DNA of 64,000 bases from Escherichia phage E26. The position numbers were made by a program, and so were the translations under genes. Shown piece by piece: positions 1 through 64,000 of this stretch; position 1 is the stretch's first letter; every line of letters begins with the position of its first letter. The stretch lies in sequence record MN655998.1, one strand, 5' to 3'. The notes beneath the pieces are model-generated. The model was not told where the DNA came from, did no database searches, and worked only from the letters and a program-made list of their open reading frames with translations.

Positions 1-169
1 TTTTAGTGAAAGTCGCATAGGCTATTCCCTTAGAATCTGCAAATGCTTTAGCTGTCATGCCTTTGGCTTTTGCCTTCGCAAATTCTACACCCAATTCGAC
101 CCACTGTTTAGACTTTCGTTTTTGGGGAGACGGCTTTTCGTCTTCTGTGATTATTTCAAATACGCTCAT
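1..169 (-). CDS. 5' part of a gene running off the window start; gp2-like (DNA end protector) by position only
   Basis: ATG at complement(167..169), frame open 56 codons to position 1 (MSVFEIITEDEKPSPQKRKSKQW...); lies immediately downstream of gp4 as in T4. Confidence 0.4.
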   Translation of the reverse strand, partial: MSVFEIITEDEKPSPQKRKSKQWVELGVEFAKAKAKGMTAKAFADSKGIAYATFTK

Positions 170-180
170 AATATTATCCT

Positions 181-654
181 CTATTTGTTAAGCCCTTTAA
201 AGCCAAATACTTTCTTTAATGCGTGTTCAGTTATGATCTTAAACTCCATGTTATACTTTTGGCATAATTTCACGGCAGCCAACCATTTTTCGGTATTTTT
301 TGTGTACGTCCATACTTCATGCATATACCGTTGCTTTGTCTTCGCGGTCATTCTTTTTGGCTTTTCCGGTGGCCTTGTCTCTTTAGCTGGTTTAACTTCC
401 CATAAATGCTCCTTGCCATCATCAAACTTAACGTAAAAATCCATAAAGTATCTGTGTCTTTTTCCGTCTGTTGATGACTCATAAGGAATTACTACGGTCT
501 CAGATCCCCATTTTGCAACTCTAGGATTGCGGTCTAGCCACTGCATGATCCATCTTTCCCAGCTTGAACGGTATGTGATTTTCCGTATATCCCCTTTATA
601 TTTTTCCTTATTCTCAGGAACATACTTGCCCTTATAAGTGTTAGATCCTCCCAT
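181..654 (-). CDS. 4: head completion protein gp4-like
   Basis: 157-aa ORF with ATG and GAGGA RBS, divergent from gene 53 as in T4; size fits T4 gp4. Confidence 0.65.
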   Translation of the reverse strand: MGGSNTYKGKYVPENKEKYKGDIRKITYRSSWERWIMQWLDRNPRVAKWGSETVVIPYESSTDGKRHRYFMDFYVKFDDGKEHLWEVKPAKETRPPEKPKRMTAKTKQRYMHEVWTYTKNTEKWLAAVKLCQKYNMEFKIITEHALKKVFGFKGLNK

Positions 655-669
655 TTTAGCACCCTTTAT

Positions 670-677
670 TATAAATA
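670..677 (+). promoter_or_regulatory. T4-type late promoter box (TATAAATA) for gene 53
   Basis: exact TATAAATA 32 nt upstream of the gp53 ATG. Confidence 0.55.
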
Positions 678-709
678 CATAATACTATTTATCAATTGAG
701 GGTGATAAA

Positions 710-1264
710 ATGCTCTTTTCTTTCTTCCCTGCCATAGAATACAACGGCAAGATGATTACTGACATTGTGCGCAATTACCGCGCATATTTCAACGCAATAA
801 TTTCTGATTATAACATACAAACATATTACATTCAAGGTAGTCCACGACCGGAACAAGTTGCATATGAAGTATACGGAAACCAGCAACTTTATTGGATCTT
901 GCTGATGCTTAATGACGTATACGATCCGTTTCATGACTGGATCACCGATCAAGAGACAGCATATGAATCAGCCGAACAACGATATGCAAATGTAGGAGGA
1001 AATCAAGTATTATACCACGTTGATATTGACGGAAACAAGTATTGGAATCTTACCGAATATCCGAAAGGATCAAGCAACTGGTATGATAAAGGGGATATTC
1101 ATCATCGTCATTTGCAGTTTCAAGGTGCATTATCGGCAGTAGACACACTGGAAGATGCGATCCTCCGTAATGAGGAACGACGCAAGATCAAGATCATAGA
1201 TCCTACACAAATTAAACAATTTATTAACGCATTCATTCGAGAAATGGAAAAGGCTGATGTGTAA
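710..1264 (+). CDS. 53: baseplate wedge protein gp53
   Basis: 184 aa; N-terminus MLFSFF and GSPRPE..LYW..DW motifs resemble T4 gp53; precedes gp5. Confidence 0.85.
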   Translation: MLFSFFPAIEYNGKMITDIVRNYRAYFNAIISDYNIQTYYIQGSPRPEQVAYEVYGNQQLYWILLMLNDVYDPFHDWITDQETAYESAEQRYANVGGNQVLYHVDIDGNKYWNLTEYPKGSSNWYDKGDIHHRHLQFQGALSAVDTLEDAILRNEERRKIKIIDPTQIKQFINAFIREMEKADV

Positions 1265-1275
1265 GGTGATTAATT

Positions 1276-3075
1276 ATGCTAATGTTTAATAACTCCGTTA
1301 AATGGTTTACCGGAATTGTAGAAAACAGGGAAGACCCATTAATGCTGGGGCGTGTTCAGGTTAGGATTCATGGTATACATCCTTCGCTATCCGCACACGG
1401 TGACATTCAAGGTCTTCCAACCGAAGATCTATTATGGATTACGCCAGTACAAGATATTACAAGCGCGGCGATCTCCGGTATAGGTCAAAGCCCTACTGGT
1501 ATTGTTGAAGGTTCAATGGTATTTGGTTTGGCTTTAGATGAACGTTATTTAAACTGCGTTATTCTGGGTACTATTGCCGGACAATATACAGAGAAACCAC
1601 TCACTACAGAAGGTTTTTGCGACCCTTCCGGTGCATATCCGCGTTATATCGGTAATGATGTTAATATTCTTGCCCGTGGCGGTATTAACCCAGAAACCGG
1701 ACAAACAACAAAACCTGATAGTGTCTATATTCGAGATGAAAACACTGGAGTTGCAGTAAATCCAGACGACGAGCCATTAGATCAAATTCCGGTTGATGAT
1801 AATCCTGATTTTACAATAGAAAAAATGCTTCGTGGCGATGAGGGATATCGTGAGAAATGGTATCTTGATTCAGAAGGATATCCGACAATAGGCATCGGGC
1901 ATTTGATCATTTATAAGAAAACCAGTGATCTGGGTATTATCAATAATGAACTTTCTAAGCTGGTAGGGCGTGAAGTTACAAACGGAAGACTTACCGCCGA
2001 AGAAGTTAGTAAAGTATTTGCCGACGATATAGAAAAGACTCGTCGTGATATGCGCAAACATCCACGAATTGCACCTGTCTATAATAAATGTAATGCCTCA
2101 CGTCGTATGGCATTAGAAAATATGGCGTTTCAAATGGGTGTTGGTGGATTGGGTAAATTTAAGAATAGTCTTGCTGCGATGTTAGCGGAAGAATGGAAAC
2201 AAGCCTATGATGGATTACGTCAATCGGTATGGGCTAACCAAACTCCAGGACGTTCAAGCCGTGTTTCTAAAATTATTTTAACTGGTAACTTAGAATCATA
2301 TGGCGTAATTGCTCCTAAGAAAGAGGAAACTGTTTCAGATGATCCGAGAGCACGTTTGAGAAATGCCCGTATTGCTGCCTATAAGACGCAGAGAGCAGAA
2401 GAAGACCCAGAAGCACCGTTTACCCCACAAGACACACGAATCATGTTTAAAGAGCCTAAGAGTTCGTATTCTGCGAGGTATCCTTATAACCATGTGTACG
2501 AGTCAGAGAGCGGTCATATTATCGAGATTGATGATACTCCTTCTCATGAGCGATATCATCGCAAACATCCTTCTGGTACATTTGAAGAAACCAGACCGGA
2601 CGGAACGAGGGTAGAAAAGATTGAAGGTGATGATTATCTGATCGTTAAACAAGGCCGGAAAGTAAACGTTAAGGGTAATTTGCAAGTTGTTGTTGAAGGT
2701 GACGCGCAAGTTTATTATATGGGTAATGTGATGCAAACCGTTGATGGTAACGTCACTGAATTTATTCGTGGCAATGTTAATCAGACCGTTGAAGGTACTG
2801 CTAACATGCATGTTGTTGGTGATGTTATCGCACAGCTTGACGCTAATTTGACGGCTAACGTCAAGGGTAATGCTGAATTAATGATCGAGGGTAACACTAC
2901 AGAGACAATTAAAGGTAACTATGATTTAACCGTTGAGGGTAATTTTAATATGACCGTCAATGGCACTAAATCAGATCAGGTTAATGGTGACTGGTCCCGT
3001 AATTGTGGTGCAAGCGTTAAAGATATTGCATCTGGTACAGTTAAAATTGATGGTAGCCGTATTGATCTTGGGTGA
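1276..3075 (+). CDS. 5: baseplate central spike / tail lysozyme gp5
   Basis: 599 aa; internal lysozyme signature (EGYREKWYLDSEGYPTIGIGHL) and C-terminal V-x-G-N beta-helix repeats. Confidence 0.9.
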   Translation: MLMFNNSVKWFTGIVENREDPLMLGRVQVRIHGIHPSLSAHGDIQGLPTEDLLWITPVQDITSAAISGIGQSPTGIVEGSMVFGLALDERYLNCVILGTIAGQYTEKPLTTEGFCDPSGAYPRYIGNDVNILARGGINPETGQTTKPDSVYIRDENTGVAVNPDDEPLDQIPVDDNPDFTIEKMLRGDEGYREKWYLDSEGYPTIGIGHLIIYKKTSDLGIINNELSKLVGREVTNGRLTAEEVSKVFADDIEKTRRDMRKHPRIAPVYNKCNASRRMALENMAFQMGVGGLGKFKNSLAAMLAEEWKQAYDGLRQSVWANQTPGRSSRVSKIILTGNLESYGVIAPKKEETVSDDPRARLRNARIAAYKTQRAEEDPEAPFTPQDTRIMFKEPKSSYSARYPYNHVYESESGHIIEIDDTPSHERYHRKHPSGTFEETRPDGTRVEKIEGDDYLIVKQGRKVNVKGNLQVVVEGDAQVYYMGNVMQTVDGNVTEFIRGNVNQTVEGTANMHVVGDVIAQLDANLTANVKGNAELMIEGNTTETIKGNYDLTVEGNFNMTVNGTKSDQVNGDWSRNCGASVKDIASGTVKIDGSRIDLG

Positions 3076-3083
3076 GGTAACTA

Positions 3084-3650
3084 ATGGTTGAAATTCTTCC
3101 GATGAGTTCAAAATTGGAGGATATCAGCGAGCGAGAAATCTTTGAGGTGGTGTTCTCTTATAAAGCAACGCCACCGGATGCAAATACCACATACACGATT
3201 AAAGAGTTTAAGATCAGCGAGTATCGCCCTAATAAGGGCGTTACCGTTGAAGAAACTAAAATATCTGGTGAGTATAGGGATAGTTTTTCGCTTGGCGCGG
3301 ATTCTCTTAAATATATAACGAAAGATCGAATTAAAAAATCTGCCGGAAGTTTTGATGATTTACCAGATCCAACTACCGCAGATCTATATTATTTTAACGC
3401 TCCTACACGTCTACAGGAGGTTTATACTTATAAAGTAACCCTAACCTATATCCAATCTGTTTCAGAGTCTTCTGGTGGTTCTGGTGAAGGAAATAGTGGT
3501 GGTTCCAATAGCCGAGAGGGTTCTGGTGAAACTAATCCTCCTCCGGTAGTAACCGAGCACACAATAGAGAAAGTTTATACTCAAACCGTTTTTGGAAATT
3601 GGGATGTGTGGGCGCAGCAACTAAGAGATTATGTACATAGGGGTGTTTAA
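3084..3650 (+). CDS. hypothetical protein in the T4 gene 5.1 position
   Basis: 188-aa ORF with RBS, between gp5 and the PAAR gene; Gly/Ser-rich linker [20 protein letters not shown]. Confidence 0.5.
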
Positions 3651-3943
3651 TGGCTGGATTATCCTACGATAAAGCTAAAACTACAGGGCACGGAAACTAC
3701 CCACCTACGGTAATTAATGCAACTCAATCTAAGGTATTTGTTGAGGGTATCCCTGTATTAGTCGAAGGAGACCCAATTACACCACACACAAAAACAACAA
3801 AGCCTTATGATACACACGGGGGAACTACGGTCGCCAGTACCCCGAAAGTATTTGTTACCGGAAAGAAAGCAATTCAAATGGCAGATCGTATTAGCTGTGG
3901 CGATACCGTCGCTATGGCATCACCGAAGGTATTCATAAAATGA
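3650..3943 (+). CDS. 5.4: PAAR-repeat spike tip protein (gp5.4-like)
   Basis: 97 aa, same length and position as T4 gp5.4; start overlaps upstream stop. Confidence 0.6.
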
Positions 3944-5844
3944 CAAAGCAAAAGATTACACAAATTCCTGATATTTTTAATGCTGCTACATTCGATGAAA
4001 TTAAAAGCGCATTAACAGACTGGATGAGAAACCAGGAAGAATTTAAAGATTTTGATTTTAATGGTGCTGGTATTAACGTATTGATGGACTTGCTCGCATA
4101 TAACACTCTGTATATTCAGCAATTCGCTAACGCCGCGCTATATGAATCTTTTATCAGAACGGCAATTAAGCGTAGTTCAGTTGTTCAAGCCGCGCAAGAT
4201 TTAGGATATTTGCCAGCAAGTAAAACTAGTGCATCGACTACAATTATGTTGCACGTAACACATCCGCGAAATCCGGCAAGTATTCGAATCCCACGAGGAA
4301 CTAAATTTATTGCAAGTGTGGATCGCCAGACGTCTTATCCGTTTGTGACTACCGAAGACGTTGTGAGCGTTTTAGGTTCAAATGGTTTATATACGCCTAT
4401 GCTTAAAGTCGCACAAGGTCGTATTGTTCGTACAGAAATGTTATTTGATCCGAAGAAACAAATTCTGATCCGCGATCCTGATATTGACCGCGCTCAGGTT
4501 AAATTGTGGGTAGACGGTGCTGAATGGAAAGACTGGACGCGAGAAAGCATTGTTAATGCAACTGGCGCTAGTAATATTTTCTATATGCGTGAAACCGTAG
4601 ACGGTCATACAGAAATCTTCTTTGGTGAGGGTGAATCAACTTTATCTGCTGCTGGCGGTGCACTGGAAGCAAATTATATTGGTGGACTTAAGCCGTCAAC
4701 TGGCGCTAATATTGTTATCGAATATATCAGCACTAAAGGCGCGGAAGCAAACGGTTCAGTTAATTTCACATACGCGGATACCCTTGCATCTATCTCTATT
4801 GTTAAAATTATTGAGAATCCGACAAATGATCGTGATTATGTCGGTGCGGATGGTGGTGGTGATCCTGAATCAATCGAACGTATCCGTGAACTTGCTCCGG
4901 TAATGCGTGAATCTCAGCGTCGTTGTGTAACTGCTTCCGACTATGAGGCTTTTGTGTCTAGCCGTTTTGGTAGTATTGTTCAGGCGGTACAATGTTTCAC
5001 CGACCGAGAAAAACCGGGTTATGCTTTTGTTGCTGTTAAGCCTAAATCTGGCTTGCGCTTGACAACCGTTCAAAAAGAAGATATGCGGGATTATCTGGCA
5101 AAATATAACCTTGCCCCTATCACGCCGAGCATCATTGACCCTAACTATCTGTATATTAAACAGAATATTAAAGTTTCCTATTCAATCAACGACTTGTCAG
5201 AATCAGAGCAGTGGTTGCGCGGTGCGGTTATTGATCAGATTGATGCATATTATACCGACGAAGTGGAAATTTTTAACCAGACCTTTAGTAAGTCTAAAAT
5301 GCTTGCGCGTATTGACAAAGCTGATGTATCTGTGATAGGTTCTAGTGCAGAAATCGAGATGGTGCGAGAGATCGACAACTTCTATAAAGCACCGATGGCT
5401 GGAATCAAGTTTTTAAACCAGTATAAGAGCGGAATCAAGTCTAGTTCATTCAACTTCGAAAAGGACGACAAGCAATATCCGATCCATTATGTAAGTACAG
5501 AAATGAACAAAGAATCCGGTTTAGCTAAATTGCTGGTTGGACCTTTCCCTGTTGATTCTACAATCGCTTTACCGCACTATTCCGGCACTGATTTTGATAA
5601 AGAGGTTATCGACGGTGCGGACCTATACTTTGAGGTTGGAGAGGTTAAGCATTATGACGACCTTATTTCATGGGATCTGGGTAAACTGAATATCAATAGC
5701 GATCGCTTTACTGGTTCATATATTGAGTTGACAGCTAAACCGATTGCTGATAACATCTTTACTAAAGACGGTTCTTTGATCGTGTTTGAAAACGATCTCC
5801 GTCCTCAGTACACAACTATTAGTCTGGAGGCAATTGCTCAATGA
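3940..5844 (+). CDS. 6: baseplate wedge protein gp6
   Basis: 634 aa; strongly T4 gp6-like ([33 protein letters not shown]). Confidence 0.9.
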
Positions 5845-8800
5845 TTAAAGCGCCTAGTGTAACTAGCTTGACAATAGAAAAATTGTCTGCTAATCAGGCG
5901 TATATCACATGGGATGACGTAGGCGAAAACTTCTTTTATTTTGTGGAGTTAGCCGAAACCAGAACACGAGACGGGGAGATCATCCCCGTCGATGAGTTAA
6001 GCTGGGTAAACCTGGGATATACTGCCGAACAAAACTGGTTTGAGGATAAAAACCTTTTTCCAGAATATTATTACAAGTTTCGTGTAGCAGTAGCCGCAGA
6101 AGGATTTGAACAAAGTAAATGGGTTGAAACAGAAGAGTTTCAGACATTTAAAACAAACGCATATAATTTTTCTATGATGCGAGAGTTCAACCTTGCAAAT
6201 GAGTTTATAAAGGAAAAATTTACATACGATAATCGAGAGTATGTCAAGTTTAATACTGACCTGATTCAAGCATCATTGATGAAGGAAGATTTTGTCTTTA
6301 GTCCTGAATATGCAAACATGACAAATATCTCAAACTACATTGTAGTTGATGAGAACTTTCATGAAATACAGGATCACATAGAAAAAGTTTGTATTGATAT
6401 AAACCGCACTATGTTAGCGGAAATGAACGGTGTTTTGTACCTTTTCGAACGGTTCCAGCCGATCGTGAAAGTGTCAAATGATAAAGGTCAATCATGGAAA
6501 GCATACAAGGCTTTTAATGACCGTGTAGGCAATCCGGTTTCCCGTACATGCGTTTATCAGTCTAAAACAACTACTTACGTTTTAGGTTATGACCGAATCT
6601 TTTACGGACGACAAGCGAGCGATACTCGATGGAGCGCGGACGATGTTCGATTTAGTGATGATACGATCACTTTTGCAAAGGTTGGTGACGAGAACGATTT
6701 AGGGTTTGATGTTGAGGTATTTGGCGTATTTTCCCGATTAACAGGCGACACCACAAAATACGCCGAAGCGATGGCGTGTAGTGACGATTATTTGTGGGTT
6801 GGTGCTAAGGATGTTATTCGCAGGATTCGCCTTAAGAATACTCCGGTCGATACCGTACAGGGTTCGCCTACGTTTGGAGAAAAAATATTCGATCCTGATG
6901 TTATCAGAGTAACAGGAAATGATAAAGCTGTCATTCAGAAAATGGATGTGATCGACGGTAAATTGCTTGTATTTGTTACGGGTGAAGTTAAACAGCGTTA
7001 TCAAGATCCAACTAAACCAGAAAACGTTGTTCCGTCAGATGATGCGGGTGTATACTTAATAGGGAGTGATGGTCTGTCTTTTCAGAGAGTATTTGGCAAC
7101 ACTCCGCAGGAAAGGGAATATATTCAGCATGGGTTCAGTAATATGTCAACCAATGGTGATGAGGTGTTCATAAGCCATTATAATCATCACTTCGAAAGCA
7201 TTTTACCTGATCCAGAAACTGCCGCGAAATATGAATTAGGCGAAGCTGTGAAATATTCTCAGGAGCCAACTTATCTAACTGATAAGAAAATACATCAAAC
7301 TACTTTCAGAGCAAGTTATGATGATTTGCGTATTTGGGAGTTAGGACCGCAAGCGTATTATAATGAGGCTGATTATACATGGATGCGTCGAAACGGTGTC
7401 CGTGTGTGGATCACAAATGATAATCGCCCGTTGGTTGTTTATCCAGAGGTTATCTATACTCAAGAAGTTGATACGTCCGGCATTCTTGATCAAAATAGGG
7501 TCAACCGAGAAGTTTATGATAAAGGGACCGTGACCTGTTATCTTAACAATGTTAAATTTGAAGGATTCAAACAATATGCATCCGGTGTAATGTTCCATAA
7601 AAACACGGGAGAGATCATAGGATTCTATCAATTTAACTATCGCGTTCGTGATCAGGTTGGTGTATATTGGAAACCTACAAATGTAGCATTTGTTGCTGAA
7701 TTGCAAAATCAGGTTCGAGAGGTTCCCTGGGTTCCGGTTCACTACGATCGAGAGCAAGATCCAGATTTGCGACCTTTACTGAATAAGATGACACCTGATA
7801 GCTTTTTACTTGAGAACGAAAATTTCAGAAAATTCTCTGAATATTATCTGCAATTCTTAAGTGATGGTTCAGGAACATATTATAATAAACTAAAAAATCT
7901 GATTAAAAACAAATATCCACGCGAGCAAGATGCATATGAGTATCTTTGGTCAGAGATGAACAAACGAAACATCTATGCAGATAAAAACAAGCGAGATGCG
8001 GTAGTAAGATTCTTTGAATCCCGCAAATCAGATTTTTATTCCACTAAGGGCGTGGAGGCTTCTTATAAGTTCTTGTTTAAGTTACTTTATAATGAAGATG
8101 TGGAAATTGAGGTTGAATCACAAGCCGGACTAGAGTATGATATTGTTGTTAGTTCAACGAACATTGACGAGGATATCGTAGGTCGCACGATTTATACTCC
8201 AACCGGACGGGCTAACGTGACTTATCTTGAAAGGGAATATGAAGGTGGTCGCCTACGCTGGCGAGTAACCATTCATAACCTGATCGGGCGGTTCGAAGAA
8301 GGTCAAGTGATCAAATCAGAGAAAACAGCGTTTGAAGGGATGATCCTTGTTGGTGTACGTGGTAAAGAGTTGTTGAGTAGTTCAATCGACTATATCAACC
8401 GCTCACGAAGCCAATACACCATGAAGATTAAAAGTGCATTGCCAGTTTCTCGCTATGCAAATGATGTAATGCGATTCGTTCATCCTGTCGGCTTTGGGTT
8501 TATCGGTGTTACCCTGCTTACGATGTTCATTAACAGCGGGTTAAGCATGAAACACACAGAGACGATAATTCAATCTCTAAAAAATTATAAGTTTGACAGC
8601 GGATTGCCTAGCGTGTATCCTGATCGGGTGGCAGACCTTGACGTTGACGGAAACATTAAGAAAGACCCGCTTACCGGAAAAGCATTATATTTGACTTCAC
8701 CTTTAATTGGTGAAGAATTTCCGGTTCCCCCTGAATATGATCAGGAGAACAGCGAATTGTTCCACGGACTTAAAGCAAGCGAACGAAGATTTGCAATGAG

Positions 8801-8927
8801 TCCACTGTTTGACCAGTCGGCGGTAACATTCTCTATGTTCCGTGAACTTGTAGATAAACGGTTGAAGGATAATATAGGGAATCCACGCGATCCGAAGAAT
8901 CCGACACAGAGGAAAATTAATGGCTAA
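5841..8927 (+). CDS. 7: baseplate wedge protein gp7
   Basis: 1028 aa, size and position as T4 gp7 (1032 aa); start overlaps gp6 stop. Confidence 0.85.
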   Translation: MIKAPSVTSLTIEKLSANQAYITWDDVGENFFYFVELAETRTRDGEIIPVDELSWVNLGYTAEQNWFEDKNLFPEYYYKFRVAVAAEGFEQSKWVETEEFQTFKTNAYNFSMMREFNLANEFIKEKFTYDNREYVKFNTDLIQASLMKEDFVFSPEYANMTNISNYIVVDENFHEIQDHIEKVCIDINRTMLAEMNGVLYLFERFQPIVKVSNDKGQSWKAYKAFNDRVGNPVSRTCVYQSKTTTYVLGYDRIFYGRQASDTRWSADDVRFSDDTITFAKVGDENDLGFDVEVFGVFSRLTGDTTKYAEAMACSDDYLWVGAKDVIRRIRLKNTPVDTVQGSPTFGEKIFDPDVIRVTGNDKAVIQKMDVIDGKLLVFVTGEVKQRYQDPTKPENVVPSDDAGVYLIGSDGLSFQRVFGNTPQEREYIQHGFSNMSTNGDEVFISHYNHHFESILPDPETAAKYELGEAVKYSQEPTYLTDKKIHQTTFRASYDDLRIWELGPQAYYNEADYTWMRRNGVRVWITNDNRPLVVYPEVIYTQEVDTSGILDQNRVNREVYDKGTVTCYLNNVKFEGFKQYASGVMFHKNTGEIIGFYQFNYRVRDQVGVYWKPTNVAFVAELQNQVREVPWVPVHYDREQDPDLRPLLNKMTPDSFLLENENFRKFSEYYLQFLSDGSGTYYNKLKNLIKNKYPREQDAYEYLWSEMNKRNIYADKNKRDAVVRFFESRKSDFYSTKGVEASYKFLFKLLYNEDVEIEVESQAGLEYDIVVSSTNIDEDIVGRTIYTPTGRANVTYLEREYEGGRLRWRVTIHNLIGRFEEGQVIKSEKTAFEGMILVGVRGKELLSSSIDYINRSRSQYTMKIKSALPVSRYANDVMRFVHPVGFGFIGVTLLTMFINSGLSMKHTETIIQSLKNYKFDSGLPSVYPDRVADLDVDGNIKKDPLTGKALYLTSPLIGEEFPVPPEYDQENSELFHGLKASERRFAMSPLFDQSAVTFSMFRELVDKRLKDNIGNPRDPKNPTQRKING

Positions 8928-9915
8928 TGAAAATAGTGTGATCTATCGCTCAATCATTACTAGTAAATTCAGAACGGAAAAACTTCTGAATTTCTATAAT
9001 TCTGTAGGCGATGAGGCAAATCAAATTACAATTTATGGAACGTTTGGACGTTCGGAGCCGTGGTCAGAAAACGAAAAAGAGGTGGGCTTTGCCCCACCTT
9101 ATCCGACCGATTCAACGGCTGGTGTTGTTGACATGTGGACCCATATGATGGGGGCGGTTAAGATTAACAAATCACTTCTTGATGCGGTTATCCCTCGTAA
9201 AGATTGGGGTGATACCGGACAGGATAACCCGCGCACATTCTTTATCAATGACATTGTTGTTGTCAACTCAGCACCATATAACCGAACTGATGTTGGTAGC
9301 GGCTGGATGGTGTATCGCGTAACCGATGTTCCTGATCGCGGTTACTGCTCGATTTCAAGCATTGATGCTAAAGTAGAGTGTTTGAAGTTGGGCGGAAAGT
9401 GGACCCCCACTCATGAATCAATTGCGCCACCTGTAGGAAAGGGCGATTCTATTGATATGGGTGATGGGTATCGTTGGGAATATCTGTACACAATTCCACC
9501 TGATGCGGCGATCAACCGTTGCACCAATGAACATATTGTTGTACCGTTCCCCGATGAACTGCGACAAGATCCGGCGCGTTGGGGCTATGACAATGTGATC
9601 ACCTGGTATAATGACTATAATCTGCTTTATCGGCTGAAAGTAGTAACTTTGCGTTTTCAGGCTTATATGGACTCTGCGCAATTCCCAACTACCGCGTTAG
9701 TGGGTAATACTGGTTTCCGTCAGTTAAGCATTATCCTTAACCCATTGGAAAAGAAAGCACGCCCTAGCGATCCAGACGTTAAAGCGGTTAACGATAAGTA
9801 CCGACCGCAAGACTTAGAGCCACACTCAGGAGAAATGATCTACATGGAAAACCGACAACCTATCGTTCGGTCATTAGATCAAACAGAACTTGTTTCTGTA
9901 TTGTTTGAGTTCTAA
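8920..9915 (+). CDS. 8: baseplate wedge protein gp8
   Basis: 331 aa; T4 gp8-like throughout (FGRSEPWS, GEMIYMENR). Confidence 0.88.
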   Translation: MANENSVIYRSIITSKFRTEKLLNFYNSVGDEANQITIYGTFGRSEPWSENEKEVGFAPPYPTDSTAGVVDMWTHMMGAVKINKSLLDAVIPRKDWGDTGQDNPRTFFINDIVVVNSAPYNRTDVGSGWMVYRVTDVPDRGYCSISSIDAKVECLKLGGKWTPTHESIAPPVGKGDSIDMGDGYRWEYLYTIPPDAAINRCTNEHIVVPFPDELRQDPARWGYDNVITWYNDYNLLYRLKVVTLRFQAYMDSAQFPTTALVGNTGFRQLSIILNPLEKKARPSDPDVKAVNDKYRPQDLEPHSGEMIYMENRQPIVRSLDQTELVSVLFEF

Positions 9916-9930
9916 GTGTATGATTTAAAA

Positions 9931-9957
9931 AGCCAATTCGAGAGAGTTGGCTTTTTC
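9931..9957 (+). terminator. rho-independent terminator after gene 8
   Basis: AGCCAA / TTGGCT stem with 10-nt loop followed by TTTTT. Confidence 0.6.
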
Positions 9958-9968
9958 TATTTTGGGTG

Positions 9969-9997
9969 TTGACAGTCTTGTCTGGTAAAGGTATAAT
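9969..9997 (+). promoter_or_regulatory. sigma70-type (early) promoter for the inserted methyltransferase cassette
   Basis: TTGACA, 17-bp spacer, TATAAT; about 30 nt upstream of the 10027 ATG. Confidence 0.65.
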
Positions 9998-10026
9998 GCT
10001 CACATCTAAACAACGGAGGATAAATT

Positions 10027-10284
10027 ATGGCACGTCGTAAATTTACAGATAATTGTGAAGCAATTCAGGTATCCCCTTGCGGTTGGGATGTGATCGCGAA
10101 CGGTGAAAAGATCGGCGAGATCATCGATCATACTCATTCATCACTAGCCGATTACACCGATGAACTATGGGAGGGTATCAACTTCATGAATGACACTAAA
10201 CGATTCAAGACTATCGACGAAGCTATCTATTTTGTGTATAATCCAACTTTCGGTATGTGGGGAACTAGAAAATGGCACGCGTAA
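10027..10284 (+). CDS. hypothetical protein (cassette gene 1)
   Basis: 85-aa ORF with GGAGGA RBS; no recognisable motif. Confidence 0.5.
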   Translation: MARRKFTDNCEAIQVSPCGWDVIANGEKIGEIIDHTHSSLADYTDELWEGINFMNDTKRFKTIDEAIYFVYNPTFGMWGTRKWHA

Positions 10285-10601
10285 ATATTAAATTGCATTA
10301 CACAATGGGTAAACCAAAACATCCAATGCATAAAGTGTTTTGGGGCTTGCATCTTCAAGAAAAATGGCATGATAACTATTGGTTTTGTGACCATGATAAG
10401 AAGTGGCATTCTCAAGATGAAGTTAATGCGATGATGGAACAGGGTATAAAATTTAATTACTCTAATTATGACCATAGCATTACTTGTATTCGAAAATTGA
10501 AACGGTTTATTCGAAAGAATCCGCAATTTAAAAACTTTGTGTTCTTTATGTCTCATGTTTATTTGGGGCATAGCGTTACAGTAACAGCAAAGGTTAAATA
10601 A
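10272..10601 (+). CDS. hypothetical His/Trp-rich protein (cassette gene 2)
   Basis: 109-aa ORF overlapping neighbours at both ends (coupled). Confidence 0.45.
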   Translation: MARVNIKLHYTMGKPKHPMHKVFWGLHLQEKWHDNYWFCDHDKKWHSQDEVNAMMEQGIKFNYSNYDHSITCIRKLKRFIRKNPQFKNFVFFMSHVYLGHSVTVTAKVK

Positions 10602-11440
10602 TGGCACGACTTTCTAAACAAGAACAAAAATTACACGATCGGGTGATGGAGTTGATTAATTCAGATCGCCCATTGACATATGAAGAAAAAGAATTTTGCT
10701 ATAATAACTATCATGGCGATGGGCTAGGTGGTTCCGGTGCATTCTTTACCCCAGAAGGGCTTGCATGGGATTTTACCATCGATGCACATTGCACAGGAAA
10801 AGTATTAGATCTTTGTGCTGGGATCGGTCGCTTATCTTTTTGTATGTTACATCGTTGTAAGTCAGAAAAGATCGTATGCGTCGAACTCAATCCAGAATTT
10901 GCGCGGATTGGCAAGCGACTATTACCGGAAGCAGAATGGATCACCAGCGATGTATTCGAATTTGAGTCAAACGAAAAATTCGATGTTGTAATTAGCAATC
11001 CACCTTTCGGGAAAATCAATACAACCGACACAAAGGATGTATTTGAGTACACTGGCGGCGAATTTGAATTTAAGGTTATGACGCTAGGGCAAAAGTTTGC
11101 CGATGTTGGCTATTTTATTGTTCCTGTGGGTTCCGCTGGTTTTGCTTATTCCGGCAGACCTTATTATGACGGGACCATGAAGTCTAATAAATATCTAAAA
11201 TGGAGCAAACAAACTGGTTTGGTGACTTATGCCGGATGTGGGATCGATACATCAATCTATCGCGATGAATGGCACAGTACCAACGTTTTAACAGAAGTGG
11301 TTGAGGTTCGGTATTACGAGAAAGAAGCCGTAGAAGCGCCTAAATCGCGTCCTAACAAACAAATAGAAGAAAGTAAGGAGATTACCTTACCGAAACAGGA
11401 AAGCGAGTCTGGGACGCTCTCAGATTTGTTTGGCATTTAA
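10601..11440 (+). CDS. putative DNA N6-adenine methyltransferase
   Basis: 279 aa; AdoMet motif I VLDLCAGIGRL followed by catalytic NPPF; unlike T4 Dam in sequence. Confidence 0.7.
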   Translation: MARLSKQEQKLHDRVMELINSDRPLTYEEKEFCYNNYHGDGLGGSGAFFTPEGLAWDFTIDAHCTGKVLDLCAGIGRLSFCMLHRCKSEKIVCVELNPEFARIGKRLLPEAEWITSDVFEFESNEKFDVVISNPPFGKINTTDTKDVFEYTGGEFEFKVMTLGQKFADVGYFIVPVGSAGFAYSGRPYYDGTMKSNKYLKWSKQTGLVTYAGCGIDTSIYRDEWHSTNVLTEVVEVRYYEKEAVEAPKSRPNKQIEESKEITLPKQESESGTLSDLFGI

Positions 11441-11444
11441 TTAT

Positions 11445-11470
11445 AAGCCGTCCTTGTGGGCGGCTTTTTT
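11445..11470 (+). terminator. rho-independent terminator after the methyltransferase gene
   Basis: AAGCCG / CGGCTT stem followed by TTTTTT. Confidence 0.6.
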
Positions 11471-11480
11471 GTATGTATTT

Positions 11481-11488
11481 TATAAATA
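11481..11488 (+). promoter_or_regulatory. T4-type late promoter box (TATAAATA) for gene 9
   Basis: exact TATAAATA 27 nt upstream of the gp9 ATG. Confidence 0.6.
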
Positions 11489-11515
11489 ATACATCATAAC
11501 ATGAGGAATTAAACA

Positions 11516-12370
11516 ATGGCACAAGTTCCAAAGAAAAGAATAGACACCGGTACTGTCGGCAATCCATCGACTGGCGATATCTTATATGATGGCGGCAATA
11601 AAATTAACGATAACTTTGATTCAATATATGACGCATTTGCTGATCAGCGGTTTAAAGACGTAGACCACGGTGTGGGAAGAATGGTTATTCATGCAACCGG
11701 ATACTATCAGAAGCATCCACGTCAAAGCTACGCGGGTTCCGCTGTTGAGATTGGGAGTCTACACGATATCGATACAACTCAAGGCGCACTTATTGCTATT
11801 CTACCTAAAGCAAAGGTCGGCGAGGGTGTTGTATTCATAAATAGTAACGGTAGCCTTTCAACGACGACACCGCTCAATATTCGAACTCAAGCAGGTGATT
11901 CTATTAGCGGTTATTCCGGTGATGCTACAATAACACAACCATTTTCAAAAGTCACTGTTTGGTGTACTGCCGTTGAAGGTAGTCGCGTAACGTGGCGATT
12001 GGGTATCGAAAGTATGTTTACCGATACAACAACGCCATTAGATAAAACAGTTAACGTAACTGGAGTAGCAACAAACGTTGCTATTGCCGCAAAAACAGAA
12101 TACGTTTCCATCAAATTATTAACTACCGCTAGCAATACATCCGGTTCAAAAATGCGTTCAAGTGAAACGCTACTGATGATTGATTCTAAAGCCGGAAAAG
12201 TTTATGCGACGGAATATGCAGTTTTGCAGAAGACAGAAGATGAACTATACATGGTTCGTTATTTCATCGGTTCCGGCGATAAAGTATATGCAGAGTATAA
12301 GGCTACTGGCGAAAATATTCGTTTAGCAGTTAAAGCCGTAGACACTATTAAAATCGGGGTTGCTACATGA
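11516..12370 (+). CDS. 9: baseplate wedge / long tail fiber socket protein gp9
   Basis: 284 aa; N-terminal GDILYDGGNKIN motif as in T4 gp9. Confidence 0.85.
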   Translation: MAQVPKKRIDTGTVGNPSTGDILYDGGNKINDNFDSIYDAFADQRFKDVDHGVGRMVIHATGYYQKHPRQSYAGSAVEIGSLHDIDTTQGALIAILPKAKVGEGVVFINSNGSLSTTTPLNIRTQAGDSISGYSGDATITQPFSKVTVWCTAVEGSRVTWRLGIESMFTDTTTPLDKTVNVTGVATNVAIAAKTEYVSIKLLTTASNTSGSKMRSSETLLMIDSKAGKVYATEYAVLQKTEDELYMVRYFIGSGDKVYAEYKATGENIRLAVKAVDTIKIGVAT

Positions 12371-14169
12371 AACAATTAATTAATATCGGTAACGTTGTTG
12401 ATGACGGTACAGGTGATTATTTAAGAAAAGGTGGTCAAAAGATTAATGACAACTTTTCTGAACTTTATACTAAGCTGGGGGATGGTGATATCCCTCATGC
12501 ATCCGGCGCGTGGAAAACTCACACACAACCAGTATTAAAACCAAATTTTGGTGATGCATGGGCGATTAATACAACGAACAACTCTGTTTCTGTTGAATTG
12601 CCTAAAGGAAGCGCGAGTGATTACAATAAAACAATTAAACTTCGTGATGTTTGGCGCTCATGGGCTGCACATAACGTAACATTGAAGCCAGCACAAGGTG
12701 ATACCATTAAGGGATCTCCAATCGACCGTGAGTTGTATAAAGATTTCATGGATGTTGAATTGGTTTATTGTGCTCCTGGACGTTGGGAATATGTCGAAAA
12801 TAAACGAGTAGATACTATCACCACTTCCGATTTAAGCACAGTCGCCAAAGAAGTTTATATTGCAACCGAAGGACAAACAGACTTCCCCAATGTGTTTGGT
12901 TCCAATACTTACAATATTCGAAATGTTGAAGTGTATTATCGCGGTAACTTGCTTTATTATGGCAAGGATTTAACCGATGATTCTAACTATGGTTCAATCG
13001 GTGAAAACGGTGATATTGTTCCGCTGGACGGTAAAAGCATTAAATTACGCTTCCCTTGTTCGGCGGGTGATACCATTCAAATCATAACTTATATGGACGG
13101 TATCGCATCCTTCCGGTCAAGCTATATTACTCATACAATCCGCGTTTATGAAACAGGAATGACCACTTTGGAATCCATCCCTGGTGAAGTTTGGGTTGGT
13201 GAACTAGCTAATAAGAAAGAATTTACTAATGCTGAATTAGGCGTAAGTAAGCGAGATCTTATTAATCCAAATTCATTTGAATTGCTAATCAACGGCACAC
13301 AAATGATTAAAGCGGGTGATGCGGATTTACCTTCCTTTATTTGTGAAGGCGCTGACGGTGAAACGGAAGAAACCTGCGTACTTGCTGGCGGTCAATGGGT
13401 GGAATCTGGGGAAGATTATTCATTGATGTTCGACGAAAACAGCGTGGTGACTGGTATTAAATTATCTAAAGCACTAGATAACCGAGATACTATCACAATT
13501 CGCTGGTTTAATAATGATATCGGAACATTAATGGAATGGGACGGTGTAGGCGGTATTAAAGAAAAAGCAGATAAAATCTATCTTAATAACGAAGATGAAG
13601 TTACTCTGACAAATCGAATTGAATATACCGATTTCCAGAATCCAAGCCAAGCAACTAAACGCCCAATGGAAGATTATACAGGTCGTGTGATGGATATCTA
13701 TTCCATATTCGATATTTTCTATCCTATAGGCACAATTTATGAAAATGCGCATAACCCAGCTAACCCAGCGACCTATATGGGATTTGGTACATGGGTACGG
13801 TATGCGGAAGGTGAATTTTTGGTTGGTTGGTCATCCGATGCAAGCGATCAAAACTTCGCACTAAACAATAACGATCTTGATACACATGGTCAACCTACAC
13901 ACACCGCAGGTGGTAACGGTGGTGATGTTGCATATCAGATCAAGAAAAATATGATTCCTGAATTACAGAGCAGCGATCGAGTTCTTGTAAAAGATGATAA
14001 CGGAAATATTATTATCGGTGGTTGTCAGGTAGATCCTGATGCAGTAGGTCCAGCGTTTACCAAATATCGCGAAGATAATGTTAAAGTTAATCAGGGAAAT
14101 ACTGACCCATCAATGATGGGTATTCTTCCTCCATACAGAACTGTCTATCGTTGGCTAAGGGTAGGTTAA
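12367..14169 (+). CDS. 10: baseplate wedge protein gp10
   Basis: 600 aa; N-terminus IGNVVDDGTGDYLRKGG matches T4 gp10. Confidence 0.9.
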   Translation: MKQLINIGNVVDDGTGDYLRKGGQKINDNFSELYTKLGDGDIPHASGAWKTHTQPVLKPNFGDAWAINTTNNSVSVELPKGSASDYNKTIKLRDVWRSWAAHNVTLKPAQGDTIKGSPIDRELYKDFMDVELVYCAPGRWEYVENKRVDTITTSDLSTVAKEVYIATEGQTDFPNVFGSNTYNIRNVEVYYRGNLLYYGKDLTDDSNYGSIGENGDIVPLDGKSIKLRFPCSAGDTIQIITYMDGIASFRSSYITHTIRVYETGMTTLESIPGEVWVGELANKKEFTNAELGVSKRDLINPNSFELLINGTQMIKAGDADLPSFICEGADGETEETCVLAGGQWVESGEDYSLMFDENSVVTGIKLSKALDNRDTITIRWFNNDIGTLMEWDGVGGIKEKADKIYLNNEDEVTLTNRIEYTDFQNPSQATKRPMEDYTGRVMDIYSIFDIFYPIGTIYENAHNPANPATYMGFGTWVRYAEGEFLVGWSSDASDQNFALNNNDLDTHGQPTHTAGGNGGDVAYQIKKNMIPELQSSDRVLVKDDNGNIIIGGCQVDPDAVGPAFTKYREDNVKVNQGNTDPSMMGILPPYRTVYRWLRVG

Positions 14170-14170
14170 T

Positions 14171-14815
14171 ATGATTTCGAAAACACGTTCAAAAGCTAGT
14201 GTATTTTCCAGCGATGCGGCGTTTATTTCATACGATCCAGGATCGAAAGATCCTGTTATCGGTGGTTCTCGTCCAATTGGTGGCGTTAATGTCGATCAAT
14301 CAAGAAAAGGTTCCTATGTGAGCAACGTTCAATCTGCAATTGATGACCTTTATTCATTGTCAATGATCCGAATTGGTGATGTGTTGGTTACAACCAACTC
14401 AACTCCACCACAAGCCGCAGGACAGATTGAAACTCTGTCATTTTCTGGTTCTGTTAACAATCAGCATAATCCAGACGCAAACAAAGTATTAATTGATGTT
14501 TTGGGTTATCCATTTATTGTTGATGTTGGGTCTTCCGGCGTTTCTCTATGTGAGAAAGTAACGGAAAAATTTACCGAACTAATGAATAAAAACATTATGT
14601 TCAAAGAAGTAAAAAGAAAAGGAAGTAGCAACGACCAATTAGAAATTCATTATATCGATTCTCTTGAACATCCACCAACCGATATTAACAAGTACGGAAT
14701 TACAATCACAGGAAATGTTGATTCTCCTGCTCGTGTTGGTTATGGTTCATGGTCTCGAATGGGTACAGAAGAGAAATTTGGAACTACCCTATATTATTTC
14801 AAACGTATTGCATAA
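14171..14815 (+). CDS. 11: baseplate wedge protein gp11
   Basis: 214 aa between gp10 and gp12, as T4 gp11. Confidence 0.8.
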   Translation: MISKTRSKASVFSSDAAFISYDPGSKDPVIGGSRPIGGVNVDQSRKGSYVSNVQSAIDDLYSLSMIRIGDVLVTTNSTPPQAAGQIETLSFSGSVNNQHNPDANKVLIDVLGYPFIVDVGSSGVSLCEKVTEKFTELMNKNIMFKEVKRKGSSNDQLEIHYIDSLEHPPTDINKYGITITGNVDSPARVGYGSWSRMGTEEKFGTTLYYFKRIA

Positions 14816-14826
14816 GGTGATGTATA

Positions 14827-16227
14827 ATGGCAAACAATACTATTAACCATGTAAAAGACGATGCTCAATACGTCAAGTTTAACCCTGTAAATGATTGGCC
14901 TCAAAGCATTACCAACGTACAAGCGGCTTTAGCCGCTATTAATGGCTTTGCCGTAAATGGATTACCGGACGCTACGGAAGATACAGCCGGGATCGCTGCA
15001 ATCGCAACTCAGGAAGAAGTAAACGACGGGACAGTAGACAATAAGATCGTGACTCCAAAAACACTGGCTGTTAAAATGTCACGTCCAGATGCCACAAAAG
15101 AAGTAAAAGGCATTACCCGATTTGCCACGATGGAAGAATCGCTGCAAGAGAGCAACGAGAACATAGCAATCGGTCCAGACACACTAAACCATTACTTCAC
15201 CACTAAAAAGGCGTCAGAGAGCGTTCAGGGGACTATTAAGATATGTTCTCTTGAGGCGGCAAAGATTGGCAGTGATGACACAATGGCAGTAACACCGAAA
15301 AAGATGCACACTGCCATTGCACAGATTGTACCTGGATTAATTCCAGATCAAAACACAGCAACCGAAAGCGCACAGGGTTTAGTTCAGTTAGCAACCAATG
15401 CGCAAGTTTTACAAGGCCAGATTCGAGAAGGTTTTGCAATTAGTCCTTATGCATTTGCAAATGCTCGCGCCAATGAGAATCAGGCGGGTACTGTTAAGAT
15501 CGCCAGTCAGTCACAGATGAATGCTGGTTCAGATGATACTGTAGTTGTTTCTGCTAAGAAGTTTGCAAGCACTAAGGCAACAACGTCTCAATACGGTATT
15601 GTTAAACTACGAGACACCGTGGGAAGTGAGGCTAACGCTGCACTATCAGCAAATGCTAAGGTTCTTCCTAGCACTGGCGGTACGGTAAGCGGAAACGTCT
15701 ATAAAGGTTCAAACTCAGACGGCAACCAGTTTGTTACTAAAAATGAATTAGCGAATCACGCAATGCCAATTGGTGGTATTATCCTTTCTGGATTCAATGC
15801 CGATCGAGGTGACTTTCTGATCTGTAATGGTCGTTCGCTGAATAAAAATCAATATCCGCAATTATTTTCTGCGATTGGTTATACCTTTGGTGGTTCAGGT
15901 GACAATTTTAACATTCCTGATATGCGCGGTTTAGTTGCTCGTGGTTGCGATCATGGAAGAAACCTTGATCCAGGTCGTCGATTTGGTTCTTATCAAGAAG
16001 ACGCAATGCAGAGAATTACTGGTAAATTCCCTGTAGCTGACCGCTGGCGCGGTTGGTATGGTGGAGCATTTACTGCACAGCGCGGTCAATGGAGCACGAA
16101 CTATAAAAACGGTGGTGGTGATGATTGGGGTACTACTGTTAACTTTGACTCAGGAAGATCCGTAAGAACGGCTAACGAGACTCGCGTCAAGAGTCTGGCA
16201 TTAAACTATATCATAAGGGTGCGCTAA
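14827..16227 (+). CDS. 12: short tail fiber protein gp12
   Basis: 466 aa; repeated G(T)VKI..(G/A)SDDT..V..KK N-terminal repeats and C-terminal LNYIIRV as in T4 gp12. Confidence 0.9.
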   Translation: MANNTINHVKDDAQYVKFNPVNDWPQSITNVQAALAAINGFAVNGLPDATEDTAGIAAIATQEEVNDGTVDNKIVTPKTLAVKMSRPDATKEVKGITRFATMEESLQESNENIAIGPDTLNHYFTTKKASESVQGTIKICSLEAAKIGSDDTMAVTPKKMHTAIAQIVPGLIPDQNTATESAQGLVQLATNAQVLQGQIREGFAISPYAFANARANENQAGTVKIASQSQMNAGSDDTVVVSAKKFASTKATTSQYGIVKLRDTVGSEANAALSANAKVLPSTGGTVSGNVYKGSNSDGNQFVTKNELANHAMPIGGIILSGFNADRGDFLICNGRSLNKNQYPQLFSAIGYTFGGSGDNFNIPDMRGLVARGCDHGRNLDPGRRFGSYQEDAMQRITGKFPVADRWRGWYGGAFTAQRGQWSTNYKNGGGDDWGTTVNFDSGRSVRTANETRVKSLALNYIIRVR

Positions 16228-17996
16228 TGATTGAACAATTAAACATCCACGAGATCCCACATGTTGACGGTGTACCAAGCGAAGGACAGCACCGTATTAA
16301 CTGGATCAAGAATGGCGAATGTTTAAGCGCAGCAACGACACAGACTGGCAATGACGGGACGCTTAACCGCGCCCCTGTTGCAATTCAAGAAAACGTTGCA
16401 CGCGTAAACGAAAACGCAAAATCAACCGTCGCTAAAGTTAACGAGGTTGTAACGGCGGTTAACGATATTAAAACAACTTTAGGGGTAATTTCTGACGGAA
16501 GTATCATTGATGTGGTTAACCAGACTGTCGCAAAAGTTGAATCCGTCGAAGAGAACTTAGGAGAAACAGCAAGAACTCTGCAAACAACGGTAGACGCTGT
16601 GTCAGAACTTAACATCAAGATTGGTGATCGCCCCGCTGCCGATCCGAGCACAAGAACAATCTATGATGACATTTCTTTCATCAAACAAGAAATGGGTTCT
16701 TATCCTAACTTTAATATCAATGGTTCCCCTGATGCTGGCAGTTCCGGTTCTGGCATCAAATACCGAGTTATTCAGAATACCGCAGCATTAAATGACCACG
16801 GTCGCCGAATCGTTCAGCTTGAAAACGACTGGCAAGATTCTGACGTAGGCGAGTTAACAAGACAAGTTAACAAAATGCGCAGTGAGATCGGAGACACGTC
16901 TCTTGCCACACAAGAAAATGTGTATGTTCGTCTCCGCACCAACGCAAGAAACATTGCTAACTTATCAAACGAAGTTCTAGAAGTCAAGAAAGCAATTTTG
17001 TTTGATTCAATCCCTGATATCGGGACTAAAGTCACTACGCTGGGAACTAATTATGAACGTCTAAACAATGATGTTAATGGTGTAGATTCCGGTATTCGTC
17101 CTCGTCTTCTGGCTGTCGAGAATAAGATCGGAACGCCTCAATCGGCTGGAAGCATTGATTATCGATTAACCAACACAGAGCGAGAATTTTTAGATCTTAA
17201 ACAGGTTGTTGGTGTAAGCGGTGCTGACGGTTTGCGCGGTGAAGTTGTTCGACTTTCCAATGAGATTGGCACTGACAGCGATCGACATACTCTAGCCGGA
17301 CGTATTAAAGTTGTAGAAAACACTCAGGGTCGGTTAGAAGCAAGCGTACAGGACATGGAACAGATTGTAGGTGATCGCGAATCAGGTTTGACCGCTGGCG
17401 TTATTAAACTATCAAGTGATATCTATGGCGATGATGGTTCAGAAGATCCATTTACTCAGAAAGGCGTGATTAAAATCGTCAAAGAGCTACAAACATCTAA
17501 CGGAAACAAAGTAGATGATGTACCTGATGACGGTTTTCATTATCTGCGTAAGCACGGCGAATGGGTGCAAGTTGCATATGCTGCTGGAGCATTTAAAAAT
17601 ACCGCAGATATTACGGTTGAACTTGACGAACAGGATGTTTATAAACCGATTCCGCTAAACGATATGACCGAAGAAGTTCCTGCGCGTGGAATGGTTAAGA
17701 GCGAATCTCTTGTTACGGTTAACGACAAAGGCTTATTCCGTTGTGATTTCCGTTGTTCTGTAAATGCGGCACATAACGCTACTTTCGTAGTCGGTATTGC
17801 TAAAAATGGTCTGATTGTACATGAGGTACGAAATGGTCATTATGGAGCTGATGATTTAATTAGCTATTCTACCAGTGCTTTCCTAAATATTGAAAAGGGC
17901 GACCGGATCGATATTCGCATTAAGGGCGTATCCGAAGAAGCATTAGCGCAACAGCTACAAATTAAAGAGTTCCTCTTTGGGATTTCTCCGGTATAA
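16227..17996 (+). CDS. wac: fibritin (whisker) with internal foldon-like motif and extra C-terminal domain
   Basis: 589 aa; N-terminus PHVDGVPSEGQHRINWIKNGE as T4 Wac; foldon-like FHYLRKHGEWVQV is followed by about 140 further residues. Confidence 0.85.
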   Translation: MIEQLNIHEIPHVDGVPSEGQHRINWIKNGECLSAATTQTGNDGTLNRAPVAIQENVARVNENAKSTVAKVNEVVTAVNDIKTTLGVISDGSIIDVVNQTVAKVESVEENLGETARTLQTTVDAVSELNIKIGDRPAADPSTRTIYDDISFIKQEMGSYPNFNINGSPDAGSSGSGIKYRVIQNTAALNDHGRRIVQLENDWQDSDVGELTRQVNKMRSEIGDTSLATQENVYVRLRTNARNIANLSNEVLEVKKAILFDSIPDIGTKVTTLGTNYERLNNDVNGVDSGIRPRLLAVENKIGTPQSAGSIDYRLTNTEREFLDLKQVVGVSGADGLRGEVVRLSNEIGTDSDRHTLAGRIKVVENTQGRLEASVQDMEQIVGDRESGLTAGVIKLSSDIYGDDGSEDPFTQKGVIKIVKELQTSNGNKVDDVPDDGFHYLRKHGEWVQVAYAAGAFKNTADITVELDEQDVYKPIPLNDMTEEVPARGMVKSESLVTVNDKGLFRCDFRCSVNAAHNATFVVGIAKNGLIVHEVRNGHYGADDLISYSTSAFLNIEKGDRIDIRIKGVSEEALAQQLQIKEFLFGISPV

Positions 17997-18004
17997 GAAA
18001 TTAA

Positions 18005-18025
18005 AGGGGCGTTAAGCCCCTTTTT
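18005..18025 (+). terminator. rho-independent terminator after wac
   Basis: GGGGC-GTTAA-GCCCC hairpin followed by TTTTT. Confidence 0.7.
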
Positions 18026-18042
18026 CGTTTATAGGTGATATT

Positions 18043-18975
18043 ATGTCAGGATATGTAACCAATAACCCAAGAGAATTAAAAGACGCTATTCTGCGTCGTT
18101 TAGGCGCACCAGTAATTAACGTAGAAGTAACAGAAGACCAGATTTACGATTGTATTCAGAGAGCATTAGAACTCTATGGGGAATATCATTTCGATGGTGT
18201 GAATAAAGGATATAAAGTATTTCGTGTCAGTGCAGAGCAAGCGCAACATGGGGTATTTGATTTAAGCGATTCTGGAGTATTCGCAGTAACTAAAATAATT
18301 AGAACAAACGTAGGTAGCGCGGCTACGATGGATGGCACTGCCGTTTATCCGTGGTTTACTGACTTTCTGTTGGGTTTAGCGGGTGTAAATGGCGGTTTAG
18401 GATCTGGCTGTAGTAAATTTTATGGACCAAATGCAATGGGCGGTGATCTGGGATATTTCGAACAGCTTATGAGCTATCGAGCCACTATGCAAAATATGCT
18501 TAATCCGCTGCCAGATTATTGGTATAATAGCGCAAACGGACAACTTAAGATCACAGGAAACTTCCGAGAAGGCGATCTCATTGTTGTTGAATTGTATGTT
18601 AAAAGTTATGTTGATGTACCGGACATGATGGGGGCGGTTGCTGGTTATGCTCATGCGGGAGGATGTTCTACCGCTGGCGGGATTAGCGCCGTTTATGATA
18701 ATCCAACCGCCGGATTGAGCGGTATTGTTGCTGGCATGGGTCCGATCAGCGAGAACAAACAGGGCGCATATAATAACCGCTGGGTTAAAGACTGCGCGAC
18801 CGCGTTTACTCGTGAGCTATGGGGGCAGATCTTAGCTAAACATCAAGGGTTGCAATTACCAGGTGGTGTAACAGTTGATGGTGTCAGAATCATCGAAGAA
18901 GCACGCGCGGATATTGAGAAATTACGACAAGAATTGGAATTACTAGACCCACCGTTTGGGATCATTATGGTTTAA
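18043..18975 (+). CDS. 13: neck protein gp13
   Basis: 310 aa; T4 gp13-like ([29 protein letters not shown]). Confidence 0.88.
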
Positions 18976-19036
18976 TGTTTACAATCCGTTCTCGTTTATG
19001 TATAATCAAGGCGAGAACGGATATAGGAGTTTAACA

Positions 19037-19933
19037 ATGAATCATTATGTGTATAAAATAACCAACAAATTAAATGGTAAAATCTATATCGGCGTCCGTA
19101 GCTGTGATTGCGATATCGACAAAGATCCTTATATGGGTAGTGGGGTATTAATTAAAAAAGCTATCCATACTCATGGAGTTGAAAATTTTCACAAAGAAAT
19201 TCTCGAAACATTTGAAACAAGAGAAGAAGCTAATCAAGAAGAAGCCAGATTAGTGACACTAGATTTTGTTAACCGACAAGACACATACAATCTAATTGAA
19301 GGTGGTCTGGGTGGTTGCTACTGGAATACATTTTCAGAAGAAAAAAAGGAAGAGATCAAGAACAAATTAAGACAACATAAACCAGATCCAGAACAATTAA
19401 GAAAATTACATGAATCAAATAGAGGCGTTCCGCGTTCGGAAGAGACTAAATTGAAAGTTAGCCGAGCAAATAAAGGAAGAATCCACACGGAGCAGTCAAG
19501 AAAAAACATGTCCGAAGGGCGAAAAGGTATGGTGTTTTCAGAAGAACACAGAAAAAATATATCAAAAGCAAATGTAGGACGTGTACATTCTCCAGAAACA
19601 TTGGAAAAAATAAGATTAGGGAATTTAGGAAAAAAATTAAAACCAGAAACAATAGAAAAACTAAGAGAGGTTGCCAAGAATCGTCCTCCTGTCTCAGAAG
19701 AAACAAGAAGAAAACTATCAGAGGCAGCAAAGAAACAAATAAGAAACTTCGGGGATAAAATAAGTAAAGGGAAAATAGATAAACCTATATCAACGAGCAA
19801 AACAGTGTATGCGGAAGGTGTTGAATATCCTTCTGTTAGTGTTTGTGCAAGGGCATATGGGATTTCAAACACATCAATATTGAAGAGAATTAATTCAACG
19901 TCAGAAAAATGGAAGGAGTTTTATTATGTTTGA
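19037..19933 (+). CDS. GIY-YIG homing endonuclease (Seg-like)
   Basis: 298 aa from ATG with AGGAG RBS; GIY-YIG core [14 protein letters not shown]; repeated NUMOD3-like basic motifs; C-terminal HTH-like tail. ORF-track start at 18956 rejected (inside gp13). Confidence 0.8.
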
Positions 19934-20666
19934 TAATACCCTATTTGCTCGCCTTGAATCGCAAAAGGATTATGAGAATACACGACAATCAGAGATTCTT
20001 AATCCTTATGTGAACTTTCACAAATATACAAATACTCAGACGTTAGCCGACGTTATGGTCGCCGAAGCTATTCAGATGCGAGGTGTAGAATTATATTACA
20101 TCCCTCGTGAATTTGTCAAACCAGACATGATCTTTGGCGAGGATGTTCAAAGCAAATTTACTAAAGCATGGAAATTTGCTGCTTATATTAACTCATTTGA
20201 TGGGTATGAAGGCGCGGGTAATTTCTTCTCTAGTTTCGGTTATCAAGCCAATGATGAACTAACTTTTACGGTTAATCCTAACCTATTCAAACATCAAGTA
20301 GATGATCAAGAGCCAAAATCAGGTGACTTGATTTATATTCCAATGAGTAATGATTTATTTGAAATCAATTACGTCGAGCCATATCAGCCGTTTTTTCAGG
20401 CTGGCAAAAATGCCATGCGTAAAATTATTGCAGAGAAATTCGTATATAGCGGCGAGGAATTGCGACCAGAATTACAACGCAATGAGGGAATTAATGTTGA
20501 TGAGTTTGCGGATCTGGATCTTGCACCGATCACTAATCTGGACGGGTTAACAGATATCAACTTAGATCAGTACAAAGAAGATAAGCAATTCAGAAGCGAA
20601 GGACAAGATTTTATTGATCCGTTTGATCCTATTAATGGCAAGGGTTCACCTTTCGCCGATTTTTGA
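19926..20666 (+). CDS. 14: neck protein gp14
   Basis: 246 aa; position and size as T4 gp14. Confidence 0.8.
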
Positions 20667-20692
20667 TAAATACTCATAAACAAGGGGGTCAA

Positions 20693-21526
20693 ATGTTCGG
20701 TTGGCACTATAATTCGTCAATTAGAAGGTATATTGTATTGCTGGGTAATTTATTCTCCGGCGTACAAATTAAAAGGGTGCGTAGTGACGGTGAGCGGTTT
20801 ATTAAAGTTCCTATCACCTACGCAAAGAAAGAAAAATTCATGATGAGTCTGGACAAATATAACAATATCTCAAGCGAGGAAGACGTAGCAAAGGTAGAAA
20901 CTATTTTACCGCGTATGTGTCTTTCTTTGATTGATATGACATACGCCCAGAACTTTAAAACAAATATTGCAAATAAGACAGTACCAAAATATACGGCTGA
21001 TGGAATCAGGAGCGTAACACAATATAATCCTGTACCATATAAGTTTACTTTCGAGTTAGGGATTTATACGCGTAACGAAGATGATATGTTTCAGATAATT
21101 GAACAGATTCTTCCTTACTTCCAGCCTCATTTTAACTGCAAGATTAAAGAACTACACGGTAATGATGTATGGATTGACCGAGATATTCAGGTCACAATTA
21201 GTTCTATTACTCCAGATGAACAGGTAGGCGAAGATAAGTTTTCTCGTCGTCGTCTTGAGTGGACCATTATGTTCGAATTTATCGGGTTTATATATCCTCC
21301 AGCTACCGACGTTAAGGGGGAAATTAGAACGATTTATCTTGATTTTCATGCCAATTCTCGTGAATTGAATCCTAGCGGTAATTTTGAATCAGTGGACCAC
21401 GAGGTCGTTAAACGTGACGTCGAGCAAGAAGATTGGGACGGAACAATCAAAGAATCATATTCTAGTGATATTCCAATACCAGTTGCACCAACTCCACCGG
21501 GTCCACGTATTGTAAGAGAATTTTAA
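20693..21526 (+). CDS. 15: tail sheath stabiliser / tail completion protein gp15
   Basis: ATG with AAGGGGG RBS; MFGWHYNSS..RR start and PYFQPHFN motif resemble T4 gp15; ORF-track start at 20663 is a TTG extension. Confidence 0.85.
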   Translation: MFGWHYNSSIRRYIVLLGNLFSGVQIKRVRSDGERFIKVPITYAKKEKFMMSLDKYNNISSEEDVAKVETILPRMCLSLIDMTYAQNFKTNIANKTVPKYTADGIRSVTQYNPVPYKFTFELGIYTRNEDDMFQIIEQILPYFQPHFNCKIKELHGNDVWIDRDIQVTISSITPDEQVGEDKFSRRRLEWTIMFEFIGFIYPPATDVKGEIRTIYLDFHANSRELNPSGNFESVDHEVVKRDVEQEDWDGTIKESYSSDIPIPVAPTPPGPRIVREF

Positions 21527-21539
21527 GAGGTATTTTATT

Positions 21540-23860
<2,321 letters not shown>

Positions 23861-23891
23861 CGATAATGCATAAAAAGATGAGGAAATTCTA

Positions 23892-25892
23892 ATGACTCTA
23901 TTATCACCGGGTTTCGAAACGAAAGAAACTACTCTCTCCACTACCATTGTGCAATCTGCGACTGGTCGCGCGGCACTGGTGGGTAAATTCCAATGGGGTC
24001 CAGCTTTCCAGATTATTCAAGTAACTAATGAAGTTGAATTAGTTAATAAATTTGGTCAGCCGGATAATAACACCGCAGACTATTTCATGAGCGGGGCTAA
24101 CTTCCTCCAGTACGGTAATGATCTGCGTGTTGTTCGTGTACTCAATAAAGAAAAAGCAAAAAACGCAACTGCCCTAGCTGGTAACGTCGAGTTTGAAATC
24201 ACAAACGAAGGTTCAAACTATGAAGTAGGCGATACTATCAAGATTAAACATAACCGTCAAGATATTGAAACGGCGGGTAAAGTAACTAAAGTTGATGGTG
24301 ATGGTAAAGTTAAGGGCGTATTTATCCCAACTGGTAAAATTATCGCTCACGCTAAAGCAATCGGTGTATATCCAGAACTCGATGGCGGTTGGACGGCAGA
24401 GTTCACTTCTTCGTCAGGTAACGGTAGTGCGGCGCTGTCAGTAACTAAAATTGTCACTGATTCCGGTCTTCTGTTAACGGATCTGGAAACTTCCCGCGCC
24501 AATATCACAAATCAAACTTTCTTGACTAAACTCAAGAAATATGATATGCCAGCGGTAAGCGCGATCTATGCTGGTGAGATTGGAAACTCGCTGGAAGTTG
24601 AAATTCTGGCGCGTAGTGCGTTTAAGAACACTGCACCGGATCTGACCATGTATCCTTATGGTGGCGAGCGCACCGCAGCACGCAACCTGATTCCATATGC
24701 ACCGCAGAATGATAATCAATATGCGTTTATTGTTCGTCGTGATGGTGTTGTGGTAGAATCCTATGTACTGTCTACTCTGAAAGGGGATAAAGACGTATAC
24801 GGCAATTCTATCTATATGGACGACTTCTTTGCTCGTGGTTCTAGCCAGTACATCTATGCAACCGCTCAAGGGTGGGTAGATGGTTTCAGTGGTATTATCT
24901 CTCTTGCTGGTGGTGTTTCTGCTAACGAAGCAACGACTGCTGGTGTTGGTGCTGATCCGTTCATCGGTGCGATGATGCAAGGATGGGATCTGTTTGCTGA
25001 ACGTGAATCTATTCACGTAAACCTGTTGATTGCTGGTGCATGTGCTGGCGAAGGCGATGCGTTCTCTACCGTACAGAAACATGCTGTTTCCATCGGTGAT
25101 GAGCGTCAGGATTGCTTAGTAATGGTTTCTCCGCCGCGTAGCACTGTTGTTAATATTCCGGTGACTACTGCAATTGATAACCTGATTGCATGGCGCGAAG
25201 GTTCAGGAAACTATAATGAAAACAACATGAACATTAATACCACTTACGCGGTTATTGATGGTAACTACAAATATCAGTATGACAAATACAACGACGTAAA
25301 CCGTTGGGTTCCGTTGGCTGCTGATATTGCTGGTTTGTGCGCTCGTACTGATGCTGTATCCCAGCCGTGGATGAGTCCGGCAGGTTATAACCGTGGTCAG
25401 ATCATGAACGTGGTTAAACTGGCAATTGAGCCTCGCAAGGCGCACCGCGATCGTCTGTATCAGGCCGCAATTAACCCGGTGATCGGTGCTGGTGGTGAAG
25501 GGTTTATCCTGATGGGTGATAAAACCGCTACGACTGTTCCCAGCCCGTTTGACCGCATTAACGTTCGTCGTCTGTTTAACATGCTGAAAAAGAATATCGG
25601 CGATTCAAGCAAATACAAACTGTTTGAAAACAACGATAACTTTACTCGCGCTTCCTTCCGTATGGAGGTTTCGCAATATCTCAGCACGATTCGCTCTCTG
25701 GGTGGAATTTATGACTTCCGAGTACAATGCGACACCACGAATAACACGCCGGATGTAATTGATCGTAACGAATTTGTTGCTAGTATGTTCATCAAACCAG
25801 CAAAATCGATCAACTATATCATGCTCAATTTCACTGCTGTTGCAACTGGTTCTGATTTTGACGAAATTATCGGTCCAGCTAACCAGGCATAA
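23892..25892 (+). CDS. 18: tail sheath protein gp18
   Basis: 666 aa; size and position as T4 gp18 (659 aa). Confidence 0.93.
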   Translation: MTLLSPGFETKETTLSTTIVQSATGRAALVGKFQWGPAFQIIQVTNEVELVNKFGQPDNNTADYFMSGANFLQYGNDLRVVRVLNKEKAKNATALAGNVEFEITNEGSNYEVGDTIKIKHNRQDIETAGKVTKVDGDGKVKGVFIPTGKIIAHAKAIGVYPELDGGWTAEFTSSSGNGSAALSVTKIVTDSGLLLTDLETSRANITNQTFLTKLKKYDMPAVSAIYAGEIGNSLEVEILARSAFKNTAPDLTMYPYGGERTAARNLIPYAPQNDNQYAFIVRRDGVVVESYVLSTLKGDKDVYGNSIYMDDFFARGSSQYIYATAQGWVDGFSGIISLAGGVSANEATTAGVGADPFIGAMMQGWDLFAERESIHVNLLIAGACAGEGDAFSTVQKHAVSIGDERQDCLVMVSPPRSTVVNIPVTTAIDNLIAWREGSGNYNENNMNINTTYAVIDGNYKYQYDKYNDVNRWVPLAADIAGLCARTDAVSQPWMSPAGYNRGQIMNVVKLAIEPRKAHRDRLYQAAINPVIGAGGEGFILMGDKTATTVPSPFDRINVRRLFNMLKKNIGDSSKYKLFENNDNFTRASFRMEVSQYLSTIRSLGGIYDFRVQCDTTNNTPDVIDRNEFVASMFIKPAKSINYIMLNFTAVATGSDFDEIIGPANQA

Positions 25893-25926
25893 TCAGTAAA
25901 TTAGCATAGATTAAAAGTTAAATCAA

Positions 25927-25945
25927 GCGGGGAGAAAATCCCCGC
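25927..25945 (+). other. intercistronic stem-loop between genes 18 and 19
   Basis: GCGGGGA-GAAAA-TCCCCGC hairpin, no downstream T-run. Confidence 0.5.
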
Positions 25946-25965
25946 TCTATTAAGGAATATCAATT

Positions 25966-26460
25966 ATGGCACTCGATTTGAATGATATTACACGCGGTTT
26001 CGAGTCTGGCGATTTTGCTCGTCCTAACCTGTTTGAAGTTGAGATCCCGTATCTGGGGCAAAACTTTAAGCTGATGTGTAAGGCTGCGACTGTCCCGGCT
26101 GCTACCGTAGAAAAAATTGCTATAGGCTATCAAAACCGTAAAATTAACATCGCTGGCGACCGTGTATACGACGACTGGACCATCACTGTATTCAACGATG
26201 ACGCACACAAGATCCGTGATGCTATCGTTGCATGGAGCGATCAGACACACGGCACTGGTTCGGCGATCACTGGTGCAACTCCTGCACAATATAAGAAACA
26301 AGCTATTGTTCGTCAACTTAACCGTAACACCGAATCAACTAGCGAAAAAACATTGTACGGTATTTTCCCTACCAACGTTGGTGAAGTAACCCTCGATTGG
26401 GAACAAAACAACGAAGTTGAAACGTTTGAAGTTACTTTTGCTATCGATTGGGTAGAATAA
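25966..26460 (+). CDS. 19: tail tube protein gp19
   Basis: 164 aa; FESGDFARPNLF and NEVETFEVTFA motifs as T4 gp19. Confidence 0.92.
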   Translation: MALDLNDITRGFESGDFARPNLFEVEIPYLGQNFKLMCKAATVPAATVEKIAIGYQNRKINIAGDRVYDDWTITVFNDDAHKIRDAIVAWSDQTHGTGSAITGATPAQYKKQAIVRQLNRNTESTSEKTLYGIFPTNVGEVTLDWEQNNEVETFEVTFAIDWVE

Positions 26461-26472
26461 ATATATTATCAT

Positions 26473-26491
26473 GCGGGGAGAAGTTCCCCGC
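26473..26491 (+). other. intercistronic stem-loop between genes 19 and 20 (same family as 25927..25945)
   Basis: GCGGGGA-GAAGT-TCCCCGC hairpin. Confidence 0.5.
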
Positions 26492-26518
26492 CTAATTTCT
26501 CCCAATTCGAGGTGAATA

Positions 26519-28084
26519 ATGTTTAGTAGATTAAAAATGCTTGCGCGTTGGGCTGATTTTGACAACGACAAATACGAAGAACAAATTAAAGATAAAGCAG
26601 AGTCTATCGCCGCACCTAAAAACAATGATGGTGCTACGGAAGTAGAAATTAACGATAATTCACCTGCTAGCTCGTGGAACTCTCTTACCCAGCAATTTTA
26701 CAGCACAGACCAGAAAATCAGCACAACTAAGCAATTAGTTAACACATATCGCGGTTTGATGAATAACCATGAAGTCGAAAACGCTGTACAAAATATCGTT
26801 AACGATGCGATTGTATTTGAAGAAGGTCATGAAGTTGTTTCATTAAATCTTGAGGCGACTGGCTTTAGTGAATCTGTAAAAGAGCGCATTCATGAAGAAT
26901 TTAAAGATCTTTTAAACACTATCCAGTTTGATAGGCGCGGTCAGGATATGTTCCGCCGCTGGTATGTCGATTCGCGTATTTTCTTCCATAAAATCATCGG
27001 CAAAAATCCAAAAGATGGTATCGTAGAATTACGCCAGCTTGATCCACGAAATCTTGAATATGTTCGCGAGATCATTACAGAAGACACACCGGAAGGTAAA
27101 ATTTATAAAGCAACGAAAGAATATTTCATTTACACTGTAGGCAATAGCTCTTATTGCGCAGGTGGTCAAGTATTCTCTCCTAACAGTCGCGTTAAAATCC
27201 CGCGTAGTGCTATTACATACGCTCACAGCGGCTTGATGGATTGCGATGATAAATATATCATTGGTTATTTGCATCGGGCGGTTAAGCCAGCAAACCAGCT
27301 TAAATTGTTGGAAGACGCAATGGTCGTTTATCGTATCACGCGTGCACCGGAACGCCGAGTGTTCTTTATTGATACCGGAAACATGAACAACCGCAAGGCT
27401 GCACAGCACATGAACTCAGTGGCACAGTCTTTTAAAAACCGCGTTGTTTATGATGCATCGACTGGTAAACTTAAAAACCAGCAAGCAAATCTATCAATGA
27501 CAGAGGACTACTGGTTACAGCGTCGAGATGGTAAAGCAATCACCGACGTTACTACTTTACCTGGTGCATCCGGTATGAGTGATATCGATGATATTCGCTA
27601 CTTTAACCGTAAGTTGTATGAAGCGTTGCGTGTGCCATTGTCACGTAGTAATCTCTCCGATGCTAATATGGTGATCGGTGGTGACGGTTCAGAAATTACT
27701 CGCGATGAGTTGGAATTTTCGAAATTCATTAGAACTCTGCAATCACAGTTTTCGGAAGTATTGCGCGATCCTCTGAAATATAATCTGATTCTCAAAAATG
27801 TAATTACGGAAGACGATTGGGATCGTGAAATAAATAATATCAAGGTGGTTTTCCATCGGGACTCTTACTATACAGAAGTTAAAGACGCGGAAATTTTAGA
27901 ACGTCGAATCGGTCTAATCGAACGTATTACACCTTACATTGGTAAATATTTCTCTAACCAGACAGTGATGCGTGACATTCTGAAATATACCGATGACCAG
28001 ATGGACACCGAGAAGAAACAGATCGAAGAAGAAGCGAACGATCCGCGCTTTAAACAAACTCCCGATGAAATAGAGGATTTTTAA
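26519..28084 (+). CDS. 20: portal vertex protein gp20
   Basis: 521 aa; size and position as T4 gp20 (524 aa). Confidence 0.93.
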   Translation: MFSRLKMLARWADFDNDKYEEQIKDKAESIAAPKNNDGATEVEINDNSPASSWNSLTQQFYSTDQKISTTKQLVNTYRGLMNNHEVENAVQNIVNDAIVFEEGHEVVSLNLEATGFSESVKERIHEEFKDLLNTIQFDRRGQDMFRRWYVDSRIFFHKIIGKNPKDGIVELRQLDPRNLEYVREIITEDTPEGKIYKATKEYFIYTVGNSSYCAGGQVFSPNSRVKIPRSAITYAHSGLMDCDDKYIIGYLHRAVKPANQLKLLEDAMVVYRITRAPERRVFFIDTGNMNNRKAAQHMNSVAQSFKNRVVYDASTGKLKNQQANLSMTEDYWLQRRDGKAITDVTTLPGASGMSDIDDIRYFNRKLYEALRVPLSRSNLSDANMVIGGDGSEITRDELEFSKFIRTLQSQFSEVLRDPLKYNLILKNVITEDDWDREINNIKVVFHRDSYYTEVKDAEILERRIGLIERITPYIGKYFSNQTVMRDILKYTDDQMDTEKKQIEEEANDPRFKQTPDEIEDF

Positions 28085-28327
28085 ATGAAACAATTTATCG
28101 AAGCAATTAAAACTCGCGATCTAACGCTGATCGAAAAAGAATTTGATAAGATCATGGAGGCTAAAAAAGCCCAGATCATCGAATCCCAGCGTGTCGAAAT
28201 CGCATCCAGTATCATGATCGAAGGTGAAGAAGAAAAAGACCGCGATGATGAAGAAGATATGGAAGATGAGGACGACGAAGACGAAGATCGCAAAGACGAT
28301 AAAAAAGACAAAGAAGACGACGAATAA
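28085..28327 (+). CDS. 67: prohead core protein gp67-like (acidic)
   Basis: 80 aa with strongly acidic Asp/Glu tail; same length and position as T4 gp67. Confidence 0.65.
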   Translation: MKQFIEAIKTRDLTLIEKEFDKIMEAKKAQIIESQRVEIASSIMIEGEEEKDRDDEEDMEDEDDEDEDRKDDKKDKEDDE

Positions 28328-28339
28328 TAGGAAGCCAAC

Positions 28340-28747
28340 ATGATTAAAGATTTTACTCCTAAAGCTGACTTAGAAACTTTTCTGCCGGAAGCACAGGAAA
28401 AATTGGACATGTTGGCTATGTTTGAGTCAGAAGAACTATTGAAAATCGTTGAAGGTATCTCCGAGGATGAGCCTGAACTGGCGGTAGCAATGCTGTCTAT
28501 CATCGACGGAATTACTGTAAATGAAGCAATGGTTAAACATGTAAACTCACGCGGGGAAGTTGCACGTAAGAAAGATCGCAAAACCCGTGAGCGTAATGCT
28601 TACATGACTACTGGCCTAAGCAAAGCTAAACGCCGTCAAATTGCCCGTCGTGCTGCAAAAACCAAACGTGCAAATCCATCTATCGAACGTCATGCGGAAC
28701 GTAAGCGCAAAAAAGCAATGCGTAAACGTAAGGCGTTAGGATTATAA
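28340..28747 (+). CDS. 68: prohead core protein gp68-like
   Basis: 135 aa, basic C-terminus, between gp67 and gp21. Confidence 0.6.
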   Translation: MIKDFTPKADLETFLPEAQEKLDMLAMFESEELLKIVEGISEDEPELAVAMLSIIDGITVNEAMVKHVNSRGEVARKKDRKTRERNAYMTTGLSKAKRRQIARRAAKTKRANPSIERHAERKRKKAMRKRKALGL

Positions 28748-28758
28748 CAGGAAACAAC

Positions 28759-29454
28759 ATGGAAAAGAACGAATTACTGATCGAACAATGGGGCGTTCCT
28801 TGTGCTCGCGGTAGTTCGTCATTGCTTGAATCATTTGATGATAAGGCTACAGGAAATCTCTATATTCAAGGGATTTTCCTGCAAGCCGAAACAGTAAACC
28901 GCAATAAACGCTGGTATCCTCGCAGTGTTCTAGAAAATGCGGTTACTAAATACATACATGAACAAGTTGAGACACATCAAGCTCTAGGCGAACTTAATCA
29001 CCCAGCAAGAGCAATGCCAGATCCATCTAATGCTTGCATCATAATTGAAAAATTATGGTGGGAAGGTAATAACGTGATGGGTAAAGCCCGTGTTATTGAA
29101 GGGGATAAAGGCGCAGGTGATAAACTTGCTGCACTGATTCGCGCTGGCTGGATTCCTGGCGTTTCCTCCCGTGGGTTGGGTCGGTTGAAAGACTCTGGTC
29201 GCGGATACAATATTGTACAGGAAGGTTTTGTGTTGACGGTTGGTGTTGATGTTGTATGGGGTCCGAGCGCACCAGATGCGTGGGTAACTCCGGTGGTTGA
29301 GTCAACGGATAGCGATTCTAGCGCGTCAGACGCACCAGAAAGCGATAAAACCGAAAATGTGACTAACCCTACAGCCTCACAACAAAACATCGTAGAATCG
29401 AATAATAGCGCGTTTATGGCGCTCGCAGAAGCGTTATCTAAACGCTATAAATAA
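28759..29454 (+). CDS. 21: prohead core protease gp21
   Basis: 231 aa; LGELNHP and GVSSRG motifs as in the T4 prohead serine protease. Confidence 0.82.
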   Translation: MEKNELLIEQWGVPCARGSSSLLESFDDKATGNLYIQGIFLQAETVNRNKRWYPRSVLENAVTKYIHEQVETHQALGELNHPARAMPDPSNACIIIEKLWWEGNNVMGKARVIEGDKGAGDKLAALIRAGWIPGVSSRGLGRLKDSGRGYNIVQEGFVLTVGVDVVWGPSAPDAWVTPVVESTDSDSSASDAPESDKTENVTNPTASQQNIVESNNSAFMALAEALSKRYK

Positions 29455-29485
29455 TAACGTCGTTATCAACAAGAAGGTTATAACC

Positions 29486-30280
29486 ATGCTTAAAGAAATG
29501 CTGCTCGAAGAAGCAAAACAGATCACCGTAGACGTTGCTCTCGATGACCTGTTTGAATCCGTCGAACTGTCGCCGGAAGTAAAAGAAAATTTTGGTGCTA
29601 TCTACGCTCAGGCGGTAAAAGCTAATGCTGTTGCTCTGGCAGAAAGCCACATTGAAAAAATCGCCGCTAAAGCCGATGAACTGGTAGAATCAAAGGTCGA
29701 AGAAGCACGCACCGAGATTGAAACCAAACTGTACGAAGATGCAGATAAATTCCTGAATCACTTAGGCGCTAAATGGCTGGCAGAAAATAAAGAAGCCGTC
29801 ACCCGTAATATTAAAGCGGATCTGTGCGAATCCCTGATTGGTTCTCTGAAAGATGTTTTCGTTACTCACAATGTTGTAGTACCGGAAGAATCTGTGGACG
29901 TTGTTGCTGAACTGGACGAAGCACTCAAAGAAGAAAAAGAAAAAACCTCTGAACTCTTTGATGCCAAACTGCAACTCGAAAGCGAAATTCGCGGCATGAA
30001 GCGTGAACAAGCGATCAATGAAAGCACTCGCGATCTTTCCGATACTCAGAAAGAAAAAGTAACCGCGCTGATTGAAGGTCTGGAATATAGCGAAACTTTC
30101 GATAAGAAATTAACTGCAATTGTCGAAATGGTTGCTAAGAAAGAAGACAAACCAGCGAAGATTGAAGAATCACTAAATACTGATGCCGACAAGCTGAATG
30201 TTATTGCAGAAAATGTCGAAAAATCAGATAAAAAGGCAACTGTAGATTCCGGCGTATCCCGCTACCTGAATTTCATCTAA
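29486..30280 (+). CDS. 22: prohead core scaffold protein gp22
   Basis: 264 aa, highly charged, helical-looking; position as T4 gp22. Confidence 0.8.
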   Translation: MLKEMLLEEAKQITVDVALDDLFESVELSPEVKENFGAIYAQAVKANAVALAESHIEKIAAKADELVESKVEEARTEIETKLYEDADKFLNHLGAKWLAENKEAVTRNIKADLCESLIGSLKDVFVTHNVVVPEESVDVVAELDEALKEEKEKTSELFDAKLQLESEIRGMKREQAINESTRDLSDTQKEKVTALIEGLEYSETFDKKLTAIVEMVAKKEDKPAKIEESLNTDADKLNVIAENVEKSDKKATVDSGVSRYLNFI

Positions 30281-30298
30281 TGTAATTCAAATCTACTT

Positions 30299-30306
30299 TA
30301 TAAATA
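30299..30306 (+). promoter_or_regulatory. T4-type late promoter box (TATAAATA) for gene 23
   Basis: exact TATAAATA 33 nt upstream of the gp23 ATG. Confidence 0.6.
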
Positions 30307-30339
30307 CTTTAGGTTAACAACAAACAAGGTTTAAAGAAC

Positions 30340-31926
30340 ATGAAAACTACCAAAGAACTGATGGAAAAATGGTCCCCGCTGCTGGAAAACGAAAAACTGC
30401 CGGAAATCGCAACTGCGTCTAAGCAGAAACTGGTTGCTAAAATTCTGGAATCTCAGGAAGCGGACTTTGCTGTAGACCCGATCTATAAGGATGAAAAAGT
30501 TGTTGAAGCATTCGGTGGCTTTATCGCAGAAGCCGAAGTTGCTGGCGACCACGGTTATGACGCATCTAATATCGCGGCTGGTCAGACTACCGGTGCAATC
30601 ACCAACGTAGGTCCGGCTGTTATCGGTATGGTTCGCCGTGCTATCCCTAACCTGATCGCATTTGATATTTGTGGTGTTCAGCCGATGAGCACTCCGACTA
30701 GCCAGATCTTTGCAATCCGTTCTGTATACGGTGGCGACCCGCTGAAATCCGGTGCTCGCGAAGCATTCCATCCGATGTATGCACCTGATGCGTTCCATAG
30801 CTCTCTTGCTGCTAAAGAGGCAACTGTAGGTTCACCAACTGGTACTGCATTCGCTAAACTAACTCTTTCCCAGGCTATCGCTGCTGGTGATATCGTATAT
30901 CACACCTTCGCAGAAACTGGTATTGCTTATCTGCAAAACGTAACTGGTGATTCTGTAACACCACAGAAAGTAGGTAGCGAATCCGAAGATGAAGTAGTAA
31001 TGAAGCTGATTGAAGAAGGTAAATTGGCTGAAATCGCTTTCGGTATGGCTACTTCCATTGCCGAAATTCAGGAAGGCTTTAACGGTTCCAGCAATAACCC
31101 GTGGGCTGAAATGTCAATGCGTATTGACAAACAGGTTGTTGAAGCGAAATCTCGCCAACTGAAAGCCCGTTATTCTATCGAAGTTGCGCAGGATCTGCGT
31201 GCTGTACACGGTATGGATGCTGATGCCGAACTGAATGCTATCCTGGCTAACGAAGTTCTGCTGGAAATCAACCGTGAAATCGTTGACGTTATCAACTTTA
31301 CCGCTCAGGTTGGTAAAACTGGTATGACTCAGACCGTTGGTTCTAAAGCTGGTGTATTTGACCTGCAAGACCCGATCGATACTCGCGGTGCTCGTTGGGC
31401 TGGTGAATCCTTCAAATCTCTGATCTACCAGATCGACAAAGAAGCTGCTGAAATCGCTCGTCAGACTGGTCGCGGTGCTGGTAACTTTGTTATCGCTTCC
31501 CGTAACGTTGTAAACATTCTGGCTTCTGCTGATCAGGGTATCAGTCTTGCTATGCAGGGTGCTGCAAAAGGTCTGAATACCGACACCACTAAAGCTGTTT
31601 TCGCTGGTGTTCTGGCTGGTAAGTACAAAGTATTCATCGACCAGTATGCTCGTCAGGACTACTTCACCGTAGGTTACAAAGGCGACAACGAAATGGATGC
31701 TGGTATCTACTATGCTCCGTATGTTGCTCTGACTCCGCTGCGTGCAACTGATCCGCAGTCTTTCCACCCGGTTCTGGGCTTCAAGACTCGCTACGGCATC
31801 GGTATTAACCCGTTTGCAGACAGCAAATCCCAGGCACCGTCCGCTCGCATCACCTCCGGTATGTTGAGCAAAGACAGCGTAGGTAAAAACGCATACTTCC
31901 GTCGTGTATGGGTTAAAGGTTGCTAA
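30340..31926 (+). CDS. 23: major capsid protein gp23
   Basis: 528 aa; near-collinear with T4 gp23 (RRAIPNLIAFDICGVQPM, YFTVGYKG, GIYYAPYVALTPLR). Confidence 0.97.
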   Translation: MKTTKELMEKWSPLLENEKLPEIATASKQKLVAKILESQEADFAVDPIYKDEKVVEAFGGFIAEAEVAGDHGYDASNIAAGQTTGAITNVGPAVIGMVRRAIPNLIAFDICGVQPMSTPTSQIFAIRSVYGGDPLKSGAREAFHPMYAPDAFHSSLAAKEATVGSPTGTAFAKLTLSQAIAAGDIVYHTFAETGIAYLQNVTGDSVTPQKVGSESEDEVVMKLIEEGKLAEIAFGMATSIAEIQEGFNGSSNNPWAEMSMRIDKQVVEAKSRQLKARYSIEVAQDLRAVHGMDADAELNAILANEVLLEINREIVDVINFTAQVGKTGMTQTVGSKAGVFDLQDPIDTRGARWAGESFKSLIYQIDKEAAEIARQTGRGAGNFVIASRNVVNILASADQGISLAMQGAAKGLNTDTTKAVFAGVLAGKYKVFIDQYARQDYFTVGYKGDNEMDAGIYYAPYVALTPLRATDPQSFHPVLGFKTRYGIGINPFADSKSQAPSARITSGMLSKDSVGKNAYFRRVWVKGC

Positions 31927-32007
31927 TATAAGCCATTCCTGAAAACTCCTGTCGGGTGCAATGCCCGACTTATCATAAACCTTATGACAGTGTAAAGTGT
32001 TAATTCC

Positions 32008-32039
32008 AAAGGGAAGACTCGAAAGGGTCTTCCCTTTTT
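32008..32039 (+). terminator. rho-independent terminator after gene 23
   Basis: GGGAAGAC / GTCTTCCC 8-bp stem followed by TTTTT. Confidence 0.7.
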
Positions 32040-32239
32040 GCGTATTATATCCCGTTATAAATAAGGTTGCAAGCCTATATTCTATTGTGAGCGAAAATAG
32101 ATACACACAACAAAGACAGGAAGATGCAGAACATCGGTGGGTTGCTAGCCTAAATCCGGTGGCTATGATATGTGATTTCTTTTGATGCTGGATTTATTAA
32201 AACACAACAAACAATTCCACCAATTTTCGTAGTAACTGC

Positions 32240-32413
32240 ATGGCAAAGGGACCAATGAATGAAATGAGCGTTCATGTTGATATTGGGTCGGATAGATTTG
32301 GTAGATATACAGATCTGGTGTATGCCGACCTTGTTATGACATTCCAGTGTGACGCTAGCGGTATTTTTGGTTTTGGTACGCTGTTCCCTGAATTAACCCA
32401 AAATTCTCCATAA
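32240..32413 (+). CDS. hypothetical small protein (57 aa from 32240; 52 aa from ATG 32255)
   Basis: below ORF-track cutoff; its TAA lies inside the AAGGAGG RBS of the next ORF; a TTGCTA-16-TATGAT promoter-like site sits at about 32142..32169. Confidence 0.35.
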   Translation: MAKGPMNEMSVHVDIGSDRFGRYTDLVYADLVMTFQCDASGIFGFGTLFPELTQNSP

Positions 32414-32423
32414 GGAGGAATGC

Positions 32424-32576
32424 ATGAGTAAGAAAGAAAACAGCTATGTTATGACTCGTAAGGAATACAACAAATTGATGTTAGCATTAGCTTATGCAAT
32501 TATTCGTTCTGATCATGCAATTAATCTGGTAAACAAAGTTAACCGTAGCGTTGATAATGTTTCTAGGAAGAAGTAA
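32424..32576 (+). CDS. hypothetical small protein (50 aa)
   Basis: ATG 6 nt after AAGGAGG; followed directly by a terminator hairpin. Confidence 0.45.
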   Translation: MSKKENSYVMTRKEYNKLMLALAYAIIRSDHAINLVNKVNRSVDNVSRKK

Positions 32577-32585
32577 GTTTATTTT

Positions 32586-32607
32586 GGAATCCTTCGGATT
32601 CCTTTTT
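32586..32607 (+). terminator. rho-independent terminator (UUCG tetraloop)
   Basis: GGAATCC-TTCG-GGATTCC followed by TTTTT. Confidence 0.7.
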
Positions 32608-32614
32608 CTTTTTG

Positions 32615-32622
32615 TATAAATA
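32615..32622 (+). promoter_or_regulatory. T4-type late promoter box (TATAAATA) for gene 24
   Basis: exact TATAAATA 36 nt upstream of the gp24 ATG. Confidence 0.6.
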
Positions 32623-32658
32623 TGATATATCCATTAAGCAAATACAGGATTCATAAAC

Positions 32659-33900
32659 ATGACTCATATTTTTACTGAACTGTTGCGGGAATCTACTTCC
32701 TCAGTAGCTAACCAGACAGCGCGACCGCAACTATTATCATTAACTCGCGCGGTAAACAACCTGATTTTCTCTGATCTGGTAGCAATCCAGCCAACGGATC
32801 AACCAGTATCTGCATTGTACGGCCTACGTTATCTTAATCGTGATGGTCAGATGACTTTCCGAACTGCTACAACCTACGGTGGCGCGGCTGGTGATCGCAC
32901 AGAGATTGAAGAGTTTTCAAAAGAAAAATCTTATGACGAAGGCGCACTGTTCAAATCAGACGATGTTGTATACGAAGTTGTGACCGCTGGTACAGTCGGT
33001 GAAGATGCCGAAACTCCAGAAGCTGCAATCTTTAAAGGCGTAATGACAAACAAAATTCGTTTCTATAGCGATTGTGCATCGGTAGAATACTTTGAAGATA
33101 AAAACACCGAAATTTCGTCTACCTCTATGCAGTTTGATAAATGGCAGGTTAATGTAGGTTCTCGTAAACTGAAAACCTCATTCACGACCGAATTGATGCA
33201 GGATCTTGAGGCAAGCCAAATCAACTCTGAAAACTCTGTAATTGATCTTCTGGCTACGATCGCTTCCGAAGAGATCAACAAAGATATTATTCAGAAGTTG
33301 ATCACTGTATCATCTCGCTATAAAATTAAAGGGATCACCCCTGACGGCGTACTTTCTCTCGTTAGCGTTCAGGATGCACCAGCACAAGCGCGTGAACTTT
33401 ACCGCTATGCTTGCGAAATGAGCAATCAAATGTTGCGGACTTCCTCCTTTGCTGGTACATACGTTTTGGCGTCTTCTCGCGTGGTTGGCCTCCTGCAATC
33501 TTCCGGTTGGATGGAAGAAACCGACAATGCTCTAAGCGAAGGTCGTCTACGTTGCGGTCTGGAAGTGTACGCAGACACGACAACACCTTTCGATTATATG
33601 CTCGTTGGTTGTAAGCACATGATCGGTGATATGGAGAGTGTAGGTTCTCTGTTCTACTCCCCATATACAGAAGCCGACGGCGCTGGCGCGTATAAGAGTG
33701 TAATTGACCCTAATAGCTTCCAGCATCATGTAGCTATTATGAATCGTTATTCACTCTCTGTCAACCCATATACATCAAAAGTTGATCAGGAAGAACACCA
33801 GGTCATCAAGGGTGACGATTGGGGTAAAATGGCTGGACGCTCTGAAATGTCCTACATTTTAGGAATCGAACTGCCACCGCTTGAGATTGACAACGCTTAA
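32659..33900 (+). CDS. 24: head vertex protein gp24
   Basis: 413 aa; gp23-paralog features, size and position as T4 gp24. Confidence 0.9.
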   Translation: MTHIFTELLRESTSSVANQTARPQLLSLTRAVNNLIFSDLVAIQPTDQPVSALYGLRYLNRDGQMTFRTATTYGGAAGDRTEIEEFSKEKSYDEGALFKSDDVVYEVVTAGTVGEDAETPEAAIFKGVMTNKIRFYSDCASVEYFEDKNTEISSTSMQFDKWQVNVGSRKLKTSFTTELMQDLEASQINSENSVIDLLATIASEEINKDIIQKLITVSSRYKIKGITPDGVLSLVSVQDAPAQARELYRYACEMSNQMLRTSSFAGTYVLASSRVVGLLQSSGWMEETDNALSEGRLRCGLEVYADTTTPFDYMLVGCKHMIGDMESVGSLFYSPYTEADGAGAYKSVIDPNSFQHHVAIMNRYSLSVNPYTSKVDQEEHQVIKGDDWGKMAGRSEMSYILGIELPPLEIDNA

Positions 33901-34488
33901 CTAAATATCTAACCAAGACAAGTCAGATCCGCCCAAGATTTTTTCGACGGCGGATCTATTTTCTTGATGATATAAGTTAAAACATGGTATCCCATGTCTA
34001 CGGGCAACATAAACAGCAATTCTAGTTCCTCCCGAAACGATTCCATTAACTTCTTTCGCCCAGAATATCACACAATCTACAGGATCATCAAGTGTCTCAC
34101 CTAAGACTTGAGCAACATTTCTAGAAAACAGATTTTGCATGTATAACGGTATAGAACGAGGATTATCATAAACGTGTTCTAATTCATCCATCGCCAGATT
34201 TTTTTGTTCTAAGGTTTGCCATGCAATCACATCATGACCGTTATGCTTGTGGTCATAAAACTTCCAATTTGGAATGAAAATTTTTCTATAATCTGGATCG
34301 TAATACTTCATGAAAGCATTGTCCATACCGTAAGCCCCTCCAGAATGCGCTACAACGCGATTTTCTGACAATACCCTCCCAATGGTACTAGCCATTATCA
34401 AAATGTCGCTAGGCGCTTTTCTAGAGCCTATTAAAGCACATCTACGAAGTGGTTTTACTCCAAATAGATCTTGTAACTGGTCAAACAT
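33901..34488 (-). CDS. DprA/Smf-like (SLOG-type Rossmann fold) protein
   Basis: 195 aa; ALIGSRKAP...VVAHSGGAYGMDNAF fits the GSR / SGxAxGxD pattern of DprA-type domains; GGAGG RBS. Confidence 0.45.
   Translation of the reverse strand: MFDQLQDLFGVKPLRRCALIGSRKAPSDILIMASTIGRVLSENRVVAHSGGAYGMDNAFMKYYDPDYRKIFIPNWKFYDHKHNGHDVIAWQTLEQKNLAMDELEHVYDNPRSIPLYMQNLFSRNVAQVLGETLDDPVDCVIFWAKEVNGIVSGGTRIAVYVARRHGIPCFNLYHQENRSAVEKILGGSDLSWLDI
33925..33965 (+). terminator. terminator-like hairpin for gene 24, lying inside the 3' end of the convergent gene
   Basis: AGATCCGCC / GGCGGATCT 9-bp stem followed by ATTTTCTT. Confidence 0.45.
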
Positions 34489-34641
34489 AATATTTCCTCC
34501 ATAGAAAGCAATATCATACTACAAGTTAATAACAAATACAAGTATCCGCGTAGCGGAAGCGAGCACAGCGAGCAATAAAACACTTCCAGTAATTGATTAA
34601 TAAATGTTCGAAACAAATTTTTATTATTCTATAAGATAAGT

Positions 34642-34666
34642 CTTCGTTTTGATCATAATTTAATCA
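34642..34666 (+). repeat. direct repeat copy 1 (CTTCGTTTTGATCATAATTTAATCA)
   Basis: 25-nt exact copy; flanking bases also similar. Confidence 0.7.
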
Positions 34667-34791
34667 TACATGTAAAAAACTACACAAAAGGATATCGCTT
34701 CGCGAACTCCTACGGAGTATAACATTTGTGTTACAATATGTAGTGATTAATAATTAACCAAAGATACATTTTCTATGTTCTAAAGATCTTT

Positions 34792-34816
34792 CTTCGTTTT
34801 GATCATAATTTAATCA
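34792..34816 (+). repeat. direct repeat copy 2 (CTTCGTTTTGATCATAATTTAATCA)
   Basis: identical 25-mer 150 bp downstream of copy 1. Confidence 0.7.
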
Positions 34817-34868
34817 AACAGTATTAATATTGTGCACATGTAAACTAAAATTATGTTAATAACATATA

Positions 34869-34894
34869 CAAAAAAGCCGCCCCGAAGGACGGCT
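34869..34894 (-). terminator. rho-independent terminator (UUCG tetraloop) after the 145-aa gene
   Basis: minus strand AGCCGUCC-UUCG-GGGCGGCU then U-run. Confidence 0.65.
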
Positions 34895-34902
34895 AATGTT
34901 AA

Positions 34903-35340
34903 TTATTTGTTGATAACGATCTGATTTCGGCGAATGGTAACATTACTCTTAGAGATGATCAGATCATCCGGCACTACGTTAGTTTTGTATGGCTGGAAGC
35001 GAACAAGCATCTGATTGCGTTTAGACCCTTCCTTAATCTTGATTTCCATCTGGATATTGTTGCCTACGTGAGCAACCGCAATTTCACCTTTATTCTCATA
35101 GACCAACTTGCTGGTAACGTCTCCTGCAAAAGCCTTAATAACTTGCAATGCTTCGTCGTATGCGGTAGAGCTGTGAACTTTCAGAAGGCCAGCCGTAGCA
35201 AGACGGGAGCAAGTGATCGCCGGAGATTGCCAAACATCAACATTAATTTGCTCAATCAGAGTAACACCGCCCTGATCAACTGCTTTGAATGCTTCAAACA
35301 TTGCCTTTTTCATTGCTACGTGGTTTTTACGGAATTTCAT
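34903..35340 (-). CDS. hypothetical protein
   Basis: 145-aa ORF with GAGGTGA RBS; no recognisable motif. Confidence 0.55.
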   Translation of the reverse strand: MKFRKNHVAMKKAMFEAFKAVDQGGVTLIEQINVDVWQSPAITCSRLATAGLLKVHSSTAYDEALQVIKAFAGDVTSKLVYENKGEIAVAHVGNNIQMEIKIKEGSKRNQMLVRFQPYKTNVVPDDLIISKSNVTIRRNQIVINK

Positions 35341-35386
35341 AATTAGTCACCTCTATTGATTAGTTATTCAAAATATTAATTACAAA

Positions 35387-35662
35387 TCAGGACATTGCCC
35401 GTTTGAATGCGTCCATTATAACAGTGTTATTTGGCTTGTCAACACGTTTTTGAACTTTATTTTTAAATTTTTTGTTGATGTGGTGTTTACGATAAACAAC
35501 CTTTTCACGGTTGGCGTAAGCCTCGCGTGCGTCTTTTACCATCAACCATGCCTTAGCCGCATCTTGTCCGCTGATCCCGCCAATCTTCTTAGCAATATCA
35601 ACAAAATTAAGACCGTGGTCTTCGCGTAGCATGTAAACCATTAACGCTGTTTTCTTGTCCAT
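35387..35662 (-). CDS. hypothetical protein (91 aa), possible HTH
   Basis: ATG overlaps the upstream TGA (ATGA); ORF-track start at 35770 has no RBS. Confidence 0.5.
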   Translation of the reverse strand: MDKKTALMVYMLREDHGLNFVDIAKKIGGISGQDAAKAWLMVKDAREAYANREKVVYRKHHINKKFKNKVQKRVDKPNNTVIMDAFKRAMS

Positions 35663-35859
35663 CACTTCGCCCCATTGACGATTAACAGGATAGTGATCAG
35701 TACCGGAAACTGGATCATGACAGTACCAAAAAACCGGATAAACGCATTTTCCGACTTCCACACATGACATGCGACTAGCTGATAGACCATTGTTGCAACC
35801 AAAGCCAGAAAATACATCTCGATTGGTGCTTCTTTGATCAATCGTACAATCTCATTCAT
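35662..35859 (-). CDS. small hydrophobic (membrane) protein
   Basis: 65 aa with one or two predicted transmembrane stretches. Confidence 0.45.
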   Translation of the reverse strand: MNEIVRLIKEAPIEMYFLALVATMVYQLVACHVWKSENAFIRFFGTVMIQFPVLITILLIVNGAK

Positions 35860-35985
35860 ACTTCACCTCATACATTCATAAACACAACAACGAATAATAC
35901 AGTAACAGTTATCAACGCCATTTTCAACCCCATATTCATAATATTTTCTTCGCCTCACGATGACAGTAGCATGTCGATGCGTGCC

Positions 35986-36013
35986 ATTATAGGCATCTAA
36001 ATCGCTCTGTCAA
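35986..36013 (-). promoter_or_regulatory. sigma70-type promoter for the 65-aa/91-aa gene pair
   Basis: minus strand TTGACA, 16-bp spacer, TATAAT, just downstream of the hoc terminator. Confidence 0.5.
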
Positions 36014-36023
36014 GCACTAAAAA

Positions 36024-36049
36024 CAAAAAAGCCACCCCGAAGGATGGCT
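36024..36049 (-). terminator. rho-independent terminator after hoc (paralog of 34869..34894)
   Basis: minus strand AGCCAUCC-UUCG-GGGUGGCU then UUUUUU. Confidence 0.65.
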
Positions 36050-36060
36050 GATAGATTTCA

Positions 36061-37275
36061 TTAAGCAGGATGCGTTTCACGAATGCATAGAACTCGCTCT
36101 AACGTATCTCGGTCCAGTTTATGTAAATCTTTGGAATGATACATGAAACCATTGCGAGATTCCATGCAAGTGCAATCACTATATTTTTCTTCCGCTGCCG
36201 CGATTGTCTCCAGATCTTTGGCGTACTTGCTGGTAGAATAAACTTCTCGGTCACGCCACTCTAACCCAGCCTCATTGAATTTAACAATCTCGTCAAATAC
36301 CCACCATCCAATGTAGATAAATGAAGTTTTGCGCCACGGGATCGGGTGTACGTAACGAAACATTTTAACAACTTCCATTGAACATTTTCTACTTGTACTT
36401 GTTGCAACTTCTACTGTTTCATTTTCGATCTGTTGATATAGTTTAGCAACACACCAGAATTTGGCTGTGTCATCGTAAGTAGCACTCTCTTTGAACAGAT
36501 GACCGTCTGGAGTGATAGAAAATCCTTCCTGTGCTTCGCCGACCTCATTACCGATCAGAGTCGGTGACAGTTGCCCTTCGCGCTGCAAATACCAGTTATG
36601 TTTGATCGTCAATTCAGGCATACCGCTAGAATCGCCTACAATGTCCTCTGACACAACATAATTAAGTAAGATCTCATTACCTAGTGCCACGGTCTTTGAT
36701 TCCACCACATCCTGTTCTACGTTCATTGTTGCCAGCATGATTTTAGTCGATGCGCTATTGGCTGAATCTTCCGACTCACCCCACACTTTTACAGTATACA
36801 CGCCGTTTTTATCTGCTGTAAATTTTTGGATTGTAATATCCTGTTTTGTGTCTATAACTTCTTCGCCCTTACTCCAACTATAATGTAGTTCATAGTTGTC
36901 TGATGGAGTCTTCCCACCAGAAAAATTTACTGTTGCATGTAATTCTACGTCTGTTTGTGATGATACGTAGAAATGCTGCGGTTCGGTGATATTTACGATT
37001 AATTCCGCTTCTTCCATGAGGAAAACTTCAGATTCTACTGATGTCGTCGTATCGGTATCTTGTACCGTTACTTTATAGCTACCCGCATTTTCACTTGTTG
37101 CGCCTTCTACAGTTAGCGTAGCTGTGTTATTTTCATGCGGTTGGTCGTCTTTTGTCCATGTATATGTCAAATTGCTGGGTAATGGTTCGTCACCCTCTAC
37201 AGTCGCCGTTAAGGTGAAACCATCGCCAGCAAGAAAACATCTTTTGTCAGATTTAATTGATACTGTGAAAGCCAT
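36061..37275 (-). CDS. hoc: outer capsid decoration protein Hoc
   Basis: 404 aa; Ig-like domain repeats plus C-terminal capsid-binding motif (YVHPIPWRK..GWWVFDEI..ESRNGF) as T4 Hoc. Confidence 0.85.
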   Translation of the reverse strand: MAFTVSIKSDKRCFLAGDGFTLTATVEGDEPLPSNLTYTWTKDDQPHENNTATLTVEGATSENAGSYKVTVQDTDTTTSVESEVFLMEEAELIVNITEPQHFYVSSQTDVELHATVNFSGGKTPSDNYELHYSWSKGEEVIDTKQDITIQKFTADKNGVYTVKVWGESEDSANSASTKIMLATMNVEQDVVESKTVALGNEILLNYVVSEDIVGDSSGMPELTIKHNWYLQREGQLSPTLIGNEVGEAQEGFSITPDGHLFKESATYDDTAKFWCVAKLYQQIENETVEVATSTSRKCSMEVVKMFRYVHPIPWRKTSFIYIGWWVFDEIVKFNEAGLEWRDREVYSTSKYAKDLETIAAAEEKYSDCTCMESRNGFMYHSKDLHKLDRDTLERVLCIRETHPA

Positions 37276-37470
37276 ATAAAGCCACTCCCATCGAAAATCC
37301 GAATTTAATTAATTGAAATAGTTGATTGTCATCAACCAGATAACCATTGCGAGATTCCAATACATGAGTATTAGAATAGTGATGCAACGAGGCCGAAATA
37401 GTATCGATCTCGTCTGGGTATTTGTTCTGTTTGATGTAATACATTGATTTTGTTAGACATGTAGTATCCT
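37253..37470 (-). pseudogene. remnant of a duplicated hoc C-terminal segment
   Basis: 16-nt identity with hoc (CCATTGCGAGATTCCA); encodes HVLESRNGY like the Hoc tail; the only RBS-ATG is in another frame. Confidence 0.45.
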
Positions 37471-37540
37471 CTTTTTAATTGCATAACGGAACTACAATTA
37501 AAATTATAACAAATATTTCACAACTTTTATCACCCAAAAA

Positions 37541-38266
37541 TTACTTGAGTGTGTGGAATTGGCTATGTTTAGTCTCTCGCACCTTGACAGACCCATCGCG
37601 TTTGATATAATAGATCAGTGACTTGAGGGTGTCGTGTACATACGCGTGCGGGAAACGCTCTGGATACTTCTTCCAATCTGGAGTATTAACGATCCAGTCG
37701 AAAATCCACCACGGGCAGGAGTAGTAACCACGACCGCCACCGATCAAGCAAATGGTCGGACGGAAGCCAGTAAGATCGCAAAATGAATCAGTGTCATGTG
37801 ATGGGGAACGATGTTCTGCTTCGTCAGAGAAAATGTTTGCTACCGGAGATTTCACTTTAACTTCCGGTGCTTCTTCAACATCTGACTTAACTTCTTCGAC
37901 CACTGGTTCAACTGCTGGAGATTCTTCTTTTGTTTCTTCAATGACGATCTCAGTTTCTTTCATTGCTTCAACCAGAGACGGGTCAACTTCGTCGAATACC
38001 ACTTTATCATCTGCGGTGTCTGCTGCCAGAATAAGATCGTTAATACTGGTTCCTTCTGCCGGAGTTTCTTCTTCCATTTCGGAAGCCAGTTTAGTTAATT
38101 CGGTTTCTACGAACTCGATCATGTTCTCTAGTGATAAAGTCTTTTTGACCTTAATATCAAATTGTTTTGCGTAGTCAGCTAATTCTGTTTTAGCTGTTTT
38201 CTGTGCTTCTTTGTCGTCGGACGCCGCAATAGCGCGGAGTTCTTCGAAATATTCTTTATCAAACAT
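37541..38266 (-). CDS. inh: Inh-like protein (prohead protease inhibitor) sharing the Hoc-type C-terminal motif
   Basis: 241 aa; acidic centre; C-terminal PWWIFDWIV resembles Hoc GWWVFDEIV; position after hoc as in T4. Confidence 0.55.
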   Translation of the reverse strand: MFDKEYFEELRAIAASDDKEAQKTAKTELADYAKQFDIKVKKTLSLENMIEFVETELTKLASEMEEETPAEGTSINDLILAADTADDKVVFDEVDPSLVEAMKETEIVIEETKEESPAVEPVVEEVKSDVEEAPEVKVKSPVANIFSDEAEHRSPSHDTDSFCDLTGFRPTICLIGGGRGYYSCPWWIFDWIVNTPDWKKYPERFPHAYVHDTLKSLIYYIKRDGSVKVRETKHSQFHTLK

Positions 38267-38292
38267 GTTATTCTCCTGATTGGGGGTGTTTG

Positions 38293-38300
38293 TATAAATA
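38293..38300 (+). promoter_or_regulatory. TATAAATA late-promoter-like box upstream of uvsW
   Basis: exact TATAAATA 36 nt upstream of the uvsW ATG. Confidence 0.4.
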
Positions 38301-38336
38301 TTTGTATACTGTATTTATTGAGTGAGGCTATTCGCT

Positions 38337-39839
38337 ATGCAAGATATTAAAATTCACTTTCTGAACTACTCCCATGTTCAAATTGAATGTAGCGATTCAA
38401 TTTTATTAGAAATGCGAGATTATTTTAGTTTTGAAGTCGAGGGAGCGCGGTTCCAAAAAAGATTTAAGTATGGTGGATGGGATGGGCGTATTCGTCTTTT
38501 AGATTACAACGGAAAGCTGCCAATCGGCCTAACTAAAACCGTGGGAATCTTCGCTAAAAATATGGGCTATAGCGTATGGGTAGATCCTCGCTTATTCGAA
38601 AAAGAACAAGTTACAGAAGAAGAAATTACAAAATGGTGTAATGACTTAGAATTATATTCCGGTGCTAACAGGATCACCCCGCACTGGTATCAATCAAAGG
38701 CTGTCTTTGAAGGTATTCATCATAAACGCCGTATGTTAGTTTTGCCTACGTCCGCTGGTAAATCTGCGATTGCTTGTATGTTGTCTCGTTGGTACTTAGA
38801 GAACTACGAAGGGAAAGTGCTGATCATCGTTCCTACCACGTCGCTAGTGCTGCAAATGCGTGATGATTTTGTTGATTATCGCCAGTTTCCTTATGAAGCA
38901 ATTCATACTATCATGAGCGGTACTAGTAAACACGTAGGTGATCGCCTGATCGTTGTTAGTACGTGGCAATCAGCATGTAAACAGCCTCGTGAGTGGTTCC
39001 AACAATTCGGGATGGTTATTGTTGACGAATGTCACAAGGCTACTGCTAAAAACCTGCTAAACATCGTTACTGATATGGATCATTGCCAGTTTAAGATCGG
39101 CATGACTGGTTCCCCTCGTGACGGGAAAGCTAACATGATGCAGTATGTCGGGCTTTTCGGTGATATTTCTAAGATCGTGAGTATTGACCGCCTGATGGAA
39201 GAAGGGCAGGTGACAAAACTGAAAATTAACTGTCTTTTCCTTCGTTATACCGATGAGGAATGTAGCGCGGTTAAGGGTAGAGAATATGCGGAAGAGATCA
39301 AGTATATTACGTCTAACCCACGACGAAATAAGTTTGCTTGTAATTTGGCGCTAAAACTCGCTAAGAAGGGCGAAAACGTATTCCTGATGTTCCGCAATAC
39401 TAAGCACGGAAAACTTATGTATGATGCGTTACAGAAGGTACACGACAAGGTTTATTATATTGACGGTGGAGTTAAGACAGAAGAACGTGATGAATTTAAG
39501 AAAATGGCGGAGGGTGACACCGGGATCATTTGTGTTGCGTCTTATGGTGTGTTCTCTACTGGTGTTTCAATTAAGAATTTGCACCATGTTATTTTCGGTC
39601 ATCCAGTGAAGGAATCAACTATCGTTCGTCAGAGTATCGGTCGTGCATTGCGTAAACATGGTTCTAAGGATATTGCAACGGTCTGGGATCTTATCGATCA
39701 TCTGGCGGTGAAGACAAAGAGCAAGAATGCTAAGAAACAGTTTAGTCACCTTAATTATGCTCTTAAACATGCCCTTGAAAGAATAAAAATTTACAACACC
39801 GATCGATTCGAATATGTCACGAAAACCATCGAGATTTAA
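38337..39839 (+). CDS. uvsW: UvsW DNA/RNA helicase
   Basis: 500 aa from ATG; helicase motifs LPTSAGKS and DECH; N-terminus as T4 UvsW; ORF-track start at 38322 is GTG. Confidence 0.9.
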   Translation: MQDIKIHFLNYSHVQIECSDSILLEMRDYFSFEVEGARFQKRFKYGGWDGRIRLLDYNGKLPIGLTKTVGIFAKNMGYSVWVDPRLFEKEQVTEEEITKWCNDLELYSGANRITPHWYQSKAVFEGIHHKRRMLVLPTSAGKSAIACMLSRWYLENYEGKVLIIVPTTSLVLQMRDDFVDYRQFPYEAIHTIMSGTSKHVGDRLIVVSTWQSACKQPREWFQQFGMVIVDECHKATAKNLLNIVTDMDHCQFKIGMTGSPRDGKANMMQYVGLFGDISKIVSIDRLMEEGQVTKLKINCLFLRYTDEECSAVKGREYAEEIKYITSNPRRNKFACNLALKLAKKGENVFLMFRNTKHGKLMYDALQKVHDKVYYIDGGVKTEERDEFKKMAEGDTGIICVASYGVFSTGVSIKNLHHVIFGHPVKESTIVRQSIGRALRKHGSKDIATVWDLIDHLAVKTKSKNAKKQFSHLNYALKHALERIKIYNTDRFEYVTKTIEI

Positions 39840-39845
39840 TAAATA

Positions 39846-39867
39846 GGGACTTTAATGTCCCTTTATT
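39846..39867 (+). terminator. stem-loop after uvsW (leaky terminator)
   Basis: GGGAC-TTTAAT-GTCCC followed by TTTATT. Confidence 0.45.
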
Positions 39868-39882
39868 CTACGGAGATTAAAA

Positions 39883-40119
39883 ATGATTAGCTTTAAACGT
39901 TTTTTGGTTGAGGCCGCTATTGACGGTTTCATGAGTAAGATTTATTCTTGTAATACTATCGAGGGATTAAATGAACTTGAGGCATATTATGAGAAGCGCA
40001 AGAAAGAAACAGAATTGAAACCTGCTGATGATATTTCGATCCGTGATGCCATCGCTGGACGCCGTAAGCAATTGGAAGCGGACAACGAGCCAGAAGAGGA
40101 GCCGGAAGAGGATTTTTAA
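39883..40119 (+). CDS. uvsW.1: UvsW.1-like small acidic protein
   Basis: 78 aa, acidic C-terminus, directly after uvsW. Confidence 0.6.
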   Translation: MISFKRFLVEAAIDGFMSKIYSCNTIEGLNELEAYYEKRKKETELKPADDISIRDAIAGRRKQLEADNEPEEEPEEDF

Positions 40120-40124
40120 GATAT

Positions 40125-40149
40125 AAAAAAGCCCCATCATTGATGGGGC
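40125..40149 (-). terminator. rho-independent terminator at the end of the uvsY operon
   Basis: minus strand hairpin GCCCCA..TGGGGC followed by UUUUUU. Confidence 0.55.
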
Positions 40150-40182
40150 AAAATAAACCAATTAAAATCGGTTATCAACAAA

Positions 40183-40359
40183 TTACATTAACAGCATTGT
40201 TTGCTCTACGAGTTGTTCTTGTTCTTCGCCGTTCGCATCTTCACTAATCGAACGTTCTGTTACTAGCTGTAAGCAGTAGCCAGTGTGAACAACGCCGTTT
40301 TCTGTCTGGACGGCTAACGCATCCTCGACAGGTTGTTTACAACAAATACAGATTTTCAT
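40183..40359 (-). CDS. small Cys-rich protein (uvsY.-2 position)
   Basis: 58 aa, MKICICCKQ..., GGAGG RBS; below ORF-track cutoff. Confidence 0.45.
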   Translation of the reverse strand: MKICICCKQPVEDALAVQTENGVVHTGYCLQLVTERSISEDANGEEQEQLVEQTMLLM

Positions 40360-40379
40360 AAAATTCCTCCTGTATGTAT

Positions 40380-40787
40380 TTAGCGACCAGATTCCAGCAT
40401 ACGCAATTCTATAGCATTCTTGATCGCAAATCCACGAGATTTAACGATATCAAGTGCGCGACCAGCGAAATCCATTACCATCTGGTAATATGCAATTTTC
40501 GTATCAAGTGGTAAGATCTCGTCGTCTGCTGCCATGACAACTTTCAATTCTGATTTCTCATACTCAGCGCGACACCAGTCATCACTACGATTAGTGTAAA
40601 AGTCAAGACGATTTTTCATAGCCTTTTTCTTTTTAGCCTCAAGAGCAATCGTCTCTCTTTTCGCCTCGCTGTAAATCCTTAACCACTTTGAGTATACTAC
40701 CGGATTATTCAGCGCCTCCCATTGCAACTTAGTCGCATCGATCTTCATGTCAGCTTCTAATTGTTCTTTCAAATCGTTTAGGTCCAT
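40380..40787 (-). CDS. uvsY: recombination mediator UvsY
   Basis: 135 aa; KSRGFAIK and LDFYTNR motifs as T4 UvsY. Confidence 0.9.
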   Translation of the reverse strand: MDLNDLKEQLEADMKIDATKLQWEALNNPVVYSKWLRIYSEAKRETIALEAKKKKAMKNRLDFYTNRSDDWCRAEYEKSELKVVMAADDEILPLDTKIAYYQMVMDFAGRALDIVKSRGFAIKNAIELRMLESGR

Positions 40788-40834
40788 AATATCCCCTTAT
40801 TCACACTAAGACCTATATCATATCACACACAAAA

Positions 40835-41221
40835 TCACTTTGCAAGTCTTATGCGTAGTTGTTCAAGATCATCTGGGTTATCTATTACTGAAAAGTAGAT
40901 TGATACTATGATTGAGTTATCGTCGTACTGCGGAGTTACTTCTACTGTCAGGTTTCGGACCCGTGGTTCATAGTTTCGGATCGCCTCATTGATGTTTTTT
41001 GATAAGGTATCCACTGTCAGTGGGTTCATGTTCTCAAACAGTGATTTATTGAGATCGCATCCAAACAGTGGATCAAATGGACGAGATCCCTTGCGAGTAG
41101 TAACGATCAGTAGAATAGAATCCTTAACCGCTTTAATCCCTATGTTCTTTTTAACGTCGTTATTCCACGATCTGGATATATTGAGATCCAAATCAGTATA
41201 CATCTGATTAATAGTTGCCAT
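40835..41221 (-). CDS. 25: baseplate wedge protein gp25
   Basis: 128 aa from ATG (MATINQMYTDLDL); TTRKGSRPFDP and SVIDNPDD motifs; ORF-track start at 41233 is TTG. Confidence 0.88.
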   Translation of the reverse strand: MATINQMYTDLDLNISRSWNNDVKKNIGIKAVKDSILLIVTTRKGSRPFDPLFGCDLNKSLFENMNPLTVDTLSKNINEAIRNYEPRVRNLTVEVTPQYDDNSIIVSIYFSVIDNPDDLEQLRIRLAK

Positions 41222-41229
41222 GTTATACC

Positions 41230-41859
41230 TCAAAGAATTTTAAGGAAACTGGATAGACCTGATAATGAATATACACCAGATTCCCCGCATTCGCACTTGA
41301 TCGGTACTGCCAGCGTGATTTGATTTCTTGTTAGCTCGTCGATCACTTCTTCCACTTTATCCGTGGTAAGCATATCCAGCACGCGGTCAAAGTCCTGTGC
41401 GTTCAGGTCGTCTATATTGAATTGCTGATCGCCGATCACGATATATTCGATACATGCAATTACCATCTGCATAATATCAACATCTTCTGTAAACTTAGGT
41501 TGACGAAACTTGATTTTTACTTGTCCTAAGTCCAGAATATACGGTTCAACTTCTGGTATCTGTGTGCGTGAAACATCAAGAGAATATACTTTCTCTTTAT
41601 TGCATACACCGCATACCCAAGTAGCATCAATTTTCATCTTATTGAGGCTGTGACACCATAAGAGAAGAAAAATATATTCTGCTTCGCATTTCTCTAGCTC
41701 TAATGCATTGATCCCCGTACATTCATGTATGATCTCTATAACAACCTCTGACAGCTTGCCAGTCTCTTTTGCTGCTACCAGTTTTTGAAATTCGCCGAAG
41801 GTGAAAGCACGGGCGTGTATCAACTTTTCGCCTAATTGGATCTTGAAAAAGTATTGCAT
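41230..41859 (-). CDS. 26: baseplate hub protein gp26
   Basis: 209 aa; size and position upstream of gp25 as T4 gp26. Confidence 0.75.
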   Translation of the reverse strand: MQYFFKIQLGEKLIHARAFTFGEFQKLVAAKETGKLSEVVIEIIHECTGINALELEKCEAEYIFLLLWCHSLNKMKIDATWVCGVCNKEKVYSLDVSRTQIPEVEPYILDLGQVKIKFRQPKFTEDVDIMQMVIACIEYIVIGDQQFNIDDLNAQDFDRVLDMLTTDKVEEVIDELTRNQITLAVPIKCECGESGVYSLSGLSSFLKIL

Positions 41860-41901
41860 AATAAAACACCCTTTATAAACACATAGAATTATTTAGTATT
41901 T

Positions 41902-41909
41902 TATAAATA
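41902..41909 (+). promoter_or_regulatory. T4-type late promoter box (TATAAATA) for gene 51
   Basis: exact TATAAATA 20 nt upstream of the gp51 ATG. Confidence 0.55.
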
Positions 41910-41929
41910 CCCGAAAGGGGGATTATACC

Positions 41930-42700
41930 ATGAATATTATCCGAATAAAACTACCGGAAGGTGTGCAGAGATTTAAACCATTCACGGTAAAAGATTATAG
42001 AGATTTCCTTCTGGTGTCAACTGAAATTAAGATGAATCCAGAAGAAGAACAAACGATTCTTGATGAGCTATTAGAAGAAATATATCCAGAAGTAGATCCT
42101 GCATTTCGTGAATATATTTTCCTGAATGTCTTTACTAGTTCAATTGGTAAAACTAAGATACCGCTTTGTTTTACTTGCCCGACTTGCAACAAAGAAAGAA
42201 AAATGTTGCTTAACTTACAGATTGAAGCACTAAAACCAATCGTTCTGGAGGCCGCAGGGCTTAAAATAACTTTCCGGTATGTGAAACCATCAACCGACTA
42301 TGCAAAAACGTTTCTAGATGCGATAGAGCGTGTATCTGATGGTATTAATGATTATCTATGGACTGAATTACCGGAAGAAGTTAGAGAACAGGTTATCGAT
42401 TCAATCTCATTTGCTGAATTTGAAGAAGTTGTTAAGCAGATGCACACGATCAAGATCGAACAAAAGATATCTTGTTGTGAAAGTCATGATCTAAAATACA
42501 TAGGTCTTCTTCCATTATTCAAATTGTTGTTGAATCCAGATGAGTTATTCATCTTTTATCGAATAAACCATCTATTGGCAAAATCAAATTATTCTATCAG
42601 TGATCTTATGGATATGTTACCGATTGAGAGAAACATTGCATTGACACTGGTCGAGAAAGACGTAAAAGAGGCAAACAATGCAAAGAACGGGGTTTCCTAA
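41930..42700 (+). CDS. 51: baseplate hub assembly protein gp51
   Basis: 256 aa; divergent from gp26, precedes gp27. Confidence 0.7.
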   Translation: MNIIRIKLPEGVQRFKPFTVKDYRDFLLVSTEIKMNPEEEQTILDELLEEIYPEVDPAFREYIFLNVFTSSIGKTKIPLCFTCPTCNKERKMLLNLQIEALKPIVLEAAGLKITFRYVKPSTDYAKTFLDAIERVSDGINDYLWTELPEEVREQVIDSISFAEFEEVVKQMHTIKIEQKISCCESHDLKYIGLLPLFKLLLNPDELFIFYRINHLLAKSNYSISDLMDMLPIERNIALTLVEKDVKEANNAKNGVS

Positions 42701-43787
42701 TGTCTCAATAAAACTTTATCAGGATTATGAGGCGTTTCTAAATCATCGCTTTATAGAGTTGGGTGCTACCTTTGTTACAATGACTCTGCGTGATTCGATC
42801 CGTGGGGTCAATGAAGGATTGTTGCAATTCTATGATAATAAAGCGATGCATACAAAATTAAACGGACGAGAGATTATTCAGATTTCGCTATCCACTGCCA
42901 ACACAGATGAAGTGTTCAACCGAATCTATGGGATCTCTCATAGTAATGTAACTATTGACCAAAAATCTGACAACATTTTAACATTCCAGTTAAAGAGCTA
43001 TCACGAAACACTAAACCTTAAATTTTCTCGCGCATTGACAAATAACGCTGTTAATAACGTAACCAGTATGATTGATGCCATCTATAAGGAAGTTCCTTTA
43101 TGGAAACCTACTATAAAGGGCGATAACGTTGTTATTCCTCGTTGCCCGTGGGTTAGTACCATAAATGACTATATGGATTTTGTTAGGGCATACGGGCAAA
43201 GCGTAGAAACCGAGTCTTTCGTGTATTGCTGGGAAGATTTTGATGGTATAACGATCGCTGGACACGATACAATATTAAAAAATGAGCCAATACCAGCTAT
43301 AATCTGTGAGCCTAGACTCATGGGGCAATTTATTGATATGTCGCCTAATCTGATGGTTTTTAATTTCGAGTGGCAGACTAAGAGCAATGCTAAAGTTAAA
43401 AATTCATTTAGCAATGTGACATACACAACTATTGATTTTGTTACTAAGCAGTATAATAAAATTGTTGTTGGTAATGGGGATAATATTGCACACTTTGCTC
43501 ATGGTGGCGCTTATGGTAATTTAACTTATAAGAATGCGTTTTTGGAAGGTTCTAAACTTGCCATAATAGAACAATATGATTCATATGCTACCGCCGTGTG
43601 TCACGGTAATTTTTCGTTGCGCCCCGGTATGGTTATTCGATTCTTTGATGAGAAACAACAAGCACGCAATGATTTTATTGTTGACGAAGTTGTGCATGAA
43701 ATTAGCCGAGAGCAATCATTAACTCACCTGTATATGATCGGTAACAGCGAAGAATTACAGGAAGTAAAATTTGAAGGTAAGATATAA
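42678..43787 (+). CDS. 27: baseplate hub protein gp27
   Basis: 369 aa; N-terminus and SLTHLYMIGN motif resemble T4 gp27. Confidence 0.88.
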   Translation: MQRTGFPNVSIKLYQDYEAFLNHRFIELGATFVTMTLRDSIRGVNEGLLQFYDNKAMHTKLNGREIIQISLSTANTDEVFNRIYGISHSNVTIDQKSDNILTFQLKSYHETLNLKFSRALTNNAVNNVTSMIDAIYKEVPLWKPTIKGDNVVIPRCPWVSTINDYMDFVRAYGQSVETESFVYCWEDFDGITIAGHDTILKNEPIPAIICEPRLMGQFIDMSPNLMVFNFEWQTKSNAKVKNSFSNVTYTTIDFVTKQYNKIVVGNGDNIAHFAHGGAYGNLTYKNAFLEGSKLAIIEQYDSYATAVCHGNFSLRPGMVIRFFDEKQQARNDFIVDEVVHEISREQSLTHLYMIGNSEELQEVKFEGKI

Positions 43788-44305
43788 TGACAGAAACTAA
43801 ACCTATGTTAAAATTTGTTGTTCCTGTAAAAAAATTAGAGATAAACGGGAAACATATTAAGATCCCAAAAATGGGGATTAAGCAACATCGATTATTAAAA
43901 GATGTTCGTAGCTGTGATGAAACATTAAAGATTCTTCTTGATTCAATCTGTCCTGGGTTAAACGCTGCCGAGTCTGAATTGGTTATGCTTAACCTTTGTG
44001 CGTTTAATGGTAAGTGTCTGGAAGAAAAAGATGGTCTTAAGCTGTCTGATGTGTATATTTGTACAGAGACCGAATTTACTTTAAATGGTAAAGTCTTTAA
44101 ATTTAAAAATCCAATGTATACTTCTGACCCCATTATCGATGACGCTGATTTCTTGAGTCATCATTATCACGATCCTAGCGTAGACTTCCATGATTTCCCA
44201 GCTTTTATTATGGATTGGGCTACAGGATTAAGAAAAACTATTGCACTGGATACACCGGAAGGTACTATCTATGGTGGAATTAACATATTGGATCGCCTAT
44301 CATGA
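43787..44305 (+). CDS. 28: baseplate hub distal protein gp28
   Basis: 172 aa between gp27 and gp29. Confidence 0.75.
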   Translation: MTETKPMLKFVVPVKKLEINGKHIKIPKMGIKQHRLLKDVRSCDETLKILLDSICPGLNAAESELVMLNLCAFNGKCLEEKDGLKLSDVYICTETEFTLNGKVFKFKNPMYTSDPIIDDADFLSHHYHDPSVDFHDFPAFIMDWATGLRKTIALDTPEGTIYGGINILDRLS

Positions 44306-46035
44306 ATGACGCATTAACATCATTTCGCGGGATGCGCAAGGAAGCGGAAGAAAACCCGATTGATAAACTTAACAAATTAGATAAACTTGATTCTATTGAT
44401 AATTTGCAAGCCGCTACCGAATTGGTGGCAGAGACAGTAGAACAAAAATCTAATGAAGTTGTTGGTGCGGTAGAGGATAACACCGCAGCCAATGAATTGA
44501 CGGCAGAGAATACCCAATCTACCGCTGGCAATACCCAAAAAACTTATGAAGAATTGCAAAAACTCAATAATTTCTCTTCTCAGATGAATGAGAAATTACG
44601 TGGTTTTGGTGTTATGATGGAACGTAGATTTGGTGTTGTCAGTAAAATGGCTAGCGGTATTGGTGCGATTGAAGAAGCACTGAAAAAACCGGAACAACCG
44701 CAAACAATGCCATCACCTCAGCCAGTTTTGCCTACTGTACCGGAACAGCCTAATAATGACAACTATCAAGGTCTTCCAAAGAAAAAACCAGATGTTGAGG
44801 AACGGAAGAAAAAGAACGCCGCAGATAAGCGTAATGCGGATTCTATGGAAAATCTTCTTAAAGTTGTTCGTGGAGGATTTAAAGAAACCATAGGCATCTC
44901 TAATAAGGTCTTAGGGATGTTATTTAAGATCACCTTGACCGCTATGGCAGAAGCCGCAAAATGGGGCGCTATTTTGATGGGTATTGTTTTTGCCATCGAT
45001 ACCCTTATGATTCATTTCAGATATTGGAGTGATTTATTCGAAACACAATTCGATGAATTTATGGATAAGGCCGGAGAATGGGCTGGACCAATTAGTGATA
45101 TTCTAACAACTATTCGTCAAGTTCGAGATTATTGGTCTAAAGGTGAATATGGAGAATTAATTAAATCGCTGGTTATGGGTATTGGTGATGCATTCTATAA
45201 AACCTTTATCCAACTTGATCGAATTATCACTACTGGTATTGCTAAAATTCTTCGCATGATCCCTGGTATGGGTGATTATGCCGATAAGTTAGAATATGGT
45301 GCTTTAAAATCTGCTGTCGCTCAAGGCTATACGCCAAATGAAAGAGAACTCGAATTAATGGATAAGGTCGAGTCTGAACACGAAGAGGACAAATACGGGG
45401 AGCGCACAGGGTGGACCGGAAAAGCCCGTGATATTGGCGAAGCTATTGGGGATTCTATTAAGGATAAAGTTAACGAAGGTCTTGTTAGTCTGGGTTGGAG
45501 AGATCAAAAGGATGTTGACGCAGAGAAACGACAAGAAGAGTTAAAGCGCGGGGAATACAAGTCTGTTTCTGCTGAACAACGATCTGCTAGTCGTAAACTT
45601 AAAATTAAAAGCGAGGGAGCGATCAATAATATTAATGAAGTTATGGAGAATTTGAGCGGTGACTATGACAAAGAAAGAATGGGAGAGTTGAAAAAGGATA
45701 TTGATGTTTACCGTGAGAAAGTTCAAGATCCTACATTAGTTGAAAGTGATCGTTCTCAGTTAGAGCGTCTTATTGAAAAATTTGATGAGATGTATGCTGA
45801 TAAAACTAAGGGTGTTGTGCAAACACAGCCAGTTCCGGCAACTGAAACGGAAACAGCAAAACAAGCGGAGCGTACTGAACAAATGCAGAAACAAGCTGCA
45901 ATCCAGCAACAAACGACAAATCAGACCTCAAACGTAAATAATACACAAATTGTAACAAACAATAGAACTATTAAACAGGGTGCACCAACAACTAGAATTG
46001 ATGCCCCCGGTACAATTAATATGGGGAACTTTTAA
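44302..46035 (+). CDS. 29: baseplate hub / tail length determinator gp29
   Basis: 577 aa; size and position as T4 gp29 (590 aa). Confidence 0.85.
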   Translation: MNDALTSFRGMRKEAEENPIDKLNKLDKLDSIDNLQAATELVAETVEQKSNEVVGAVEDNTAANELTAENTQSTAGNTQKTYEELQKLNNFSSQMNEKLRGFGVMMERRFGVVSKMASGIGAIEEALKKPEQPQTMPSPQPVLPTVPEQPNNDNYQGLPKKKPDVEERKKKNAADKRNADSMENLLKVVRGGFKETIGISNKVLGMLFKITLTAMAEAAKWGAILMGIVFAIDTLMIHFRYWSDLFETQFDEFMDKAGEWAGPISDILTTIRQVRDYWSKGEYGELIKSLVMGIGDAFYKTFIQLDRIITTGIAKILRMIPGMGDYADKLEYGALKSAVAQGYTPNERELELMDKVESEHEEDKYGERTGWTGKARDIGEAIGDSIKDKVNEGLVSLGWRDQKDVDAEKRQEELKRGEYKSVSAEQRSASRKLKIKSEGAINNINEVMENLSGDYDKERMGELKKDIDVYREKVQDPTLVESDRSQLERLIEKFDEMYADKTKGVVQTQPVPATETETAKQAERTEQMQKQAAIQQQTTNQTSNVNNTQIVTNNRTIKQGAPTTRIDAPGTINMGNF

Positions 46036-47093
46036 TGAAAATTAGTGTTATCAATGATGCCGTTGATAGCTTTAAAGCGGGGGTTAAAACCTCCGCTGGT
46101 TTTACCTCAAAAAATAAAGGGAAAACATTAACCGCTCAATTCCCCGCTGAACGTGCTAGCGGTAATGATGCTAGCGGTTATTATATCAACGACTTATATA
46201 ATAATGGTCTGTTATTCACTGCATACGATTATACATCTCGTACTACTGGATCGTTGCGTGATTTCAGGAAAAAGAAAAATGTTGCTAGCGGTTTTGGCGG
46301 TAGCGTTAATATCGCTGGTTTTGATTTAAATTTGGGTGGGAGAAATGCTGCATTTGACCGAGAGGCAATTGCTAATATTCTTCTTCCTCGTAGTCAATCT
46401 GACGTTGACGCTGCTAGCCATAAGTTTAATGATGTTGGTGAATCTGTCATTTCTCGCGGCGGTGGTACTTTAGGCGGTGCTCTTTCTAATATGGCATCTA
46501 CTGCCGTTTTTGGTGGTATCGAAAGTATTACTGGTGGATACCTTGCCGATCACGGTGAACAGATTTATAATACTGCGCGAAGCATGTATGCGGGTGCTGA
46601 CGCACGAACTAAAAACTACGTATGGCATCTAACCCCACGTAGTATTGAAGACCTTCGCAATATTCTGATCATATACGAAACGTTTTTAGAATTGTCTTAT
46701 GGTTCTAGTGGTATTTCCAGCACCGCAAAAGAATTAAAAGCGGAAGTTGATGCGTGGTATAAAAATACACTATTGAGAAAATCCACCCCAGAGGAAGCGA
46801 AGAGAAATGATACTCTGTTTGAAGGGATCACCGATTTTCTATCAAACGCAATTACTGTATCTAACCCGACAATATGGATGATCTCTAACTTCGGTAAGCG
46901 TACATCGTTTGAAGGGCGTAGCGATGTATTTGGTCCCGCTCAGATCTCAAGTGTACGTCTGGACAAGTCGCCTGATGGTAAGTTTAATGGCCTTGCTATT
47001 TCTCCTAACTTGCCGAGTACCTTTGTTCTGGAAGTATCATTTAGAGAGATCTTGACACTTTCCCGTGGTACTATATTTGGGAGTGCGGCATAA
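46035..47093 (+). CDS. 48: baseplate tail tube junction protein gp48
   Basis: 352 aa; position and size as T4 gp48. Confidence 0.85.
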   Translation: MKISVINDAVDSFKAGVKTSAGFTSKNKGKTLTAQFPAERASGNDASGYYINDLYNNGLLFTAYDYTSRTTGSLRDFRKKKNVASGFGGSVNIAGFDLNLGGRNAAFDREAIANILLPRSQSDVDAASHKFNDVGESVISRGGGTLGGALSNMASTAVFGGIESITGGYLADHGEQIYNTARSMYAGADARTKNYVWHLTPRSIEDLRNILIIYETFLELSYGSSGISSTAKELKAEVDAWYKNTLLRKSTPEEAKRNDTLFEGITDFLSNAITVSNPTIWMISNFGKRTSFEGRSDVFGPAQISSVRLDKSPDGKFNGLAISPNLPSTFVLEVSFREILTLSRGTIFGSAA

Positions 47094-48025
47094 TGTTTGA
47101 TTTAAATGACTTTAACGAACAAGCCGCTAACCTTGACTTTCAGCGATCTAACTTATTCAGCGTGGCATTTGCCACCACTCCAAGTAATAAGACACAAGCG
47201 ATCCTAGAAAGTATGGGCGGTGCGGTATATGATATTATACCAAATGCATTAAATGACTATTTCGGGATTACTCGTGGTGATTATACTGACGCATTAACAA
47301 ATCTTGCTGTACAGGGTGTTAGGCGTGCTGTTGATTCATCTGGTGTCAAAAAGTATCTTTTAGGTGCAATGTCATCCCGCGTAGTTCAATCTCTTCTGGG
47401 GCAATTTGATGTTGGTACATATGCGCTTGACTGGTTCAATATGGCATATAAGACAAGCGGTCTTCTGGTGTATGCTGTTAAGGTTCCAGAAAACAGATTG
47501 AATTATGAAATGGACCGTAACCACAATGCGCCAAACATTCGAATTACCGGACGTGATTTCGATCCGCTTGTATTGAGCTTTAGAATGGACTCTAGCGCAT
47601 CAAACTATCGAGCAATGCAGGATTGGGTTAACTCAGTAGAAGACCCCGTTACAGGGCTTCGTGCGCTTCCTGTTGACGTTGAAGCAGATATTCAGGTCAA
47701 CTTACATAACCGAATGGGAGTTCCTCACACGATCATGATGTTTAATGGTTGTGTTCCTGTTGGTGTGAGTGCACCGGAATTAAACTATGAAAACAACAAC
47801 GAAATCACAACATTCGATGTTACTTTCGCATATCGTTCTATGCAAACTGGTGCTGTAGGAGAGCAAGCCGCGCGAGAATGGATTGAGGATAAGGCAATAA
47901 ACGCAATAACAAACACGTTCGGCAATAATTTACTTGATAGTGGGTTATCTGCTGCTGGTAATGCTTTATCGCGTCTAAATGGCGTTGGTGGGCGTGTGGT
48001 GAATACTGTCACTAACTGGTTCTGA
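47093..48025 (+). CDS. 54: baseplate tail tube initiator gp54
   Basis: 310 aa; tube-like C-terminal motif (TTFDVTFAYRS) as T4 gp54. Confidence 0.85.
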   Translation: MFDLNDFNEQAANLDFQRSNLFSVAFATTPSNKTQAILESMGGAVYDIIPNALNDYFGITRGDYTDALTNLAVQGVRRAVDSSGVKKYLLGAMSSRVVQSLLGQFDVGTYALDWFNMAYKTSGLLVYAVKVPENRLNYEMDRNHNAPNIRITGRDFDPLVLSFRMDSSASNYRAMQDWVNSVEDPVTGLRALPVDVEADIQVNLHNRMGVPHTIMMFNGCVPVGVSAPELNYENNNEITTFDVTFAYRSMQTGAVGEQAAREWIEDKAINAITNTFGNNLLDSGLSAAGNALSRLNGVGGRVVNTVTNWF

Positions 48026-48034
48026 TAAGCGAAA

Positions 48035-48058
48035 GGCGGGGATAATCCCCGCCTTTTT
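48035..48058 (+). terminator. rho-independent terminator after gene 54
   Basis: GGCGGGGA-TAA-TCCCCGCC followed by TTTTT. Confidence 0.7.
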
Positions 48059-48569
48059 ATTTGATTAAATCATCACATTGTTTGCGTAGTTTATAGCGAT
48101 ACTGTTTTGATTGTAGCAATTGAAGTTTTTCATAATCCCCTTCCTCATATGCAGCCGAAAGATCATCTTGATATGCTGCTTCCGTCCCGATTACACATAC
48201 TCCAAATTTTCTACGACGGTCGGCATCTTCCATTGCTTTGCGATTCATTTCTTCAATTGAATTTTCATGACCATAATAATATTCGTAAATGCGTTTCTTC
48301 TCTGCTTCTTTATCTGCCTTAATCTTTGCGATCTGTTCTGCTGATTCCGGTTGACGACCTAAACGCTGTAATGAGGCGTCTTTCTTTTCAAGGTAGTCAA
48401 TCACGCAATCTTCAACGCTATTAAATGGAAAACGTGACTCTTTCTGCCATCGTTCACATGACCGTACAAACTCGTGTGTATTCTTAGATGCAAGTGCCAG
48501 ATCATGCACAGCGCACCCATTAAGCATAGCCACTAAAGCCGCAAGACCAATCAGTTTAATCATTTTCAT
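48057..48569 (-). CDS. predicted secreted protein / lipoprotein
   Basis: 170 aa; signal peptide ending in a lipobox-like LNGC; start overlaps upstream stop (ATGA). Confidence 0.55.
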   Translation of the reverse strand: MKMIKLIGLAALVAMLNGCAVHDLALASKNTHEFVRSCERWQKESRFPFNSVEDCVIDYLEKKDASLQRLGRQPESAEQIAKIKADKEAEKKRIYEYYYGHENSIEEMNRKAMEDADRRRKFGVCVIGTEAAYQDDLSAAYEEGDYEKLQLLQSKQYRYKLRKQCDDLIK

Positions 48570-49390
48570 TTAGTCACCTCACCGAAAATTGTAAATTGTC
48601 TACGATTCTCATCACCGAAAGATTCTACTACGTCGTTTACCTTGACGCAAGTCCCGCGCGGTAAAATTACTTCACATTCGCAAGGATTCCATGCAATTGA
48701 CCCAACAACAAAACCTTTATGATCTTTTACGTCAATTACCCACGATACATTACAAGAATGTTGCATCTTTCCGGTCATGGATTCATATCGATTCTCACAA
48801 TAAAGGCTAGTGCTGTTTGATAGCCAGCCTCCAAAGATGATCGGTGTCATGCTGGTTGACACAAAGTTTTTAAAGGTAAATTCCTTATCTTCAATAATAC
48901 GCTCTATTGTCTGAATGTCAAGATGTTGACCGCGATAAAGAGTACCGTTTAACTTTTCGGTTTTATCCATGACGCAATCCATCAAATCAACAATCTCTGA
49001 TATCTCATCGGTCATGTCTTCTTCCCCTAAGAGAGCACCATTTACCCATTCGTATTGTTCAGACACATAATCACAGATTGCATTATATTCTGCTGGGGTT
49101 ATGTTGTTATGTTTGTAATGTTTGAATACATTATCTCCAAAGTCTTCGGAGTGTACTTCATACATCACATTAATGATTTTCTTGACAAATCCATAATCTT
49201 GTGTCTCACGCTCAAGGAAGCGGATAACCTTCACATAATCATCAAAGTTAATCTGATCGCTGATCATCTCAGTGATCATGTAACCATTAATCCCCTCAAT
49301 GTCATATGTTTCGATGTAATTATCCATACGTTCCATCATTGATTCGCGTGATTCTTCTGAAAGACGAAAATCCTGTAATTTCTTGAACAT
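48566..49390 (-). CDS. ADP-ribosyltransferase, short Alt paralog (Mod-like)
   Basis: 274 aa; R-S-E triad motifs LYRG, FVSTS and CECEVILPRG in the same order as in the adjacent Alt. Confidence 0.7.
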   Translation of the reverse strand: MFKKLQDFRLSEESRESMMERMDNYIETYDIEGINGYMITEMISDQINFDDYVKVIRFLERETQDYGFVKKIINVMYEVHSEDFGDNVFKHYKHNNITPAEYNAICDYVSEQYEWVNGALLGEEDMTDEISEIVDLMDCVMDKTEKLNGTLYRGQHLDIQTIERIIEDKEFTFKNFVSTSMTPIIFGGWLSNSTSLYCENRYESMTGKMQHSCNVSWVIDVKDHKGFVVGSIAWNPCECEVILPRGTCVKVNDVVESFGDENRRQFTIFGEVTK

Positions 49391-49468
49391 TTTAAGCCTC
49401 CCATATAACAGAAAACGGGGCTAGTATAAAACTAGTCCCCGTTTGAGTCAACCATTATTTCTTAAAAA

Positions 49469-51520
49469 TTACATTTTAAATTTATCTGGCATTGCGTCTA
49501 CAGATACCAGATCAGCGATAAGCTGACGTAGAGTTGCCTTATCTGCTTTCTTACGTTCGGTTTTAGCTTCGCTAATGAAGCTGGAGAAAGACAGGTCAGA
49601 AGCAGGTTTAACAACACCTTCACGGATGAATGCATCACCGTCCGCGATCATCTCGCCAGATTCTTGTAATGCTGCCAGTTCATTTTTGTTCATAATATGT
49701 GCCTCAATGTAATAAGTTTCTTGTGAATCCGTCGATGCCGTAGCACGAGTTACCGTATCAAAGGATAACACAACACCGCGAGGAAGTAAAATCTCGCATT
49801 CTTTGTAAGCAAATGCTTTGTTACCTACTGGCAAGACAGGGATGTTTTCCGCGCCAGCAATGGAGAAAGCAACATTAGCGCCACCTTCACCGCGAGAGCC
49901 AGCCATAGAATCAACACCAGCAACGGCACTAGCCACGTTTGCATTCCAGCCGCCAAAAATGTTAGGTGCAAGGGAAGTGCTCACATAGTTTTTAAAGTAA
50001 AACGCTTTTTGCTTACGTGCAGTTTCCCACATTTGCGACCGGAAGTCCATACCACGATACAGAATAGTACCCGGATCAAGTTTAACTCCATAGTTGGAGA
50101 AGGCATTATCCAGTGCATCGCACATCTTGACCAATTCTTCTGGATCTGCGATGCCTTCAAACTCTTCCAGCTTACGATCAGTTAGGAAGTTGTTCATATT
50201 GATGTATGCTGCATCGGCATATTCGCTCAATACAAAACCTTCCGCGCCAGGCAGATCAAGATCAATATCTGCCATCATTTCACCCATGTTGCTAGCAATT
50301 GCTTCAAACATACCGGAAGCAACATTACGTAGGGCATCGGTTTTAATCTGTGTGATGTGACTACGCAGCATTTCAGCTTTTACATCTGCTGGCATAGACT
50401 GGTCTACTCGATCCATTGCCAGGGCGGTGATCTTGTTTTCGAATACTTCCTCGCTCATGATTTCTTTTAAGCGTTTGATTGATGCTGCGATAACTTCCGC
50501 AGACAACGGATCATATTGATCCTGAACTTTTACCAGTTCGCTTACTGCGTATTTTGCATCGGCTTCGCTTTCAAAAATAGTACGCATGAAACCATAGCGA
50601 GTGATAATATCACTTGTCCAGTCATTCAGAGAACGGGCGGTTGAACGTTCTAAGGCTTGACGATCAATCAGAGTATTAAACTGTTTCTTAGGTTCGGCTT
50701 CGGTGATATCTTCTTCTGGTTTAAGATTAATTTTTTCTGGATGATTCACGTAGTCGCTGTTATATGTCGCTTGAGTTTTCAGCATTTCTTCTTTAGTCAA
50801 ACGAGATTTAGCCGCTACGCGTTGTTCTGCTTCCGCGTTTCGTTCTTCTTCTGACACAAGACTAGCCGCATATGCCTCATCTTTAGTCAGAGATTCACCA
50901 GTAGCCTTAGATACCCAGCGATCACCTAAATCACTTTCTACTTTAGTGAACAAGGATTCATCAAGTTTAATCCCTTTAATCTTATCAATCGCCATCCCGC
51001 GACGCTTGACAACAACTAAAGCGATCTTTTTGCTGGTCATTACTTCCTGCTGGAATACTTCAAACTTCGGTGTACGACGCACCAAACGCTCTATAACGCG
51101 CTTAACCAGTTCGGTCTTACCTTTCATGCGGGATACGTTAAAACGGAACATAACAGCGTCTAATTGCGCTTTACGGGCTGTTTCCATAACCACATCAAAA
51201 GCACTTGCCATAACTGCAATCGGGTTATCGCCTAGACCATTTTTAAGCTGTACAATACGACCGCTTTTGTTCATTTCGCACAGTACAACATGTGCGGTTT
51301 TGTCACCCATACGAATGATTTTAGGTGTTTTGTTGGTGAAGTTACAAAGACGGACAATCACATCTTTATCGCGTGTCTGTACTGCAAAAAGCTGTTTAGG
51401 ATTCTGCTTAGGCTTTAAGCACTGTACCGGAGCAATACTGCCAAAGTTTTCTTCCTCTTCCGTCAACAGCCATTTCTCGAAAGATTCAATCATTAGATCG
51501 TCGATTTCTAAGTTAAACAT
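49469..51520 (-). CDS. alt: ADP-ribosyltransferase Alt
   Basis: 683 aa; motifs LYRGMDF, YVSTSLAPNIFGG and YKECEILLPRG; size as T4 Alt (682 aa). Confidence 0.85.
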   Translation of the reverse strand: MFNLEIDDLMIESFEKWLLTEEEENFGSIAPVQCLKPKQNPKQLFAVQTRDKDVIVRLCNFTNKTPKIIRMGDKTAHVVLCEMNKSGRIVQLKNGLGDNPIAVMASAFDVVMETARKAQLDAVMFRFNVSRMKGKTELVKRVIERLVRRTPKFEVFQQEVMTSKKIALVVVKRRGMAIDKIKGIKLDESLFTKVESDLGDRWVSKATGESLTKDEAYAASLVSEEERNAEAEQRVAAKSRLTKEEMLKTQATYNSDYVNHPEKINLKPEEDITEAEPKKQFNTLIDRQALERSTARSLNDWTSDIITRYGFMRTIFESEADAKYAVSELVKVQDQYDPLSAEVIAASIKRLKEIMSEEVFENKITALAMDRVDQSMPADVKAEMLRSHITQIKTDALRNVASGMFEAIASNMGEMMADIDLDLPGAEGFVLSEYADAAYINMNNFLTDRKLEEFEGIADPEELVKMCDALDNAFSNYGVKLDPGTILYRGMDFRSQMWETARKQKAFYFKNYVSTSLAPNIFGGWNANVASAVAGVDSMAGSRGEGGANVAFSIAGAENIPVLPVGNKAFAYKECEILLPRGVVLSFDTVTRATASTDSQETYYIEAHIMNKNELAALQESGEMIADGDAFIREGVVKPASDLSFSSFISEAKTERKKADKATLRQLIADLVSVDAMPDKFKM

Positions 51521-51561
51521 TTTATATCCTCTAGTTGATAACCTATAAACCTATATTTATG

Positions 51562-51582
51562 AAAAGGGGGCTTAACGCCCCC
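51562..51582 (-). terminator. rho-independent terminator (GGGGGCGUUAAGCCCCC family)
   Basis: minus strand hairpin then UUUU, downstream of the 70-aa gene. Confidence 0.6.
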
Positions 51583-51587
51583 ATTTA

Positions 51588-51800
51588 TTATAATGCACCA
51601 TCGAGCAATTGCTCTAATGTGTATCCTGAATAGTCTTTTTCAATCAGGATATATTTTCCTACTCGTTTAATACAACCGCGCATTTCAACGTATTCTGCGT
51701 AGTTGATGGTGCGAGTTGTTCCATCTTCTAGCAAAGCAGTACCGATTTCGTTAATGCGGTCATAAGTTACGTCGGTAATGATGATTTCGATGTTAGCCAT
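51588..51800 (-). CDS. hypothetical protein (70 aa)
   Basis: ORF with conserved cassette leader and RBS. Confidence 0.55.
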   Translation of the reverse strand: MANIEIIITDVTYDRINEIGTALLEDGTTRTINYAEYVEMRGCIKRVGKYILIEKDYSGYTLEQLLDGAL

Positions 51801-51865
51801 TTGATACTCCTTAGTAGTTCGTTTCGGTATGGGTGTATTATGATATACACCCTCTGTTATGTCAA
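51801..51865 (-). promoter_or_regulatory. PeSL-like early promoter/stem-loop cassette a
   Basis: minus strand TTGACA, 17 nt, CATAAT with GGGTGTAT..ATACACCC inverted repeat, then conserved leader CCGAAACGAACTAGGAGAATCAA-ATG. Confidence 0.6.
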
Positions 51866-51871
51866 CAACTT

Positions 51872-52051
51872 TTAGAACATTTTTGAAATTAATTCTGCTT
51901 TGATTTCGCAGAGAACATCTAAAGATTTCTCGTCACCCGCTTTTGCTGCTTCTGATTGCATTTTTGAAATGGCTTCAACGTAAGTGCAATTATAAGCCGC
52001 TTGAACTTTAGCGATTGCGATGATTGCCGATTCGATGGTTAAGTGTTTCAT
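51872..52051 (-). CDS. hypothetical small protein (58 aa)
   Basis: below ORF-track cutoff; ATG preceded by the cassette leader RBS (GGAGAATCAAAC). Confidence 0.45.
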   Translation of the reverse strand: MKHLTIESAIIAIAKVQAAYNCTYVEAISKMQSEAAKAGDEKSLDVLCEIKAELISKMF

Positions 52052-52112
52052 GTTTGATTCTCCTTTCGTTTCGGTATGTGTGCATTATAGGGGATCACCG
52101 ATCCCCTGTCAA
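52052..52112 (-). promoter_or_regulatory. PeSL-like cassette b
   Basis: TTGACA, palindromic 17-bp spacer GGGGATCGGTGATCCCC (two GATC sites), TATAAT, conserved leader; -35 overlaps the end of the DUF262 gene. Confidence 0.6.
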
Positions 52113-52640
52113 CAACTTTTTTGAATTATTTTTTAATTGCTCATCTTGTAATAGAGCAATAACATGCTGGCGATGTTCTTCCGATTGAGGCACACCGAAA
52201 AAGTTTGTTTTGTAGAAATATTCTAATCGATCTTCTCGTGTGCTCTCTTCCATCATGATCGCGGGTAGTCCGAGATTTCGGAAACGTCGCTTTTCTGCTG
52301 GCGTAAAATCACTGTAATACAACATAGAATCATCATTACCAGCAATGCTAAACTCATCTTTCATAAAGGAGAATATTGCGTTTAAACGCTGTTTACCGTC
52401 CACGATTTCGATCTCATAGCGAGAGCCATCATCAATCTTAGCCATTGCGATAGCACCAACCGGAAAATCATTAATCAGGTTTTCGATAAACATACGTTTG
52501 TTTTCGGTGTCCCATACCAAAGGACGCTGATAATCTGGGTTCATGTTGATATAGCCATCTTCTAACCACGCCTCATAAACAGAGATGACAAAGTTTTTAG
52601 TATTGGTATAGTAACGGCGTTTAGGCGTTAAACGGTTCAT
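52095..52640 (-). CDS. DUF262 / ParB-like nuclease-domain protein (GmrSD N-terminal-domain-like)
   Basis: 181 aa from ATG (MNRL, AGGAGA RBS); motifs DYQRPLVW and DGKQRL; ORF-track start at 52676 is TTG. Confidence 0.6.
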   Translation of the reverse strand: MNRLTPKRRYYTNTKNFVISVYEAWLEDGYINMNPDYQRPLVWDTENKRMFIENLINDFPVGAIAMAKIDDGSRYEIEIVDGKQRLNAIFSFMKDEFSIAGNDDSMLYYSDFTPAEKRRFRNLGLPAIMMEESTREDRLEYFYKTNFFGVPQSEEHRQHVIALLQDEQLKNNSKKLLTGDR

Positions 52641-52641
52641 G

Positions 52642-52971
52642 TTATAGTCTCCTGAATGGATCATCACGTAAATCAATATCTTTTAAGAACTCATCCCATG
52701 AATGGCGGATATTGTTCTTAATTCTCCAGATAAGCGCAGGGATTGAACGCTCTCCCATCTGGAAGTAAGGATCATATGATCCATATGCCCAATATGCTAC
52801 TACAATTCCACAATCAGCGCAATAATATTCTATTTCACTTGCTGGCGACCAAAGTCCATCAATATGATCGGTGATCCTGCTTTCGATGTTATGGCTATGG
52901 CAATCAGGGCAACGGATGCAATGACCTTGTTTATCGTAATTTGACGTTAGCGAATACTTAAACAATCTCAT
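52642..52971 (-). CDS. Zn-ribbon protein
   Basis: 109 aa; CxxC..H and CxxC pairs (CIRCPDCHSH, CADCG); start overlaps upstream stop by 1 nt. Confidence 0.5.
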   Translation of the reverse strand: MRLFKYSLTSNYDKQGHCIRCPDCHSHNIESRITDHIDGLWSPASEIEYYCADCGIVVAYWAYGSYDPYFQMGERSIPALIWRIKNNIRHSWDEFLKDIDLRDDPFRRL

Positions 52972-53687
52972 TATAGATCCTTATTTGCTTCAAATACTGC
53001 CTTTGCGAATCCTCGCGGGGTAAGTGACCTTATAGTCTTTGTTTTCGTTCCTTTCCCGCCTAGCTTAGAATGCTGTTTACTGTACCCTTTATTAATCTGC
53101 AACGGTTTCTTTTCTGGCATTATAAAGCCTTGTCCGGTCCATAAGCAAGTCCTTTTCGGGTACATATCACGGGCGGCAATATACTCAGGAAAAGTAGGAT
53201 GTTTATCATCTTCCGGCAAATAACCGCCATATTCCCACGGATGGAACATATAATCAGGCTTACGCCACATGCTAGAGATAACGCTTACAGGATTCTCTAT
53301 CATGTAGGGAACTCCTAGCCATTCACCCAAATAAGCGGTTATTTTAGCTGCCCGTACATCATGAACTTGAATCAATGGTCCTTGCTCTCGTTTCTTTCGT
53401 TCAAAGTGTGCAGCGCCACTAACAGCTAAATTGGTGCACGGTGGGAATGCAAATATAATATCCGGTTTCCCCCATTCAAGGTCCATTGCTCTTTCTAGCC
53501 AGTTCAAATCAATCCATGTGTTTACATATGTAATGTTTGGATGTTCAAATCGGGTATTATATTTTTTGTATGTACCGTGGTCGCCATCGTCAGCATTAAA
53601 GCAGATCACCTTATGACCTGCTTTAGCCCATTCTAACCCCATTATCCCCGATCCGTCAAAGTTGCAGAATATTAATTTTTGTTTCAC
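52971..53687 (-). CDS. compact DNA (cytosine-5)-methyltransferase-like protein
   Basis: 238 aa; motif I FDGSG, PC motif FPPCTNLAVSG, ENV-like MIENPV; GTG start overlapping upstream TGA with GGGGG as RBS. Confidence 0.5.
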   Translation of the reverse strand: MKQKLIFCNFDGSGIMGLEWAKAGHKVICFNADDGDHGTYKKYNTRFEHPNITYVNTWIDLNWLERAMDLEWGKPDIIFAFPPCTNLAVSGAAHFERKKREQGPLIQVHDVRAAKITAYLGEWLGVPYMIENPVSVISSMWRKPDYMFHPWEYGGYLPEDDKHPTFPEYIAARDMYPKRTCLWTGQGFIMPEKKPLQINKGYSKQHSKLGGKGTKTKTIRSLTPRGFAKAVFEANKDL

Positions 53688-53935
53688 GCTGCCCCCATTG
53701 GTTTGATAGTAACAGAATCTAAAAGACCTTTGTTAGCCAGTTCGCGGCAAGTTTTCAGATCCGCAACTTCCCAGCCAGCCGCAATCAGGTTATCAATCAG
53801 GCTGTTAGCAATTTCTTCGCTCATGAAAGAGCACTGTTTGCCGATGGTGTAGCGTACACGCTGTAATTTCAGTTTACGGAAGCCTTTAACGTTCAGGTCT
53901 TTAGCGATTTTCTTTGCGGTTTCGATGTTAGCCAT
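53684..53935 (-). CDS. hypothetical protein (83 aa), first gene of the operon
   Basis: ORF with cassette leader RBS. Confidence 0.5.
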   Translation of the reverse strand: MANIETAKKIAKDLNVKGFRKLKLQRVRYTIGKQCSFMSEEIANSLIDNLIAAGWEVADLKTCRELANKGLLDSVTIKPMGAA

Positions 53936-54004
53936 TGTTTGATTCTCCTAAGTGGTATCTCGTCTTGATGGTTGTATTGTAGGGGAGTTATCCTCCCCTG
54001 TCAA
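53936..54004 (-). promoter_or_regulatory. PeSL-like cassette c
   Basis: TTGACA, spacer GGGGAGGATAACTCCCC (inverted repeat), TACAAT, leader. Confidence 0.55.
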
Positions 54005-54018
54005 CACTTTTTATAAAA

Positions 54019-54186
54019 TTATTTGTTAATTTCCGGTGCGTTGCTTGGATAGTAACCTTCTTTAACTCCGAGGTATTTCGCAACCATCCCTACAATCTTC
54101 TGTGCTACTACAATGTCAAATTTCAGATAATCTTCACCGTAGGTTTCAATGATATATGCTTCACATGCTGCTTTAGTCTCGAACAT
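54019..54186 (-). CDS. small protein (55 aa), paralog copy 1
   Basis: MFETKAACEAYIIETYGEDYLKFDIVVAQKIVGMVAKYLGVKEGYYPSNAPEINK; near-identical second copy at 57287..57454. Confidence 0.6.
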   Translation of the reverse strand: MFETKAACEAYIIETYGEDYLKFDIVVAQKIVGMVAKYLGVKEGYYPSNAPEINK

Positions 54187-54249
54187 TTTGATTCTCCTAT
54201 TTCGTTTCGGTATGTGTGTATTATAGGGGATCTCCCGATCCCCGTCAAC
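54187..54249 (-). promoter_or_regulatory. PeSL-like cassette d
   Basis: TTGACG-like -35, spacer GGGGATCGGGAGATCCCC, TATAAT, leader. Confidence 0.55.
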
Positions 54250-54263
54250 AACTTTTTTTAAAA

Positions 54264-54545
54264 TTATTCGTGATTAGTTTCGATGTTGTGCATTTTGCAC
54301 CAGTTCAGCCAATCGCCCAGTTCTTGATAGTTGATGCTTTTATCTGCTGCCATCGTTTTTGTCTTGATACCCATATGTGCGTTATGAGTAAGCATTTTTA
54401 CAGTGAACTCGATTTTATCGCCTTTAGCTTTAACATCAACCAGTTTGGTCCACTGGCTACCAGCACCGCGAATGTTCATGCCAACGATGTTTCCGATGTA
54501 TGCTTCTTTGTTTTTCAGGATTTCGGTTGCTTTGATGAATTTCAT
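54264..54545 (-). CDS. hypothetical protein (93 aa)
   Basis: ORF with cassette leader RBS. Confidence 0.5.
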   Translation of the reverse strand: MKFIKATEILKNKEAYIGNIVGMNIRGAGSQWTKLVDVKAKGDKIEFTVKMLTHNAHMGIKTKTMAADKSINYQELGDWLNWCKMHNIETNHE

Positions 54546-54607
54546 TTTTGATTCTCCAGTTCGTTTCGGTATGGGTGTATTATGCTATGTTCTTACTTTG
54601 GTGTCAA
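54546..54607 (-). promoter_or_regulatory. PeSL-like cassette e
   Basis: TTGACA, 17 nt, CATAAT, leader; no spacer palindrome in this copy. Confidence 0.5.
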
Positions 54608-54615
54608 CAACTTTT

Positions 54616-54885
54616 TTAGATATTTTCAGAAATAAATTTTAAAACTTGACGTAAATGTTTCTCATCTTTGATAGTCGCCGGAAGTTCTTCTTTTACTTCC
54701 TGTGCAAGATAGATATTTCCGTTCCAAGTGAAAGATCCGTCTTCGTTTACGCGATAGCTGAACATCCACTCGCAATCATTTTCGATTTCATATACACACA
54801 GAAGAGTGTAATCTTCAAAGCTATTGAGTTCAAGGTCGAAGCCGTGACGTTTTGCAAAGTTGGTAGTGGTTTTAGTCAGTGCCAT
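54616..54885 (-). CDS. hypothetical protein (89 aa)
   Basis: ORF with cassette leader RBS. Confidence 0.5.
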   Translation of the reverse strand: MALTKTTTNFAKRHGFDLELNSFEDYTLLCVYEIENDCEWMFSYRVNEDGSFTWNGNIYLAQEVKEELPATIKDEKHLRQVLKFISENI

Positions 54886-54954
54886 TGTTTGATTCTCCTA
54901 AGTGGTATCTCGTTTCGATGTGTGTATTATGCTATAGGCGTGTTCTGGTGTCAA
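54886..54954 (-). promoter_or_regulatory. PeSL-like cassette f
   Basis: TTGACA, 17 nt, CATAAT, leader. Confidence 0.5.
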
Positions 54955-54978
54955 TTCTTTTTTTAAAATTTTATGCAA

Positions 54979-55004
54979 TAAAAAAGCCGACGCTAAGGTC
55001 GGCT
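54979..55004 (-). terminator. rho-independent terminator after paralog A1
   Basis: minus strand AGCCGAC-CUUAGC-GUCGGCU then UUUUUU. Confidence 0.6.
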
Positions 55005-55011
55005 AATAAAA

Positions 55012-55320
55012 TCATTTAGACAAATAATCATTCTGTGCAATCCGGTCAGCATGTTCCGGCGTTACGTCAATTGCAATCACTTTAACGCGTGCTTTCTTGC
55101 GACCTGGGTTTTCTCGTAGCCAGTGCGTGTGACCGTACAAATTTTTATACTTTGATGCTTCTTCGAAGGTACGGATCGGACCTGGGTAATCAGCGTAAAG
55201 GATCTCTAGATCTTCGGTGATGTAAAAATATACATCGTAATTGCTGTTCTCTAGCTTAAGCAGAGACTTTCGGAACATTGGGAGATTTTCGCGGGTAAAT
55301 TCAAAGATATTATCTTTCAT
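55012..55320 (-). CDS. HxHW-family paralog A1
   Basis: 102 aa from ATG (MKDN, GAGGA RBS); GHTHWL then VKVIAIDV. Confidence 0.55.
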   Translation of the reverse strand: MKDNIFEFTRENLPMFRKSLLKLENSNYDVYFYITEDLEILYADYPGPIRTFEEASKYKNLYGHTHWLRENPGRKKARVKVIAIDVTPEHADRIAQNDYLSK

Positions 55321-55344
55321 AGTATTATCCTCAATAGTTGGATG

Positions 55345-55367
55345 AAAAGGGGGGCTTAACGCCCCCA
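55345..55367 (-). terminator. rho-independent terminator (GGGGGCGUUAAGCCCCC family)
   Basis: same hairpin as at 51562..51582 and, on the other strand, after wac. Confidence 0.6.
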
Positions 55368-55371
55368 TATA

Positions 55372-55659
55372 TTAAAACAGTCCTTCCTGTACACCGTAAT
55401 AGAGTTCGTCGCTGATAATTTCATTAATGCGACGGTGTGCATATTCCTGATTTGCGAAGTTGTCAGCAAGTTCTACTTTAGTTTCTCCGTCATGAGTCCA
55501 TTTAGTGATAACTTTACCATCTGCAAATTTGAAGTTGAACTCTTTAGCTACCGCATCGCGTACCAGACGTGCAAACTTATTGTTGCGGATTGCATTGTCG
55601 GTTTCGTGTGCAGCGTGAGCGAATTTGTTAACTTTCAGAGTGATAGTAATGTATGCCAT
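55372..55659 (-). CDS. small protein, family C paralog 1
   Basis: 95 aa; RLVRDAVAKEFNFK matches REVRKALAKEFNTK in 58672..58983. Confidence 0.5.
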   Translation of the reverse strand: MAYITITLKVNKFAHAAHETDNAIRNNKFARLVRDAVAKEFNFKFADGKVITKWTHDGETKVELADNFANQEYAHRRINEIISDELYYGVQEGLF

Positions 55660-55734
55660 AATTTGATTCTCCTAGTTAGAAAGTGTATCTCGTTTCGATG
55701 GGTGTATTATGCTATACACCCGACCTTATGTCAA
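55660..55734 (-). promoter_or_regulatory. PeSL-like cassette g
   Basis: TTGACA, 17 nt, CATAAT flanked by GGGTGTAT..ATACACCC, leader. Confidence 0.55.
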
Positions 55735-55740
55735 CACTTT

Positions 55741-56019
55741 TTATAAAATAATTTTTTGATATTTTTCTATGATGTTCGTGTAAGTCACATCAACCGCTAG
55801 CACCGTTGCTTCGAATCCACCGTTTAGCCAATGGCTATGGTCATGATCGTGAAAGAAACCAAGACCAGTACGAAGACCTTCTTTATATTCTGCGCGTACA
55901 TTTAGATCATCATCGATAAACAGATAAAACCATGAATTTTTACTAGGATTGATGATACAACCTTTCAGATTAGGGAGAATATCACGACTAAGAATAAACT
56001 TATCACCTACTTTGAACAT
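55741..56019 (-). CDS. HxHW-family paralog A2
   Basis: 92 aa from ATG (MFKVGDKF, GAGGA RBS); HSHWL then VLAVDV. Confidence 0.55.
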   Translation of the reverse strand: MFKVGDKFILSRDILPNLKGCIINPSKNSWFYLFIDDDLNVRAEYKEGLRTGLGFFHDHDHSHWLNGGFEATVLAVDVTYTNIIEKYQKIIL

Positions 56020-56033
56020 AATATTTTCCTCAC

Positions 56034-56342
56034 TTATAAAGTTTGACCGTTGTTTTTCGCGTAATGCTGAATGCGTGCTTGATCTGCTTCCGCTGGTGAT
56101 AGATTCCATGCAACCACTACAACTTCTGACGCATCGTCATCCGTTTTTGATACCCAATGATTATGATTCATACAATTGTTTGCTATCGCGTGAGCAAATG
56201 ATTTCATCACTGGAGATGTATAATCATAGTAACGGATTTTCAGATTTTCATCAACATACAAGTAGATCGTATAAGGTTTATATTCAGTAACCAGTAACAG
56301 ACAGTTACGCAATTCTGGGAAAATCTTTTTAGTTAATTTCAT
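56034..56342 (-). CDS. HxHW-family paralog A3
   Basis: 102 aa from ATG (MKLTKK, GAGGA RBS); HNHWV then VVVVAWNL. Confidence 0.5.
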   Translation of the reverse strand: MKLTKKIFPELRNCLLLVTEYKPYTIYLYVDENLKIRYYDYTSPVMKSFAHAIANNCMNHNHWVSKTDDDASEVVVVAWNLSPAEADQARIQHYAKNNGQTL

Positions 56343-56343
56343 T

Positions 56344-56553
56344 TTATAATCCTCGGTCGCGGCTATAGTACACGGTACGCCATACAATTTCATGTTTCGT
56401 GTCGCTCCAGCACACGATCTCATTTACTCTTAAATCTTTGTTATCAACAAAAGATGAACATTGTGACGTTTCTTTCATCATTTTATCTGCTGTTTTCTCA
56501 TCAAATACAGCACAGATTTCTTTATACACTCGATAATCTTTAAACTTGCTCAT
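56344..56553 (-). CDS. small protein, family B tandem paralog 1
   Basis: 69 aa; MSKFKDYRVYKEICAVFDEKTADKMMKETSQCSSF against MSKFKDYKAYQQILRVYEPEFAEKMMEDASKCPSF in the neighbour. Confidence 0.55.
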   Translation of the reverse strand: MSKFKDYRVYKEICAVFDEKTADKMMKETSQCSSFVDNKDLRVNEIVCWSDTKHEIVWRTVYYSRDRGL

Positions 56554-56555
56554 AA

Positions 56556-56765
56556 TTAACACCAATCAAGAGTTTTTGAAAACACATCTATCCATTGTTG
56601 AGTATATGCGGTTTCTTTCCATGATACAATACCGGTAGAATAATGGTTTTTGTTTCCAGAAAAGGACGGGCATTTTGATGCATCTTCCATCATCTTTTCG
56701 GCGAACTCTGGTTCGTATACTCGCAAGATCTGTTGATATGCTTTGTAGTCTTTAAATTTGCTCAT
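56556..56765 (-). CDS. small protein, family B tandem paralog 2
   Basis: 69 aa; see paralog 1. Confidence 0.55.
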   Translation of the reverse strand: MSKFKDYKAYQQILRVYEPEFAEKMMEDASKCPSFSGNKNHYSTGIVSWKETAYTQQWIDVFSKTLDWC

Positions 56766-57030
56766 AATCGTTAACTACCTTATCAGCTTCTTTTATTGTT
56801 TTTACATCAACTGCGATAACCCGTAAAGGTTCGTCGTGGTTCCACCAATGATCGTGAATATCAGCTTGTGATTTATCACCAAAGGAATCACGAATATCAT
56901 TTTTACATTTATAGCTAATGTGACCGTCATAGTCAACATAAAGGTAATTATCGAAAATCGGCGTTTTTAAGATCATACCGAAAAATCTTTCTTTGTGTGT
57001 CTTATCCAGCGTTGCAGTAATTCGCATCAT
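56752..57030 (-). CDS. HxHW-family paralog A4
   Basis: 92 aa; HDHWW then VIAVDV; GAGGA RBS. Confidence 0.55.
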   Translation of the reverse strand: MMRITATLDKTHKERFFGMILKTPIFDNYLYVDYDGHISYKCKNDIRDSFGDKSQADIHDHWWNHDEPLRVIAVDVKTIKEADKVVNDYEQI

Positions 57031-57042
57031 AATATATTCCTC

Positions 57043-57222
57043 TTAGAAAGGGATGGTCATTTCTTGAGCTTGTACATTCTCGTTAGGATTAAACTTCATC
57101 CAACCGATATTGTCTACCAGCATATGTACATTTTTATCATACCCTACGTGAGTAGTCAACACTAAATGTGCTTTACCTTCAACGATGATTTCCATGTACT
57201 TCTGAACTTCGATAGCTTTCAT
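57043..57222 (-). CDS. hypothetical small protein (59 aa)
   Basis: below ORF-track cutoff; cassette leader RBS. Confidence 0.45.
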   Translation of the reverse strand: MKAIEVQKYMEIIVEGKAHLVLTTHVGYDKNVHMLVDNIGWMKFNPNENVQAQEMTIPF

Positions 57223-57283
57223 TTTGATTCTCCGTTTGTTGTCTTGATGGGAGTATCTTACTACTCCCTTTAATCATTGTCAA
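57223..57283 (-). promoter_or_regulatory. PeSL-like cassette h
   Basis: TTGACA followed by GGGAGTA..TACTCCC inverted repeat around a weak -10, leader. Confidence 0.45.
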
Positions 57284-57286
57284 CTA

Positions 57287-57454
57287 TTATTTGTTAATTT
57301 CCGGTGCGTTGCTTGGATAGTAACCTTCTTTAACACCCAGATATTTTGCAACCATTCCGGTGATCTTCTGTGCTACTACGATATCGAATTTCAGGTAGTC
57401 TTCACCGTGGGTTGCTACAATGTATGCTTCGCATTCTGCTTTAGTCTGGAACAT
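57287..57454 (-). CDS. small protein (55 aa), paralog copy 2
   Basis: MFQTKAECEAYIVATHGEDYLKFDIVVAQKITGMVAKYLGVKEGYYPSNAPEINK; last ~47 nt identical to copy 1. Confidence 0.6.
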   Translation of the reverse strand: MFQTKAECEAYIVATHGEDYLKFDIVVAQKITGMVAKYLGVKEGYYPSNAPEINK

Positions 57455-57518
57455 TTTTGATTCTCCTATATCTCGTTGGTATGTGTGTATTATAGGGGAT
57501 CTCCCGATCCCCTGTCAA
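57455..57518 (-). promoter_or_regulatory. PeSL-like cassette i
   Basis: TTGACA, spacer GGGGATCGGGAGATCCCC, TATAAT, leader. Confidence 0.6.
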
Positions 57519-57526
57519 CAACTTTT

Positions 57527-57835
57527 TTATTCTTCATCTTCATTTTTATCTTTATATGCGTACTTCATAAATTTGTCTGCTACTTTGTCCGCGTTTTCAG
57601 GTTCTACGTCTGACGCTAGGACAACAGCTAGTTCGGTTTTGTCGTTTCCATCATACCAATGATTATGAGTGTCGTTTTCTTTGATATAAAACGAATCATT
57701 TGGAGTTGTGCGACAATATACGTCTAAATTCCCATCGATATAAAAGATCCAATCCGAATACAAAATGATTGTTTTAGCCAGATTTTTATTGTCTCTTACA
57801 AAAGGTTCCGCGACAAATAGCTTAGTTTGTTCCAT
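57527..57835 (-). CDS. HxHW-family paralog A5
   Basis: 102 aa from ATG (MEQTK, GAGGA RBS); HNHWY then VVLASDV. Confidence 0.5.
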   Translation of the reverse strand: MEQTKLFVAEPFVRDNKNLAKTIILYSDWIFYIDGNLDVYCRTTPNDSFYIKENDTHNHWYDGNDKTELAVVLASDVEPENADKVADKFMKYAYKDKNEDEE

Positions 57836-57851
57836 AGTAATTTCCTCAAAA

Positions 57852-58043
57852 TTATACAGCTTCGTAAACTTCCCAATGTCCAACACCAGCACGCTTAACG
57901 AAAAGGTTTTCTTTGATGTTATTCATAAACGTCTGGATGGATTTAATGCGGTTGGAAGGTTTCCAGTCTTCGTTAGCATTGCGGCGATACATTATAACAT
58001 TACCAGATCGCTTATATTCAGCAACCATTTTAAGACCACACAT
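57852..58043 (-). CDS. hypothetical protein (63 aa)
   Basis: ORF with GAGGA RBS. Confidence 0.45.
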   Translation of the reverse strand: MCGLKMVAEYKRSGNVIMYRRNANEDWKPSNRIKSIQTFMNNIKENLFVKRAGVGHWEVYEAV

Positions 58044-58099
58044 AATAATATCCTCAATTTGTGGGAGAGTATTACCCTCCCAATTATTGTTATACTACA

Positions 58100-58402
58100 T
58101 TACGCAAAATGGCGTGTCAATGCTTCTTTTGCTGTTCCGCTAAGATTCTCGATCTCTCCTGGCATAACATCAACCGCCAGAACTTCTACAACATCCTCTG
58201 ATCCTAACCAGTGAGTATGACCTTTGTAGAACTTGATATCCCATTTAACGCTATCGCTAGCCCACCACACATCACCGTCGATAAAGTTGATGTAAAGCAC
58301 ACTACGACACATTGAATTAATTACTTTCAATACTGCGCCTTTCATCTCTTCCACGGTATGGTCTTCCATTTTGAAGACCTCACCTACCTGAACTTTTGCC
58401 AT
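58100..58402 (-). CDS. HxHW-family paralog A6
   Basis: 100 aa; GHTHWL then VLAVDV; GAGAGGTGA RBS. Confidence 0.55.
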   Translation of the reverse strand: MAKVQVGEVFKMEDHTVEEMKGAVLKVINSMCRSVLYINFIDGDVWWASDSVKWDIKFYKGHTHWLGSEDVVEVLAVDVMPGEIENLSGTAKEALTRHFA

Positions 58403-58419
58403 TTAGTCACCTCTCTTTA

Positions 58420-58599
58420 TTACATAACAATCACGCCAGCCGTTGAAAGTTGATGTTTCAACTGAGCATTTTCTGCTACCGTCAAATCAATGATTTCTTG
58501 TGACGCTGCAATCATATAGCCATTGGTGATATTGTTTTGCATCAGTTCAATGGTTTCTTCGTTGTAGCGGATTTTAGCGATGATTTCGTTGAAGTTCAT
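58420..58599 (-). CDS. hypothetical small protein (59 aa)
   Basis: below ORF-track cutoff; cassette leader RBS. Confidence 0.45.
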   Translation of the reverse strand: MNFNEIIAKIRYNEETIELMQNNITNGYMIAASQEIIDLTVAENAQLKHQLSTAGVIVM

Positions 58600-58663
58600 A
58601 ATTGATTCTCCTAGTTCGTTTCGGTATGTGTGTATTATAGGGGAGTTTAGCCTCCCCTGTCAA
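58600..58663 (-). promoter_or_regulatory. PeSL-like cassette j
   Basis: TTGACA, spacer GGGGAGGCTAAACTCCCC, TATAAT, leader. Confidence 0.6.
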
Positions 58664-58671
58664 CAACTTTT

Positions 58672-58983
58672 TTAAAGTTTTTCCATGATAACGGTCATAA
58701 TTACATCTTCTGCGCGAGCGGTCAGATTATCAGCGTCAGCATGTGGGCGGTTGGTTGTTACAGAGATAACACCGTTGCGCACTGGTTTGATATTGATATC
58801 AAGATGATCCGCGAAACGTTCGCCAGTTACAGAATGAATTTTGGTGTTAAATTCTTTTGCCAGTGCCTTGCGAACTTCACGAATCAGGATAGCGTTTTTC
58901 AGTTGGTTCTCCGCGCTCATGGTCTTCTGGGTGTTCATGGTTCCGTCGAAGTCAATCATTGGCAGCGTTACGATGTATTTCAT
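58672..58983 (-). CDS. small protein, family C paralog 2
   Basis: 103 aa; shares the VRxAxAKEFN motif with 55372..55659. Confidence 0.5.
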   Translation of the reverse strand: MKYIVTLPMIDFDGTMNTQKTMSAENQLKNAILIREVRKALAKEFNTKIHSVTGERFADHLDINIKPVRNGVISVTTNRPHADADNLTARAEDVIMTVIMEKL

Positions 58984-59057
58984 TTTTGATTCTCCGTTTA
59001 AGAAAGTGTGTTTCGTTTTGATGTGTGTAGTATAGGGGATCGGTGATCCCCTGTCAA
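58984..59057 (-). promoter_or_regulatory. PeSL-like cassette k
   Basis: TTGACA, palindromic spacer GGGGATCACCGATCCCC, TATACT, leader. Confidence 0.55.
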
Positions 59058-59070
59058 CAACTTTTTTGAA

Positions 59071-59415
59071 TTATTTTTTCATGAGCTTAATTGCTTCTTC
59101 CATAGCCAACACATTTCGATAGTTAGGGTATCGTGTTAGATCGTCATACATTCGCTTAAGGGTGGAAACTTCCTCAAACTCTGGGTTTTCTAGATACAGT
59201 TGAACAAATTGTTTCTCTATCATCTCTGCTTTTAGCTTGTCTGCTTGTTCCTGTTCATATGATTTAGTTGGACCCAACACCAACAAAATGATAAAGGTGA
59301 TCAACGGGCTAATGATCAACGATAGGATAACATAACCGATAACGCTACGGTTTAAACGGCTTGCATACATGCCTACCAGGAAAACAAAAAGGATATAGAT
59401 AAACAGAAAGAACAT
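59071..59415 (-). CDS. small membrane protein
   Basis: 114 aa; two N-terminal hydrophobic helices then charged tail. Confidence 0.5.
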   Translation of the reverse strand: MFFLFIYILFVFLVGMYASRLNRSVIGYVILSLIISPLITFIILLVLGPTKSYEQEQADKLKAEMIEKQFVQLYLENPEFEEVSTLKRMYDDLTRYPNYRNVLAMEEAIKLMKK

Positions 59416-59422
59416 ATAATGG

Positions 59423-59896
59423 TTACTCCTTATTTTCGCGCTCGTACTTTTCGAAATAAAATTCTACTGGCTGGTCATTAATTGACAGCAAGCCAAAGCG
59501 TTTAGCCGCTCGCAATCCCATATTGCGCTGAATGTACTTCTGGAAGTTCTCGCGTATACACTTACGCCAGTATTCTAAGCCCATACAGCTTTTATAAAGA
59601 TTGCATTGCACACACGCCGGATTCATGTTATCAAGTATATCATGTTCCGGTTTATGCATTCCTACAACCTTATACTTCCACGATCCATCATCATTACGGG
59701 CAATTCGTCCATTTTCATCATAGACTACCTTTGAGCGTCGCAATACTGGTTTGATGTGGTCTGCGTGCCAGCGATCCCCTAGTTCCTCGCCACAATAGGC
59801 ACAACGTCCACCATATTTCATTTTCAGGATCTGGCGTTGCTCTTTCTTTGACAATTTTTTAGGTTTAGGGGCTTTTGCCCCTTCATTATCACACAT
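59423..59896 (-). CDS. small HNH endonuclease
   Basis: 157 aa; HNH core CAYCGEEL..WHADHIKPV..NMNPACVQCN. Confidence 0.65.
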   Translation of the reverse strand: MCDNEGAKAPKPKKLSKKEQRQILKMKYGGRCAYCGEELGDRWHADHIKPVLRRSKVVYDENGRIARNDDGSWKYKVVGMHKPEHDILDNMNPACVQCNLYKSCMGLEYWRKCIRENFQKYIQRNMGLRAAKRFGLLSINDQPVEFYFEKYERENKE

Positions 59897-61385
59897 CGAA
59901 TACCTCTTTTACTGTATTTGCAGTGGTCTTGTCGTAGCGAATACGTTTGATGATTGGGAGAAATAAAGAGAACTCCGGTTCATCTTCTTTACGTGATTTG
60001 CTGCGGATATACCCGTTGCATGTCATCTCAATGACTTTTCCAATCAGGTTATGACGATCAGCCCATAACATTTCTCGGTCGAGTTCATTTCTACGATCGA
60101 ACGGAATTACACGTTCAATACCATCATCACCTTTTTCGGTTGTAGTGTCGGTTAATCCAGATCCGGTGTTAGTCATCATTCGTCCGCACGCACTACGGAC
60201 AGTAAAACCGCCTACCTTATTGGGGTCTTTACTATGCGGATATACATCAACAATTTCCGCGTCGAAGTCAATCACTTCTTTAAATTTAACCTGATCTTTA
60301 CTACGGCGATCTTCAAATACACCATGTAAATTTTTAAGGATAATACCTTCTAAGCCCATGTTTACATAGCGATGATATACTTCGCGAGCTTCGTCTATAT
60401 TGTTAACTACAGTGTTTTCGATTATCTGAACACGAGGATCGTTAAGTTCTTCAACAATCTGTTTTAGTTCTTCGAATCGATCTTTATATTGCTTCGTTGC
60501 TTTCTCGTTTCCGTAATACACATCACGGTCGATAACATCCCAGACAGTGTAAACAATACATTGGGCTTCTTCTTTTGGAATAGTTCCTTTCAGTGATTTG
60601 TTGAGGATACCATTTCCGGTCTGACGATCTGCAACAACGGATTCTTTTACTGCTTCCGCTACTGGAGTTAATGGCATTTCCTCTTCTTCAAATATCCATG
60701 ACAGAGTACCATCATAAACGCTCTCAACGAAGTTCTGCGCTGGTGTTTGTGAAAGGGTAGGCATATATACCAATTCGCCATCTAGAACAATTCCACGGCC
60801 TCGTAGACGCTCTAAAACCGCAAACAAATCATCAAGCCCTTGATAGGTATTACCTGAGCGGGTATAGATTGCTAATGTTTCCCCGTCAATATCAGCCATA
60901 CCACGAGCGCCATCGCTTTTAAGTTGTGCATACGCCGGATATTTGATATTGGCAATAGTCTTATCAGAACATGACGATGCAAGGTGGCACGGTTGCTGAG
61001 GAATCAGTTTCTTCCATACCTTGTTTGCAGTGGTAGCGGAACAGCCGCATTCCAGATCACGATTCAGGACCATCATCGCAACTTTAGCATCATCCTCTGA
61101 CAAGCAAGTCAGAGTATCGGTAACTAGCTGTAATGCTGCATTACCAGTTACTTGACGCGTGGCAAGTTTATTTTTAAAGACCTGTAATGCACCGGATAAA
61201 GACAATACAGACGAATAGCGAGATGGTTTATCGTATTTCTTTACGCCAAACGTAACCTGTTTGCAATATGCCAGATAAAAGCATTCTTTCAGCGTTTCAT
61301 TGCTCGCGGATTCTTTCAGGATCTTTTCTTTCAGCGATGTTTTGTCGGTTGCTGCAAGCTGATTAATGATATTAAGAATTGACAT
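59889..61385 (-). CDS. 30: ATP-dependent DNA ligase gp30
   Basis: 498 aa from ATG (MSIL); adenylation motif KSDG (AYAQLKSDGARG); EGIILKN, FLPI..R..DK; ORF-track start at 61391 is GTG. Confidence 0.95.
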   Translation of the reverse strand: MSILNIINQLAATDKTSLKEKILKESASNETLKECFYLAYCKQVTFGVKKYDKPSRYSSVLSLSGALQVFKNKLATRQVTGNAALQLVTDTLTCLSEDDAKVAMMVLNRDLECGCSATTANKVWKKLIPQQPCHLASSCSDKTIANIKYPAYAQLKSDGARGMADIDGETLAIYTRSGNTYQGLDDLFAVLERLRGRGIVLDGELVYMPTLSQTPAQNFVESVYDGTLSWIFEEEEMPLTPVAEAVKESVVADRQTGNGILNKSLKGTIPKEEAQCIVYTVWDVIDRDVYYGNEKATKQYKDRFEELKQIVEELNDPRVQIIENTVVNNIDEAREVYHRYVNMGLEGIILKNLHGVFEDRRSKDQVKFKEVIDFDAEIVDVYPHSKDPNKVGGFTVRSACGRMMTNTGSGLTDTTTEKGDDGIERVIPFDRRNELDREMLWADRHNLIGKVIEMTCNGYIRSKSRKEDEPEFSLFLPIIKRIRYDKTTANTVKEVFDV

Positions 61386-61851
61386 TTTCACCTCGTTTTG
61401 TTAAACGTTCACGAATATCATTGAGGATACTACAAAATTCCGATTCAGTCAATATAGTCTTTAACGGATCAGTTCCACCTATACTATGACGTAATTTCTT
61501 ATTTCCGGTCGAGAGTAATGCTTTACAAAATTCTGGGTTATTCCGTGCCATCGTAACAAATGCCAGATGTACCAGTCTGTAATAATGCTCACTCATTCGA
61601 TGAATCGGGCGACCCTGAAAATATAACATGTGATTCTCAATCTTTTCAGTTCTTCCGGTTCTTTTTGCTTTGCCACCATGCATCAAAAAGATTTCTCTTT
61701 GTCTCTGAGGGTTCTTAAATCTTAGCCCCTGTAAAAATCCTTCTGTGCTGTTAATATCGCAACCAAATAGACGGAATGGTCTTTTATTGAAATTACTCAA
61801 TTCACCAGATGGATAAGGTCCACCCGCATAGATATCAATTTCAGAAGTCAT
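61372..61851 (-). CDS. NADAR (YbiA-like, DUF1768) domain protein
   Basis: 159 aa; GELSNF...STEGFLQGLRF and HSIGGTD..L.....ILNDIRERL fit the YbiA/NADAR pattern. Confidence 0.5.
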   Translation of the reverse strand: MTSEIDIYAGGPYPSGELSNFNKRPFRLFGCDINSTEGFLQGLRFKNPQRQREIFLMHGGKAKRTGRTEKIENHMLYFQGRPIHRMSEHYYRLVHLAFVTMARNNPEFCKALLSTGNKKLRHSIGGTDPLKTILTESEFCSILNDIRERLTKRGENVNS

Positions 61852-62005
61852 TGAAACTAATCTCGCTAATCAGAGAGAACGGATCATAATCGTCATGAGG
61901 AATATCGACAGTAATCGAATGAGGATTTACCCATACACCAAACTGGTCTTCTTCGGTGAATACTTCGGTATGGATTTCGTGGATGTTTACATTCATAGTT
62001 TTCAT
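61843..62005 (-). CDS. hypothetical small protein (about 53 aa)
   Basis: AAGGA RBS and ATG; stop overlaps the NADAR start; below ORF-track cutoff. Confidence 0.3.
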
Positions 62006-62057
62006 AATAAAATTCCTTAATAATCAATAACTTACAAAATCATATAGCCAAAATATA

Positions 62058-62076
62058 GGCGGGATTATTTCCCGCC
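62058..62076 (-). terminator. stem-loop after gene 31
   Basis: minus strand GGCGGGA-AATAA-TCCCGCC then U-rich tract. Confidence 0.45.
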
Positions 62077-62087
62077 GTTTAAAATCA

Positions 62088-62411
62088 TTAACCGTAAACT
62101 ACCACAATATTCTGTTTGTGCGTTACAGTCCATTTCAGGTCGATCTCTTCTTCCTTCTTAACGCCGTTAATAACGTCTGGATGAGGAACTTTATTAAGTT
62201 TCCCATGAGGAAGCAATACAGTCTTGCCCAGCAATTCTTTATCAACGTTATCACCGATATCAATAATCTTACCGACTAAAGGAATCTCTCCCATAGTTCG
62301 TTTTTGCTCGATGATAATACCAAAATCGCTCTTTACTTCGGTCCCTGCGCTTTCCGCTTTAGCTTCAATGATCACATAGTCACCAAGTGCTTTAGGAGTT
62401 TTAACGGTCAT
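62088..62411 (-). CDS. 31: co-chaperonin gp31 (GroES-like)
   Basis: 107 aa; GroES-like size; VPHP motif as T4 gp31; position between ligase and cd. Confidence 0.8.
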   Translation of the reverse strand: MTVKTPKALGDYVIIEAKAESAGTEVKSDFGIIIEQKRTMGEIPLVGKIIDIGDNVDKELLGKTVLLPHGKLNKVPHPDVINGVKKEEEIDLKWTVTHKQNIVVVYG

Positions 62412-62447
62412 AATTTTCTTACCTCTTCAATTCATCTCAATAGTAAA

Positions 62448-63065
62448 TTATTTATATTTCGCGACCTTTGGATTTCTCCGCAGACCGGAATGTATTTGCG
62501 CTATACAACAATAAGAAACATTAAACATATCAGCTATAATTTGCTTCTTAACTTTTCCTTTAAGCCGCATTATTTCTTCGACTTGCGCATTTGTCAGTTT
62601 TGCCCGTGAGTGGTTTTCACCGACATTGTTATTGAGTCCAGTTCTAAATGAATGTCTCATATTTTCTAGTAAGGTTACTATTTCTAGATTCCACACATAA
62701 TTGCAGGTTTTTACACCATTGATGTGATTAACCTCAAGTCCGGTAACGTCTCCTAGAAATGCATTTGCTACAAGTCGATGTATCTTTTCGGCTTTAACTG
62801 AGATTTTACCATTGTCTTTTTGTTTTGACAATGTTGAATAATAATATCCATATCGGTCTAAAATTGGTTTTATTATTTTACCAGCACGTTTTTGTTTTAC
62901 GAGCTTAATATTACCGGGAGAAACTTCTCTATAAAATTCGATACTTCGGTCAATAGATCTCAATCTACCATAATTAGAGATTTCATACCACGGATAACCT
63001 ACAGCTTGTCTCCATTCTTCCGGCGCTGGTAATACGATATTATCATCTTTTGTTTCCATTGTCAA
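62448..63065 (-). CDS. HNH homing endonuclease (NUMOD4 + HNH type)
   Basis: 205 aa; WYEISNYGRLRS (NUMOD4-like) and VNHINGVKTCNYVWNLE (HNH) motifs. Confidence 0.75.
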   Translation of the reverse strand: MTMETKDDNIVLPAPEEWRQAVGYPWYEISNYGRLRSIDRSIEFYREVSPGNIKLVKQKRAGKIIKPILDRYGYYYSTLSKQKDNGKISVKAEKIHRLVANAFLGDVTGLEVNHINGVKTCNYVWNLEIVTLLENMRHSFRTGLNNNVGENHSRAKLTNAQVEEIMRLKGKVKKQIIADMFNVSYCCIAQIHSGLRRNPKVAKYK

Positions 63066-63388
63066 CTGCCACCGTAAATTTCGACGATCTGCGCTGGAGT
63101 CAGCCCGTCTACATTAATCAGACTATCAAGCCCAAAACTACGGAAACCTTCAACTGCAATTTCATATACTGGCAAAGATGTTTCTGAGTCTTTACGCGGT
63201 TTTTCAACATTCGGAACTAACCACTTTTCGTATGTTTCGAAAGGCATCAGTGCCGGATCTCGCGTGGCGATCATCTCACGGACAGTACCATCTTTCTTAG
63301 TAAACTGCAAAGAGTGAGTACCGACCGAAAACATTTTCTTTAGTGCTTCACGAAGTGCGATATTATCAACTTGTTCAGTCATTATCAA
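63062..63388 (-). CDS. hypothetical protein (T4 31.1/31.2 position)
   Basis: 108-aa ORF coupled to both neighbours. Confidence 0.5.
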   Translation of the reverse strand: MIMTEQVDNIALREALKKMFSVGTHSLQFTKKDGTVREMIATRDPALMPFETYEKWLVPNVEKPRKDSETSLPVYEIAVEGFRSFGLDSLINVDGLTPAQIVEIYGGS

Positions 63389-63881
63389 TACCCTTCAAAT
63401 CAGTCAATAATGCTTTTGGAATACGCGTGATCGTAATATCTGCATTATTCAGAATATCAGCCCAATCACGCCCACCATTTCGATCATATGTGTCGCAATA
63501 GTATAGATGTTTAATTCCACTGTTTGCAATTGCTTTAGCGCAATCTGGACACGGTGAAGCAGTACACCACATACTAGCGCCTTCAATCGATACACCGCTA
63601 CGGGCAGCAAACAAAATAGCATTTAATTCAGCGTGGATCTCGTTTTTCTGTGACCATGCACTATGCTCTGGTCGTTTTTCTGGGATCATTTTGCCGTCAT
63701 CATCCAGCCAACCGTTTTTATGTGCATGACAGCTACAATTTACTTGCCCTGCTGGAGTTCCGTTAAATCCAGTAGAAATGATTCGCCCGTCTTTTTCGAT
63801 CAGTGCGCCTACCTTCCACGAAACACATTTAGAGTTCTTTGCGATCAGATAGGCGATCTGCATGTAAGTTTGTGACAACAT
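63375..63881 (-). CDS. cd: dCMP deaminase
   Basis: 168 aa; zinc-binding HAELNAI ... PCPDC signature; N-terminus as T4 Cd. Confidence 0.92.
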   Translation of the reverse strand: MLSQTYMQIAYLIAKNSKCVSWKVGALIEKDGRIISTGFNGTPAGQVNCSCHAHKNGWLDDDGKMIPEKRPEHSAWSQKNEIHAELNAILFAARSGVSIEGASMWCTASPCPDCAKAIANSGIKHLYYCDTYDRNGGRDWADILNNADITITRIPKALLTDLKGIDND

Positions 63882-64000
63882 AATATAATCCTCACATATT
63901 AATTAACCGTATACGCGAAAGTATTCTACTGACCCGTCGCTATACTGTTTTACATTGAATGTATTCACACCATGATTATTTCTCATGATGACATATACAC

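What the first reader, a model, noticed from the sequence alone, without database searches (positions are those of the whole stretch)
61372..61851. NADAR/YbiA-like protein coupled to the DNA ligase gene
The 159-aa protein fits the NADAR pattern (SNF ... STEG-FLQG-RF ... GGTD). Established knowledge: NADAR domains can remove ADP-ribose from guanine bases in DNA, reversing DarT-type toxins. Its stop overlaps the ligase start, suggesting co-expression with a DNA repair enzyme. Inference: an eraser of DNA ADP-ribosylation protecting phage DNA, or regulating the phage's own ADP-ribosyltransferases.
Basis: partly seen in the sequence, partly recalled or inferred. Interest (0 to 1): 0.65.

Follow-up and report, generated by a model that had tools for sequence, protein, structure and literature searches.

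The report
Phage enzyme that un-tags ADP-ribosylated DNA

Summary
The ORF is real: minus strand, 61372..61851, 159 aa, with the quoted motifs. The window is a Krischvirus, an RB49-like T4-type coliphage, and RB49 annotates this ORF as gene 30.3. It matches Pfam Phage_30_3 (E=6.5e-38) and is 38% identical over its full length to T4 gp30.3.

T4 gp30.3 was renamed AdfN in 2024-25. It is a guanine-ADP-ribose DNA glycohydrolase, necessary and sufficient to resist DarTG1.

The window protein keeps the catalytic Glu (E37), the clade-specific His (H122) and the C-terminal helix. The essential Lys is Arg here (R44), a rare natural variant.

The stop does overlap the ligase start, by 14 nt with a GAGG ribosome-binding site inside 30.3. 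That is T4-backbone synteny with genes 30.1 and 30.2 missing, not a conserved functional pairing; distant homologues sit in other contexts.

Verdict: interpretation supported, already known, low interest. No Krischvirus protein has been tested.

The parts
61372..61851 (-). Gene 30.3 / adfN orthologue: a 159-aa single-domain phage-type NADAR, predicted to be a guanine-ADP-ribose DNA glycohydrolase. Key residues are E37, R44 (Lys in most relatives) and H122; the C-terminal helix spans 136-157.
59889..61385 (-). Gene 30, ATP-dependent DNA ligase (498 aa from ATG 61385). It is the downstream neighbour in the same transcription direction. It is genomic context, not shown to be a functional partner.
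   Evidence: Pfam DNA_ligase_A_M E=2.8e-22; phrog_114 E=1.4e-141; 41% identity to T4 gp30, E=8e-124, with the alignment starting at residue 3; RB49 annotation.
61372..61394 (-). The 30.3/30 junction. The ribosome-binding site GAGG (61394..61391) and the ligase ATG (61385..61383) both lie inside the 3' end of 30.3, whose TAA stop is at 61374..61372. The overlap is 14 nt, a layout suited to translational coupling.
   Evidence: Read directly from the sequence; the same 14-nt overlap is annotated in RB49.
61841..62005 (-). Upstream 54-aa ORF of unknown function (phrog_15277). Its stop overlaps the 30.3 start by 11 nt. It is probably the first gene of the small run ORF54 - 30.3 - 30.
   Evidence: phrog_15277 E=1.6e-41; RB49ORF215c; no similarity to T4 30.4.
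62058..62076 (-). Terminator-like GC-rich hairpin followed by a T-run, located between gene 31 and the ORF54 - 30.3 - 30 run.
   Evidence: scan_promoters_terminators; a 'terminator' feature is annotated in the same 4-kb region of phage G37-3, though its exact position was not checked. This is a consensus match only.

Best explanation
The ORF is the Krischvirus (RB49-group) orthologue of T4 gene 30.3, now called adfN (anti-DarT factor NADAR). It is a minimal, single-domain member of the 'phage NADAR / gp30.3' branch of the NADAR (YbiA-fold) superfamily. The inferred mechanism is as follows. On infection of a host carrying DarTG1, the DarT1 toxin ADP-ribosylates the N2 of guanines in phage DNA and blocks replication. 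The phage enzyme binds the ADP-ribose and hydrolyses the ribose-guanine N-glycosidic bond, restoring an intact base so that replication proceeds. In that step R44 stands in the position of the phosphate-coordinating Lys, and E37 and H122 flank the distal ribose. The gene is expressed with the replication and repair genes as part of a tightly packed leftward run (54-aa ORF, then 30.3, then DNA ligase) with overlapping stop and start codons. Shown here: the ORF, its homology, its fold, retention of the key residues and the gene layout. Taken from published experiments on the T4 orthologue: guanine-ADP-ribose hydrolysis and the anti-DarTG1 phenotype. Inferred: that the 38%-identical Krischvirus protein does the same.
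Against: No Krischvirus protein has been tested, and two literature searches for Krischvirus or RB49 with DarT found nothing relevant. The essential Lys is Arg here: in my census, which is dominated by near-identical Bacteroidales proteins, the position is K in 264 of 273 family members and R in 7. In E. coli C7 NADAR the K95R mutant still hydrolysed G-ADPr in vitro but no longer rescued cells from DarT1 (PMC11543638). Identity to the tested T4 enzyme is only 38%. The direct Pfam NADAR match is sub-threshold (E=0.02, 15.6 bits against a 35.1-bit cut-off). AdfN-T4 is fully active only during T-even infection, for unknown reasons (PMC11825919), so transfer of function to another genus is not guaranteed. 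hhalign puts H122 opposite YbiA H126, one residue after the catalytic E125, whereas the structure-based literature equates the phage His with that Glu. I could not superpose coordinates to settle the register.
Confidence: 0.8

Rival explanations
1. The protein acts mainly on small molecules or free nucleotides rather than on DNA. Candidates are ADP-ribose-derived immune signals, ADP-ribosylated (deoxy)guanine nucleotides or NAD-pathway by-products, in the way E. coli YbiA is a metabolite N-glycosidase.
For: In other members of the same gp30.3 clade the domain is fused to a 5'(3')-deoxyribonucleotidase (NT5C) in many Bacteroidales proteins. Those fusion genes lie beside SIR2 and ADP-ribosylglycohydrolase genes. 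In Vibrio phage Va3 the 30.3 gene overlaps an NT5C gene. In Aeromonas phage AS-sw it lies within 3 kb of PRPP synthetase and NadV. Iyer et al. 2022 argued for soluble ADPr substrates for phage NADARs (PMC9503650).
Against: The tested family member (T4) works on DNA and its only known phenotype is anti-DarTG1 (PMC11825919; 10.1101/2025.11.20.689424). The window protein is stand-alone, with no nucleotidase or NAD-salvage gene found next to it. The two roles are not mutually exclusive.
Confidence: 0.08
2. The protein is an eraser that tunes the phage's own ADP-ribosyltransferases (Alt and a second ART in the window) by removing ADP-ribose from their protein or RNA targets.
For: Two ART genes lie on the same strand about 10-13 kb downstream: 49469..51520 (683 aa) and 48566..49390 (274 aa), both matching ADPrib_exo_Tox. 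In T4 and in Acinetobacter phage MD-2021a the order 30.3 ... ligase ... alt is kept. Iyer et al. 2022 noted co-expression of phage NADARs with ARTs in T4-like phages (PMC9503650).
Against: As far as I know, T4 Alt/ModA/ModB modify arginine side chains, whereas NADARs cleave base-ribose N-glycosidic bonds (G, and for some families C). No protein de-ADP-ribosylation by a NADAR is reported in the papers read. T4 adfN mutants have no phenotype without DarTG1 (PMC11825919; 10.1101/2025.11.20.689424).
Confidence: 0.04
3. The NADAR and the ligase form a functional two-step DNA-repair module, with ADP-ribose removal followed by nick sealing. On this view the overlapping genes reflect a mechanistic partnership.
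For: There is a 14-nt stop/start overlap, with the ligase ribosome-binding site inside 30.3. The ligase is within 3 kb of 30.3 in T4, Krischvirus and one Acinetobacter phage. AdfN-T4 seems to need some unidentified T-even factor for full activity (PMC11825919).
Against: NADAR hydrolysis regenerates an intact guanine and makes no strand break, so no ligation step is required (chemistry as described in PMC11543638). In 6 of 9 informative loci sampled no ligase is nearby; the neighbours are instead NT5C with gp47/46, NAD salvage genes, tRNA clusters, a helicase with DenV, or a CCA enzyme. In T4 two unrelated genes separate 30.3 from 30. Overlapping genes are the norm throughout this genome region.
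Confidence: 0.04
4. The Krischvirus allele is catalytically weakened or repurposed because the essential Lys is Arg, so it does not protect against DarTG1 in vivo.
For: R44 occupies the position of T4 K43, and K43A is null (PMC11257639). Lys is found in 264 of 273 relatives. K95R in E. coli C7 NADAR loses in-vivo antitoxin function (PMC11543638).
Against: K95R retained in-vitro hydrolysis (PMC11543638). Arg is fixed in the whole Krischvirus clade and in a 68%-identical relative, while every other invariant residue is kept. Substitutions against RB49 are mostly synonymous. This pattern indicates a protein under selection, not a decaying one.
Confidence: 0.07

Closest known systems
T4 gp30.3 = AdfN (anti-DarT factor NADAR); Pfam PF08010 Phage_30_3, the 'phage NADAR' family
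   Same: It is the orthologous gene in the same genomic backbone (gene 31 ... 30.3 ... 30). It shows 38% identity over the full length, is a single core NADAR domain of about 150-160 aa, and keeps the catalytic Glu, the clade-specific His and the C-terminal helix.
   Different: It has Arg instead of the essential Lys (T4 K43). It carries a 7-residue C-terminal extension that holds the ligase start. It abuts the ligase directly because genes 30.1 and 30.2 are absent. No 30.3'-type internal ORF was found. It is untested experimentally.
DarG1, the NADAR antitoxin of DarTG1 (E. coli C7, Geobacter/Trichlorobacter lovleyi; PDB 8BAT)
   Different: DarG1 has an N-terminal extension and Asp at the last-strand catalytic position where the phage clade has His. 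DarG1 is encoded next to its toxin, whereas the phage gene is an 'orphan antitoxin'. T4 AdfN cannot replace DarG1 in uninfected cells (PMC11825919, PMC11125620).
E. coli YbiA (PDB 2B3W), the YbiA-type NADAR and riboflavin-intermediate N-glycosidase
   Different: YbiA has Glu at the last-strand position and the WGDGG...G.N.LG motif, which the phage clade lacks. YbiA is a chromosomal gene in the LexA-controlled dinG operon. It does not protect against DarT1 in vivo (PMC11125620).
AdfN-Bas32 / AdfN-Bas60 (NADARs of T5-like and Vequintavirinae phages)
   Same: They are phage-encoded NADARs with anti-DarTG1 activity (PMC11825919).
   Different: They belong to different NADAR clades acquired independently; they are not gp30.3-type.
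AdfM (T4 Tk.4 macrodomain) and AdfA (T4 61.2)
   Same: They are other T-even counter-measures against DarT toxins (10.1101/2025.11.20.689424; PMC11825919).
   Different: AdfM is a macrodomain aimed at thymine-ADPr (DarTG2). AdfA binds and blocks DarT1 rather than erasing the mark. Neither shares the NADAR fold.

Membership tests
NADAR superfamily (YbiA fold) | Significant profile-level sequence homology to NADAR/YbiA proteins | tested here: met
   hhalign of a 40-sequence gp30.3 alignment against a 20-sequence YbiA/NADAR alignment gives probability 97.8%, E=8.6e-13 over 138 aligned columns. The direct single-sequence Pfam NADAR match is only E=0.02, below the cut-off. Some YbiA-like proteins carry precomputed hits to both PF08010 and PF08719.
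NADAR superfamily (YbiA fold) | YbiA fold: a helical core flanked by two small beta-hairpins | tested here: met
NADAR superfamily (YbiA fold) | Conserved Glu at the distal-ribose site (Pn E43, EcC7 E88, T4 E36) in the (S/T)E..FQ motif | tested here: met
   E37 in S35-T-E-G-F-L-Q41 aligns to YbiA E48 and T4 E36. It is Glu in 268 of 273 relatives.
NADAR superfamily (YbiA fold) | Basic residue coordinating the ADP-ribose phosphates (Pn K50, EcC7 K95, T4 K43) | tested here: met
   The position is basic but is Arg (R44), not the usual Lys: K in 264 and R in 7 of 273 relatives. K95R keeps in-vitro hydrolysis but loses in-vivo rescue in E. coli C7 NADAR (PMC11543638). This is the main caveat on activity.
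Phage NADAR / gp30.3 / AdfN family (PF08010) | Match to the family model above its curated threshold | tested here: met
   PF08010: 130.1 bits against a cut-off of 36, E=6.5e-38, covering model positions 2-138 of 138. phrog_652 E=9e-45.
Phage NADAR / gp30.3 / AdfN family (PF08010) | His in the last beta-strand where YbiA-type proteins have Glu and DarG1-type have Asp | tested here: met
   H122 lies at the end of strand 119-121. It is His in 265 of 273 relatives and aligns with T4 H123. The register relative to YbiA E125/H126 is ambiguous by one residue in hhalign.
Phage NADAR / gp30.3 / AdfN family (PF08010) | Core domain only (no DarG1-type N-terminal extension) with an intact C-terminal helix; loss of the last 15 aa inactivates the RB69 allele | tested here: met
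   The protein is 159 aa. The domain starts at residue 3. Helix 136-157 is present and extends past the T4 C-terminus.
Phage NADAR / gp30.3 / AdfN family (PF08010) | Hydrolysis of guanine-N2-ADP-ribose on DNA | not testable with these tools
   Shown only for T4 gp30.3 (PMC11125620, PMC11825919, PMC12945103).
Phage NADAR / gp30.3 / AdfN family (PF08010) | Necessary and sufficient for phage resistance to DarTG1 | not testable with these tools
   Shown for T4 and T2 (PMC11825919; 10.1101/2025.11.20.689424). No Krischvirus data were found.

The most novel reading that the evidence does not exclude
The Krischvirus allele may be a natural specificity variant of AdfN. Its Arg-for-Lys change at the phosphate-binding site and its translational coupling to DNA ligase might mark a different substrate range, such as other ADP-ribosylated bases, RNA or nucleotides. 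Alternatively they might point to gp30 or the replisome as the unidentified T-even-specific factor that AdfN needs for full activity in vivo.
Probability: 0.06. Interest if true: 0.55.

Novelty: already known. Interest (0 to 1): 0.2.

Why it matters
It matters little as a discovery. The gene family (gp30.3) has been annotated in RB49 since its GenBank record AY343333. Its NADAR affinity has been in the literature for years, and its function as an anti-DarTG1 'orphan antitoxin' was demonstrated for T4 in 2024-25.

There are two points of practical value. First, current annotation resources still label it 'hypothetical' or 'unknown function' (PHROGs phrog_652 and nearly all of the GenBank records listed), so it can be re-annotated as adfN. 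Second, the Krischvirus clade offers a natural Lys-to-Arg variant in a different genus of T4-type phage. This is a convenient test of which features make AdfN work only in T-even infections, a question the published work left open.

Tried and rejected
- **Single-sequence search of PDB sequences.** It found no NADAR. Its best hit, a D-alanyl carrier protein ligase (7vhv, E=7e-4), is contradicted by the fold and profile evidence and was treated as spurious.
- **Profile-versus-sequence PDB searches.** They barely see YbiA (E=1.1 and 0.016). Only profile-profile and structure comparisons are decisive. The first profile (A2) was contaminated by the fused NT5C domain and mainly hit deoxyribonucleotidases.
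- **Defence and naming libraries.** PADLOC gave no hit for the NADAR. NCBIfam gave only a weak sub-threshold hit to a NADAR anti-phage family (E=0.016).
- **RNA families.** An Rfam scan of 58500..64000 found nothing.
- **Promoters.** Promoter-like sites in the region are no more frequent than in shuffles (14 against 13.4 +/- 3.5). No convincing promoter was seen between the hairpin at 62058..62076 and the 54-aa ORF, so the transcription unit is not defined.
- **Conserved NADAR-ligase pairing.** I tested this on nine informative loci and rejected it. Klebsiella phage PKO111 was uninformative because the gene sits at the record end.
- **The 54-aa upstream ORF.** It has no similarity to T4 30.4.
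- **hmC dependence.** I considered that AdfN might depend on hydroxymethylcytosine DNA, which would make a Krischvirus copy informative. The published T4-GT7 experiment already excludes that dependence (PMC11825919).
- **Active-site geometry.** I could not obtain model coordinates to measure it.
- **Other anti-DarT factors.** I did not check whether this phage also carries adfA (61.2) or adfM (tk.4).

Full report
**Observation**

The window carries a minus-strand ORF at 61372..61851 (ATG to TAA, 159 aa).

Immediately downstream on the same strand is a 498-500-aa ATP-dependent DNA ligase (Pfam DNA_ligase_A_M E=2.8e-22, phrog_114 E=1.4e-141). It is 41% identical to T4 gp30 (E=8e-124).

The ORF listing starts the ligase at GTG 61391. 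Three lines of evidence instead put the real start at ATG 61385:
- the alignment to T4 gp30 begins at residue 3 of the ATG-started protein;
- the RB49 annotation uses the equivalent ATG;
- a GAGG box lies at 61394..61391, 5 nt upstream.

The stop of the 159-aa ORF (TAA 61374..61372) therefore lies 14 nt inside the ligase gene, and the ligase ribosome-binding site lies inside the 159-aa ORF.

**Identity of the phage and the gene**

A 4-kb stretch around the ORF is 97-99% identical to RB49, JSE, PHB13, G37-3 and other Krischvirus phages of E. coli. RB49 annotates the same ORF as gene 30.3, between ORF215c/gene 31 and gene 30.

- The protein matches Pfam PF08010 'Bacteriophage protein GP30.3' at E=6.5e-38, far above threshold, and phrog_652, 'unknown function'.
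- It aligns over its full length with T4 gp30.3 at 38% identity (E=6e-30).
- tblastn finds homologues in 1509 phage records: 59 at >=95% identity (the Krischvirus group) and the rest below 60%.
- Against RB49, five codons differ, four of them synonymously.

**Is it a NADAR?**

Single-sequence methods hardly see it. The Pfam NADAR match is E=0.02, below the cut-off, and phmmer against PDB sequences finds no NADAR.

- A 40-sequence gp30.3 alignment (A3) compared with a 20-sequence YbiA/NADAR alignment (A4) by hhalign gives 97.8% probability, E=8.6e-13 over 138 columns.
- An AlphaFold2 model built on 26 homologues is confident (pLDDT 90.5, pTM 0.87).

**What is known about the family**

- Schuller et al. 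2023 (PMC11543638) showed that NADARs hydrolyse guanine-N2-ADP-ribose. They noted that the last-strand catalytic Glu of YbiA-type proteins is Asp in DarT1-associated NADARs and His in 'phage NADARs'.
- Toxins 2024 (PMC11125620) names these phage NADARs gp30.3 proteins. It shows that the T4 protein removes guanine-ADPr but not thymine-ADPr in vitro.
- Johannesman et al. (bioRxiv PMC11257639; Nat Commun 2025, PMC11825919) mapped T-even resistance to DarTG1 to gene 30.3 and renamed it adfN.
  - Deletion of adfN sensitises T4 and T2 by about four logs.
  - Ectopic expression rescues RB69, whose allele is frameshifted and lacks the last 15 residues.
  - E36A and K43A mutants are inactive.
  - Purified protein de-ADP-ribosylates DNA.
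- A transposon screen independently found that adfN insertions are lost only on DarTG1 hosts (10.1101/2025.11.20.689424).

**Does the window protein keep what matters?**

E37 aligns with T4 E36 and YbiA E48. H122 aligns with T4 H123. The C-terminal helix (136-157) is complete and even 7 residues longer than in T4.

I aligned 273 family members to a family HMM. The window protein has the consensus residue at every near-invariant position (S19, N20, E37, Q41, Q51, A62, R85, H122, G125, T132, T135, E138) except one. The position of T4 K43 is Arg (R44). That position is Lys in 264 sequences and Arg in 7, including the Krischvirus cluster and a 68%-identical relative. This census is dominated by near-identical Bacteroidales proteins.

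The substitution is conservative and is fixed in the clade. It is still the main caveat, because K95R in E. coli C7 NADAR retained in-vitro hydrolysis but no longer rescued cells from DarT1 (PMC11543638). One technical ambiguity remains. hhalign places H122 opposite YbiA H126, next to the catalytic E125, whereas structure-based alignments in the literature equate the phage His with that Glu. I had no coordinates to check this.

**The ligase 'coupling'**

Co-expression is plausible. A 54-aa ORF, 30.3 and gene 30 follow each other with 11-nt and 14-nt overlaps. A terminator-like hairpin (62058..62076) separates this run from gene 31. No promoter could be identified.

The adjacency is best read as T4-backbone gene order:
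- In T4 the order is 31 ... 30.3 - 30.2 - 30.1 - 30 - alt.1 - alt.
- In Acinetobacter phage MD-2021a one unknown gene separates 30.3 from the ligase, and an Alt-like ART gene follows.
- In Krischvirus, 30.1 and 30.2 are simply absent.

In more distant homologues the neighbours differ:
- Vibrio phage Va3: an overlapping NT5C deoxyribonucleotidase gene, then gp47/46.
- Aeromonas phage AS-sw: PRPP synthetase and NadV.
- Ralstonia phage RSP15 and Aeromonas phage 44RR2.8t: tRNA clusters.
- Rhizobium phage RL38J1: a helicase and DenV.
- Sinorhizobium phage phiM12: a CCA-adding enzyme.

Mechanistically, NADAR hydrolysis restores an intact guanine without nicking, so no ligation step is needed. I therefore rate a NADAR-ligase repair module as unlikely.

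The window does encode an Alt-like ART (49469..51520) and a second ART (48566..49390) on the same strand. The 30.3 ... 30 ... alt order is old. However, as far as I know these ARTs modify arginines, NADARs cleave base-ribose bonds, and T4 adfN mutants have no phenotype without DarTG1. This reading has low probability.

**A different rival**

Parts of the gp30.3 clade look nucleotide- or NAD-centred. Many Bacteroidales proteins fuse the domain to NT5C. Those genes sit in a SIR2 - three unknowns - ADP-ribosylglycohydrolase - NADAR::NT5C cluster. Together with the Vibrio and Aeromonas contexts, this keeps open a small-molecule or free-nucleotide substrate for some members. Nothing of the kind flanks the window gene.

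**Verdict**

The gene is the Krischvirus adfN, a member of an already characterised family, so novelty is 'already known' and interest is low.

What remains open:
- whether the Arg variant is fully active;
- whether it shares the unexplained restriction of T4 AdfN to T-even infections. The published T4-GT7 result shows that restriction is not due to DNA modification and suggests an unknown phage cofactor (PMC11825919).

No experiment on a Krischvirus protein was found in the searchable literature.

Noticed in passing
L012:2846-7661 (also L013, L014); proteins P0009-P0123: In Bacteroidales (Muribaculaceae and Prevotellaceae MAGs, contigs up to 2.6 Mb) the gp30.3-type NADAR domain is fused to a 5'(3')-deoxyribonucleotidase (NT5C, PF06941). 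The fusion gene sits in a conserved cluster: SIR2, three unknown small proteins, ADP-ribosylglycohydrolase (PF03747), NADAR::NT5C, then an unknown 223-aa protein, with a RelA/SpoT gene following. These fusions make up most of the top profile hits. The cluster may correspond to the ARG-centred systems with HAD 5'-nucleotidases sketched in PMC9503650, section 3.8.
   Followed up: partly
L005:3007-3958 (Vibrio phage Va3): In this KVP40-like phage the 30.3 homologue is overlapped by a separate 5'(3')-deoxyribonucleotidase gene, followed by gp47/gp46. This is the same NADAR-NT5C pairing as the bacterial fusion, but as two genes.
   Followed up: no
window 48566..51520 (-): Two ADP-ribosyltransferase genes lie in tandem: a 683-aa Alt-like protein (49469..51520) and a 274-aa ART (48566..49390). 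Both match ADPrib_exo_Tox. They lie about 8-13 kb downstream of the ligase, whereas in T4 alt follows gene 30 almost directly.
   Followed up: partly
window 52095..52676 (-): A phage-encoded 193-aa protein carries a GmrSD N-terminal (DUF262) domain (Pfam E=3.4e-20) and matches the PADLOC NsnA model (E=1.6e-20). It is a defence-type nuclease domain carried by the phage itself.
   Followed up: no
window 62448..63065 (-) and 59423..59896 (-): A NUMOD4/HNH_3 homing-endonuclease gene sits between gene 31 and 31.1. RB49 has no such gene there, because 31 and 31.1 abut. A second HNH endonuclease gene overlaps the ligase stop by 8 nt. These mobile insertions explain why several relatives cover only 86-91% of the 4-kb query.
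   Followed up: partly
window 62058..62076 (-): A strong terminator-like hairpin (GGCGGG-AAATAAT-CCCGCC followed by a T-run) lies just after gene 31. A 'terminator' feature is annotated in the same 4-kb region of phage G37-3; its exact position was not checked.
   Followed up: no
window 61841..62005 (-): A 54-aa ORF (phrog_15277, RB49ORF215c) is translationally overlapped with the 30.3 start. It has no detectable similarity to T4 30.4 and its function is unknown.
   Followed up: partly
proteins P0304, P0347, P0354, P0380, P0384, P0391: Some ordinary YbiA-type proteins carry precomputed hits to both PF08010 (Phage_30_3) and PF08719 (NADAR). The two Pfam models evidently overlap even though this window's protein reaches only E=0.02 on PF08719.
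   Followed up: no

Follow-up and report, generated by a model that had tools for sequence, protein, structure and literature searches.

The window analysed here is a 64,000-nt (64-kb) stretch of DNA from a Krischvirus (RB49-like, T4-type) phage of E. coli. Its 24-kb structural block shares no more than 98.8% identity with any record, and a 2.2-kb query taken around the HNH gene described below matched 59 Krischvirus records at 96–99% identity. On the minus strand, the gene order of the region is cd, 31.1, the HNH gene, gene 31, a hairpin, a small ORF, 30.3, the ligase gene 30 and a second, small HNH gene. The features concerned are as follows:

63375..63881, minus strand: cd, one gene beyond 31.1
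63062..63382, minus strand: gene 31.1 (WYL_2 / SH3-like barrel), with the HNH start overlapping or adjoining its stop codon
62448..63059, minus strand: putative free-standing HNH homing endonuclease gene, assigned from the ORF, Pfam and PHROG matches, relatedness to I-HmuI and dN/dS
62652..62729, minus strand: predicted catalytic core of its product, residues N111–H136 (VNHINGVKTCNYVWNLEIVTLLENMRH), from alignment with I-HmuI and conservation
62088..62411, minus strand: gene 31 (GroES-like co-chaperonin, 107 aa), from the annotation of homologous records and a weak Cpn10 match
62058..62076, minus strand: hairpin resembling an intrinsic terminator, which closes the transcription unit downstream of gene 31
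59889..61391, minus strand: DNA ligase gene 30
59423..59896, minus strand: second HNH gene, encoding a small Cys-rich protein of the PF01844 type (157 aa) and sharing 8 nt with the end of the ligase gene

The ORF at 62448..63065, to which a sequence-only reading of the window had assigned a 205-aa product, is uninterrupted on the minus strand. A length of 205 aa is obtained from an alternative TTG at 63065, which overlaps the TGA of gene 31.1, and translation from the ATG at 63059 gives 203 aa. The ATG is the likely start, since it is used by the GenBank records (the 203-aa protein is annotated in ECD7, KFS-EC and ELT4) and by the 203-aa cluster representative P0001. The same reading placed the gene between gp31 and cd and described it as coupled to both neighbours; the placement holds on the gene 31 side, but 31.1 intervenes on the other side and cd lies one gene further. 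Coupling is likewise borne out upstream, where the ATG follows the 31.1 stop by 2 nt, but not downstream, where a 36-nt spacer containing gene 31's own Shine-Dalgarno sequence precedes gene 31. A terminator after gene 31 is also annotated in G37-3, G2494 and G2248.

The 203-aa protein consists of a NUMOD4 module, an HNH_3 core and a three-helix C-terminal domain. The peptide YEISNYGRLRS, from which a NUMOD4-like N-terminus had been proposed, is present, and NUMOD4 (PF07463) was detected by Pfam at residues 16–79 (E 2.2e-11; bit score 44.2, cut-off 23.4). Similarly, the proposed HNH core peptide HINGVKTCNYVWNLE was found, with HNH_3 (PF13392) matching residues 94–137 (E 8.1e-9, above the curated cut-off). 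The best match in PHROGs was PHROG 59, 'HNH endonuclease' (E 1.6e-35), and no family was found for the protein in NCBIfam. In a search of 5.8 billion proteins and 50,697 phage records, the nearest homologues outside Krischvirus share 35–39% identity, and no paralogue was found elsewhere in the 64-kb window. Other Krischvirus genes with NUMOD4 and HNH_3 domains (RB49 ORF040, the JSE 'homing endonuclease' and the TB34/Cognac HNH gene) resemble it in domain family and sporadic distribution, but their products share only 33–45% identity with it and the genes lie at other loci.

The only protein in the PDB matched by sequence was I-HmuI of Bacillus phage SPO1 (PDB 1U3E; E 1.5e-3), an intron-encoded HNH nicking homing endonuclease. 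The two proteins align over nearly their full length and share the order of modules, i.e. an N-terminal beta-rich DNA-binding part (the NUMOD4 region), the HNH core and a helical C-terminal domain. They differ in that identity is about 22%, the HNH protein is longer (203 aa versus 174 aa) and has an extra hairpin in its N-terminal part, and its gene is free-standing whereas I-HmuI is encoded within a group I intron. Residues H112, N124 and N133 align with H75, N87 and N96 of I-HmuI, and among the 18 closest homologues the motif 'VNHINGxK..N...NLE....N..H' is invariant, with N111, H112, N120, N124 and N133 invariant and H136 nearly so. At the position of the I-HmuI metal ligand D74 the protein has an Asn, which is invariant throughout the subfamily. 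This substitution is therefore a subfamily trait and not a lesion, and the idea that it marks a dead enzyme is ruled out by the invariance of 'NH' in the subfamily.

An AlphaFold2 model built from 18 homologues (pLDDT 81.6) gave 1U3E as the sole Foldseek match in the PDB with E<=0.001 (E 1.4e-6, probability 1.00, 195 aligned columns). The TM-score of the model to I-HmuI was only 0.45–0.52, as is to be expected when an elongated protein of several domains is modelled with no DNA bound. The C-terminal 60 residues contain three predicted helices (157–165, 172–179 and 183–191), for which a Pfam search gave no family and fold comparison gave only weak matches to LuxR- and DeoR-type helix-turn-helix domains; in the model, these helices look like a helix-turn-helix. 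Sequence and predicted fold thus agree with the homing-endonuclease architecture that had been suggested, and indicate that the gene product is an I-HmuI-type nuclease with an HNH_3 beta-beta-alpha-metal core. Several GenBank records (ECD7, as HNH_2, and ELT4) label the gene 'HNH homing endonuclease'. A literature search found no published description of the gene, its site or the gene 31 tract linked to it (see below). Papers on Krischvirus report only that the number of HNH genes varies.

Presence/absence polymorphism among related genomes had been named as a check on homing, and it was found: the HNH gene is carried by 11 of the 59 Krischvirus records, and the other 48 have a clean empty site and align with the query as two segments, lacking about 615 bp between them, so that 11 carriers stand against 48 empty sites at one fixed site. 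The 11 records represent nine phages (ECD7, KFS-EC, PHB13, pEJ01, G2494, ELT4, phiS, FL20 and G37-3). Conserved, non-mobile homologues, which the sequence-only reading would have counted against homing, are not what this gene shows. In an index of public assemblies, 67 blocks contain the identical 203-aa protein; the context 31.1-HNH-31 was seen in all nine places listed for it, with no ectopic copy among these nine. Every copy found, including those on metagenome contigs, lies at the same junctions, and a scan of IMG/VR for other contexts returned only ECD7 itself and one relative of 32% identity.

The carriers do not form a clade but are scattered among the non-carriers in both flanking and genome-wide similarity. 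In the flanking DNA they are as near to non-carriers as to one another; the nearest neighbour of ELT4 is JSE (0.8%) and those of the window are PTE-Eco09 and G2248 (0.9%). In the 24-kb structural block carriers are likewise interleaved with non-carriers, and the best matches there, ELT3, 011D4 and JEP8, are without the gene. Such a distribution is inconsistent with vertical descent and points to horizontal spread.

The junctions were compared by aligning 10 carriers (window included) with 7 non-carriers. In this set the junctions are identical in all carriers, and the empty site is identical and intact in all non-carriers. The boundaries of the insert are ambiguous by a few bases owing to an imperfect flanking repeat (GTCGAAATTTA versus GTCGCGAAATA). 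The elements of the insert are:

62455..63074, unstranded: carrier-specific DNA of about 620 bp, absent at empty sites, from the junction alignments
63069..63073, minus strand: insert-borne GGTGG, a Shine-Dalgarno-like element for the HNH gene, read from the sequence
62449..62456, minus strand: TATAAATA, matching the T4-type late-promoter consensus; it overlaps the 3' end of the HNH gene (final codons and stop) and lies 36 nt before the start codon (ATG) of gene 31

At the empty site, gene 31.1 ends in ATC GTC GAA ATT TAT AAA TAA, followed by a 41–45-nt spacer to gene 31. In carriers, the 5' junction reads GAA ATT TAC GGT GGC AGT TGA CA ATG, leading into the HNH gene, and the 3' junction reads GTC GCG AAA TAT AAA TAA, followed by the 36-nt spacer. 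The insert thereby recodes the C-terminus of 31.1 from ..EIYK* to ..EIYGGS*, providing a new three-codon tail and stop, and its last 18 nt match the former end of 31.1 at 14 of 18 positions, in frame and including TATAAATA. This element occurs once on the minus strand of the window. In empty-site genomes it ends gene 31.1, and its distance to gene 31 is of the same class in both types of genome. The copy at 62449..62456 is inferred to be a putative late promoter for gene 31; since TATAAATA was not found between 31.1 and 31 in T4, this role is based on agreement with the consensus and on the conservation of the element among Krischvirus genomes. Judged from these junctions, the insert appears to be arranged so as to spare its host, with a new tail and stop for 31.1, a GGTGG of its own, and a 3' end that recreates TATAAATA and the spacer.

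Two other candidate expression signals were rejected. An RNA hairpin masking the ribosome-binding site of the HNH gene, as for mobE and I-TevI, is unsupported (fold z = 0.31 for 63020..63120, minus strand). A sigma-70-like promoter, TTGACA-17-TAATAT at 63065..63037 on the minus strand, is a consensus match only and would fire inside the ORF; sigma-70-like matches in the region (13 observed versus 7.8 +/- 3.8 expected) are not above chance.

Next to the insert, on the gene 31 side, is a tract in which carriers and non-carriers differ consistently:

62196..62445, minus strand: divergent linked tract of about 250 bp (gene 31 codons 19–72 and the spacer between gene 31 and the HNH gene), from fixed differences and dxy

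Across 10 kb, 17 aligned genomes have 1,493 variable sites, among which are 35 fixed differences between carriers and non-carriers, all within 62196..62445 and none on the 31.1 side. These cover nucleotides 57–216 of gene 31, mostly at third codon positions, and the spacer. In the tract, carriers differ from non-carriers by 15–19% and among themselves by 0–3%; dxy is 17.5% there and 1–2.5% elsewhere, and outside the tract divergence between the groups (1–3%) roughly equals within-group diversity. The records with at least 98% identity to the window in the tract number 11 and are exactly those with the HNH gene (11/11 versus 0/48), and in 46 of the other records the tract is 83–87% identical to the window. 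The carrier allele of gene 31 differs from that of non-carriers by S29D, M30F, E54D, T55N and M72L, and alleles of gene 31.1 are freely common to both groups.

The same association is seen in six further carrier contigs from metagenomes, in which the tract is identical to that of the window at 252 of 252 positions. In metagenome carriers, the HNH gene and gene 31 differ from the window by 0–0.7%, the adjacent 31.1 by up to 16.7% (L025) and the ligase region by 1–6%. The HNH gene and the gene 31 tract thus form a near-identical island of about 0.9 kb that has been placed in many backgrounds, the dip in diversity inside the cassette itself being modest (about 1% versus 2–3% in the flanks). Such co-inheritance of flanking markers is a population-level correlate of co-conversion, on the gene 31 side alone.

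The linked tract bears directly on the idea that the gene is ancestral to Krischvirus and that deletions are removing it from most lineages. The frameshifted copies described below show that decay occurs, as this idea would have it, but the empty sites are all identical and intact, and the carriers are neither basal nor a clade. Deletion alone cannot explain the pattern, since the empty-site genomes have a gene 31 tract that differs by 15–19%; the linked diverged tract rules this history out, and we attach hardly any credence to it.

A second alternative is that the gene is passive cargo, brought in by a single introgression from a diverged phage and spread by general recombination, with the nuclease playing no part. 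Outside the cassette, carriers and non-carriers exchange DNA so freely that between-group divergence equals within-group diversity within about 150 bp of it, and crossovers are seen even inside the tract (UPWr_E1, JK32 and PTE-Eco09). Moreover, since diverged sequence suppresses recombination, selection need not be invoked for perfect linkage over 250 bp of DNA that is 17% diverged, the divergence by itself being expected to suppress crossovers in the tract. All this would suit passive spread, but the near-identical cassette forms an island of low diversity within genomes whose adjoining DNA differs by up to 17%, its catalytic residues are intact, and it belongs to a family consisting mostly of proven or annotated homing enzymes. 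The pattern of substitution also argues against this reading. The HNH gene is under purifying selection, with 20 synonymous and 10 non-synonymous changes among its ten copies (dN/dS ~0.14), and in the intact copies both the nuclease core and the C-terminal domain are free of amino-acid changes. We therefore regard passive cargo as unlikely.

In two of the copies, those of G37-3 and FL20, a frameshift falls within the catalytic motif or shortly ahead of it. The G37-3 copy lacks one A of an A5 run, and a T of TATAAATA is missing there too; the frameshift in FL20 is a change of TT to TTT. As the affected runs are short homopolymers, these frameshifts could be sequencing errors. The two copies hold 4 of the 10 non-synonymous changes, two of which lie downstream of the FL20 frameshift, and the pattern fits real decay, as in the decay phase of the homing cycle.

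Purifying selection would equally be expected of a domesticated accessory nuclease that serves the phage, for instance by excluding co-infecting relatives or by processing DNA. The neat fit of the gene into the expression signals of its host agrees with such a role, as does the marker exclusion caused by T4 endonucleases, which benefits linked genes (PMC2988022). The HNH gene is, however, carried by only about 1 in 5 genomes, two of its copies are frameshifted, and it has no conserved partner gene. Exclusion of a competitor's markers is, besides, mechanistically the same as intronless homing, so that the difference here is one of viewpoint rather than mechanism. Domestication seems to us quite improbable.

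We consider it likely, from the sequence comparisons and the modelled fold, that the locus is an active free-standing homing endonuclease cassette of the I-HmuI type lodged at the extreme 3' end of gene 31.1. In the proposed mechanism, i) the enzyme would be made from the cd-31.1 transcript, its translation being coupled to that of 31.1, ii) in a mixed infection it would nick or cut the empty-site genome in or near the spacer between 31.1 and 31 or the 5' part of gene 31, iii) recombinational repair would use the carrier genome as template, so that the HNH gene and the neighbouring tract of gene 31 are copied together, and iv) carriers would be immune because their tract and split spacer differ at the recognition site.

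Mosaic alleles of gene 31 in genomes without the HNH gene may help to locate the target. PTE-Eco09 and GoldenSnicker have carrier-type bases at codons 15–19, and UPWr_E1 and JK32 are of carrier type from about codon 43 and codon 58 onward, respectively. In the nine HNH-less genomes aligned, the part that is always of non-carrier type consists of the spacer and gene 31 codons 23–42 (~62286..62447), and this is the most economical site for the candidate recognition or immunity determinant. The target or immunity determinant is thus probably in or beside the 5' part of gene 31. A more distal target is equally allowed, in which case UPWr_E1 and JK32 may be resistant survivors that were converted but are gene-less, like those described for SegG and gene 32. 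Gene-less mosaics were found in 2 of 48 non-carriers and reciprocal mosaics in 0 of 16 carriers, an asymmetry which is not statistically significant.

The carrier-type replacements S29D and M30F directly precede the GIII motif of gene 31. A more specific proposal would be that recognition of the 5' part of gene 31 by the endonuclease drives replacement of the region presumed to form the GroEL-binding mobile loop, the HNH-less mosaics being resistant survivors. We put this forward tentatively, as a rather doubtful possibility; if true, a chaperonin allele of different function would be spreading through Krischvirus populations, swept along by a selfish element.

The arrangement is comparable to that of the free-standing endonucleases of T4, in which starts and stops overlap, translational coupling is suggested and the promoter of the downstream essential gene is retained (PMC2988022). 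T4 has no gene between 31.1 and 31. As with MobA–MobE of T4 (mobE lying between nrdA and nrdB), a free-standing HNH gene is wedged between conserved T4-type genes, its start abuts or overlaps the upstream stop in a manner suggesting translational coupling, the promoter of the essential downstream gene (putative in the present case) is kept in between, and the gene is sporadic among relatives (PMC2988022). The HNH members MobA and MobE nick DNA (PMC2988022). Membership of the T4 Mob family was rejected: BLASTP against MobE, the only member compared, gave E 0.94, and in Pfam MobE matches PF01844 HNH but neither HNH_3 nor NUMOD4.

Inheritance of a stretch of an adjacent essential gene together with the endonuclease gene recalls SegG and SegF of T4, which cut gene 32 and gene 56, respectively, and carry out intronless homing with co-conversion from nearby sites (PMC2988022). 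Converted alleles without the endonuclease gene are possible in those systems as well (PMC2988022), and UPWr_E1 and JK32 may be compared with them. Unlike the protein described here, SegG and SegF are GIY-YIG enzymes, and their cleavage sites and marker exclusion were determined experimentally, whereas here the corresponding properties are deduced from natural variation.

The small HNH gene beyond the ligase, at 59423..59896, had led to the suggestion that the ligase-gp31-cd region carries two nuclease genes. This gene does exist: its product matches Pfam HNH (PF01844; E 5.1e-6) and PHROG 2118 (E 5e-54), and paired-cysteine motifs flanking the catalytic His can be read from the sequence. The suggestion does not extend to two homing endonucleases. 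Copies at least 95% identical are present in 58 Krischvirus records, at the 3' end of the ligase gene in every locus inspected, and the next relatives, with about 44% identity, are in siphoviruses. The second HNH gene is thus fixed in the genus, outside the mobile element and not evidently mobile, and it is here that a conserved, non-mobile nuclease is found.

In T4-type phages, free-standing homing endonucleases rank among the main causes of local gene conversion and of marker exclusion, and to our knowledge few of the HNH type have a defined target. The HNH gene is a textbook case of a well-known kind, and its interest lies mainly in an unusually clean signature of natural variation, which makes the target directly testable. 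This variation confines the candidate target or immunity determinant to about 160–250 bp in and upstream of the essential gene 31. As putatively sensitive (RB49/Phi1), resistant (ECD7) and mosaic (UPWr_E1/JK32) alleles already exist, characterisation of the enzyme should be easy. Krischvirus phages, e.g. ECD7, serve in therapeutic and probiotic cocktails, and an element that would force local recombination in mixed infections bears on the genetic stability of such cocktails.

The 3' end of the free-standing HNH endonuclease gene inserted between 31.1 and 31 resembles the end of the uninterrupted 31.1 gene of the empty-site phages, i.e. those with the same site but no insert.

62448..62465 (-), terminal 18 nt of the HNH ORF, GTC GCG AAA TAT AAA TAA

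In the empty-site phages (L001 and L011-L016), the terminal 18 nt of 31.1 read GTC GAA ATT TAT AAA TAA; the two ends are identical at 14 of 18 nt and in frame, and together they form an imperfect direct repeat flanking the insert. Apparently the endonuclease ORF has appropriated the former end of 31.1, with its stop codon and the TATAAATA box, a T4-type late-promoter consensus ahead of gene 31. This box lacks one T in the carrier G37-3.

The start codon of the HNH gene is covered by a further promoter-like sequence.

63037..63065 (-), sigma-70-like promoter match (TTGACA, 17 nt, TG-TAATAT; 10/12)

Transcription from it would begin within the HNH ORF and head towards gene 31. Such matches are not in excess over chance expectation for the region.

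The protein encoded by gene 31 (62088..62411 (-)) differs between non-carriers and carriers at five residues (S29D, M30F, E54D, T55N and M72L, non-carrier to carrier). Residues 29 and 30 lie just ahead of GIII, which, going by GroES and gp31, is probably the segment of the mobile loop that binds GroEL.

The HNH gene is frameshifted by 1 nt in G37-3 and, independently, in FL20; in ELT4 31.1 is broken into two ORFs and the region is 17 nt shorter. One metagenomic carrier has an unusual 31.1 allele.

L025 2179..2998 (Logan SRR35550864), carrier locus with divergent 31.1

Its HNH gene and gene 31 are identical to those of the window, whereas its 31.1 is 9-17% diverged from every other 31.1. Since its 31.1 variants recur in UPWr_E1, an HNH-less mosaic phage, more than two haplotypes segregate around the HNH site.

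Directly downstream of the second, smaller HNH gene (59423..59896 (-)) is another ORF.

59071..59415 (-), 114-aa ORF of unassigned function (PHROG 25625), hydrophobic N-terminus

This ORF is polymorphic by presence/absence among Krischvirus genomes: it was found in the window, PHB13, G37-3, KFS-EC, JSE, G2248 and GoldenSnicker, has a shorter form in G2494, and is missing from ECD7, FL20, phiS, pEJ01, ELT4, PTE-Eco09 and TB34. The small HNH protein has 157 aa in genomes with this ORF and 158 aa in those that lack it.

Other Krischvirus genomes contain further NUMOD4/HNH_3 genes, with 33-45% identity to the HNH gene; none of these lies within the window.

JSE 55288..55776, NUMOD4/HNH_3 gene
LF73P4 47095..47472, NUMOD4/HNH_3 gene
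TB34, Cognac, Whisky and KMB43, NUMOD4/HNH_3 genes

These genes occupy different loci, so Krischvirus harbours several unrelated insertions of one endonuclease family.
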